Shown here piece after piece: positions 1 through 41,081 of a stretch of DNA of 41,081 bases. The translations under genes and the position numbers were made by a program. The notes beneath the pieces are model-generated. The model had not been told where the DNA came from. It made no database searches and saw nothing but the letters and a program-made list of their open reading frames with translations. Within the stretch, counting starts at the first letter, position 1. Each line of letters begins with the position of its first letter. Origin of the DNA: a virus (lineage: Duplodnaviria; Caudoviricetes); the IMG/VR virus record IMGVR_UViG_3300025875_000784, positions 1-41,081 of that record. The stretch is one strand, 5' to 3'.

Positions 1-471
1 ATGGCTTACGCCAAAGATACCAGTGTTGCGGTCGGTAAGACCGAGGCGGAAATTAAGGCCACCATCCGGCGATATGGCGCAACAGCCTTCGCCTCCTTTG
101 AGGACGACAAGAGCGCTGTGATCGCGTTCCAGATGCAAGGGCGCCGGATCACCTTCCGGCTTCCCTTGCCCGATCCTCAGTCTGAGGAGTTTACGCGCAC
201 ACCGGGCAAGAAGCTGGTTCGCTCCGTTGATCAGCAGATGGCAGCATGGGAGCAAGCGTGCCGCTCCCGCTGGCGAGCGCTGTTCCTGTGCATCAAAGCT
301 AAGCTGGAGAGCGTCGAGGCCGGCATTGAGACGTTCGAGGACGCGTTCCTTGCCCATATCCAGATGCCAGACGGCTTGACGGTTGGCGAGCACGCCCGGC
401 CGATGATCGCGCGAGCTTACGAGACCGGGACCATGCAGCCGCTCCTGCCACCACCTAGTCGACCGCATTGA
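1..471 (+). CDS. Conserved phage hypothetical protein
   Basis: 156 aa ORF; RWRALFLCIKAKLESVEAGIETFEDAFLAHI motif recurs in phage proteins of unknown function. Confidence 0.8.
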   Translation: MAYAKDTSVAVGKTEAEIKATIRRYGATAFASFEDDKSAVIAFQMQGRRITFRLPLPDPQSEEFTRTPGKKLVRSVDQQMAAWEQACRSRWRALFLCIKAKLESVEAGIETFEDAFLAHIQMPDGLTVGEHARPMIARAYETGTMQPLLPPPSRPH

Positions 472-528
472 GCACGGTTTGTTCCCCTTCCCCCTTCTCC
501 CCGACTCACAGGGGTGGTATTGTGGGGC

Positions 529-801
529 ATGATGTTCGAGGTTGTCAGCACAGCCTTTTGGTGGACCGGCGCGGCGGTTTGGGCGTCGGCTACCTTCTGC
601 CTTCTCGCGATTGCATATTCCCTCGCGATTAGGGTGCCAGTCGCACTTCGCTATTGCCGCAAGTTCGAACAGGACGTAGCCGCCATTCGGAACAGGAAGC
701 CGCTGACGCTGCGGGACCGGATCGGGCTGTTTTGGTTCTGCTACACCACGGCGCCCGGGACAATGGAAGACATGCTGAGGCGCGGGCCGATACCGGCTTG
801 A
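529..801 (+). CDS. Small membrane protein (probable moron)
   Basis: Hydrophobic N-terminus; ATG at 529 lies 5 nt after TGGTATTGT (extended -10-like). Confidence 0.6.
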   Translation: MMFEVVSTAFWWTGAAVWASATFCLLAIAYSLAIRVPVALRYCRKFEQDVAAIRNRKPLTLRDRIGLFWFCYTTAPGTMEDMLRRGPIPA

Positions 802-841
802 GCCCATCCCTACCCGCTATCGCTGATGCGGTAGCAACGAG

Positions 842-947
842 ATCGAGGCGGCGACACGGTGAAATTCTTCCAGCCGTAGCACGAAACCGGCATTCTGGTT
901 TCGGAGCGCAATGTGGGTTCCCGGAAGGCCCGCCCGCCTCGATACCA
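842..947 (+). ncRNA. Candidate tRNA-like cloverleaf RNA (not a canonical tRNA)
   Basis: 10-bp closing stem 842-851/934-943 followed by ACCA; three internal hairpins; loop-loop complementarity; G-U pairs favour + strand. Confidence 0.55.
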
Positions 948-952
948 ACACA

Positions 953-970
953 AGCGACCTTCGGGGCGCT
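953..970 (+). other. cUUCGg hairpin 3' of the cloverleaf RNA
   Basis: agcgacc-ttcg-gggcgct (one mismatch); no U tract. Confidence 0.5.
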
Positions 971-980
971 GACCTCTATC

Positions 981-1196
981 TTAAGGTTCTTGATGCTGTT
1001 CGGGAGCCACCGACGCGATCTTATCCACGATGCGCCCCCAAGCTTCAGAGGGGTCCTGCTCGACACGACGAGGAGCGTGGAGCCCCAGGTAAGGCAGGGC
1101 TGCTAGCGCGTCGGCAGGGTTGGGGTCTGCGACCATATGCAGCCAAGCGGCCTCAAATGCTGTTAGGCTGATGCGTCCACCTTTTTTGCGTGTCAT
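981..1196 (-). CDS. Hypothetical protein
   Basis: 71 aa; ATGA overlap with upstream ORF in a compact 3-gene operon. Confidence 0.6.
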   Translation of the reverse strand: MTRKKGGRISLTAFEAAWLHMVADPNPADALAALPYLGLHAPRRVEQDPSEAWGRIVDKIASVAPEQHQEP

Positions 1197-1441
1197 CCGG
1201 CAGACCCAAAGTTGCGCCTCTCAGGAGGAAGCGAGTGCCACCGTACCACCGTGGCGTCGATTTCAGCGCCGTCGCCATCTGGACGAATACACATCCAGTA
1301 CCCTTGCCCAAGCCAGACGGTTTCGATCAGTCCATTCTTTGCGAACTCATCCCAAGCCCATCGCGCGGCTCGGCAATTCGCCGGGGGCCGCCTCTTGTAG
1401 CGGACCCAACTCGTTCGCTCGTGAGCATATCCACCCATCAT
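1193..1441 (-). CDS. Hypothetical protein
   Basis: Start MMGGYAHE at 1441 overlaps the stop of the upstream gene (ATGA). Confidence 0.6.
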   Translation of the reverse strand: MMGGYAHERTSWVRYKRRPPANCRAARWAWDEFAKNGLIETVWLGQGYWMCIRPDGDGAEIDATVVRWHSLPPERRNFGSAG

Positions 1442-1656
1442 AGCACCGCCTTTAGAGCGGCCCGCTGTTCTGGCGTCAGGACGATGTTGCCCAAGGTGCT
1501 GTGCCACCTTTTCCCGCCATACTTCAGCGTGGCTTCCTCAAGTAGAATGCTGATTTTGCCGTCACGCAGTTCAGTGACCTCAACGTAAGCCTGCTTCTGC
1601 TTGTTCGAGGTTTCCGAGAACTCGTGAAACTTACGTTCAGTGTCCAAGTGAGCCAT
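1438..1656 (-). CDS. Hypothetical protein
   Basis: GGAGG RBS before ATG at 1656; first gene after a TTGACG promoter. Confidence 0.7.
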   Translation of the reverse strand: MAHLDTERKFHEFSETSNKQKQAYVEVTELRDGKISILLEEATLKYGGKRWHSTLGNIVLTPEQRAALKAVL

Positions 1657-1689
1657 CGCTATTGCCTCCATAAGCGTCTACGCTTGATT

Positions 1690-1762
1690 ATCATTGCAAC
1701 GTTGATTATTATCTACGTAACGGTGACTTTGCCGTCAAGGGGAAAATCAACGTGGCGTTGAT
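1690..1762. promoter_or_regulatory. Three 17-bp operator-like palindromes overlapping a minus-strand promoter
   Basis: ATCATTG-caa-CGTTGAT (1690-1706), ATCTACG-taa-CGGTGAC (1711-1727), perfect ATCAACG-tgg-CGTTGAT (1746-1762); minus-strand TTGACG-N17-TAGATA. Confidence 0.7.
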
Positions 1763-1802
1763 CAGTTGCGGCATGGAGGCCGGTGCGCTATCGAAAGCGC
1801 CA

Positions 1803-2033
1803 ATGGACGATGAACCATGGCAGCGACGGGCCAAAATGGCTGGTCTCAATCAGAAGACGCTCGCCCACCTTCTGGGGGTGGCGGAGAACACCGTATCCTT
1901 GCAGTTAAGGGGCAGGTGGCAGAGTGGCACCCCCCAATACGTCAAGACGGTTATCCGGGCGTGGGAACGGCTTTCCCCGGACGCGCGACAGGAGCTACTG
2001 CAGGCTGTAGAAGGTGACGACCCCCCGCGCTGA
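1803..2033 (+). CDS. XRE/Cro-like HTH transcriptional regulator
   Basis: AGLNQKTLAHLLGVAENTVSLQL HTH signature; divergent from the 981-1656 operon. Confidence 0.8.
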   Translation: MDDEPWQRRAKMAGLNQKTLAHLLGVAENTVSLQLRGRWQSGTPQYVKTVIRAWERLSPDARQELLQAVEGDDPPR

Positions 2034-2051
2034 TAGATCGAGAGGCGGCGT

Positions 2052-2210
2052 GTGAAGTACCAGTGGCGATTTAGGCATGATCTCCCAGCTTACTGCTGTC
2101 CCTTTTGTGGGGAACAGGTCGGCTACGTTGGCAGAGCGCTTGCTGTGCTATTCGGAACGCAATTCCACGGGTGCGACTTCTCGAACGTAAAATGGCCTCG
2201 TGAGCCGTAG
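2052..2210 (+). CDS. Small Cys-containing protein (52 aa, not in ORF track)
   Basis: GAGAGG RBS, GTG start; VKYQWRFRHDLPAYCCPFCGEQVGYVGRALAVLFGTQFHGCDFSNVKWPREP. Confidence 0.5.
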   Translation: MKYQWRFRHDLPAYCCPFCGEQVGYVGRALAVLFGTQFHGCDFSNVKWPREP

Positions 2211-2227
2211 TGGGATCGATACCCTTC

Positions 2228-2250
2228 CCGCTTCGGCGGTTTTGCGTTTC
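2228..2250 (+). terminator. Probable intrinsic terminator
   Basis: ccgc-ttcg-gcgg followed by ttttgcgtttc. Confidence 0.55.
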
Positions 2251-2395
2251 AGCCGTTAGAAGCTACGGAGCTTGTGTCTCACGGATCGGCGCAGATTATA
2301 GACAAAGGCCCGTTTCCTTCAATCTGGCGCGGTAGTTTATAGTTCGCCGCTTCGGCGGGTGAATGGAGAACACGATGATCGACCCACCCTACTGA

Positions 2396-2605
2396 CTAGC
2401 TTCCACTACGGTTCACTACCTCGGCGTCCGGCCTAAACCTCTCCCAAGCCCTATCCCCCTCCCCTGATATAGGTGGAACAAGAATATCGCAGGGGATCTG
2501 GAACGGCTCGGGACGGCAGCAGCGGAAAGTGACGTGCAACTGGCCTTGGACGTTCCAAGGCCGCCAGCCGGTCACCGGCGCCCGGCATACAGGGCAGATG
2601 ATCAA
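2396..2605 (-). CDS. Small Cys-rich hypothetical protein
   Basis: CPVC...CC; start overlaps the upstream stop. Confidence 0.5.
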   Translation of the reverse strand: MIICPVCRAPVTGWRPWNVQGQLHVTFRCCRPEPFQIPCDILVPPISGEGDRAWERFRPDAEVVNRSGS

Positions 2606-2952
2606 TTGTGCCGAGCAGACATGACGGTGTGGACGACGCGGATTTCCTCACGCACGTCCCGAACCTCGACAAGCAGCTTTTCGAGCAACGCAACCGAAGT
2701 CACGTCCCGCGCGGCACCCTCATTGAGCAGTTTCGTGATGTTCGCCAGATGAACGCCGAGACCCTCAACGGCGTCGGCCATAGCCATGTCCGGGTCAATT
2801 ACGGCACCTGTCGATTGACGGGGCTGGGCATTGAGAACCGGCTTGCGCCATTCCTTGACCACGCTGAGAACCCCAGCGACCAAGGCAGTGACGACGCCGA
2901 TCATTGCGAGCTTGACCGCTTCGCTTTGCTCACTGAACCACTGGTACCACAT
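2602..2952 (-). CDS. Single-TM lysis-region protein (holin/antiholin-like)
   Basis: N-terminal TM segment (LAMIGVVTALVAGVLSVV) plus coiled coil; in lysis cassette. Confidence 0.6.
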   Translation of the reverse strand: MWYQWFSEQSEAVKLAMIGVVTALVAGVLSVVKEWRKPVLNAQPRQSTGAVIDPDMAMADAVEGLGVHLANITKLLNEGAARDVTSVALLEKLLVEVRDVREEIRVVHTVMSARHN

Positions 2953-3388
2953 TCGTGACCTTTCTCCACGCGTTGAAGGCATCCGCCGATGAGCGGAACG
3001 CGTTGCGAATATCCATCACGAAGAACGCGCTATAGAGGGCTACGCCCCAGGAAACGGAGGTCGCCGTGGAAGCCTCGACAGACCGACCCACGCAAGCCCC
3101 GTAGAGCATGCAGCCGGCTATGGCGCCGGCCACTCTCATCAGTCCAGCCCCGATCGGGAACTCCCCGTTGAAAGCCATGCTGACGATGCGCCACAAGCCC
3201 ACGGACAGGAACAACACAGTCCAATGCCGCGGGCCCATGATCTTCACGAAAGCCGCCATTTCCGGCCGTTCAAAGCTTTCTGGCGACAGGAGGCAGATAA
3301 CCCCGATGCACAGGATGACTAGCGCGCATATCCATTCGGGGAACTTGTTGGGTAGGCTGCGACGGAAGCGGCGGTAAAAGGTGGGCAT
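2930..3388 (-). CDS. Multi-TM lysis-region membrane protein
   Basis: About 4 hydrophobic segments; position downstream of the endolysin. Confidence 0.65.
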   Translation of the reverse strand: MPTFYRRFRRSLPNKFPEWICALVILCIGVICLLSPESFERPEMAAFVKIMGPRHWTVLFLSVGLWRIVSMAFNGEFPIGAGLMRVAGAIAGCMLYGACVGRSVEASTATSVSWGVALYSAFFVMDIRNAFRSSADAFNAWRKVTNVVPVVQ

Positions 3389-3394
3389 GGCGGC

Positions 3395-3754
3395 CTACCT
3401 TCCGATGCCGAGCGCGTCGAGCAACGTCTTGCGGCGCTTGGGCGTGATTTGCTGGGCTGCAGTCTTCACCTGAGGCTTCGCGGCCTCGGCCGGCACCACC
3501 TTCTGGCCATCAGCGACGATCTGCGTCTGCGTAGTAGCGCGGAAGGATTGGAATTGCCCCCACACGAACGCAGCAAGGCCGGCATAGGCCGTGAGCGTTA
3601 GAGCCCCGCCCTTACCCTGCAGGATGTCCCAGACGGCCGCCTGTAGGTCAGGAGGCATGGCGGCATAGATGGACAGCACGGCGGTAAGCCAGCCTCCCAC
3701 ATCGGGGATGCGGCGCAACAGCCAGCCGAGCGCAACGTTGGTTCCGAAGGTCAT
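3395..3754 (-). CDS. Holin-like membrane protein
   Basis: Two hydrophobic segments, basic C-terminal tail, GGAGG RBS. Confidence 0.6.
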   Translation of the reverse strand: MTFGTNVALGWLLRRIPDVGGWLTAVLSIYAAMPPDLQAAVWDILQGKGGALTLTAYAGLAAFVWGQFQSFRATTQTQIVADGQKVVPAEAAKPQVKTAAQQITPKRRKTLLDALGIGR

Positions 3755-3776
3755 GAGCGCCTCCTAGCGCGTGAAT

Positions 3777-3802
3777 GAGAAAGGGCCCGCCGAAGCGAGC
3801 CC
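3777..3802 (-). terminator. Intrinsic terminator after the Tad1-like gene
   Basis: gggctcgc-ttcg-gcgggccc-tttctc on minus strand. Confidence 0.65.
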
Positions 3803-3809
3803 CTTGAGG

Positions 3810-4172
3810 TCAGACGGTGTGAGTGCCTTCGACGCCGCGCTGCATGCGGGCGAGCGTGCGAGAGTGAAGCCAATGCTGTGCTTCCTCAATCTTGGTCAGC
3901 GCCAGCGCGTTCTCTCGGCAGGCATACTGCCCGGCTTGGAACGACCGGAGGCGGTCGGCCACGATGGCGAGAAGCACTTCCTGCGTCAGTCCGTTTATGC
4001 CGTTCTCGTTGATCGGCCCATTCTGGAAGCGAATGTCAACTTTCACTCCGCTGTCTGGGTCGCCCAACACGCGGTAATGATGGTTGGCCCCTCCTGCCCC
4101 TGGTTCATCGAGAACAGCTATAGCGAGGCGGTCGTTAGCCGGATTGACTTGGTGTTCTGTGATCGTGCGCAT
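3810..4172 (-). CDS. tad1: Tad1-family anti-defence sponge protein (Thoeris/CBASS signal sequestration)
   Basis: GAGGANHHY, FQNG, LLAIVADRLRSFQAGQYACRENALALTKIEEA and R..RGVEGT match my recollection of Tad1 motifs ([39 protein letters not shown]); AAGGAG RBS. Confidence 0.85.
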   Translation of the reverse strand: MRTITEHQVNPANDRLAIAVLDEPGAGGANHHYRVLGDPDSGVKVDIRFQNGPINENGINGLTQEVLLAIVADRLRSFQAGQYACRENALALTKIEEAQHWLHSRTLARMQRGVEGTHTV

Positions 4173-4232
4173 CGGCACTCTCCTTGGGTGGATTGAATGC
4201 CCGGAGCCGCCGGGCGCGGATTTCGGGTGCGC

Positions 4233-4943
4233 CTAGCGCGTGAAGATGAAAGCGATGGCAATCAGGATCAGCACCACGAGCCCGAGCGCGGCCATGAAGC
4301 CGAAGTTGCCGCTGCGAAGGCCGGGGGTGACGACATCGGTAGCGGGTTCGGTGTCGGGCGGCGAAGCAGAAATTCCCGGTTCGATCGGGGGCGCGGGCAC
4401 CGCGTGTGCATCCTCAAGCACCAACATGGCCGAAAGCACGCTCTCGACTTTCTCGGGCTTCACCAGCGATTTGTTCACCCCGTCGCCAGCGTAATAGCTC
4501 TGGCCACGCGTGACCCGCCTGTGCGCGCCTTCCGTGTCAGCAAGAACGGGGAACGATGCCCATTCCTGTGCCAGTTTCTTGCCGAAATCGACAACTGACA
4601 GCCGGCCGGCTGCATAGTCCTGATACCCGCGGCGCTTGAGCAGATGGAACGCGAGACGATCCTGAAGATCACCGTCGAACAACTGGGAACCCCGCAATCC
4701 GAGCTCGCGCTTAAGCTCGCCCAGCGTCTTGTTCATGAACTGATAGCGACCGGTTGCCGAGGAACCGAAGCGCTTGCTCCACCCCGGCTGTGCGGCAAGC
4801 ACCTCGTCCACGGTCATGCGAGTGACCGGCTTCGGCAGCTTGGCTTGGTTGTTGCCGTAAACGGTATCGTAGCCTCGGGGCGCTTCCGTCTCGCCAATGA
4901 AGTCGAGCAAAAGCCCCGCGCCAAGTGGCACGGTCTTATCCAT
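4233..4943 (-). CDS. Endolysin (lambda R-like lysozyme/transglycosylase fold) with C-terminal TM helix
   Basis: E-x4-YD, SSATGRYQF, QDRLA, LAQEWASFP motifs; hydrophobic C-terminus; true start MDKTVP at 4943. Confidence 0.85.
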   Translation of the reverse strand: MDKTVPLGAGLLLDFIGETEAPRGYDTVYGNNQAKLPKPVTRMTVDEVLAAQPGWSKRFGSSATGRYQFMNKTLGELKRELGLRGSQLFDGDLQDRLAFHLLKRRGYQDYAAGRLSVVDFGKKLAQEWASFPVLADTEGAHRRVTRGQSYYAGDGVNKSLVKPEKVESVLSAMLVLEDAHAVPAPPIEPGISASPPDTEPATDVVTPGLRSGNFGFMAALGLVVLILIAIAFIFTR

Positions 4944-4960
4944 GATGATCTCCGGGTAAA

Positions 4961-4981
4961 GAAAAACCCGCACAAGGCGGG
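4961..4981 (-). terminator. Intrinsic terminator
   Basis: cccgc-cttgt-gcggg-tttttc on minus strand. Confidence 0.65.
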
Positions 4982-5070
4982 CTGGGTGGACGCGGCGATG
5001 TGGGGGCGCGCTGTTGCGGGTTACTGCAAACTGATGCAGCATAAGCAGGCACAGTTAGCGGGGCACAAAT

Positions 5071-5247
5071 ATGCTGCTGTTAAAACGGTTGCTGCTACGG
5101 CTACTTGGACAGTATCGCTGGCAAGCCTCTACCGAAGGGGCAGAGTACGTTTGGAAGCGCTACAATCCGATACAGGATGCTTGGGAAACGCGCCCCATGA
5201 GTGCAGAGGAAGTCAGAGAAGCTCAGTGGGTTCAGGCTATTAAATAG
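5071..5247 (+). CDS. Small counter-oriented protein (58 aa, not in ORF track)
   Basis: MLLLKRLLLRLLGQYRWQASTEGAEYVWKRYNPIQDAWETRPMSAEEVREAQWVQAIK; fills a lower-GC gap. Confidence 0.5.
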   Translation: MLLLKRLLLRLLGQYRWQASTEGAEYVWKRYNPIQDAWETRPMSAEEVREAQWVQAIK

Positions 5248-5266
5248 CTTCTGAACGTCGCTGCAA

Positions 5267-6016
5267 CTACGCGATGCCGTAGCGAGCCTTCATGCGGGCG
5301 ATCACTCGGCTGTAGTCGAGGGCCTGATTGCTGTTGCCGAGCAGGTCCACGTTGAACTGCATCAGGTCGAACAGGTTCATCTTGGTGAAGTTCTGTCCAT
5401 AATACGCACCAACTAGCAATTCCGTGAACGCCACTGTAGCTCCGGGCGTCGTCGGCACAAATGAAGTTGGCGCCCCCCCGTTCTTCGAAAAACGCAGGGT
5501 TGTGCCATCCCAGCTCACTGCTGCAATAACGCTGACCCCAGCGCCAAACACCGCTGGCAGACTACCAGCTTGCCCAACGCGGACCTGAGCCTGAAGCGCG
5601 CCATTTCCCAGCATATACACCAACAACCCGTCTCCACTCGGGTGGAAACCGCCGGACAGCAGTCCGTCGCCAAAACCTCCGCCCGGCTGCAGAACGTAGA
5701 TCATGGTGAAATTGTTGAGGAGCTGCAGGCTTGCCGGGCCGCGCAGCCTTTTGGTGCCGTCGAACATTACCGCTTTTCGGCCGGCGACAATTCCGGTGGC
5801 AGGATTGAACGCTGCGGACTCGGGGGTCAGTTTGAGTGGCCCCTTGCGGTCCTTCCAGTCCACTAGACCGCCGCTAGTCTTCACGTCGTCCGCGCGGAAC
5901 CACGTCACGAGGCTGGGGATCTTGGATAGGTAATTGCCGTCGGGATCGATGACGGCGGTACGCAAACGATTGGGGGAAGCCGAGAAATCGGCGCCCGGAA
6001 TGGTCAAATAGGCCAT
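5267..6016 (-). CDS. Concanavalin A/LamG-like beta-sandwich tail-associated protein
   Basis: LVTWFRADD, WKDRKG, AVMFDG, AVSWDGTTLRFSKNG pattern; follows the tailspike. Confidence 0.65.
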   Translation of the reverse strand: MAYLTIPGADFSASPNRLRTAVIDPDGNYLSKIPSLVTWFRADDVKTSGGLVDWKDRKGPLKLTPESAAFNPATGIVAGRKAVMFDGTKRLRGPASLQLLNNFTMIYVLQPGGGFGDGLLSGGFHPSGDGLLVYMLGNGALQAQVRVGQAGSLPAVFGAGVSVIAAVSWDGTTLRFSKNGGAPTSFVPTTPGATVAFTELLVGAYYGQNFTKMNLFDLMQFNVDLLGNSNQALDYSRVIARMKARYGIA

Positions 6017-6030
6017 GTGGTTCGGCTCCT

Positions 6031-8229
6031 TTAGGTGACGGGGATTTCGAAGTGTACGGGACGTTTCGGCAGCGGGCGCGCGTTGTATCGCGAGGGCCAG
6101 ATCGTCTGATCCGCTACATTGGTGCGGGCACCACCGTTAGCGGCAGGCAATGCGCCAGGTCGGGTCCATGCAGCCCGGACAAAGGGGTTGGTTCCGGTCG
6201 GGACCGAGGCCAGGGTCAGGCGCACACCGCCAGCGATGATCGCCACGTTGGTGATTGCCGGTGGCGTGGCGGTGCTGTCAAAGAACTCAAAACCCTTACC
6301 CGAACCCACGTCTGGAACGTTGGTCGTGTCGAGAACAAGGGCGCCGGTCTGACCTTCAAACATAATGTCGATGGTCGTACCGGTTCGAACTGCGCTGATC
6401 GGCTGCAGAGGCTTCCAAAGCGCCGCGTCGAAGATCACGGTCTTGATCGCGAGGGCGTACTTGTCGCCCTTGTAGGAATAGCCGACTGCGGTTTGGTGAA
6501 AGTTGTCCTGAAACGGAACGTCGTAGAGAGGGCCGACGCAATGAATGTTGGCTATCTCTTTGGACACCTCCCACTGTGCCAAGGGGATCTGCGACCGATC
6601 CAGAGAACTCGTTTGGCATAGGAAAAAGTGCAGTTGAGCTTGGCGGGTAATACCGCGAATGTCCGCGGACAGGTCGTTGTAAAGCTGGATTAGCGCGGCC
6701 TTGTAGGAGGCGCGAGTGTCGCCCAGATTGGCTTCGCCCTGATCCCAGGTGATGATTGTCTCCAGCTCCCACCCCAGCCCGTTGATCAAGGCCGTGGCCC
6801 TGCTTACACAGGCGAGAACGTTGTCGTAAGGCGTGGTCCCTTTGGACAAGGAACCGATAGGCAACCCACCAATGCCTGGGGCAACGGAGACGGATCGCGC
6901 ACTGGATGCCTCAAACAGGCGATAGGCCAACGTGCCAAGATGGGTTTCGCCATAAACGCCACCGTTGTCCAAGGTCTCCGTGAGGGGCACCAGGCGGTCG
7001 ATATTAGCCGGGGGGATGACCGTAAAACTTTGGGCTGGGGCGTCCTGCTCCCCGATAGGCCGGACCCCGCGATTAAAGCGAAGCACCGAACCGGGGAAGA
7101 GAGGCGTTGGCGTGATGAGGGTTGCACCCGCTTGGGCACCTACCGCAGTGCTTTGCCCATATCCGACCAGCAGATAGACCTTCTTGCTGCCGCGAGCCGA
7201 CACAACAGACTTGCCATCCGCGAACATGCGGGCCTCGCGCAACCCACCGTTGCGGTCGGTCGCGAATTTGACGGCACCACCCATGAGCGAGGGATAGCGA
7301 TCGTTCGCCGTTCCGTCCGAGACAACGGTCTCGCCATTGCCGTCGATCACCGCAATCTGCTGGAGTGCTGCAACGGTCTTCTCATAGGCGATGCCGCTGC
7401 CCATGAGCGGCACGAGCGAACGCGCAACTGCTGCATCGCTTGGGGTCGAAGTCAGGCGCCCTGCCTCGTCCAGATCCAGAACAATGTTGCCGTTGGCGTC
7501 TCCGATCTGAAACCCACCTGCCGAGTAGGGCAAGGTGGTATCAGGTTCCGAGCCAGATCGGACAACGCCCGCACTATCGACCTCAAAGACGACATTGCCG
7601 TTCGTGTCGCCTATCTGGAACCCACCATCGGTGTACCCCGGAGCGGCATCTTCGAGAACGCTGATCCGATAGCCTTGGTCGATTATGGCTGAGTTGCTCG
7701 GGAAGCGCTTGATCTCCGTCGCGATCCCCGACACGTCGCGATAGAGAATAAAGCTCTCGTCCGCCCGCGGTGATGGAACGAGGAAGTATTCCCCGTTGGC
7801 AACCGCAGCCAGGCCGGTCGCGGTGTCTGGGTAAATCCGGCCGGCGGTGTAGGCGGCATCGCGAGCTGCTTCTGCTGAAACCCTGGCAGTAACGGCTGAA
7901 GCCGCTGAGGCATCCGCGGCCGACGCAGCGAAGAGAGCCCCGTCGCGTGCCCCGCGGATTTCCGTAAGAATATCCCCCAGCGGCAGGAGAGTTATCCACT
8001 CGGTGCTTCCTTTTGCCCGGTATTGCAGGTTTGCACCATCAGACCGGAACTCGGGCTCAGGGCCGATTGGGCCCCGGATCGCGGATAGTGCAATCAATGT
8101 GTTCCAAGGCGTGTCGCCGTTCAGATCCGGCACATATCGCCATTGGATCTCGGTAGGCGTAACCCGAAGCATGATCTCGCGACCATTTACTGGGATCAAC
8201 GCCGGGATTGCACGCAGGCGAATGGTCAT
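6031..8229 (-). CDS. Tailspike/fiber with SGNH (SASA-like O-acetylesterase) domain
   Basis: GQS, WDQGEAN and DNFH blocks; Ala-rich N-terminal stalk; true start MTIRLRA at 8229. Confidence 0.8.
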   Translation of the reverse strand: MTIRLRAIPALIPVNGREIMLRVTPTEIQWRYVPDLNGDTPWNTLIALSAIRGPIGPEPEFRSDGANLQYRAKGSTEWITLLPLGDILTEIRGARDGALFAASAADASAASAVTARVSAEAARDAAYTAGRIYPDTATGLAAVANGEYFLVPSPRADESFILYRDVSGIATEIKRFPSNSAIIDQGYRISVLEDAAPGYTDGGFQIGDTNGNVVFEVDSAGVVRSGSEPDTTLPYSAGGFQIGDANGNIVLDLDEAGRLTSTPSDAAVARSLVPLMGSGIAYEKTVAALQQIAVIDGNGETVVSDGTANDRYPSLMGGAVKFATDRNGGLREARMFADGKSVVSARGSKKVYLLVGYGQSTAVGAQAGATLITPTPLFPGSVLRFNRGVRPIGEQDAPAQSFTVIPPANIDRLVPLTETLDNGGVYGETHLGTLAYRLFEASSARSVSVAPGIGGLPIGSLSKGTTPYDNVLACVSRATALINGLGWELETIITWDQGEANLGDTRASYKAALIQLYNDLSADIRGITRQAQLHFFLCQTSSLDRSQIPLAQWEVSKEIANIHCVGPLYDVPFQDNFHQTAVGYSYKGDKYALAIKTVIFDAALWKPLQPISAVRTGTTIDIMFEGQTGALVLDTTNVPDVGSGKGFEFFDSTATPPAITNVAIIAGGVRLTLASVPTGTNPFVRAAWTRPGALPAANGGARTNVADQTIWPSRYNARPLPKRPVHFEIPVT

Positions 8230-8567
8230 CTTAGCTCTCCGTCTAAATAAGCCAGCGTCCCGGAAAACAACTCTGTGGTTCCGCCGCCAGTCGTCACCCG
8301 GCAGCCGACGCGGTAGGTCGTTCCGTGATGCAGCACCCGCATTTGGTCGGCTGGGAACCGCCATTGAAAGACGTGGGCCATAGGACGCCGGACGGTTTGG
8401 TCAGCGGTGGTGGCCGTGAGGATCATGCGATCATCGTAATCGCTGACCTCGATGTCGACCCTTGCATTGGCGATCTGGTCGAGCGGCTCGTTTGTGCCGG
8501 CGTCGATCATTTCAATCGCTTCCGCCCAATCGACGCCGCTCCTAGCTGTGAACTGGATTTCGTACAT
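8226..8567 (-). CDS. Tail-associated adaptor protein
   Basis: 113 aa beta-rich ORF coupled to the tailspike (ATGA overlap). Confidence 0.6.
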   Translation of the reverse strand: MYEIQFTARSGVDWAEAIEMIDAGTNEPLDQIANARVDIEVSDYDDRMILTATTADQTVRRPMAHVFQWRFPADQMRVLHHGTTYRVGCRVTTGGGTTELFSGTLAYLDGELR

Positions 8568-8569
8568 GG

Positions 8570-9520
8570 TCAGAGCTTTATGAGCACGGTGACGAACTTG
8601 GTCGGTTGAATGTTGTAGTGAGGCTGGTTGCCGCCTGTCGTTTCGATTGAGATCGAGTGGCTGTGATTGCCAGAGGACGGCAAGTCTGTGGTGTTCGGAG
8701 ACATGACATCTACCGCGGTGGAACCTAAATCGAGGACCATCGAACGCCGAGCGGCCGTCTGGTGAGTGTGCTGGCCAGATGGATCAATTGCCGCTCCGTG
8801 CCCGTGGTTCGGCATCTGATCGACATTGATGGCGATCTCCGACGCACCCGCCACCGCGCCAAGTAGATCGTTGTTACCGCCCTCGATGAACCGCCCCGGC
8901 ATGATCGGGCTTTCGTCACTCCCCATCCGCGCTAGGCCAGCTCGCACGCGAGCCCGGAAATCAGGGAGCGCAACCGTCTTGTTGGCAGCGAAGTCGCCGG
9001 ACGGCGTTGCGCCTCGTCCGCCCGATACCGCCAGAGTTGGATCGCTCCACAGGAGAGTAAACAGCGGCAGGCAATCGACGTTGGCTCGCTCACTGGCCCC
9101 GGAGGCTGCGTTGCCGATCGTGCGGCCATTACAGCGGACAAACCCGCCGATGGTCCCGGTGCCGTAGTAATCTACAAGAAGCCCGGTGCGGAGCAAAAGA
9201 GTTGGATCGGTGGAGCCTGCCCCCGTATCGGCAGATAGTGAAGCCGTCGGAGCCGTGATCCCGTCCACGTCCCAGATCGTGACGCCAAAAGCGTCCGTGA
9301 CCCGGAGCCGATAATCCCCGCCCGGCAGGAATACGGCAGGGAAAATGCCCGCCGCATTAGCCACAACCGGATGGTCGTGCGACACGCCGAGGCCGCTATC
9401 CCGGTAAACCGTGCGCGGTGACGTGGTGTTAGCATCGAAGAAATACGCCTTTGCCCCAACATAGGGGTTGCCGTTTGCGTCGATGAACGGCGTAGGCGCG
9501 GGCTGCCAGAGGATTGCCAT
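8570..9520 (-). CDS. Tail fiber protein (head-binding-like N-terminus plus tail-collar domain)
   Basis: PFIDANGNP..GAKAYFF N-terminus; FVRCNGRTIG, LPDFRAR, MPNHGH, HTH/HSH, PHYNIQP motifs. Confidence 0.8.
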   Translation of the reverse strand: MAILWQPAPTPFIDANGNPYVGAKAYFFDANTTSPRTVYRDSGLGVSHDHPVVANAAGIFPAVFLPGGDYRLRVTDAFGVTIWDVDGITAPTASLSADTGAGSTDPTLLLRTGLLVDYYGTGTIGGFVRCNGRTIGNAASGASERANVDCLPLFTLLWSDPTLAVSGGRGATPSGDFAANKTVALPDFRARVRAGLARMGSDESPIMPGRFIEGGNNDLLGAVAGASEIAINVDQMPNHGHGAAIDPSGQHTHQTAARRSMVLDLGSTAVDVMSPNTTDLPSSGNHSHSISIETTGGNQPHYNIQPTKFVTVLIKL

Positions 9521-9577
9521 GGGCGTTCCTTCGGTTGGGAGGGTGACGAAAAGCTTGGAAGCGGATATGGCTTGGGC

Positions 9578-9973
9578 ATGTCCAAGCAGTTTGACTTAGA
9601 GCCGCATGAGTATCGTCGAAAAGGCCGGCTGCTGCCGCCGCCCGTTCAGCGGTTCTTCCGGCACTTCATGCTGTGGGCCACGATTTGCGGGGTGTGGACC
9701 GGGGCGGCGATTTCACTTTTGCCGATCCTGCCATTGCCCAAGATGCCATGGTGGGCGATTTTGGCCATCCCATTTGGGCCATCGCTCATACTGTTGACGC
9801 TGGCTGTTATCGCTGACCAAGAAGCAAGGCTAGATACGGGGCCACGCCGGCCCCCTCCTGCCGCTGTTCGGCTCCCACCGCGCCAGTCCGTAAGCCACCA
9901 GCAAGCGCCCCTTTCGGCACCGGACGATACTTCGGAACGGAATATTGCCAATCGGTATCCGCCCCGCTCATAA
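9578..9973 (+). CDS. Counter-oriented 2-TM membrane protein (moron)
   Basis: Two hydrophobic helices; inserted between ejection and tail genes; 3' end overlaps the convergent gene. Confidence 0.55.
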   Translation: MSKQFDLEPHEYRRKGRLLPPPVQRFFRHFMLWATICGVWTGAAISLLPILPLPKMPWWAILAIPFGPSLILLTLAVIADQEARLDTGPRRPPPAAVRLPPRQSVSHQQAPLSAPDDTSERNIANRYPPRS

Positions 9974-11528
9974 GCAGGCGCGCAATCTGAGAATTGTCGC
10001 TTTCTCGGCTAGCGTTCAGGCCGCGGCCAAGAGTGTAGTCAGCCAACTTCGCGGCCGCGCTGCCACCTTGCAGATTGAGCAGGCTTTGCAGGAAGCCGGG
10101 CCCCTTCTCAGTGCCGCGAATTTCGTCCTGCGCTGCCTTGAGAACCTGCGTTCGGCTGCCGGACAGGGCGAGGTTCTGCGTCTCGGCATACCGCCGCTCG
10201 CGCTCGAGAATACCAAGCAGTCGATCCGCCTTCTCAGGCCCGAAAATGGTCGCCAAGCGATCGCGGTTCCAGTTTCCTTCGCCGCCAACAGCACGCTTGA
10301 GCGCGTTCAGGTCGTTGATTGTCGTGCCGAACATGCGGTCTATCTCGGCGCGGGCGCCTTGGCTCAACCGGAATGGCGCGCCGGACGGCCCCATGCCGCG
10401 TTCCGGGACGGAACCGCCGACCATCTGGTCAACCAGTTCGGACGGTCGCACAGCGGTCCTGCCGCTATCGAGTGCCTGTTGACCGGACTGCACCGCCTCG
10501 CGCTGCTTGGCCAGTTCCTCAAACTTGGCGTCGACCTCTTTGATCCCCGGCACCGTTTCCGCAAGCGTCTGATCCACGCGATGGCGAATGTTCGTCATAA
10601 CGGCGCGGGCTTGCGGGCCCAAGTCGCCGGCCATCATGTCGTCAATGGCCTGCCGGGTTTGAAACAGCGTTGCTGGGTTGGGGTCCAGTTGATCCGTGCC
10701 GGTAACGTTCAGCATGGCGCGCACACGTTGGGCAGATCTCTGCGCATCGCCGCGCAGGTTCACAGCCATGCTGTCCAGATCAAGCGCGATGGGCGATGTG
10801 TCGACGGCTCGGGCACCTTCGAACGCGGCCTCGTACTCAGGACCAAGGGACACTTGGTTATTGCGGATATCCTCAAGGAGCTTAGACGGAACGGGCGACT
10901 TCCCAAGGGAAGCGTCCACGTCTCCGAAAATGCGCGGGTTGGCCTTTGACTGGCGCGCCCGAAGCGCATCAATCACGGTCTTCTGGCCTGACCCTGGCAT
11001 TGTGGCGATTGCTGCAGCCTGGTTCTGCAACCGAGGGCTTAAATCAGCCAGAACGGCATCCGGACCGATAGCGGACAGTTGCTTGCCTACCTGATCGACC
11101 GGGACGCCCGCATCCTCAATGCCGCGCAGAAGTACGCCACGTGCGCGCCCAGACAGGCTAGCGGCCGCACGGCCCGGAATGCCCGCAGCAGGAGCTGCAA
11201 TTCCACCCGGCCCAAACCCGGCAACTCCCATCGCATCGCCCGCCATTTCAGCGGTGATCGGGGACACGCGGCCCGTCTCGGGATCTTGTTCAAGCCCGTA
11301 TCCACCCGAAAGGGCTTTCAACGGCGCCTGAATTGCTTCGCCAGCCTCAACGAGCAACTGGGGGACCGCCCAACGGTGCTCGCCAGTTTTCGGATTGCTT
11401 TCCATTGGCAAGAGAGTGGCTCGGCGCCATTCTTCGGGCTGGTCAGCAGCAGGAGCTTGGAACTTCTGCCAAGGGCCCGTCGGCGCCGCGACCGGAGCTT
11501 GCTGAAACTTCTCCCAAGGACCAGCCAT
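9807..11528 (-). CDS. Large DNA ejection/internal virion protein
   Basis: MAGPWEKFQ...GPWQKFQ N-terminus, helical Ala-rich; last of three ejection genes. Confidence 0.7.
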   Translation of the reverse strand: MAGPWEKFQQAPVAAPTGPWQKFQAPAADQPEEWRRATLLPMESNPKTGEHRWAVPQLLVEAGEAIQAPLKALSGGYGLEQDPETGRVSPITAEMAGDAMGVAGFGPGGIAAPAAGIPGRAAASLSGRARGVLLRGIEDAGVPVDQVGKQLSAIGPDAVLADLSPRLQNQAAAIATMPGSGQKTVIDALRARQSKANPRIFGDVDASLGKSPVPSKLLEDIRNNQVSLGPEYEAAFEGARAVDTSPIALDLDSMAVNLRGDAQRSAQRVRAMLNVTGTDQLDPNPATLFQTRQAIDDMMAGDLGPQARAVMTNIRHRVDQTLAETVPGIKEVDAKFEELAKQREAVQSGQQALDSGRTAVRPSELVDQMVGGSVPERGMGPSGAPFRLSQGARAEIDRMFGTTINDLNALKRAVGGEGNWNRDRLATIFGPEKADRLLGILERERRYAETQNLALSGSRTQVLKAAQDEIRGTEKGPGFLQSLLNLQGGSAAAKLADYTLGRGLNASRESDNSQIARLLMSGADTDWQYSVPKYRPVPKGALAGGLRTGAVGAEQRQEGAGVAPYLALLLGQR

Positions 11529-13240
11529 TACTGCACCTGTTCCCAACTTGTCGGAGAGGACGGATCGCCACCGAGGAAGCGGTAACCGTCAACCGTGGCC
11601 CCGACCTCCGGTGCATCGGCACCGATATTACCGGCGCTGCCAAGCCCCAGCAACGCCTTCCGCATGTCGGGCGTCATGATGGACTGACGATCGAGTTCAT
11701 TCATTTTCTGGCGAGCCGCGCCGATGTTGATTTCCCCGCTCTGATAGCGGGTGATAATCTCGGATCGCGCCACGTTCAGTTGCGCCTTTGCCGACATGAT
11801 AGACAGGATCATTTTGTTGGCTTCCGGCTGGTTCACCAGCGACGGCAGACTGTCCAGCATACCTTGATATTCGATATCACTCGTTGCGCCAGATCCCGGT
11901 GCGCGAAGCGTCGGGGCAACACGCCGGATGATCGACTTAGCCGCGTCGGCCGCTGAATTGAAGCCTTTGAAGGTATCGGCCAGCCGGCCCGTAATCGGCC
12001 CTTGCGGCGCGAGTGTCAGAAGTTCGCCAAGCACATCGAAGTCCTGTGCGTTGGAGCCCGAGACAGCACCAGCGGACTTATATTCGCTCCACTGCTTGCC
12101 CTCGGCTTCGCTCAGCGCCTTGTTGAGAGCGCCATCGGTACCGTCTCCGGTGTTGACGTTGATCGTTTGCCCGCTGCTCTTTGTTCCCTTGAGCCAATCC
12201 TGCAGAGTGCCGGTGAAGCCCTGCTCTTTGGCAACCGCATATTCACGCATATCGTCGGTCGGGGGAACAGCGGGCTTATTGCCGAGAGCTTCAATCTGGG
12301 CACGCTTGTAATCCCGGTCGAGCCCATCTTGCAGAACTTGGGCTTCACCAGTCTGCACGTTGTACTGCCAGATGCTCCCATCGTCGCGCTGGAACGTTTG
12401 CAAGGGCTGGATCTGCTGACCCTTGAACGCGGCTTGCGCCATTTCGATAGCCATAGGGCGCGTTTCTGGGCTTTGGAAAAGCTGCTTCATCACGTCGGCG
12501 GGCGGCAGGGAAACGCTGGGACCGGTGGGAGTTGGGAAATCTGTCGGTGCATTGCCCAGCTCGGAAGCATAGCGCGCTCGGTTGCCCCATCCGTGAGCGC
12601 CGTAAGGGTTGTCTGCGCTCCAGCCTTGGGGCCGCTCATAGCCGACAAATGCCGCGGCGGCTTCAACGGGGTTCTTGGCTTGGCGCAGCCGGTCGCGCAC
12701 GCCCGTTTCGGTGGTGTTCAATTCATGATCGACAAAGCCAAGCTGCGTCGTCAGATCGGACGGGTTACCGCCGTTCTGTGCCGCATATGCCTGCAGCGCC
12801 TTCGCGCGCGGTCCATTCCACTGTGCAATGCCAATGCTGTTGGAGCCATCCGCACCGTCGCCAGGGTTCAAAGCCCCGGTGTTGAGGTTGCTTTCGGCCA
12901 TCAGATTGCCGACGATCCCGGCTGCCTGATGGGGCGAGTACCCCTTCCCTACGTAGAACTGCATCGCGGTCTTGGCCGCGTCATTGCCGGACATCGAACC
13001 GGCGGAAGCGGTCATAGGGGCTTGCGCAGACGGCTGAAGGCCAGCCGAAGGCATCGCCGGCACCTGCGATGGCCCAAGCGCAAGGCTTTCGATGTAGCTG
13101 CCGAAGCCCTTTTGAGCGCTCTGCTCGTCCTTCAGGATCTTGGCTTCTTTGCGCCCTGCCTCCAGCCCGGGGAGAAAGGCCGCAAGCGAGCTCTCCTGCG
13201 CCTGCGGAACAACGAAACCGGGATAGGACAGGCCAGCCAT
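11528..13240 (-). CDS. Ejection protein with phage tail lysozyme domain
   Basis: QAAGIVGNLMAES, GIAQWNGPR and YERP lysozyme motifs. Confidence 0.85.
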   Translation of the reverse strand: MAGLSYPGFVVPQAQESSLAAFLPGLEAGRKEAKILKDEQSAQKGFGSYIESLALGPSQVPAMPSAGLQPSAQAPMTASAGSMSGNDAAKTAMQFYVGKGYSPHQAAGIVGNLMAESNLNTGALNPGDGADGSNSIGIAQWNGPRAKALQAYAAQNGGNPSDLTTQLGFVDHELNTTETGVRDRLRQAKNPVEAAAAFVGYERPQGWSADNPYGAHGWGNRARYASELGNAPTDFPTPTGPSVSLPPADVMKQLFQSPETRPMAIEMAQAAFKGQQIQPLQTFQRDDGSIWQYNVQTGEAQVLQDGLDRDYKRAQIEALGNKPAVPPTDDMREYAVAKEQGFTGTLQDWLKGTKSSGQTINVNTGDGTDGALNKALSEAEGKQWSEYKSAGAVSGSNAQDFDVLGELLTLAPQGPITGRLADTFKGFNSAADAAKSIIRRVAPTLRAPGSGATSDIEYQGMLDSLPSLVNQPEANKMILSIMSAKAQLNVARSEIITRYQSGEINIGAARQKMNELDRQSIMTPDMRKALLGLGSAGNIGADAPEVGATVDGYRFLGGDPSSPTSWEQVQ

Positions 13241-13917
13241 CAGAAGCCTCCGTAACCCAGGGCCTTGCTGCCCATGCCGATAATCGTCTTGCCGAGATTG
13301 GCGAAGCCAGCAGAGTTTGCCTCCTTGCCGCTCGCAAACTGGTTATTCGCGCCCATCAGGCCGTTACCGATTTCGCCGGCGATCCCGATGCGCTTTCCGG
13401 ATGTGTCGAGGGCAAGGTCGGCCATGTTGCCGAGCGTGCTGGTTTGCCCCGAAACAGCGCTGTTGAGCGGCGATGATGGGTTGGCTAGCCGATCCAGCCA
13501 CGAGTTCCACGATTGATCCGCAAGGCCGCTCGCGTACTGCATTGCCCCGACATCGGTATTGCCGGACATCAGGTTGCCGCGCGCCGAACCCATGCGCTGC
13601 AAAGCCTGCAGGCCCTGGTCCATCTGGAACTGATAGCCCGGCCCGGCCTGAAACGCTCCAGTCGCCCGCTGCGCACCATTCGCGCCGTTGATCCCCAAGG
13701 CATCGGCGTAAAGCCCGGCACCGGCGCGCCCCGCGTCCGCTGCGGGCTGCTGCAGACCGAGGATCTGCTGCAGATACCCGCCCGCTTGGTCCGCGCCTTG
13801 CGTAACCAGATTGCCAGCGTCGACACCGTACTGGTTCACAATGCCTTCGTTCTTGGTGGCGGCCTTCATTGTGGCCTTGCCGGCGTTGAGGCCGAGCATA
13901 TCCATCAGCCAATCCAT
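13240..13917 (-). CDS. DNA transfer/pilot protein (P22 gp7-like)
   Basis: PGYQFQMDQG motif; Gly/Ala/Gln-rich; position after the gp10-like gene. Confidence 0.7.
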   Translation of the reverse strand: MDWLMDMLGLNAGKATMKAATKNEGIVNQYGVDAGNLVTQGADQAGGYLQQILGLQQPAADAGRAGAGLYADALGINGANGAQRATGAFQAGPGYQFQMDQGLQALQRMGSARGNLMSGNTDVGAMQYASGLADQSWNSWLDRLANPSSPLNSAVSGQTSTLGNMADLALDTSGKRIGIAGEIGNGLMGANNQFASGKEANSAGFANLGKTIIGMGSKALGYGGF

Positions 13918-14093
13918 CAGGGCAGCTCCAATTCCGTTATTCGACGGTCATAATCATTCGATGCGGTCACCAGCTTGCGCACCGCGTCGTCCAGTTCCCG
14001 CAGATACTGGAAAGCCTCTTTGGTCAGGCGCCCGGTCTTAGGGTCCACCCACATAACGGCCGGGTCGGGAAGCCGTTGAGGGAAGCGGATCAT
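13917..14093 (-). CDS. Small virion-module protein (58 aa, not in ORF track)
   Basis: MIRFPQRLPDPAVMWVDPKTGRLTKEAFQYLRELDDAV...; overlaps both neighbours' start/stop codons. Confidence 0.7.
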   Translation of the reverse strand: MIRFPQRLPDPAVMWVDPKTGRLTKEAFQYLRELDDAVRKLVTASNDYDRRITELELP

Positions 14094-15508
14094 GCCGCGC
14101 GTTCCTCGATGTCCATTGCGCCCCCGAGGAATACCGCCTCAACAGGATCGCTGATTTGCAGCCGCCATTGCCAACCTTGACGCTGAGACAGCCCGCACCG
14201 AAAAATATCGATCGGAACGATTTCGCCCTGAGAGCCAAGGCGGCGGAGCAACGGGTTCCCGAACGTGCGCCCGCCGTCGATAGACCACGAAATTGAAACC
14301 TTCGGGTCCGTCTCGATAGGGGCAAGTCCCTGATCCCGCCCCACGCCTGTCACAAAATCAAAGCTCGCCCGGTTGACGACGAACCGGCCCGGAAGCCGGT
14401 GCACCTGGTTCGATCGCAGTTCCATAACCAAGGGCTCGCCATTCTCCCGGCGCTCCCCGTCTTGCACCTGAAACACGGCATTGCTGCCACGGTCAAAGGT
14501 GAGCCATGAGCCAAAAGCATAAACGCCGCCCTTGGCCCGCCAGCGCTCCGATCCATAAGACTGCCGCTCGTGCCATTCGCCAGTGATGAAGTCGTAAACC
14601 CACGTCCATGTCGGGGCCGTCAGGACAAAGCAGGCATGTCCGGCGGCGACATAAACGCTGCCCTCAATCGTCAGCGGGTCAGCGACGGCTTCGATCATGC
14701 GCTCAAGCGCGGGCGTGGAAATCGGCTCTGGCGAATACCCAACCAAGCGATAAACCCGGTTATCGCTCCCAACCCAGCACAGGGGCTGAGGGAAGCCGTA
14801 TTCAAAGCCGCCGACCGCATAGGGGCCTTTCAGCCCCACAGGGATCACCGGGCCGCGCGTAAAGGGGAACGCCTCGGGGTTGCCGGTATTGCTCCACAGT
14901 TCGATCGTTGTCTCGCCCATAAGCAGAAGGTCGCGCCCAAAGGCCACGGCCCTCACAAGCCCGTCGGGCGCCGCTTCGGCGGTCGCATAATCGAACGTCG
15001 CGAACGTCGTGTCATTGAGGCCAGAGGCATAGGCCCGACCGTCCGCCGAGGTGAGGACGAAAAAGCCATCGAGATAGGTCAGGGAGGAAACTGCAGGCAG
15101 GTCGGGATCGGAGAAGTCCGAAACGGTGTTGCTTTCGATCTTGGCCATGCCATCCGAGTGCACCAAAAGCACCTGATTGGTTGGAACACGCATGTTGTGC
15201 TCCATCAGGACCGGGCCGTTTCCTGGCACCGTGCCGACCAACGCGGTAATAACGATCGACCCGCCAGACGACACCACAGAGTAAGCGGTGCTCCCGTTTA
15301 CGACGTACAGGATCGAACCAACAAGCAGCGAACCGCGGTAAAGACCACCCCCAACGCTGAAGTAGGGTCGCAAGCCGGGTGAACGCCGGTAAAGCACCTT
15401 GCTCCGTGAGCCTTCCGGGGCCTTCTCTGCGTAGCAATTGATCAGCCGGCCGCCGTTCTCGGTTGGGTTCAGACTTGGCGCGGTGGAGGTCGGGAAGGGG
15501 ATTTCCAT
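14090..15508 (-). CDS. Packaged DNA stabilization/tail hub protein (P22 gp10-like)
   Basis: 472 aa; YLDGFFV, ATAEAAPDGLV, TWVYD..TGEWHER, SIDGGRTFG motifs. Confidence 0.85.
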   Translation of the reverse strand: MEIPFPTSTAPSLNPTENGGRLINCYAEKAPEGSRSKVLYRRSPGLRPYFSVGGGLYRGSLLVGSILYVVNGSTAYSVVSSGGSIVITALVGTVPGNGPVLMEHNMRVPTNQVLLVHSDGMAKIESNTVSDFSDPDLPAVSSLTYLDGFFVLTSADGRAYASGLNDTTFATFDYATAEAAPDGLVRAVAFGRDLLLMGETTIELWSNTGNPEAFPFTRGPVIPVGLKGPYAVGGFEYGFPQPLCWVGSDNRVYRLVGYSPEPISTPALERMIEAVADPLTIEGSVYVAAGHACFVLTAPTWTWVYDFITGEWHERQSYGSERWRAKGGVYAFGSWLTFDRGSNAVFQVQDGERRENGEPLVMELRSNQVHRLPGRFVVNRASFDFVTGVGRDQGLAPIETDPKVSISWSIDGGRTFGNPLLRRLGSQGEIVPIDIFRCGLSQRQGWQWRLQISDPVEAVFLGGAMDIEERAA

Positions 15509-15846
15509 CAGAAGTACCGCACGGCGACCGGGTTGCTCGGCGGGCTGGAATAATGAAGATCCTTCAATCGGGCTTCATGGTAGACCCGGAGCACATCATC
15601 GGGCTGCTTGCCGAAAGGCCGCGCCACCGAATTGGCGAGGATCAAGGCCAGATGCACGAACGCCTCTTCCTCAATCCTGTCCGGATCGCCGTAATTGTAG
15701 TAGCCGCGAAACGCCAGATCGGACAGCACGGGTCCAATTTCATCATCCACAAGCTGGGCGTCTTCCGGCTGGGCTGGCTGCCCCGCGCCAATGACGCCCA
15801 ACTCCAGAAGAGCGCGCGCAATAAGTTCCTGGCGAGTTTTGTACAT
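15508..15846 (-). CDS. Head-tail adaptor (P22 gp4-like)
   Basis: KTRQELIARALLELGVI...G.P..ED N-terminus; position. Confidence 0.7.
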   Translation of the reverse strand: MYKTRQELIARALLELGVIGAGQPAQPEDAQLVDDEIGPVLSDLAFRGYYNYGDPDRIEEEAFVHLALILANSVARPFGKQPDDVLRVYHEARLKDLHYSSPPSNPVAVRYF

Positions 15847-15861
15847 TGCGCGCGCCCTGCC

Positions 15862-16260
15862 TTACTGGTTCTTCTTGGCCAGCTCGGACGCGATATAAGC
15901 ATCCTGCTCTTCGACGGTCATGGCGTTGAAGGCTTCAGCATCGGCCCTGGTCAGCTTCTCGACCAGTTCCGCATCGCCGCGCATGATCGAGTACGAACCG
16001 CCGCCCCGATGCTTGGCAACAATTTCGTCCGGGTCAGCCTGCGTGCTGGCGACGGTCTGCGCAGCAGCCGCCTGGTTCGCTTCATTCTCGGCTGCCTTGG
16101 CTTCGCCCGCTGTGGGCTGACCATCAACCTCAAAGAAGCGGTTCATCCGCATGGCGATAAGGGCCGAGGCGTCGGTGATTTCCACCGGGGTGCCCGGCAC
16201 GAACGCATAGCCGTGAAACGAAATGGCATGCGCCTCGCCTAGATACTTGACCTGAGCCAT
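15862..16260 (-). CDS. Hypothetical virion-module protein
   Basis: 132 aa ORF in the structural operon. Confidence 0.65.
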   Translation of the reverse strand: MAQVKYLGEAHAISFHGYAFVPGTPVEITDASALIAMRMNRFFEVDGQPTAGEAKAAENEANQAAAAQTVASTQADPDEIVAKHRGGGSYSIMRGDAELVEKLTRADAEAFNAMTVEEQDAYIASELAKKNQ

Positions 16261-16267
16261 GACGCCC

Positions 16268-16666
16268 TCACTCGTACACGTACAGGGCGGTGAGGCGGAT
16301 CACCGTGCCTGCCGTGGGCAGGGCGCCGAAGGTGATGTCGATCGTGTCGCCAGCATCACCGTAGTTGTAGCCGAACGCTGTGGCAGCATTGGACCGCACC
16401 GGCGTGGTCACAGCAGTGCTCGTGATATACCGGTCAACGTCGTCGCCGTCACCGACTGCCACTGTGGCCGAAGCTGAGGCTGCGATGACCGTTTCCACCA
16501 CGCGAGCGCGCGGCGGGAGCGGGATCATCTGCACGACAGAGCCGTTGGCCTGACCGTTGGGAACCGTAAACTCGGAACAGGTTTCCATGATCTGGCCCGC
16601 CGAAATCGGCTGAGGCGCATACGGATTGGGGAACGGTTGCCCCGCGACAATTTTGAAGAAAGCCAT
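16268..16666 (-). CDS. Putative capsid decoration protein
   Basis: Beta-rich (LPPRARVV, VGDGDDVDRY); directly after the capsid gene. Confidence 0.6.
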   Translation of the reverse strand: MAFFKIVAGQPFPNPYAPQPISAGQIMETCSEFTVPNGQANGSVVQMIPLPPRARVVETVIAASASATVAVGDGDDVDRYITSTAVTTPVRSNAATAFGYNYGDAGDTIDITFGALPTAGTVIRLTALYVYE

Positions 16667-16693
16667 CGGGCTATCCTTTCAACAATGTGAGGT

Positions 16694-16719
16694 GAAAGGC
16701 GGGGCTCGATGTCCCCGCC
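16694..16719 (-). terminator. Terminator-like hairpin after the capsid gene
   Basis: ggcgggg-N8-ccccgcc-tttc. Confidence 0.5.
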
Positions 16720-16727
16720 CGATTGGC

Positions 16728-17897
16728 TTACTGGTCGTCAACCGAGGCAAAGAACCCGGTCACGATACCCCAATCCTTGAGCGGGGCCGACGTGCCGAAC
16801 TCGCGATCCTGGAACTGGATCTTGCCCATGCCGTAGCAGGTCTCGATCCCCCGACCGGTGACGAACCCGTAGTCGTCTTCCGCGCGCTGCGTGGGCTTGG
16901 GCAGTTGGCCCACGGCATAACCCAGAGCCTGACGGCCCATGACGAACACGGGGGTCACATTGATCCCCGCGGCGCCAGCACCTGCAATGGTGCAGAGGTC
17001 ATCAATTTCCGGGACTTCACGAACCATCATGCCGTTGAGGATGAGGTCGCCGTCCTGGAAGATCGGGTTGCTGTCCACGCCACGCGCGCGAGCTTCAAGA
17101 TTTGCCTTGACGACTTCCGGGTCCTGCGAGAAGTCCCGGAAAGCGTTGGTGCCGGCCGCCACGATGAAGTATTCGCGGCCGCCTTCGATTTGAACCGGGT
17201 GGATCTTCGGCTTCGCCTTTTTCGCAAGACGCTTGAGGGCGCGGATCGCCGTGCCAACCAATCGGTCATTGGTGGCGTCCACGTTCGCCAGAGACGCTGC
17301 ATGGTCGCCGGTGATCGTGTTGGTACGGGCGGCGCCGTACTGGATACGGTCGCGGTTCGCATCGTGCCAGGCGTTCCGCTGGGCGGTGGTCGCAAAGGGA
17401 TAATAGACGCCATTGACGTTCGCCACCTTGTTGCGCTGCTTGGGGGTGAGGCCGGTTCCCTGTGCAAGGGTGCTCTTTTCGCCGGTGACGGTCCAAAGAG
17501 CGCGGATCACGTCGTCGCGCAGGCGGTTGGCGGCGGTCTGGGTCAACGCGGGGCGGACTTCCTCGAGCTGGTCAGTGACCGAACGCCGCTGCTGCTTTTT
17601 GTTCAGCAGAACGGCATCGCGCCACCAGTCAATGCGGAGCGCATGCCCGTACTGCTTGAGGTCGTGTTCATTGCCGACGAGGGTCTGGTCGCCAACAACG
17701 CCGTCGGCATCAGGGAGGGCGGCAAGCGGGATGATGATTTCCTCGCCGTCGTCCTTCAGCTCGTAGAAGCGATGGATCACAGCGGCATCGCTGTTGCCCA
17801 TCAGGTCGGCAAAGAGGTTATCGCGCTGATAGTCGCGCCATACGGTCTTCCGCCACTTGCGGATGACCAAGTCGCTGGGAGGGGTGCTCACAGGCAT
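16728..17897 (-). CDS. Major capsid protein (DUF4043/N4-gp56-like)
   Basis: 389 aa after the scaffold; GDQTLVGNE, NPIFQDG, DYGFVTGRGI, KDWGIV motifs. Confidence 0.85.
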   Translation of the reverse strand: MPVSTPPSDLVIRKWRKTVWRDYQRDNLFADLMGNSDAAVIHRFYELKDDGEEIIIPLAALPDADGVVGDQTLVGNEHDLKQYGHALRIDWWRDAVLLNKKQQRRSVTDQLEEVRPALTQTAANRLRDDVIRALWTVTGEKSTLAQGTGLTPKQRNKVANVNGVYYPFATTAQRNAWHDANRDRIQYGAARTNTITGDHAASLANVDATNDRLVGTAIRALKRLAKKAKPKIHPVQIEGGREYFIVAAGTNAFRDFSQDPEVVKANLEARARGVDSNPIFQDGDLILNGMMVREVPEIDDLCTIAGAGAAGINVTPVFVMGRQALGYAVGQLPKPTQRAEDDYGFVTGRGIETCYGMGKIQFQDREFGTSAPLKDWGIVTGFFASVDDQ

Positions 17898-17900
17898 GGT

Positions 17901-18752
17901 TTAGGCCTTTCGTTTTGTGCCAAATGCCGGGGTCGCATTGAAGATGTCTTCTTCCGACTCAGTCCCAGATTGCGGACCCCCGGCATTGCCGTGCGCTTGG
18001 TTGAGGGACGGAAGAACTGTGATGCCCGGTGCAGACGCTTCAGGTTGGGCTGATGCAGCCGGTGGGGCTCCGCCATCGGCAGGGATGCCGTACTTCGCCT
18101 TGAACTCGGCCTCGAATTTCGAGCGCAGGGTCTGCTCCTGCACCTCAGGGGTGGACTTGTGCCACCTGACCATGTCGCCTACCGGGTCAATCGAGGACCG
18201 GAGGGACGCTGCAACATCTTCTTGCCGGAGCTGACCAGCCTCGACTGCCTGCCGCAAAGCCGTTTCGGCCGCTGTTACCGTCTCGGCACCAAACTCCCGC
18301 ACCGCTTCCCGATGGGAGAAGTGAAGGGTTTGGGTCACCATGCGCTGCTCAATCGGCGTAAGAGCCTTTTCCACCGTCGAGCTGGTGAACTTGCCGGGAT
18401 CTTCCCAATAGTTCGGGTCTTTCTCGGCAGGCTGTTGCGGCTGGGGCTGCGTGGCTGTGAGGCGGTCCAAAACCTGTTGCAACGTGCGCTGTTCGGCACG
18501 AATGCGTTCAAGTTCGGCACGTTCCGCCTTGCGGGCTTCGCGTTCCTGTCGAAGTGCAACCGTCAGGTCACCGCCGGGCTGGCGCTGGGCATCAGATTGA
18601 CCATCTGCAGGGGCTTGGCCTTCGACCGCGGCGCGGGCTTGAGCATCGGACGCACCGGGCTCGGCTGCAGCAGTTGCAGGCGGCTCGATTGTCGTCGTCT
18701 CGGGGCCGGAAGTCGCGGCTTCAAAGATGTCGTTTTCTTGGTCGGGAAGCAT
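17901..18752 (-). CDS. Scaffolding protein
   Basis: Acidic low-complexity N-terminus, ALRQEREARK coiled coil, directly upstream of capsid. Confidence 0.75.
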   Translation of the reverse strand: MLPDQENDIFEAATSGPETTTIEPPATAAAEPGASDAQARAAVEGQAPADGQSDAQRQPGGDLTVALRQEREARKAERAELERIRAEQRTLQQVLDRLTATQPQPQQPAEKDPNYWEDPGKFTSSTVEKALTPIEQRMVTQTLHFSHREAVREFGAETVTAAETALRQAVEAGQLRQEDVAASLRSSIDPVGDMVRWHKSTPEVQEQTLRSKFEAEFKAKYGIPADGGAPPAASAQPEASAPGITVLPSLNQAHGNAGGPQSGTESEEDIFNATPAFGTKRKA

Positions 18753-18866
18753 TCTACTGCACCTGTGCGTCGGTTGGCTTACGAATGCCCGTGGTCGGCC
18801 GGGCGAACGCCGAAAGCCCGGCTGATGCGCTCAGCAGGGGAAGCGAAACTGTGATGTCGGAAAGGA

Positions 18867-19505
18867 TCAGGCCTCGATAACGAGAACGTCCACGTCGATG
18901 CCGCTGACCGCGTCCAGAAGCGCGCCGCCAAGTGTCAAGAGAGAGGCCTTGGCGCGATACGTCTCGATCGTGCAGCCAGTCGTTGTTATGTTGAGCGCAA
19001 CGGCCTGGTTTGGTCGCCCTGACACCGAGCCGATAGCGGCAGGGATTACGCGCGGGGGCGTCGGGAATGGAGATCCGAACGTCAATGCGAAGTTGTTGCC
19101 CGGCAGCGTGGTCTTGACGTTGTGGTTTTCAATGCGCTTGGAAATATTGAAGTTGAAGGCCTGTGCTTTGGCCGTGATGTAGCCCGAAGCTGCGAGATAC
19201 ATGCCGATGGTGGGCTTGGTTCCTGACCCGCCCATCCAGTCGGCCACCTTAAGCAGGCTTCGCGTCCCGTCTTGCTCAGGGGTAAACACCGGGGTCCAGC
19301 CTGATGTGCCGTTGATGCGCTCGCTCGGCATCGGATCGGTGACATAACCACGGCCGGTGAGGTATTTGCCGTTGAGGCTTCCGGCTGGGACTTCCTGTGA
19401 GCCGAGAATTTGCAGGAATTGATTGCCGTCGAGCTCAGCAAGCTTGGTCACTGGCATCAGCACCGTGGCCGGTGATGAACGAAAGCCTCCACGCGATCCG
19501 GCCAT
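18867..19505 (-). CDS. Putative fiber/appendage-like virion protein
   Basis: GWTPVF...DG.R.LLKVADW.GG.GTKP motif reminiscent of fiber proteins; beta-rich C-terminus. Confidence 0.5.
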   Translation of the reverse strand: MAGSRGGFRSSPATVLMPVTKLAELDGNQFLQILGSQEVPAGSLNGKYLTGRGYVTDPMPSERINGTSGWTPVFTPEQDGTRSLLKVADWMGGSGTKPTIGMYLAASGYITAKAQAFNFNISKRIENHNVKTTLPGNNFALTFGSPFPTPPRVIPAAIGSVSGRPNQAVALNITTTGCTIETYRAKASLLTLGGALLDAVSGIDVDVLVIEA

Positions 19506-19509
19506 CTCG

Positions 19510-19764
19510 TCACCACTCAATAAAGGTCATGACGGGGGTACCTGACAAGGCGACCGCATAGATGGCGCCGTTATAGCGTTCGAACGTAAATGCCTCGCCT
19601 GGGCCAAGCAAATGCCCGGTCGTAGTGCCAACCGCCTGAAAATCACCGATATAGACGCTAATCGCCGCATCAGCATTCTTCACCTCGGCGAACACCCGGT
19701 TTGCTCTGGCCGGGAGGATTTCAAGCCCAGTGGTGCCGAGTGTCTTCTGTCCAGTTGTCGGCAT
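19510..19764 (-). CDS. Small beta-rich hypothetical protein
   Basis: 84 aa; GAGGAGAGG RBS; G.LLGPGE motif. Confidence 0.65.
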   Translation of the reverse strand: MPTTGQKTLGTTGLEILPARANRVFAEVKNADAAISVYIGDFQAVGTTTGHLLGPGEAFTFERYNGAIYAVALSGTPVMTFIEW

Positions 19765-19774
19765 TACCCTCTCC

Positions 19775-21718
19775 TCACACCATCGAAGCGCGGCCGGTCA
19801 GCGCGATTTCAGCGGCCAACTTGTCCGCCGCGTTCGTCATGCCAGCTTCTTCGGCCTGCGCAGCTTTTAGCGCGGCGGATGCCTCGGTTTCCTGCACCTT
19901 CGCCGCACCTTGGCGGAGCTGAATTTCCTCGCCTGCCAACTGCAATGGGTTCGGGGGCTGGGGTTGCGCCAGCTTGTCGTAGGCTTCCATGATCCTCTTC
20001 TTTTCCGCAGGAGGCAGATCGGTCAGGCTCATGATGACGCGGGATAGTTCCACCACGATCACCGGCGGGAGCGATGCCCCCGCACCGGACAGCGTGGAGG
20101 TGACAGCCATAAGCGCGTCTTGACGCAGCGTGACCGTGTCCGGCCCTTCATCGAGCACAAAATCAACCACCACCTTCGAAACCGGGTTCATTACCGCCCC
20201 TGTGGGCATGCCGAAGTCGTTGGTTTGCGGCTGGTTGATCGGGATAAAGCCCGGCTCGCCGGTTTCCTCGTCGCCCGTCACCCGGATGTAGCGCGGCGCC
20301 GTCCAGAACTTGCGGATCGCCTCCCATGCCAGGCTGTAAACCCGCAGCTTCATGGCGCGAATGCGGACGATGAACGGCCCTAATTCGGCAATCGCGGCTT
20401 GCTGCAGCAACGCAATGGCGCGGCCCGATTTGTTGTCGAGCCCCTGCCCTAAAAGGGCGGGGTTCACGCCGTAGTTCTCGATTTCCTGCTTGGCTTCCTC
20501 GAGCAACTGAACGTTGGCCATGCCCACGTCAGTGTTGCTGAGGATTTGCATCTTGCCCTTCTGGCCGTCAGGCAAGGCAATGATGCCGTCGGGCCGGTGC
20601 ATCTCACGACGCACTGCCTCCACGTCGGTTATTCGACCATCTTCGATCAGCAACCGCTGCGTATTGAACGCATGCAGCGCCTTGGACCGGCGATGGTTGA
20701 TTTCGTCCTGCGGGCCCTTCAGGTTCCGAATGAAGCCGTATCGATTGCCCAGCTCGTCCACATTGGCCGACTGCATGACGTACCGGCAGACCGATTGGCC
20801 CTTGCCATCCACAAACGGGCTTTCACCCGACTGCAGCTCGGTCGCGCCGGTATAGATCGACCACAACCATTGATTGCCTTCGCGGTACCAGAGTTCGATG
20901 ATCCGGATCTTCTTGAGGCTCGTGTCCCACCAAAGGTTTTCCTTGTCGGGATCAAGCGCCTCGGCATCACCAACGCCACCGGTGGAAAGAGTGTCGATGC
21001 TCTCCGTGATCGCCTGCCCTTGGTCGGGCATGAAGGCCATTGCCTCGTCGCGGCTCATCCACTTGGCAATGCCCATGTACCGGGCGTCCGAGAAGTCGGC
21101 TTGAAATGACCTCGGATCGTAGAAGAACCCGGACATGTTAACCGGTGCGAGGGTCGGGTCCATCGACCCATCGCCTGCGTCCTCTAGGCCCATTTCCCAA
21201 CCGCCGATGCCATCGACGGACAGGTCTTGGATCACGTCCGAGAGCTTGCTTTCCCACTGGCTGCTGTCCAGCACGAACCGCAAGCACTGCGAGGCAAGGT
21301 TGGCGCCCTCTTCGCCGTTCGGTGTCCGTGGGTATGCCTTCGGATCTTGGCGCAGGCGCTCCAACAACCCGATCACGCCGTTGATCTTCTTGGCGATGCG
21401 GTTGTAGACGATGTCCGGACGCTTCTCTTCCCGCAGCACGGCAAGCTCGGCATCGCTCCATTGTTTCGCGTGGTAGTATCGGCGGGCTTCTAACCGCTCC
21501 TCAATCTCCACAGTCTTCAGGTCCACGTAATCGCGGAGCATCTTGCGCTTGCCGTCCAGATCGACCGGATCGACCATCGGGCGAAAGCCGTTCGGCTCGC
21601 TCGGCGGGACATAGCCCTCAGCCTTGTCAGATGCAGGCGTTATGCCGGTTCGCACATCGTCGGGCGTCACAACACCAGGCGCGGGCAAGATCGGCTGTGC
21701 TGTGATTACCTTCGCCAT
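19775..21718 (-). CDS. Portal protein (P22-like)
   Basis: YYHAKQW, RP.IVYNRI, DFSDARY, QDEINHRRSK, SGRAI motifs; follows terL. Confidence 0.9.
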   Translation of the reverse strand: MAKVITAQPILPAPGVVTPDDVRTGITPASDKAEGYVPPSEPNGFRPMVDPVDLDGKRKMLRDYVDLKTVEIEERLEARRYYHAKQWSDAELAVLREEKRPDIVYNRIAKKINGVIGLLERLRQDPKAYPRTPNGEEGANLASQCLRFVLDSSQWESKLSDVIQDLSVDGIGGWEMGLEDAGDGSMDPTLAPVNMSGFFYDPRSFQADFSDARYMGIAKWMSRDEAMAFMPDQGQAITESIDTLSTGGVGDAEALDPDKENLWWDTSLKKIRIIELWYREGNQWLWSIYTGATELQSGESPFVDGKGQSVCRYVMQSANVDELGNRYGFIRNLKGPQDEINHRRSKALHAFNTQRLLIEDGRITDVEAVRREMHRPDGIIALPDGQKGKMQILSNTDVGMANVQLLEEAKQEIENYGVNPALLGQGLDNKSGRAIALLQQAAIAELGPFIVRIRAMKLRVYSLAWEAIRKFWTAPRYIRVTGDEETGEPGFIPINQPQTNDFGMPTGAVMNPVSKVVVDFVLDEGPDTVTLRQDALMAVTSTLSGAGASLPPVIVVELSRVIMSLTDLPPAEKKRIMEAYDKLAQPQPPNPLQLAGEEIQLRQGAAKVQETEASAALKAAQAEEAGMTNAADKLAAEIALTGRASMV

Positions 21719-23163
21719 TCGGGAACGGCCTTCCGAGTAGTCGATCGATAACCGGTTTCAGGTTTGGCCGGCTTGGCCGGTTCTCTCACCCACGGGCGAG
21801 ACATGCAGGCGTAGCGGGTTTCGTCCGCGATATGGTCTTCGGCCTTGGTGTCGAGGTCTTCGGCCTTCATCGGGTCGTGCTGCAGCGTCGGGACGGTGCG
21901 CAGGAAGTCCTTGCAGGTCGCGAGAACGTAGAGCATCGGCCGCTCCCCATCGCCGCGGATGCGCTGCCGCATCTCATCCCAACCGCCCATTGCTCCGGCC
22001 GTGGCCACGCGCTTGTTATCGGCAGGCTGAAAGTACACCCCGTTGCTGGCAAACACCTCAGAACGCGCCGGGCCGCCGTCCTCCGCAAAGATTGCAGGAT
22101 CGGCCACCGAATAGGTGATCTTGTCGCCGGCATCGGACCTCTTGATGCCCTCGGCAACTTCCTGCGTCGTGAGCTTCAGCCCTTTGTTGGCGGCGCTTGC
22201 TCCGTACCATTCACGATAGCGAAGCAGCGCACCACGCGGCATGCCCTGAACATCGTCACCGACGATGGCCCACCAGCCGACACTGAACGGCTTGGCAGAG
22301 CCCCAGTCGAAGGAGCGGAACCGCGTCCAATCCGCCGGGATCGGGAACGGGTCACGGACGTTCGCCTTGCCCCACTTGTCGAAGAACGCGCCCTCAATGG
22401 CGGTCCAGTCGCCCTCCAGCCACGCCCGGACCAGCGCCTCGGACCCGACCAGATGCAGCCGGTTCACATAATCCGGATCACCGTGCAGCAAGACCCGGTT
22501 GTCCGTGATGCGAGACGGGATTACCGCCATGCGATGCACGGCACCGTTGGACAGCACCCGCGCCACAACCTTCGGACCCGCAGGAAACGGGATCAGGTCA
22601 TACCGCTGCGCGATCCAGTGCTGCCCTGCGCCACCAGGATTGGCCGTGAGGATCAGTTGCACCGGCACGCCAGTAGCAGACCGCAGCACACCAAATAGCC
22701 GGTCAATGGGCGTCGGGTCAGGGTATTGCCCCGCCTCTTCAACCCATGCGTCCGTGACGTTGCGGCCCTGGTATTCCTCAGCGTCTTTGATGCTGTCGAG
22801 ATAGGCGAAGGCAACGCGCCCGCCGTTGGGCATGCGCCAGATCAGCTTGCTTTCGTTGAACTTGCCGCCGAGCGGCTTGAAGATGTCCTTGCTGCGCTCG
22901 ATAGCGTCTTCGCTCGACACCGTGGTCTTTCGGAACATGATGGCGTTGAACGCCGATCCGTACCGCTGCTCCTTTAGCGCCCATTTGCCGAGAACGCCGT
23001 CTGTCTTGCCACCGCCGCGGGCACCGCCGAAGAACACTTCGGACAGCGGGCAATCGATAAGTGCCTTCTGTGGCCTCGACTGCGGTCGCCAAACCGTCTT
23101 AATGAGCGGTTGCGTACTCGTCGGCCCATTCGTCGGCTGTAGGGAGGTCGCCGCTGACAACAT
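21706..23163 (-). CDS. terL: Terminase large subunit
   Basis: Walker A GGARGGGKT, Walker B WVEEAG, TANPGG, RSFDWG, EDHIADETRYA; start position uncertain. Confidence 0.95.
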   Translation of the reverse strand: MLSAATSLQPTNGPTSTQPLIKTVWRPQSRPQKALIDCPLSEVFFGGARGGGKTDGVLGKWALKEQRYGSAFNAIMFRKTTVSSEDAIERSKDIFKPLGGKFNESKLIWRMPNGGRVAFAYLDSIKDAEEYQGRNVTDAWVEEAGQYPDPTPIDRLFGVLRSATGVPVQLILTANPGGAGQHWIAQRYDLIPFPAGPKVVARVLSNGAVHRMAVIPSRITDNRVLLHGDPDYVNRLHLVGSEALVRAWLEGDWTAIEGAFFDKWGKANVRDPFPIPADWTRFRSFDWGSAKPFSVGWWAIVGDDVQGMPRGALLRYREWYGASAANKGLKLTTQEVAEGIKRSDAGDKITYSVADPAIFAEDGGPARSEVFASNGVYFQPADNKRVATAGAMGGWDEMRQRIRGDGERPMLYVLATCKDFLRTVPTLQHDPMKAEDLDTKAEDHIADETRYACMSRPWVREPAKPAKPETGYRSTTRKAVPEWRR

Positions 23164-23506
23164 GGTGCGTGTTGTTGCTTTCCGTCTTGTCGATCAGCAG
23201 GCCGTGGAGCTTTGCCTTGCCCAAACTGGCAGCCACCGCAGCACTGGCACCCTTCTCGTCGGCCATTGCCAACAGGCGAGCGGCTTCCAGTTCCTGAGTG
23301 ATGCTTTCGATGGTCACAAGCGTGCGTTCCGTGGCGCGGGACTGGATTTCTCCTACCCGCTTCATCACGCTTTCATTTGCTTTCATGCGGGTAGCGTTCC
23401 CCCTGTTGGGGGCATATCCGGCCTCGGCGTAGGCTTCGTCTGCTGTCTTTCCCTTGGCTAGGGCTTGGGCGAAAGCCTCATGGCGCGTGTTGGATAGTGC
23501 AGCCAT
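23099..23506 (-). CDS. terS: Terminase small subunit
   Basis: RHEAFAQAL..G...EAY..AGY HTH pattern, KAKLHGL; directly upstream of terL. Confidence 0.85.
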   Translation of the reverse strand: MAALSNTRHEAFAQALAKGKTADEAYAEAGYAPNRGNATRMKANESVMKRVGEIQSRATERTLVTIESITQELEAARLLAMADEKGASAAVAASLGKAKLHGLLIDKTESNNTHHVVSGDLPTADEWADEYATAH

Positions 23507-23547
23507 CGCGCAATTCCATTTCTACCGGCTCGGTGTTTGCTGCACGT

Positions 23548-23883
23548 TCATTCTACGCCGGCCCGGTTTTCGACGGCCTGCACTTCGCTCTCAATGGCCG
23601 CAATGTCGCGATGCTCGGCGCCAATGGCGGTGTTGTCGGCCCGTGAGGCTGCTACGAGCTCATCAAGCTTGAGCTGCAGGGAAAGCTCAAACCTGCGCTG
23701 TGAGGGCAAGAGCAGCGAGGTGAGGATGATCGCCAGTATGGACAGGAACAGCGTGAATGAGCCGTTATCTAGATAGCCCAGGTGTTGGGCGGCTATACCG
23801 GCAATGCAGATGCCGTTGAGAAGGATGAAGCCGGTTGGCTTGGATAGCCATTCAGCAAGGGCGTTGATGGGCTTGTCGAACAT
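23548..23883 (-). CDS. Small membrane protein, low-affinity iron permease (Fet4-like) family
   Basis: Two TM helices followed by SQRR...LQLKLDELVAA..ADN..IGAE, resembling the family Q.RD..A.Q.KLDEL motif. Confidence 0.65.
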   Translation of the reverse strand: MFDKPINALAEWLSKPTGFILLNGICIAGIAAQHLGYLDNGSFTLFLSILAIILTSLLLPSQRRFELSLQLKLDELVAASRADNTAIGAEHRDIAAIESEVQAVENRAGVE

Positions 23884-23893
23884 CAGCACCCCA

Positions 23894-23922
23894 GAAACGC
23901 GAAAGGCCCCCGTTAGGGAGCC
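23894..23922 (-). terminator. Terminator-like hairpin at the end of the late leader
   Basis: ggctccc-taac-gggggcc-tttcgcgtttc on minus strand. Confidence 0.55.
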
Positions 23923-23928
23923 GGAAGT

Positions 23929-24036
23929 TTTGAGGCGTAAGGGCAGCCACCGCCCCCGACGCTGGCCTAATCAAAGGCCGCCCTACATGATGGCTGTTGT
24001 GGGTCGCGTCACGCCCTCTCAGGCGCTCGCCTCAAA
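23929..24036 (-). ncRNA. Candidate structured late-leader RNA
   Basis: 9-bp closing stem tttgaggcg/cgcctcaaa enclosing several helices, some mutually exclusive. Confidence 0.45.
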
Positions 24037-24094
24037 CCAAGAACTTCGAGTAAGTTGTCTCGACGCGTTACGCCCAGCGTAACGTTGTATTTGC

Positions 24095-24125
24095 ATTTTT
24101 TGCCACAGATGCCACAGGGTGTCAA
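24095..24125 (-). promoter_or_regulatory. Putative late promoter (pR'-like)
   Basis: TTGACA at 24125-24120 overlapping the regulator stop codon; TGTGGCA direct repeat in the spacer; weak -10. Confidence 0.55.
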
Positions 24126-24652
24126 TCGGGTATTATGCCATTTGCTGCGACCCACGCATCGGTCAACGCCTCCCGGTATCGGCGGCGTGCAGTTTCGTCG
24201 CTTTGCCCTGTGTATTTCGCCATCAGGCCAAAGGAGAAATCGAACGAACGCCACCACAGGAACTGCCACTGCGACCTCTGGAGGTGCCTCGCCCACGATA
24301 GGGCCCGAAGATAATCGCTCACATCAAATGGAGAAGGCCGAAACCGAGGAGCAAGAACCTCTACTGAGGCGTAGGCGTCGATCTGGTCTTGTACGTGCTC
24401 TGGCATGCCGCTCTTCATGCCAAAGAACCGTCTCTCCCTGTCAGGCATAGCCCGCAGCGTCTTCATCGCCCGCATCAGACGGGTCTCCACTTCCTCGACC
24501 GTGAATACGCCGGTGTCAGTAGCAACCGGGCCAGGGACGCGCCTGCCGCCCTTTTTCAAGGTAAACGTGCCCGTCGCGATTGGCCTATCCTCAGGCATCA
24601 CCTGTCTGCCCGGCTCAGCCTTCTGGCGAGGGCGATTTTTCTTCTTGGCCAT
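24122..24652 (-). CDS. Putative late-gene regulator (DUF6362-like, Q position)
   Basis: TVEEVETRLMRAMKTLRAMP motif, C-terminal sigma region-4-like HTH; position before packaging genes. Confidence 0.65.
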   Translation of the reverse strand: MAKKKNRPRQKAEPGRQVMPEDRPIATGTFTLKKGGRRVPGPVATDTGVFTVEEVETRLMRAMKTLRAMPDRERRFFGMKSGMPEHVQDQIDAYASVEVLAPRFRPSPFDVSDYLRALSWARHLQRSQWQFLWWRSFDFSFGLMAKYTGQSDETARRRYREALTDAWVAANGIIPD

Positions 24653-24736
24653 GCGGACAGTGCCTTACAAAGAGAGGGGAAGGTGTTTGTTAGTATTGGG
24701 GTGCGATTTCGCACCCCTTAGCCGCCCTGCCATGCC

Positions 24737-24961
24737 CTATTCCTCCAGTGCTTCTGTGATGGATGGCCGTTGCGCCTTCGCTTTCTTGACAATGCGGCGC
24801 ATGGACACCTCATCGAGCCGATTGGACCGCATCCAGTGCAGGGCGTAACCGCGTTGCCTAGTAGTAAGCGTTTCCCAAAGGGCCATGTCCTCATCGCTGG
24901 GAAGGATCAAGGCCAACGGCTTTTGTAAAAGTTCAGGGTTTTGCCCCACCATGCCGGTCAC
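24737..24961 (-). CDS. Hypothetical protein
   Basis: GTG start overlapping upstream TGA; GGAG RBS. Confidence 0.5.
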   Translation of the reverse strand: MTGMVGQNPELLQKPLALILPSDEDMALWETLTTRQRGYALHWMRSNRLDEVSMRRIVKKAKAQRPSITEALEE

Positions 24962-25140
24962 TGTGCTTCTCCATCGGGGGTGCGGGTGGAGCTGTCCTTG
25001 ATTAATTCGTCCAGACGAAGCCGCTCCAGACAGTCGGTCCACCCATCTCGCTGCCCCTGCATCGCTCCCAAAAGCCAGCCGATACCGAACGACAGGATCG
25101 CGGCACTAAGACAAATCGCGATTACTTCTGCGGTGTTCAT
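24958..25140 (-). CDS. Small single-TM protein
   Basis: [27 protein letters not shown]; ATGA overlap. Confidence 0.6.
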
Positions 25141-25343
25141 TGCGTCTCTCCATCGGGGGTGTTGGGATTGCCTCGGGCGCGTTTCTCCGCCACAATTTCC
25201 GCACACAAGTCGATGCATTCGTCGCAGATGTCGGCGCGAGGTCCGACCATGAGCAACTGGACCTGCTCTTGACGCTTCCCGCAAAAGTCGCAGTAGCGAA
25301 CCAGCACCGTGTCCCCGTCGGGCGGCAATCGCGCCTCCGTCAT
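25137..25343 (-). CDS. ClpX C4-type zinc-finger protein
   Basis: YCDFCGK.QEQV..L..GP...ICDECI.LC matches the ClpX zinc-binding domain. Confidence 0.85.
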
Positions 25344-25600
25344 AGCTCACCCTCTCGGGGTTGGGTGGGTGGGGCCGGAAGGTGCTGCCAGTGGGCGGGC
25401 AGATGATAGTTGACTTCGCTGATTGGACCGCCGTGATGGTCGCCCCATCCGGTGCCCGCCCACCACCAGTCGCCGCCGGCCGTCTCGGGATCGAAATAAG
25501 CTTCGCCAACGATGTAGCCGTCTCGATCCTTGGTGGGAACTGCCACGATCACTGGTGACTTGTCCTTCGGCGCTGTGCTGATGTCATGCCACTCGTTCAT
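25340..25600 (-). CDS. DUF551-like phage protein
   Basis: [10 protein letters not shown]...[10 protein letters not shown]. Confidence 0.75.
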
Positions 25601-25881
25601 TGTCCCCGTCCCTCCTGTTGAACCTGCTTGCATGCGGGCGAAGGGGGTTCAGTAGTCAGAGCGAAGCGTGGCTCTCCTTGGTGTTTAGGCTGACGACGCC
25701 ACGCCTCGAACAAGATCAGCCCAGCAATATCCGGGTGGATCGTGTAGCGGGCAAAGGTCATTCCTGCCTCTTTTGCCTGGTTGGTTTGCAAATCAAACCA
25801 CTCGCGCCCCTGCGCTTCGTTTTGGAAATCGCCACATTGGCGGACAATCTCCGGCTCGCCGTCCGCTTCAATGCTCGGCAT
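25597..25881 (-). CDS. Hypothetical protein
   Basis: Translationally coupled ORF in the nin-like region. Confidence 0.55.
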   Translation of the reverse strand: MPSIEADGEPEIVRQCGDFQNEAQGREWFDLQTNQAKEAGMTFARYTIHPDIAGLILFEAWRRQPKHQGEPRFALTTEPPSPACKQVQQEGRGQ

Positions 25882-26159
25882 CACACTGCCTCGTAGGTTG
25901 CTGCGAATATGTCGGGCTTGCAGGCGTAAAACTCGCCCTTCACGCCCTTGATGATCCAGTCACCCTCGGTTGCGACATGTTTCGCCCTCCGATCGTGGCC
26001 GTCCTCAAGGGTAACGATCTCGATTTCGCCCTTGGCGTCTGGATGACGCGCCTTACTTTCGTTCCCGGCTGCATGGTCCAAGAACTCGCGCGCGGCAGGA
26101 TCGCCATATCGGTACTGAACGGCCTCGATCTCGACAGGCTTGTTGCGATATTTAGTAAT
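25881..26159 (-). CDS. Conserved phage protein (KPVEIEAVQ...GDWIIKGVKGEFYACKPDIF family), apparent ATT start
   Basis: Recognisable family motifs; AGGAG 7 nt before an in-frame ATT at the expected N-terminus. Confidence 0.75.
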   Translation of the reverse strand: MTKYRNKPVEIEAVQYRYGDPAAREFLDHAAGNESKARHPDAKGEIEIVTLEDGHDRRAKHVATEGDWIIKGVKGEFYACKPDIFAATYEAV

Positions 26160-26355
26160 TTGCTTTCTCCTGCTGCATTGCTTTGAACTCATCACTGAGG
26201 AAGAACCTGTGCAGTTCCCCGCTGATCCACTTGGGCACTTCATGGGGCCAGAACTCGCGCTCTCCCGGCTCCAGCTTCACCCTCGCCTTTCGGCATAGCT
26301 CCGGCCCCTCAAACCATATGCGCTTGGCGAGGCGGTCGATTGCGTCGGGGGTCAT
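26152..26355 (-). CDS. Hypothetical protein
   Basis: MTPDAIDRL start overlapping the upstream stop (ATGA). Confidence 0.55.
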   Translation of the reverse strand: MTPDAIDRLAKRIWFEGPELCRKARVKLEPGEREFWPHEVPKWISGELHRFFLSDEFKAMQQEKANY

Positions 26356-26594
26356 AAGGCAGTCCATCCGAGCCGCCGGCAACGCTCTGGCCAATCGACC
26401 ACGTCGCCGCTTGGCACCATTCGGAAGGTTCCGTTGCCCAGAGGATCCGCGCCGTGGTCTCCGCCCTTCGATATGTCCACCTTTTTCAGGTAAGTATCAG
26501 CGGGCAACCCCATCGCTTCCGCCATGAGCCGCTTTTGGCCACTTGCTGTGCTGTAGTCCTCGCCCCCAGAGCCTGTCTTGCTGCTCCTGCTCAC
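26352..26594 (-). CDS. Hypothetical protein
   Basis: GTGA overlap with upstream gene; GGAGG RBS. Confidence 0.55.
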   Translation of the reverse strand: MSRSSKTGSGGEDYSTASGQKRLMAEAMGLPADTYLKKVDISKGGDHGADPLGNGTFRMVPSGDVVDWPERCRRLGWTAL

Positions 26595-27163
26595 CCCACC
26601 CTCCTGCTTTCGCCCATATCCCCGTCATGGCCTTCGGGATCACCTATGCCGAGGCGGAACTTGATCTGTCCGGGCTCCACGCTCGGATCCCAACGGGCTG
26701 CGCTGGCTGCCTCGCGCTGGCGCTTGAAGGCTTCGGCTTTGGCATCCGGTGTCCGCATAGCGTCCACAGCGCCCGCGAACTGCTGTGCCAGTGCGCGAAC
26801 ACGCTCCCGGCTTTCAGGGGTCTTTGGAATGTCAGGCGGGGGAAGCGCAGGATGGCCAAGACGCTTGCGGTATTCGCTATCGAGGCGGGCGTTCAATGCG
26901 CGCCTCGCGGCTGTGGCAACTTGCGGCGCTGATGGTGCAAACGCTGGGTTCACGCCAGGCTCGGATCCGGTCAGCAGTGCGGTAATGCCAGCGTCAATAT
27001 CCCGCGTTTCGTAGATCGCAAGCGCCTCGAAATAAACCTTGGCCCGCTCAATCCGGTCCGCCCGGATCTGTTCTTCGGAATTTCCGTTAGCCGGTGGCGG
27101 GTAGGTGCGAAATAGCCGCTCTAAAAGTTCCGCCACCTGCATCTGATCGTGGTTCGGGTTCAT
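26591..27163 (-). CDS. Replication accessory protein (P/helicase-loader position)
   Basis: Follows the initiator; FAPSAPQV motif; start MNPNHDQ at 27163. Confidence 0.55.
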   Translation of the reverse strand: MNPNHDQMQVAELLERLFRTYPPPANGNSEEQIRADRIERAKVYFEALAIYETRDIDAGITALLTGSEPGVNPAFAPSAPQVATAARRALNARLDSEYRKRLGHPALPPPDIPKTPESRERVRALAQQFAGAVDAMRTPDAKAEAFKRQREAASAARWDPSVEPGQIKFRLGIGDPEGHDGDMGESRRVG

Positions 27164-27758
27164 TTCGGGCCTCGGCAACATGCTGGAAAATCTGTGACAT
27201 CGTCGGGATTGCGCGGACATTCGATGCTGGCGGCGCACGGACGGGTTGGTCGTTCTTCAGCCATTCGGGCTTGACGCTGGTCCAGCCGCGCACTGCCATT
27301 TCCTCCGCCGCAGCACGGGGATCAGGGCATCGAGAAAGGGCTTTCGAAAGCAGGCGGCCGGTATTGCCGTTGATGGCAGCGCGTTTCTGGCGCCGGCTCT
27401 GGACGATCGTTGCAATCAACTCCGGGTCGAGAACCTCGGAGAGCGCGTTTTGGAAATCGGTGAGGTCGGAAGAGGACGCGCTTGCCGCGCCTTTCTTCTC
27501 TTCCTTACCTTCCTGTTTATTTTCTAAGTTTAGAGTTTTATCTTCTACGCGCGCATCGCCCCCGCGTGGGACGTTGGCTATCGTTTGCTCACGTTGGCTA
27601 ACGTTAGCGGCCTGCTTCTTTTCTTGATGCTTATGCCAACGGGCGCGCTGTTTTGCCTTCCGGTCCTCGTCACCTGCGGCCATGATTTCCATGACAACGG
27701 CGATCTGGTCCGGTGTAAGCCCTGCAGCTATCAAGCGGCGGAAGTCGTCAGGGCTCAA
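27087..27758 (-). CDS. Replication initiator (lambda O-like position)
   Basis: N-terminal LIAAGLT..QIA, RQRARW..H..K helix, internal iterons plus AT-rich tract, C-terminal RGW..VKPEW. Confidence 0.7.
   Translation of the reverse strand: MSPDDFRRLIAAGLTPDQIAVVMEIMAAGDEDRKAKQRARWHKHQEKKQAANVSQREQTIANVPRGGDARVEDKTLNLENKQEGKEEKKGAASASSSDLTDFQNALSEVLDPELIATIVQSRRQKRAAINGNTGRLLSKALSRCPDPRAAAEEMAVRGWTSVKPEWLKNDQPVRAPPASNVRAIPTMSQIFQHVAEARNEPEPRSDAGGGTFRAAISHLPATG
27491..27610. repeat. Probable replication origin: four 10-bp iterons next to an AT-rich tract
   Basis: acgttggcta/tcgtttgctc/acgttggcta/acgttagcgg at 27571-27610; T-rich 27491-27546. Confidence 0.65.
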
Positions 27759-28045
27759 CAGCCGCCCTCCCGCATTTCCGAGCGCTTTGGCAGCCGAAGA
27801 ACACGAATGCGGCTATGCACGCTGTTCTGGGATGGGGCGTTCAGGATTTTAGCGATTTGCTGGTAGCTCTTGCCGGCCAACCACAAGGTTGCGAGTTCCT
27901 TGTCCCGATCAATGGTCCATTCGAACGGGCTTGGGCGCCCACCCTGTCCCGGCTTCGGCCGGCGAATGGAGATGCCGTTGACGCGCATCCACAGGCCGTT
28001 CTTTCGGTCCTCGATTATCTTGGCCTTCTGCTCCGCCCAACTCAC
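27755..28045 (-). CDS. GcrA-like HTH protein
   Basis: WTIDRDKELATLWLAGKSYQQIAKIL...SQNSVHSRIRVLRL resembles the GcrA N-terminal domain. Confidence 0.75.
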   Translation of the reverse strand: MSWAEQKAKIIEDRKNGLWMRVNGISIRRPKPGQGGRPSPFEWTIDRDKELATLWLAGKSYQQIAKILNAPSQNSVHSRIRVLRLPKRSEMREGGC

Positions 28046-28239
28046 AAGCTCACCTTTTCCGCCACGCCTTCAATGACGACGGGCGTCCAATTCGGTCGCT
28101 GGTGCGCGCGGTTCCGGGCGGCTTGAATGACGATGCAAACATCGGCCTCGGTGACGCTCAGCGCTTCCGCAATGTTCATCGTGTCGAACATGCCGGAGTT
28201 CCAAAGCGTGACGGCGGCAGCGGCTTTCAGAAGGTTCAT
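28042..28239 (-). CDS. Small HTH-like hypothetical protein
   Basis: LWNSGMFDTMNIAEALSVTEADV. Confidence 0.6.
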   Translation of the reverse strand: MNLLKAAAAVTLWNSGMFDTMNIAEALSVTEADVCIVIQAARNRAHQRPNWTPVVIEGVAEKVSL

Positions 28240-28589
28240 GTCGGCCTCACGATCTGGATGGGCCGGTGGTAGATGGCCGCGAATTGCTTGGCCTTCAGCT
28301 TGAACACCGGCGTGAGGACGCCCTTCACATCCTCGGTGATTGGCAAGCCGGTGCGCGCATCGATGTAGTCGAAGTCTGCGACGTACTTGACGCCGCCCGG
28401 CAGATCGTACTTCCGCTGGAGCTCCAGATCGCGGATCTCGCCGGCCTTCACCAGAAGCTGCAATTGCCCATAACGGCGCGCTTCGGCCTTGCTCGCGAAC
28501 TTGATGCCATCGACCTCGGTGCGGACGTTGCGGTATTTGCTGCGCTTGGCCGGCACCCGCGCTGCCGGCTCTTCACGGGAGGGGGTCAT
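28236..28589 (-). CDS. DUF1064 family PD-(D/E)XK nuclease-like protein
   Basis: SKYRN..TEVDGIKFASKAEA, YVADFDY, EDVKG. Confidence 0.85.
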   Translation of the reverse strand: MTPSREEPAARVPAKRSKYRNVRTEVDGIKFASKAEARRYGQLQLLVKAGEIRDLELQRKYDLPGGVKYVADFDYIDARTGLPITEDVKGVLTPVFKLKAKQFAAIYHRPIQIVRPT

Positions 28590-29245
28590 GCGACTGCCCT
28601 GCGCTTTTCTCGGATGCAGTGCTCCAGCTTAGCCACAGCCATGACGACTGGCTTTAACTCCGAAGGCGCGGCATCATATGCCATCACTCGGGTTGCCTTC
28701 CCGCCATTAAGGCGAGGCAGCATGCCGCGAGGGATCATTTCCCAGTTGGAGGGGTCAGTGTTGAGCTTGTTACCGTCCAAGCACTTGAGGCAGTGGCCCT
28801 CCGGCACTGGCCCGTTCATCTTCTCCCAGAGATAGACATGCTTGTGCACCGGTCGGGTCTTTGCGCCGGTCCAGGGGTTTGTCTCTTCCACGATCATGAC
28901 GACATAGCCGTCTTTGCTATCGACGCGCTCGTGTCCAGGACCTCGATAGGTGTGCGAGATGTTGCCTTTTTTGAACTGAGTCTTGCGGGCGTTTGGGTGC
29001 TTGCCGCCGGTGCCTGGCGCGCAAGGCACGCCTTTGTTGTAAGGCTTGGCACCCTTTTCAAAGCAGCCTGTGCGCCCCGTCTTCCAGCCCTTGCGTTTGC
29101 GCAGGCTGTGCAGGTTGGACAGCGAAACATCTGCGCGGGCGAACTGAGCGCAAAAGGCCGTGTGATAGTCGCTGATCACCATGGCGCGGTTTGCTTGCAA
29201 CCACTCCATTTCGGCAGCGCTGTAAACGATTGAACGGCCCTTCAT
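28586..29245 (-). CDS. HNH endonuclease
   Basis: KHVYLWE..NGPVPEGH...LDGNKLN...SN; FEKG/FKKG repeats. Confidence 0.85.
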   Translation of the reverse strand: MKGRSIVYSAAEMEWLQANRAMVISDYHTAFCAQFARADVSLSNLHSLRKRKGWKTGRTGCFEKGAKPYNKGVPCAPGTGGKHPNARKTQFKKGNISHTYRGPGHERVDSKDGYVVMIVEETNPWTGAKTRPVHKHVYLWEKMNGPVPEGHCLKCLDGNKLNTDPSNWEMIPRGMLPRLNGGKATRVMAYDAAPSELKPVVMAVAKLEHCIREKRRAVA

Positions 29246-29502
29246 TTGTCTTCGGCCTCAACCGTGACGGAGCTGCCGATAAGGCCGGACAGAGCGGGCC
29301 GATAGCGGTCGCCATGGGTGGCAACGAAGGTTGCCGCCTTGAACGTCAGGTCAGCATTACGGATGATTTGGTCCGCTACCGAAACGATCGCGTCCCCGCG
29401 CTTGGTTTCTTGCTCGATCTGCTCGGCTGTCAGGCTCTCGTCGGACAGGCGTTCGAGCTGCGCAAACAGATGGTTGTGCAAATCCGAAAGGCGGTTCTTC
29501 AT
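29242..29502 (-). CDS. Conserved phage protein
   Basis: MKNRLSDLHNHLFAQLERLSDE motif, commonly seen upstream of such HNH genes. Confidence 0.75.
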   Translation of the reverse strand: MKNRLSDLHNHLFAQLERLSDESLTAEQIEQETKRGDAIVSVADQIIRNADLTFKAATFVATHGDRYRPALSGLIGSSVTVEAEDK

Positions 29503-29505
29503 CTC

Positions 29506-29835
29506 TCACTCCGATCCTTCGGGGGTTGATTGGGCAGCACGGACTTTCGCCACCATGCCTTCGATCCGGTCGAACATCCGGCCGACAGTTGCGATATCCA
29601 GCCCGGCCCAAGCCACCGCGTGAGCCGCATCAATGGTGCACACGGCGATGGGCCACTCGGTGTCACCGAGTTCATCGAAGCCCATCTCGTACTCACCAGG
29701 GCCGTCCATCTCAGTTACGGTCGGGGTCTCGCCGCGCATCAGAATGACGAACCGGCACCCGTCCGGGAGGACCATCTGAGCGTTGGTAGCCGGGCTGTGA
29801 AATACGGTCGTTAGCGCTTGGAAGGTCTTGCTCAC
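29506..29835 (-). CDS. Hypothetical protein
   Basis: GGAGG RBS, GTG start. Confidence 0.55.
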   Translation of the reverse strand: MSKTFQALTTVFHSPATNAQMVLPDGCRFVILMRGETPTVTEMDGPGEYEMGFDELGDTEWPIAVCTIDAAHAVAWAGLDIATVGRMFDRIEGMVAKVRAAQSTPEGSE

Positions 29836-30357
29836 CTACCTCCCCCATCCTTCGGACTGGTCGGTGTCTGCGTCGAACTCGGCGGCTCCGCTTGCTCCGG
29901 GCAGATCGCGTCCGCCCATTCCCCAGCCTCGGTTGTGATATGTTTCGCGATGCGCGCCCTCGTCTTGAGCGGCAATAAGCGCTGCCAGCCGTTGCTCCCT
30001 GGCCTTGAGCCGTTGTCTTTCAATTCGGGCCTCCTCTACGGCCACCGCCGTCAAATCTTCGATTTCGTAATGGTCGATGCGCCGTGCTTCCCGCTGCCAG
30101 ATTGACTTGACCCGCCGCTCGGTCCATTGCCGGTTGCGCTCATCCAGCGCGGTCCTCGGCAAGGCTCGCTCCCGGCGGCGGAGAGCGTCGTACGCGTCCC
30201 CGATAGCGGCCTTGATGTTCCGGCCGGCATGGATGGGGAAGGCTTCTTGGAGAAGCTCTTGAGCGAGTGCGGTGTCTGTCATGGTCGGTGTTGGCTCGGA
30301 CGAAACGTCCGAGATCTCGGGTAGCTTTTCCACGTCCTTGTCCCCGCTTGCTGGCAT
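29836..30357 (-). CDS. Putative regulator (CII-like position)
   Basis: WTERRVKSIWQREARRID motif; downstream of cro; start uncertain. Confidence 0.55.
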   Translation of the reverse strand: MPASGDKDVEKLPEISDVSSEPTPTMTDTALAQELLQEAFPIHAGRNIKAAIGDAYDALRRRERALPRTALDERNRQWTERRVKSIWQREARRIDHYEIEDLTAVAVEEARIERQRLKAREQRLAALIAAQDEGAHRETYHNRGWGMGGRDLPGASGAAEFDADTDQSEGWGR

Positions 30358-30518
30358 TTATTGAACCAGGAGATGAAGAGCGGACGGGAGAGGACGGACG
30401 GATGACGATGCGGTCTTTGAGCGAGGTTTTGAACGACGTGCTCAGCGACCTTGGGATAGACGCGGGCCTTGCTTTGCAGAGCGAGGGCCGACGCGATGGT
30501 GGCAAAGGCGGGGTTCAT

Positions 30519-31010
30519 CTAATCGAACCTCGCAAATGCGCCGTGATGCTTGGCGGCGGCGGCCTGGTAAGCCTCCCTCGCCTCTTCGGCCGTGGGAAAC
30601 AGACCGAGGTGCGTCTGACGGCCATGAATTCTGATTTGCGCCACGAACTTGCGACTTTGGCGATGAAAGTGGACGCCTTTGCCGTAGGCGGTGCGCGCCT
30701 TTGTGTTCCACATGTTCTGGCTAGGAGACGCCAACCTCAGATTTTCAATCCGGTTGTCGGCACGATCCATGTTGACGTGGTCAACGTCGCTCTCGGGATC
30801 CACCCCAAAGTGCAGGAACCAAGCGAGCCGATGTCCTTGATACTTTTGCCCATCGAAGGTGATCGACAGGTATCCGTCTCCGTTGATGCTGCCGGCCATC
30901 GATCCGGGACGGATCTGAGCGGCGAGCGGGCGCAACCATGTGAACTGGCCGGAGAAGGGGTCGTATGAGATATGGTCGCGAATGTGCGCAGGTATTGGCC
31001 GTGGCATCAT
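30519..31010 (-). CDS. HNH-AP2 endonuclease
   Basis: YDP.SGQFTW, HRLAW, DHVNMDRADNRIENLR, KGV...AQIR..G...HLGLF.TAEEA..AY. Confidence 0.9.
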   Translation of the reverse strand: MMPRPIPAHIRDHISYDPFSGQFTWLRPLAAQIRPGSMAGSINGDGYLSITFDGQKYQGHRLAWFLHFGVDPESDVDHVNMDRADNRIENLRLASPSQNMWNTKARTAYGKGVHFHRQSRKFVAQIRIHGRQTHLGLFPTAEEAREAYQAAAAKHHGAFARFD

Positions 31011-31011
31011 T

Positions 31012-31140
31012 TTACCTCGACACCGCCCACAGGCAGAGGAGCGCCACGCCAACGGTTGCAGCCCATGCGGCAAGTGCTAGGCCCACAATCACAAGGCCTG
31101 CTGGGATATGACGGTATGGGGATTTGGTGAGGGGGAGCAT
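31012..31140 (-). CDS. Small TM peptide (42 aa, not in ORF track)
   Basis: MLPLTKSPYRHIPAGLVIVGLALAAWAATVGVALLCLWAVSR; fills the gap exactly. Confidence 0.5.
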   Translation of the reverse strand: MLPLTKSPYRHIPAGLVIVGLALAAWAATVGVALLCLWAVSR

Positions 31141-31446
31141 TTAGAGGGCTCCCCGAATTTTGTTTGCTATAACCTGCGCAGCGGCTCCCGAGCCCTGCCA
31201 GTAGTCGTCACCTTCAGTCGGCATCTCTGCGAGAGAACGCCGGAGACGTTCTTCAGCGATCCGTGCATCCCGTTCGCGTTGCGCTTCACGCTCAGCCATG
31301 ATGGCGCGGGCGATTTCTTCCGCCGCCCCGAACGTGACCTGAATGCCATCCCCATCAATGATGATGTGGCGCTTCTCAAGAATTGCATCAACGACGGCGC
31401 ATGCCGCGTCCCACACATCATCCGCGATATCGTCAGGACGGGCCAT
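31141..31446 (-). CDS. Hypothetical protein
   Basis: GAGGAGG RBS; IARAIMAER motif. Confidence 0.7.
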   Translation of the reverse strand: MARPDDIADDVWDAACAVVDAILEKRHIIIDGDGIQVTFGAAEEIARAIMAEREAQRERDARIAEERLRRSLAEMPTEGDDYWQGSGAAAQVIANKIRGAL

Positions 31447-31671
31447 CTATGCCTCCTCACGTGCGGGTGCACGCAGCCAGCCCATCGCAGGGGCGACCTT
31501 CCCGAACGCTTGTGCGACCACCCAAGAGAGGTGCTTGCTGCAGTAGCCCCAATCATTTTCGAGCTTCCAAAAGTGACACACGCGTCGGAAACTCTTGACC
31601 GAATGCCCGTTGCGGAAAGCAGCATCGAGAATGCGCCGATGCAGATCGGCCGTGATCGGATGCGGGGCCAT
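31447..31671 (-). CDS. Hypothetical protein
   Basis: GAGGAGG RBS; abuts both neighbours. Confidence 0.6.
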   Translation of the reverse strand: MAPHPITADLHRRILDAAFRNGHSVKSFRRVCHFWKLENDWGYCSKHLSWVVAQAFGKVAPAMGWLRAPAREEA

Positions 31672-32175
31672 TCAGACCTCCTCACGTGTGGGGTTCAGAA
31701 TGCCCCGAACATCATCCGCAGAGGGAAGCTCACGTGCGGGTGCAGTGAGAGCAGCTTTCAAGCGACGGCAATGCGATGCCGCAGCCTCTTCGCCGCGATC
31801 GTAGGCGACCTCAAGGTATTCTTCAGTGAGCTCCGCTCGTTCTACCCATGCCGGGACAGCCACCGACAAGTTTCGGCCGCTGGGCAAGAACCACCCAAGG
31901 CGGGCCGCCAGTCGGGTGACCTGAGAAATTTGGCATCCGACCTCGTTGGCGATGCGGGATGCGTTCCAGTCCGGATGTTCATTGTGGCAGGAAACAATCC
32001 GCGGGGCATATCTTCCCCACGTGCCAGGTTCGACGCGCGACACATCAATCCCGAGCCTCTTTATGGCAACGCATACGTATGCGGTTGAACATCCGATTTC
32101 GCGTGCCAGACGAGACGCATGCCACATTGGATTTTCCCAATGGAGCCTCTGGAGTTCTTGCGAAGCTTTGCCCAT
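31672..32175 (-). CDS. Protein with tandem duplicated HTH-like domains
   Basis: HWENPMWHASRLAREIGC...RLG and HNEHPDWNASRIANEVGC...RLG; likely start 32175. Confidence 0.65.
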   Translation of the reverse strand: MGKASQELQRLHWENPMWHASRLAREIGCSTAYVCVAIKRLGIDVSRVEPGTWGRYAPRIVSCHNEHPDWNASRIANEVGCQISQVTRLAARLGWFLPSGRNLSVAVPAWVERAELTEEYLEVAYDRGEEAAASHCRRLKAALTAPARELPSADDVRGILNPTREEV

Positions 32176-32203
32176 TACGGCCGATCCGTCTTGCGGGTGA
32201 AGG

Positions 32204-32419
32204 TCATGCTGCGACCTGCTTGACGAAAATACGCGCCAAGTCGGGCCGTAACACTTCGCGGGGGATGCCAGTAACGCGTTCAACGTCAATGACACGCTCG
32301 GCTGGGATTGCTCCCTGCTCCCACCTTGTGACAGTGGATTTATCGACATTGAGCGCCCGCGCCACGTCGATGGGTCGGATGCCTTTGTCGCGAAGCAGCG
32401 TGAAGAATGTCGGGTCCAT
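32204..32419 (-). CDS. cro: Cro-like repressor
   Basis: DVARALNVDKSTVTRWE HTH, TGIPREVLRPDL; divergent from cI. Confidence 0.85.
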   Translation of the reverse strand: MDPTFFTLLRDKGIRPIDVARALNVDKSTVTRWEQGAIPAERVIDVERVTGIPREVLRPDLARIFVKQVAA

Positions 32420-32425
32420 AAGTCA

Positions 32426-32454
32426 TTAGTTGCGCAACTAACAACCGAAGTCAA
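32426..32454 (-). promoter_or_regulatory. PR/OR: promoter with a perfect 16-bp palindromic operator
   Basis: TTAGTTGCGCAACTAA at 32426-32441; minus-strand TTGACT at 32454-32449. Confidence 0.8.
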
Positions 32455-32513
32455 GAGCCGGGGTTGTGAAGCACGCTAACGACAGTGACAAGCGGGAGGA
32501 ATACGGCGCTCCC

Positions 32514-32855
32514 ATGAACAACATTGCTGAAATCCATAAGGGCAAACAGCCCCATAGACCGCATTATGTGCGGGAATGGGCGGAGTTGCGCGGGTACCGG
32601 ACACAAGCAGAGTTGGTTGCAGCTCTGGACATCGACAAGAGCGTGGTGTCCCGCTGGTACAACGGGGCCTCACCGAGCCTGGAATGGCAGGAGAAACTAG
32701 CTGCCCTTTTCGAGTGCGAGCGCGAGGCCCTATTCCGCCACCCCGACGACGACTGGTTCTCCAAGTTCTTCCAGGGACGCTCACGTGACGAACTGGAGCG
32801 CATGAAGATCGCACTAGAGGCCTCTTTCCCGCGCAAGAAAGGCGTACGCGTTTAG
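32514..32855 (+). CDS. cI: CI-like XRE repressor without an S24 peptidase domain
   Basis: TQAELVAALDIDKSVVSRWYNG HTH; 113 aa; divergent from cro. Confidence 0.8.
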   Translation: MNNIAEIHKGKQPHRPHYVREWAELRGYRTQAELVAALDIDKSVVSRWYNGASPSLEWQEKLAALFECEREALFRHPDDDWFSKFFQGRSRDELERMKIALEASFPRKKGVRV

Positions 32856-32949
32856 GACGCGCCACGCCGGCAATCTAGATCGGATGCGCCCCCGTCTGAG
32901 CGGGGATGGCGCCGAAGCGCTCGGCTAAGCCATATCACAGCCCGTCACC

Positions 32950-32978
32950 AGCCCCCCCCCTCACCGGCGGGGTTTTTG
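32950..32978 (+). terminator. Intrinsic terminator after cI
   Basis: C-rich/G-rich hairpin followed by ttttt. Confidence 0.55.
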
Positions 32979-33007
32979 CTGCAGCCGAAATGTCGCACCT
33001 AGATGCA

Positions 33008-33052
33008 AGTTGCGCAACTAACGCTTGACAGCGGTTGCTAGATGCGCAACTC
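33008..33052 (+). promoter_or_regulatory. PL/OL: promoter with two operator copies
   Basis: AGTTGCGCAACTAAC (33008-33022), TTGACA (33025-33030), TAGATGCGCAACTC (33039-33052); same layout as PR. Confidence 0.8.
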
Positions 33053-33100
33053 TCACCCCATCGAAACACCAGACGGCCAAGCGCCGGGGAGTTGGGGAGA

Positions 33101-33580
33101 ATGGGGAAGGCAGAGACGCCGAAGAGGCCCTCACGATATTCTGAGACAGTACGCAGGATTGCTGCCGAACAGCTGGTAAAGCCTGTTGCGGAATGGCTGG
33201 AGGAAAATGCGTCTGGGGAATTGCTGGAGACGCTCACCAGACATGCAGACGGCGACAGCTACACATTCGCTCGTAATCTGGACCGAGCCGGATGGTTTCC
33301 TGATGGCGCGCTTGTCGAAATCCTGAGCGAGTACAGCGACTATAAGGCTTGGCGTCGAGCATCAGCCGATTGGGTCAAGATGTTCGATATCGAGGTTCCC
33401 TACTCGGTTGGCGACCTCGTGCAAGCTCGCGGAGAGCGCTGTGTCGTGGTCAAGGTTGATCGCGAAATTGCACAAGTCACAGTTCAGCCGATGGACAAGC
33501 CAAACCCGTCGTTCGGGGCTGAAGGCGGGTATCTGCATCCATTCGAAGAAGTCACCCCACTCGCACAACAGGCAGCGTGA
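33101..33580 (+). CDS. Hypothetical early protein
   Basis: First ORF after PL; C-terminal SH3/KOW-like YSVGDLV. Confidence 0.65.
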   Translation: MGKAETPKRPSRYSETVRRIAAEQLVKPVAEWLEENASGELLETLTRHADGDSYTFARNLDRAGWFPDGALVEILSEYSDYKAWRRASADWVKMFDIEVPYSVGDLVQARGERCVVVKVDREIAQVTVQPMDKPNPSFGAEGGYLHPFEEVTPLAQQAA

Positions 33581-33984
33581 CCGCCATGCACACCCCGGAA
33601 GCACAGACTGCCGTTCTTCAACTGCCGGTCGCTGCAAATGACGCTTCTTTCCGGTTCGACATTTCCGGCGCTCGGCCATTCTATCCGACGTTTCGCGTGA
33701 CCGACGAGGGCGAGGCCCTTATCCCCACCGTTCGCACCAATGCGGAGGTTTACGACCTTATCGGCCAATGCGGCCCTAACGGTCAGGTGTGGGGCTTCGA
33801 AGTTGACACATGCACACCCGTCGACCTCACCAAGCATTTCGCTCCCATGTGGTGCCAAGATCACGGCGAGGCCGGGTTTGAAACCTGCCCCTTTGCTTTT
33901 GAGCCGCTTCTTGCGGACGAACTGGCATGGCGGGTTTTGGGCGAACCCAGCACCGGTTTCCTCGCTGGCCAGAGGGGGTTCTGA
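33577..33984 (+). CDS. Hypothetical protein
   Basis: GTGA overlap; in early operon. Confidence 0.55.
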   Translation: MTAMHTPEAQTAVLQLPVAANDASFRFDISGARPFYPTFRVTDEGEALIPTVRTNAEVYDLIGQCGPNGQVWGFEVDTCTPVDLTKHFAPMWCQDHGEAGFETCPFAFEPLLADELAWRVLGEPSTGFLAGQRGF

Positions 33985-34316
33985 TGGCTGGGGTTCGGGA
34001 CCATGAACAATTCAAGATCCGCCTGCCCGATGGAATGCGCGACGAAATTCGTGCGGCAGCAGCAGCTAACCACCGCACCATGAACGCCGAGGTTGTTGCC
34101 CGCCTCACCCCGCCCGAAAGCATGACCCTTCGCGACTGGCTCGCAGGGCAGGCTTTGGCGGGGATGCTCGCAAACCCTAAGACGCAACAGTTTATCGCCG
34201 AAATTGCCGCCGAAAGAACGCAGGACGGGGCGCAACTATCTGCTGCCGCTTCTTACGAACATGCCGACGCCATGCTTGCAGCTCGGTCCACACCTTCCAC
34301 GGAGGAAGGGCAATGA
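33984..34316 (+). CDS. Arc-family ribbon-helix-helix protein fused to an MTLRDW domain
   Basis: QFKIRLPDGMRDEIRAAAAANHRTMNAEVVARL plus MTLRDWLAGQALAG...SYEHADAMLAAR. Confidence 0.85.
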   Translation: MAGVRDHEQFKIRLPDGMRDEIRAAAAANHRTMNAEVVARLTPPESMTLRDWLAGQALAGMLANPKTQQFIAEIAAERTQDGAQLSAAASYEHADAMLAARSTPSTEEGQ

Positions 34317-34537
34317 GCCGGGAGCAAGACATAGAATACATCGGCACCTTCCCCGGTCGCGTAATCAACGCCGCCATCAAGAGCCTTTTGGCCCGGCACG
34401 GCTACGACGTGTTCAGCGACGAGTTGATCGCAGAGTTGCGCGACGACATGGAAGACGCCGAGTGCCGCCGTGAAGCGACCAACCGCCACAACTGCGCCAC
34501 TGCCGAGCAGGCTGCGGGTCAGGAGCAAGCAGCATGA
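34313..34537 (+). CDS. Hypothetical protein
   Basis: ATGA-coupled ORF. Confidence 0.6.
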   Translation: MSREQDIEYIGTFPGRVINAAIKSLLARHGYDVFSDELIAELRDDMEDAECRREATNRHNCATAEQAAGQEQAA

Positions 34538-34839
34538 GCGGCGAACACACACCAACCCCCTGGGAATTCAGACTCGTTGGGGAAGCCTATCACGTCAGCC
34601 AAGTAAACAGTGGCGCCTGGTTCTTAGATATTGGCTTGGGCTGTCCGGTCAGCGAATTGGCCTATCCGCTGGATACATTCGCTGATTTCGAGGCGAACGT
34701 AACGATGATCAAGTCTCGCATCAACAGCCATGACGCCCTGGTCGAAGCGCTGCAGAAGATCGTCAACAACTGGGATGATCTCCACCCAAAAGATCGGCAT
34801 CAGGCGCGCGAAGCTCTGGCCAAGGCAGGTGCGCAATGA
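34534..34839 (+). CDS. Hypothetical phage protein
   Basis: HTPTPW...N.HDALVEAL...AREALAKA pattern. Confidence 0.7.
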   Translation: MSGEHTPTPWEFRLVGEAYHVSQVNSGAWFLDIGLGCPVSELAYPLDTFADFEANVTMIKSRINSHDALVEALQKIVNNWDDLHPKDRHQAREALAKAGAQ

Positions 34840-34955
34840 CCGCCCTTCGCCTCATCACGACGCACTGGTTCATCGCCTTCAACATGATCCTCTTTGCTGC
34901 CACTCCGATTATCGGGGCTGCTGTCTATGAGGCAAACGCTGCGGGGTGGTGGTGA
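34836..34955 (+). CDS. Small TM peptide (39 aa, not in ORF track)
   Basis: MTALRLITTHWFIAFNMILFAATPIIGAAVYEANAAGWW; coupled at both ends. Confidence 0.5.
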   Translation: MTALRLITTHWFIAFNMILFAATPIIGAAVYEANAAGWW

Positions 34956-35242
34956 TGGCCGTCCGAACAATCTGGAAATGCGACGGGTGCGACCAGGAGG
35001 TAACCGCCGAGGTTGGCTTAGTGGACTGGAAGCGCATCACGGTGAACCTCGGCGGGTTCAAGGGATACCCCGTCTCTCACGTGCACAACGGTGAACGCTC
35101 CTACGAGCTGTGCCCAGACTGTCAGGGCCACTTGGCGGAGCAAGCGAACCCACGACGTTGGGCTCGGGTCGGCAGTCCCATTGCGCCCGCCACTTCCCCA
35201 ACACCCGCACAGTCCGGCATGAATACGGAGACTAGGGAATGA
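34955..35242 (+). CDS. Zinc-ribbon-like protein
   Basis: CDGC...LCPDC. Confidence 0.65.
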   Translation: MAVRTIWKCDGCDQEVTAEVGLVDWKRITVNLGGFKGYPVSHVHNGERSYELCPDCQGHLAEQANPRRWARVGSPIAPATSPTPAQSGMNTETRE

Positions 35243-35952
35243 GCGCTCTCACTGTAACCCAGAACGAACGCATCGTCATGGGGGGGAACCGCTCGCCCTT
35301 TGATGAGCATAACGAGGCTATCGGCGATCTTTGGACCGAGGCCGAAGCCTGGCTGAACGGCGATGGCATCAAGTCTGAAGCCGATGCCGAGGGCGTTGAG
35401 AAGCTGCTGGATCTGTCGCGGAAGGCGAAGAAGGCCGCGGATGAAGCGCGAGCCGAAGCCAAGCGCCCTCACGATGAGGCAGGCAAAGCGGTTCAAGCTC
35501 AATGGACGCCGATCATTCGTCGGGCTGATACGATCGCCGATGCGTGCAAGGAAGTGCTGGCACCGTGGCGCGCCAAGATCAAAGCCGAGAAGGACGCGAT
35601 CGCTGAAGCTGCCCGCCGCGATGCTGAGGATATCCGGCGCAAGGCACAGGAGGCAATGCAAGCCAGCGCCGGGAATGTGCTGGCGAGGCAGGACGCCGAG
35701 CATCTGCTGAACAGCGCCAAGATCGCTGAGAAAGACGCGGCCAAGGCCACCAAGGCCGCAGCGACCGGCAATGGCCTGCGCACTACGCCCAAGGCTGTTC
35801 TGGTCGACGGCGCGAAAGCTGCCGAACACTACTGGCGAACGCGCCGCGACGATTTCCGAGCCTTCTTGCAGAAGCTCGCCGACTCCGATGCCCGGAGCGG
35901 AACCCATTCAATTCCAGGATTTGAAATCGTGGAAGAGAAGACGGCCATTTAG
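35239..35952 (+). CDS. Coiled-coil recombination-module protein
   Basis: MGGNRSP start, long Ala/Lys/Glu helix, IPGFEIVEEK end; precedes SSB. Confidence 0.65.
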   Translation: MSALTVTQNERIVMGGNRSPFDEHNEAIGDLWTEAEAWLNGDGIKSEADAEGVEKLLDLSRKAKKAADEARAEAKRPHDEAGKAVQAQWTPIIRRADTIADACKEVLAPWRAKIKAEKDAIAEAARRDAEDIRRKAQEAMQASAGNVLARQDAEHLLNSAKIAEKDAAKATKAAATGNGLRTTPKAVLVDGAKAAEHYWRTRRDDFRAFLQKLADSDARSGTHSIPGFEIVEEKTAI

Positions 35953-36002
35953 GCCGGAACGACTACCCCAAGGCCGCTGGCCGAACTCAACAGGACCCTA
36001 AG

Positions 36003-36422
36003 ATGAACATCAATGACACCTTCCCAAGCAACTTCCTGAAAGCTGCAGACCTTAACGGCGGTCAGCCGACCGTGACTATCTCACATGTTGCAATCGAAGA
36101 TATTGGGGATGATCGAAAGCCCGTTCTTTACTTTGTCGGTAAGGAAAAGGGCATCGTTCTTAATAAGACAAACGCCACGAACATCAGTGGAGCCTATGGG
36201 CCTGAAACTGACGACTGGACCGGGAAGAAGGTAACCCTCTTTACGTCCTGGGTCGACTTTCAAGGCAAGTCTGTTGAGGCAATCCGCATTCGCAAGGCGG
36301 ATAATCCACGGCCCTCACAGCAACCCGTTCAGCAACAGACATCGCGCCCTGTCCCTCAGGATGTCCCTCCTCAGTTTGAGCCTGACGATCCGGGGTTCAC
36401 CGGCGACGATATCCCTTTCTGA
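36003..36422 (+). CDS. Putative single-stranded DNA-binding protein
   Basis: FPSNFLKAADL, LNKTNA, WTGKKVTL; Gln/Pro linker and DDIPF C-terminal tail. Confidence 0.7.
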   Translation: MNINDTFPSNFLKAADLNGGQPTVTISHVAIEDIGDDRKPVLYFVGKEKGIVLNKTNATNISGAYGPETDDWTGKKVTLFTSWVDFQGKSVEAIRIRKADNPRPSQQPVQQQTSRPVPQDVPPQFEPDDPGFTGDDIPF

Positions 36423-36475
36423 TTTCCGTTTAACCAGCGCAGGCCCGGCCCTTCGGGGTCGGGCGGGAGCTCCCC

Positions 36476-36799
36476 ATGAACGATCACGCCAACATCCCTC
36501 TGAGCGAACAATACCGGATCGTCGCAAAGGAATTTGTCGATCTGGAAGGGGCGGCTCGCATGCTCGAAGAAAGCAAGAGCACTATTCGCGCGCAGCAAAT
36601 GCTTGCCCTCGGCGATATGCCGGTCTCCAGAGCCGAGATGCGTGTGAACGCCTCCCCTGAATTTCAGGACTACATCCGCAAGATGGTTGAGGCCAAGACG
36701 GCCGCGAACCGCAAGCGGCTCCATCTGAAGTTCCTCGAAATGAAGTTCAGCGAGTGGCAGTCCGAGAACGCCAACCGGCGCGCGGAGATGCGGCTGTGA
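36476..36799 (+). CDS. Helical hypothetical protein (UvsY-like pattern, unconfirmed)
   Basis: 107 aa; AE....ASPEF..Y...W.SENANRR. Confidence 0.6.
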   Translation: MNDHANIPLSEQYRIVAKEFVDLEGAARMLEESKSTIRAQQMLALGDMPVSRAEMRVNASPEFQDYIRKMVEAKTAANRKRLHLKFLEMKFSEWQSENANRRAEMRL

Positions 36800-37143
36800 G
36801 AGTTCTTGTCACTGGAGGCCGCAACTACACCGACCGGGAGCGGCTCTACGCCGTACTCGACAGGCTTCATAGAGAGGCTTGGATCGATTGCCTCATTCAA
36901 GGCGGGGCGAACGGGGCTGACAAGCTGGCCCGCGAGTGGTGCGAGGATCGTCGGGTGCAGTATGAAAACTACCCTGCCGACTGGGAAAGTCACGGCAGCT
37001 TCGCCGGACCTATGCGCAACAAGCAGATGCTGGACGAAGGGCGGCCGCATTCCGTCATAGCCTTTCCCGGCGGGCGCGGCACGGCAGACATGGTGCGCAA
37101 GGCCCGGAAGGCTGGCGTCGAGGTAATTGAAATTGCCCCGTAG
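36796..37143 (+). CDS. SLOG family protein (YspA/DUF2493-like)
   Basis: VLVTGGR, IQGGANGAD, AGPMRN.QML, AFPGGRGTADM. Confidence 0.9.
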   Translation: MRVLVTGGRNYTDRERLYAVLDRLHREAWIDCLIQGGANGADKLAREWCEDRRVQYENYPADWESHGSFAGPMRNKQMLDEGRPHSVIAFPGGRGTADMVRKARKAGVEVIEIAP

Positions 37144-37540
37144 CGTCCCCGAATGGATCGGCAAAACCGACGACAGCAGAATACCGATAAAGGTGCTCCT
37201 GCGTGTCGCAGAGCGTCAAGGGAATGTGTGCGGCTGTGGCTGCAACACACCCATCAACTTCAACTTCGACCAGCTCGACGGGGACCATATCGTCCCGCTG
37301 AAGGACGACGGTCAGAACCGAGAGAGCAACGTACAGGTTCTCCTCCGCCGGCATCACGTCACAAAGACGAGCGCGGAAAACATCGCTCGGTTCGAGGCTG
37401 AGCGCCATCGCGCCCGAGCCTTCAATCGCGACGAACGCCCAAAGATGCGCGGCGCCGGCTTCCGTGCAGCTGCTCCACAGCGCCGGGCATCAACGCAAAT
37501 CAACAAATGGTTCGGATGGAAAGGTGACACCAATGTCTGA
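37127..37540 (+). CDS. HNH endonuclease
   Basis: CGCGC, DHIVPLKDDG.N.ESNVQ.L...HH..KT. Confidence 0.85.
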   Translation: MKLPRSVPEWIGKTDDSRIPIKVLLRVAERQGNVCGCGCNTPINFNFDQLDGDHIVPLKDDGQNRESNVQVLLRRHHVTKTSAENIARFEAERHRARAFNRDERPKMRGAGFRAAAPQRRASTQINKWFGWKGDTNV

Positions 37541-38747
37541 CGCCATGACCACGAACACCCCGGCTGACGCTGTGGAGCCAACAGGCCCCGCAGCGATGGG
37601 TGAAGTCGCGCAGCTTATCTCCGATCTGGAGCGGGCAGCCGCAGCCTGTTGGAGACAGCGAGAAAGCGCCATTCGCATGAATGGCGCGCCAGCTGTCATG
37701 GGGGAAGGATGGCAGCTAGAGAGCGCAGCCAAGCTACACGAACGCGCTGCTGCAGTCCTCCGCCGCACCCCAGAGCCGACCGCTGTGAGCGAGGCCGCTG
37801 ACGATACCGATGAGGTTTACGAGCTTGGCAAACGGGATGGGTACGAGAATGCCATTCAGGAGTTAGACCTCGCGACAGGCGGTGACGGTGAGTTCAAGGG
37901 CAGCACATTCCCCGGCGAAACCGTTGACGTACCCGTAATGAAGGCACGGATTATCGAGCGGTTTACTCCGCAGCCCTTGGAGGCTCCCATGTCTGAGCCC
38001 CAACTGGACGGGTGGAAGCTGGTGCCGGTCGAACCGACCCGCGAGATGTTACACGCAGGGTTTCAGGAGATGAACACGCCGGGGAACCTGCCGCAGGCCG
38101 ATGATGTGTTTGCCGCCATGCTTGCCGCTTCTCCCCAGCCTCCAGCTCTACCGGAGAGTGCGGAAACGGTGGTGGCGATCAAGCCGCTGGAGTGGAAACA
38201 ACACACGGAAGGCGTTTGGCGAGCTGAAACTATCGTTGGCGATTACCGGGTTTGGACGCACCACGAAGCTAAGGGAACGTGGTTCTGGCAACTGAGCTAT
38301 CATGGTCGGATCAGTGACGGCTCGGGTACTGAGCAAGAGTGCCTTCTTGCCGCCCAAGCCGATTACGAAACCCGCATCCGCTCTGCCCTCTACGCCGCCC
38401 CTTCATCCGAACAGGCGAGGATCGAGCAGCTTGAGCGGGAGCGGGACATCGCTCACGAGGAACTGGCGCATCGGGATGCCGAAGGATGGGAAAAGCTCAT
38501 CGCCCGCGCCGAGGCCGCAGAAGCCACGGTAGCGGAACTACGGAAAGATCAAGAAACCCGAGTGCAGGCCCTGCAGAGACTGATGCCCTATCTGGTCTGG
38601 CAACTCGGGCCTGAAAGCCCCGGCTGCCATCCGACGATGGAAAGCGTCGTGGCCGACGTGATGGAGCAATTTGGGCTAGGCGGAAGCTTCAAGCGAAAGC
38701 TGGATCACGCTCGCGCCGCTCTCACCAAGGAGACGGCAAATGGTTGA
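37533..38747 (+). CDS. Mosaic multi-module early protein (Ead/Ea22-like character)
   Basis: Blocks GWKLVPVEPTREML, IKPLEW...AAQADYETRIRSAL, ARAEAAEA coiled coil. Confidence 0.65.
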   Translation: MSDAMTTNTPADAVEPTGPAAMGEVAQLISDLERAAAACWRQRESAIRMNGAPAVMGEGWQLESAAKLHERAAAVLRRTPEPTAVSEAADDTDEVYELGKRDGYENAIQELDLATGGDGEFKGSTFPGETVDVPVMKARIIERFTPQPLEAPMSEPQLDGWKLVPVEPTREMLHAGFQEMNTPGNLPQADDVFAAMLAASPQPPALPESAETVVAIKPLEWKQHTEGVWRAETIVGDYRVWTHHEAKGTWFWQLSYHGRISDGSGTEQECLLAAQADYETRIRSALYAAPSSEQARIEQLERERDIAHEELAHRDAEGWEKLIARAEAAEATVAELRKDQETRVQALQRLMPYLVWQLGPESPGCHPTMESVVADVMEQFGLGGSFKRKLDHARAALTKETANG

Positions 38748-39180
38748 GGCAGCGAGACTGCGGGAACTGCTGGAGCGGGTACGAAAAGCCGAGGGGCCGG
38801 ATCGCAATATCGACGCTGATATATTCGAGGCGCTTGGTCATGAAGTGAAGCGCGAAACACGGCGGATCAGCAGCATCTGCAGAACTAGACACACCTTGTC
38901 GTGGATGCACAGGAAAGGTGGCGGGAAATGGCATAAGATCGGCTACCTGACCTCATCCGTTGATGATGTGCGGGAGTTGATTGAGCAGGAACTTCCTACC
39001 TATTCTCTGGAGATGCATACGGACCCTTCCGGGCATAGTGCAGGTTTACACCTATGGCCGGAAGGGCTCAGTGGTGACGTCGAGATCGCCATCCCAGACG
39101 AGGCGAACATCACGCTAGGGTTAGCCCTTTGTGCCGCCTTCCTCTCGGCCAAAGCAGCCCTTGCGGAGGCGCGGACATGA
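38740..39180 (+). CDS. Hypothetical phage protein
   Basis: LLERV.KAEGPDR.IDA.I...TSSVD...LALCAA.L motif. Confidence 0.7.
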   Translation: MVEAARLRELLERVRKAEGPDRNIDADIFEALGHEVKRETRRISSICRTRHTLSWMHRKGGGKWHKIGYLTSSVDDVRELIEQELPTYSLEMHTDPSGHSAGLHLWPEGLSGDVEIAIPDEANITLGLALCAAFLSAKAALAEART

Positions 39181-39563
39181 GCGACTTCGGACACAACTAC
39201 AGTCATGGTCCCGGCGTCTTTATCGACGGATGGGGAAGCGGGCCATTTGAAATCACCGTCAAGGGCAAGGTCTATCGCTTTGAAGACAGCGATATGTTCG
39301 GGCCAGCTAGGCTCAACAAGGACGACGATCCCCATTCTGTCAACTTCGGAGCACGGTCCCCATTCTGGCGAGCGCACAGTTTGTGGAAAAGCCAAGGGCG
39401 CAAGGTTCAGGCGGACGGCGTGACATGTGTGTGGCGCGAGCCGCTGCCCACCATCGTTCAGAAGATCGGACCCATGTGGGTCACCCTTCAACACGGTGAA
39501 CCCAACGCGCACGGGGGAACTCAGCATGTTCAGGTTGAAGTGCCGAAATGGAGGCGCCCATGA
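39177..39563 (+). CDS. Hypothetical protein
   Basis: GGAGG RBS, ATGA overlap. Confidence 0.6.
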   Translation: MSDFGHNYSHGPGVFIDGWGSGPFEITVKGKVYRFEDSDMFGPARLNKDDDPHSVNFGARSPFWRAHSLWKSQGRKVQADGVTCVWREPLPTIVQKIGPMWVTLQHGEPNAHGGTQHVQVEVPKWRRP

Positions 39564-39565
39564 CC

Positions 39566-39814
39566 TCAGTCCGCTTTAGCTCTCATGCGCTTCACCACGT
39601 CGCGCCAGTCGGCAATCAACGCCTCGATCTTGTCCCGCTTGCCCGGCGATCCCTCGGCAAGGCCGCTGAGTATCGCAATCTCGTCGTTCAGCAGCTTCAG
39701 CGTGCCCTCGATCTCAAACGGTGCCTGTCCTGCATCGAGCATGGCTTTGTAGCCCGCCAACGTCCGCCGGCTCTTGATGATACGCGCGTCTACAGGGTCT
39801 TGGGGATGGGTCAT
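39566..39814 (-). CDS. Counter-oriented hypothetical protein
   Basis: 82 aa helical ORF filling the gap; CATAAT 8 nt before ATG. Confidence 0.6.
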   Translation of the reverse strand: MTHPQDPVDARIIKSRRTLAGYKAMLDAGQAPFEIEGTLKLLNDEIAILSGLAEGSPGKRDKIEALIADWRDVVKRMRAKAD

Positions 39815-39825
39815 GGGGGTGGATT

Positions 39826-40212
39826 ATGACAGCTCGGCCCGTTTCCGCCACCGCTATTGCTGAACGCTTCGGCTTTACATCACGTCACTGGATCAGGCAG
39901 GCTGCACAAGGTCGCGTGCCTGGCGCCTATCAGCCATCCGGCAAGCGCGGGCAATGGCTGTTTGATCTCCCAACCTTCGAAGGGTGGTTCCGTTCCACCG
40001 TACGAGAGAACACATGGCAACCATCTATAAGCGCGGGAAAACCTGGTGGGGCCGCGCGCAGCGTAAAGGCCAAGAGTACCGGAAATCTCTTGAGACAGGA
40101 GATCGATCAGTTGCTCAAAAGCGCCTGCAAACCTGGCTCACGGAACTTGAGGCCACATTATGGGGCGGACGTTCACGTGTTACCTTCGCGGACGCAGCGC
40201 GAGCCTTCATAG
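39826..40212 (+). CDS. xis: Excisionase-like HTH protein
   Basis: SATAIAERFG...A.QGRVPGA.QP.G..GQWLFD; directly upstream of and overlapping the integrase. Confidence 0.65.
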   Translation: MTARPVSATAIAERFGFTSRHWIRQAAQGRVPGAYQPSGKRGQWLFDLPTFEGWFRSTVRENTWQPSISAGKPGGAARSVKAKSTGNLLRQEIDQLLKSACKPGSRNLRPHYGADVHVLPSRTQREPS

Positions 40213-41081
40213 TCGAGTACCTGCCGACGCTGAAGCCGAGTTCCGCGACCAGGTATGGCGTCAGCCTGAAATGGCTGTCCGACAAGTTCGGGACATCGAT
40301 GCTGGATGAAATCGGGCGGGAAGAGCTGTCCAGCTTCGAAAGCTGGCGGCGGGCGCTCGGCACGTCAAGCCCGACCATTCGCCGGGATCTTGCGTGCCTG
40401 TCCTCAGTGTTCAGCTTCTGTGAGGACAAGGAATGGATCGAGGACAACAAGAACCCCGTTCCGGGCTTCCTGCGTCGGCGGGCGAAGCGTGGCCTCACCG
40501 AAGCCCCGGGCAAGCGTCGTTACCTTTCGCCAGATGAGGAAAAGCGACTGCTGAAGGAAGCAGGCCCGCTCACCTACCATGCGGTCTGCGTGGCGATCGA
40601 TACTGGACTGCGGCGCACGGAACAACTGCTGCTGACATGGCCTCAAGTTGACCTGAAGCGCGGCATGATCGAGACGACGGCTGACACCAAAAACGGCAAG
40701 AAACGTTGGGTGCCGCTCCCTCCCCGTTCCGCACAAATCCTGGCACAGCGCCGCACAGCAAATCTGAAGTCTTTTTTCGTGTTTGCCCACGAGGACGGCA
40801 CGCCCTTTGCCACGTTCGATAATGGCTTTCGGGCCGCAGTGAAGAGGGCAGAAATCCCCTATGCTTCGTGGCATGATCTGCGGAGAACCGCAGGGTGCCG
40901 CTGGCTCCAGAGAGACAAGCGATCGATGGAAGAGGTTTCGAAATTGCTCGGCCACGGCAGCGTTGCTGTGACCGAAAAGAGCTACGCCTTCCTTGAAGAG
41001 GAAACCATCGCTCAAGAAGTGAGCCGCACAAAATCAGGCACACGGATTGATGGACAACGGAAGAGAAGCAAGGCAGAATAA
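40014..41081 (+). CDS. int: Tyrosine integrase
   Basis: TGLRRTE (R), TKNG (K), HDLRR, LLGH and Y catalytic residues; start MATIYKRG at 40014. Confidence 0.95.
   Translation: MATIYKRGKTWWGRAQRKGQEYRKSLETGDRSVAQKRLQTWLTELEATLWGGRSRVTFADAARAFIVEYLPTLKPSSATRYGVSLKWLSDKFGTSMLDEIGREELSSFESWRRALGTSSPTIRRDLACLSSVFSFCEDKEWIEDNKNPVPGFLRRRAKRGLTEAPGKRRYLSPDEEKRLLKEAGPLTYHAVCVAIDTGLRRTEQLLLTWPQVDLKRGMIETTADTKNGKKRWVPLPPRSAQILAQRRTANLKSFFVFAHEDGTPFATFDNGFRAAVKRAEIPYASWHDLRRTAGCRWLQRDKRSMEEVSKLLGHGSVAVTEKSYAFLEEETIAQEVSRTKSGTRIDGQRKRSKAE

Follow-up and report, generated by a model that had tools for sequence, protein, structure and literature searches.

In type III toxin–antitoxin systems such as ToxIN, AbiQ, CptIN, and TenpIN, a tandem-repeat antitoxin RNA is encoded upstream of the toxin and co-transcribed with it. 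Mimics of tRNA include the YrlA Y RNA and allo-tRNAs, and temperate phages P1 and P4 encode C4/CI antisense RNAs, small cloverleaf molecules that are released by RNase P and carry targeting loops. On the protein side, MuF polymorphic toxins join a MuF N-terminal domain to an exchangeable C-terminal effector and are normally followed directly downstream by a dedicated small immunity ORF (PMC5576092). The PBECR and MuF-C domains (Pfam PF18810 and PF18819) are likewise fused to MuF and have a BECR-like fold with a layout of one His plus a Ser/Thr (PMC5512222, section 19). The accessible part of the latter work calls Mu's own MuF-C inactive, predicts that the inactive MuF-C binds RNA, and doubts that PBECR domains cut tRNA.

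Here, we describe a well-supported family of structured phage RNAs outside Rfam, together with a testable protein partner. Its loci resemble those of the MuF toxins in their MuF N-terminal domain, exchangeable C-terminal effector, and dedicated small gene directly after it; however, the place of a small ORF is taken here by an antisense RNA gene that has its own promoter, and toxicity is predicted. The effector shares a predicted BECR-like fold, the His and Ser/Thr residues, and the MuF fusion with PBECR/MuF-C, whereas the present subfamily falls below all Pfam cut-offs, and the accessible part of PMC5512222 makes no mention of an RNA partner. As in type III systems, a structured, pseudoknotted RNA is the proposed inhibitor of a ribonuclease encoded next to it, but here it is a single cloverleaf (with one tandem pair, at locus L145), lies downstream of and antisense to the putative toxin gene, and would act on a toxin borne by a virion protein. 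With tRNAs and their mimics, the RNA has in common four arms, predicted stacking of P4 on P1, and a contact between the loops in the D and T positions; it differs in that the elbow is a 5–6-bp Watson–Crick helix and in lacking an anticodon, a T-loop motif, a conserved CCA, and any Rfam or ARAGORN match. Similar to C4/CI, it is a small cloverleaf RNA of temperate phages, but the family matches nothing in Rfam, lacks conserved targeting loops, and has no target that we could find, and it has its own promoter rather than release by RNase P.

In the accessible literature, we came across neither this RNA nor an RNA partner for MuF-PBECR proteins, and an unnamed earlier prediction may be present in published candidate sets (PMC10690425; PMC11109978; PMC5737381; Brewer 2021). 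The accessible part of a recent preprint (bioRxiv 10.64898/2026.08.28.747851) does not mention an RNA antitoxin.

A four-way-junction RNA in a P22-like provirus

The window, that is, the whole 41,081-nt stretch of DNA analyzed here, is an IMG/VR provirus with a P22-like portal, a terminase, and an integrase. It contains a cloverleaf RNA with the following parts and surroundings:

842–943, plus strand: four-way-junction (cloverleaf) noncoding RNA; 85.6 bits with family model R2, covariation
842–851/934–943, plus strand: P1 closing stem, acceptor-stem position; sequence varies across the family, with both-side change in 7 of 8 pairs
852–877, plus strand: J1/2 (852–855), P2 (856–860/873–877), and loop 2, D-arm position; sequence conservation is highest here
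866–871/923–928, plus strand: kissing helix; present in 11 sequence variants, with all 5 bp complementary in 86 of 89 copies
879–907, plus strand: P3 with internal loop (879–880/906–907; 882–890/895–903), anticodon-arm position; length and loop variable
913–933, plus strand: P4 (913–917/929–933) and loop 4 (918–928), T-arm position; predicted to stack on P1
944–947, plus strand: ACCA 3' of the stem; outside the family features
810–837, plus strand: weak promoter-like site (810–815 and 832–837; 5 of 12 matches) where the family has its promoter; overlaps the hairpin at 816–835
953–970, no strand assigned: UUCG hairpin, possibly a terminator or 3' protection
801–972, no strand assigned: block with both ends common to a second, lower-depth strain with different flanks (contig branch points 801 and 972, run X1)

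A first-pass annotation of the window had delineated the closing stem, the arms, and the loops, all of which lie exactly where it placed them. The hairpin it described upstream also exists, with an extent of 816–835 rather than 810–835, and the one downstream (953–970) was not called by a terminator scan. The plus strand folds with an energy of −46.6 kcal/mol (z −3.19 versus shuffles), compared to z −1.51 for the minus strand. A perfect stem of at least 10 bp followed by NCCA occurs once in the window, against 0.15 expected from 40 shuffles; by itself, this combination is only mildly unusual, and the reality of the RNA is settled by its homologs. Arm 3 (P4) is absent from the window's single-sequence centroid structure, and we accept it because of covariation across homologs rather than the single-sequence fold.

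The RNA was rightly said not to be a normal tRNA: ARAGORN reported no gene in the window, and the usual tRNA features (7-bp acceptor, 7-nt anticodon loop, T-loop motif) are absent; the family has no conserved anticodon loop. Its suspected novelty with respect to Rfam was also borne out. Rfam 15 covariance models gave a best E of 3.8 in positions 1–3000 of the window and no family over the RNA at E up to 1 at 11 homolog loci; the ribozyme and riboswitch families of Rfam had no match to the RNA in either set. Readings as a hammerhead, SRP, tmRNA, or retron RNA were weighed by eye and set aside.

The RNA belongs to a widespread phage family

The window RNA is a member of a widespread family of phage RNAs of approximately 85–125 nt without an Rfam entry, for which we collected about 90 relatives. 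The first model, a covariance model of the window RNA as the only sequence, matched in 2 of 5 genomes reached via relatives of ORF 1–471, and scores of at least 44 bits came from 5 of 151 genomes belonging to one family. A pattern based on the common core of the first homologs returned 83 viral loci (75 distinct) and, in two proteobacterial classes, 4 of 401 genomes in each. The covariance model matched 80 of the 81 loci submitted to it, and six of the seven new matches from the proteobacterial classes scored 60–96 bits. Three weak R2 matches (L164 at 26 bits, L220, and L153) were left out of the counts, and five weak R1 matches as well as L066 (23–25 bits) were set aside as chance. BLAST yielded nothing useful, either with the window RNA against phages and plasmids or with two homologs against phages. 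Patterns based on the loops or on ACCA gave no matches or chance ones, a metagenome scan found the window's own sequence alone, and 29 relatives of ORF 1–471 had no RNA copy nearby.

When 54 copies were aligned with MAFFT, RNAalifold recovered P1–P4 unprompted, confirming the tRNA-like topology proposed from the single sequence. With the kissing helix included, 96.9% of cells are paired, versus 78.6% in shuffled and 39.5–47.6% in slid controls. Both sides change in 21 of 32 pairs overall and in five of the six kissing pairs; the central kissing pair is CG in 29 copies, GC in 17, UA in 5, and AU in 3, and is broken in none of the 54. Homologs thus show compensatory changes that include the loop–loop pairs, and the D/T-like kissing contact of the first-pass annotation holds. 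Three of the four stems covary along with this helix, and P2 is invariant in the alignment, which is in part an artefact of the search pattern; divergent copies recovered later vary in P2. Divergent copies also vary in the junction bases, and the lengths of P3 and loop 4 differ across copies. The strand of the RNA is fixed by G–U pairs.

Two details of the window copy do not carry over to the family. Its P4 has 5 bp, as originally drawn, against a norm of 6 bp (83 of 86 copies), and its ACCA ending, although real, is matched by an encoded NCCA after the stem in just 3 of 86 copies.

Most copies lie antisense to the head operon, just after muF

Sixty of 80 copies lie in Mu-like phages, where they are antisense to the head operon and placed between muF (PF04233), which they immediately follow, and gpG or gpI. 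No small immunity ORF comes after muF at these loci, where the RNA takes up the gap ahead of gpG or gpI. A sigma-70 consensus is present 5' of 60 of 65 Mu-type copies, compared to 110 of 1847 random sites, and mostly ends 13–19 nt before the junction, a spacing that puts the inferred transcription start at the base of P1. Processing by RNase P and at the CCA, as had been suggested for the window RNA, is disfavored by this arrangement, in which Mu-type copies would start at their own promoter, and by the poor conservation of CCA. Among non-Mu copies, the promoter passes in 4 of 16 and is weak in 12 of 16 (the window copy has 5 of 12 matches). These copies lie mostly in phage-like regions, after tRNA-Met, before the terminase, or among early genes. 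In 10 named Mu-like phages, the RNA was found at the post-muF place in none.

Individual loci show further arrangements. At L056 (1501–1676, minus strand), the RNA starts a few bases past a tRNA-Met, downstream of an antiterminator gene. L145 carries two diverged tandem copies (2429–2541 and 2614–2728, minus strand) near the tape-measure gene and has no domain match. In JD024, acrF2 lies one gene beyond the RNA.

The RNA is linked to a predicted BECR ribonuclease domain of MuF

The muF proteins encoded beside the RNA feature a particular C-terminal domain of approximately 125 aa. PF04233 was present in all 11 proteins checked from homolog loci; MuF with an exchangeable C-terminal domain is thus found at the homolog loci, a description that does not apply to the window. 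The structure model of the domain (pLDDT 94.9) is most similar to CdiA-CT NC101 (Z 6.4, rmsd 3.6, 82 aligned), BrnT (Z 6.3), and the colicin D tRNase (Z 5.9), so that the best matches are BECR toxins including two tRNases, with no Z reaching 8; the best Foldseek E was 0.043. Against Pfam PBECR2, the domain gives E 0.17 and stays below all Pfam cut-offs. S38, K44, H49, Y57, and K91 are conserved in 60–64 of 65 domains (H49 in 60), and residue 103 is S or T in 63 of 65. The layout typical of BECR proteins, with a His close to the N-terminal helix, plus a Ser/Thr within the last strand, is present. We predict that the MuF C-terminal domain is a colicin D/CdiA-like (BECR) ribonuclease.

Starting from the RNA, 60 of 80 loci carry the domain, in all cases convergent with the RNA. 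In 58 of these, the stop lies 51–143 nt from the motif start, and some RNAs overlap the muF stop. The remaining loci comprise four truncated ones, one (L090) with a true PBECR2 at 74.5 bits, and 15 orphans, in which no domain is found within the 1.3–5 kb visible downstream. Starting from the protein, we searched with a query built from RNA-bearing muF genes and considered the best 80 of 594 muF loci: 9 of the 14 loci with the domain contain the RNA, against 0 of the 66 without it (Fisher p 8.6e-9, with neighboring DNA being co-inherited anyway), always in the same post-muF slot. Three of the nine positives are contigs that the RNA search had already found. A domain profile built without the new loci gave the same split of 9/14 versus 0/66 among these best 80 of 594, and a tree of their MuF N-domains, read with no formal test, places the nine positives at seven separate positions, beside negative relatives.

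Several loci depart from the common arrangement. L055 encodes a stand-alone domain without MuF that is still convergent with the RNA, and L180 has kept an RNA although H49 is replaced by N. Phage B23 has the domain at 62 bits with no RNA family match, and L221 has PBECR2 above the cut-off with neither a gap nor an RNA. The window's own prophage had no match to the domain profile, and a PF18810 search gave no signal anywhere in the window, where the controls were likewise silent.

Other cloverleaf RNAs occupy the post-muF slot

BECR-tailed MuF proteins other than these have different cloverleaf RNAs in the slot, including degenerate tRNAs. Within the best 80 of 594 muF loci, four of the five that are domain-positive and RNA-negative contain another closed multi-stem RNA there, three of them with a common second cloverleaf family and one with a third fold; in the fifth (L218), the conserved S, H, and K are lost and there is no gap. 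The second cloverleaf family (L172, L187, and L188; minus strand, just after muF) has its own promoter and no Rfam match at the gathering level. Again among the best 80 of 594, a gap of at least 80 nt follows muF in 33 of 47 long-tailed versus 1 of 33 short genes, and an antisense promoter follows it in 31 of 47 versus 7 of 33.

Folding of 27 further slots revealed a canonical T loop in nine, five of which follow MuF_C-like tips (two of these five below the cut-off); PBECR2 was found in ten of the 26 tips scanned. Two slot RNAs passed as tRNA despite having no valid anticodon (2 of 20 in one scan and 2 of 35 in another). The pseudo-tRNAs with a canonical T loop and an aberrant anticodon arm, on the minus strand after muF, are those of L193, L198, L210, L212, L213, L215, L226, L230, and L247. 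Closed multi-stem RNAs follow PBECR2-tipped muF genes, also on the minus strand, at L171, L173, L176, L179, L202, L203, L217, and L238; the L176 RNA resembles that of L217, and the L179 RNA that of L203. The cultured Ochrobactrum phage POA1180 (L153), a possible test system, has the domain (57.9 bits), and its gap after gp04 contains a smaller closed RNA with three hairpins.

Proposed function and alternative readings

We hold, with somewhat more belief than doubt, that the RNA is a tRNA-shaped antitoxin or decoy for the MuF BECR domain, replacing the immunity protein of MuF toxins. This reading draws on the finding of a tRNA-shaped RNA in the immunity-ORF slot, beside a colicin D-like fold. 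Host sigma-70 polymerase would transcribe the RNA in the lysogen, and stacking of P1 on P4 together with the kissing-helix elbow would give it a tRNA-like L shape without an anticodon or CCA. MuF, a protein of the head that is presumably injected together with the DNA, would carry an active tRNA-cutting domain. The RNA would occupy this domain as a substrate mimic, in place of a small immunity protein, and protect the host cell by binding and neutralizing the ribonuclease. The tRNA-mimic decoy of the first-pass annotation would thereby survive as the best reading, its target being a BECR domain carried by phages instead of an anticodon nuclease of the host.

If so, RNA antitoxins or toxin immunity would gain a new variant. 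The system would account for the way in which MuF-PBECR phages spare their own host with no immunity ORF after muF, and would give anticodon-less phage pseudo-tRNAs a role. It also predicts that tRNA is the PBECR substrate, a point left open in the accessible part of PMC5512222.

The same linkage between RNA and domain would fit an RNA that serves the MuF C-terminal domain as cofactor or cargo, the two forming a ribonucleoprotein that is perhaps packaged in the head and acts on the host. RNA binding has been predicted for inactive MuF-C (PMC5512222, accessible part), and L180 retains an RNA without the histidine. We nevertheless consider this role unlikely, since the promoter resembles housekeeping ones and is directed against the late operon, orphan copies would be left without a partner, and short muF genes manage without the RNA.

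A still less probable reading is that transcription into the muF 3' end silences leaky toxin message in cis, in a type I-like manner, with the cloverleaf merely stabilizing the transcript. The 60 linked copies all converge with muF, some of them overlapping its stop, and unrelated RNAs fill the same slot, as antisense silencing would have it. It leaves unexplained, however, the conserved junction and covarying kissing helix, the canonical T loops of other slot RNAs, and the orphan copies that face no opposing muF.

We give slightly less weight again to a general decoy against host defenses that target tRNA, the idea originally put forward for the window, in which the muF neighborhood would be an accessory hot spot. 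Such a role would suit the orphans in phage regions, some of them by a tRNA or upstream of the terminase, the acrF2 gene of JD024, and the Acb2/Tad1-like gene of the window (below cut-off), but it is at odds with the absence of the RNA from all 66 domain-negative muF loci among the best 80 of 594 and with the lack of a conserved anticodon loop. A ribozyme, ligand-binding RNA, or phi29-like packaging RNA is very improbable: the RNA does have the features named as criteria in the accessible part of PMC5737381 (multistem junction, pseudoknot, and conserved bases at the junction), and the location among head genes would fit, but no ribozyme or riboswitch family matches, the RNA is missing at this place from 10 of 10 named Mu-like phages, and the junction bases differ in divergent copies.

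The C4/CI-like antisense role also suggested earlier does not hold up, as there is no conserved free loop and no target within the window, where the longest complementarity between RNA and phage is 14 nt and falls against a stem strand. This match, to the P1/P4 strand, lies at 26878–26891 inside ORF 26591–27238 and is probably due to chance.

Beyond the antitoxin reading itself, we entertain, with more doubt than belief, a wider picture in which transposable phages run a polymorphic toxin system in which RNAs supply all of the immunity factors. Every BECR ribonuclease tip would have its own tRNA mimic, from pseudo-tRNAs that have hardly changed to the base-paired-elbow family, and other prophages would collect orphan immunity RNAs.

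The window copy and its surroundings

In what is the weakest step of the argument, the window copy may be such an orphan, giving the lysogen immunity to the MuF domains of other phages; we read it this way because the domain profile found no such domain in the window. On a contig identical to the window (L039), the 3' part of a tRNA-Gln(CTG), at 60–125, lies between the integrase end and ORF 1–471 and, judged by eye, is likely the attP. This remnant by the integrase places the RNA in an accessory region adjoining the attachment site.

The second strain, seen in run X1, has different DNA at 534–801 beside the same flanks and, past 972, a sequence resembling the window from 2034 onward. The strain difference around 801–972 indicates that the flanking ORFs are exchangeable. 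A partnership between the RNA and the product of ORF 529–801, proposed in the first-pass annotation, is disfavored by this replacement and by the lack of relatives of the ORF. A 7-bp direct repeat (966–972 and 2027–2033) delimits a cassette at positions 973–2033 that contains three small ORFs on the minus strand together with an HTH gene; the second strain in run X1 appears to be without this cassette. A short block at 481–534 with a promoter-like site, common to three X1 contigs that then diverge, looks like a cassette boundary. In the lysis region, positions 3810–4178 on the minus strand encode an Acb2/Tad1-like protein (PF24729 at 22.3 bits, with a cut-off of 27; phrog_2428), possibly an anti-defense nucleotide sponge.
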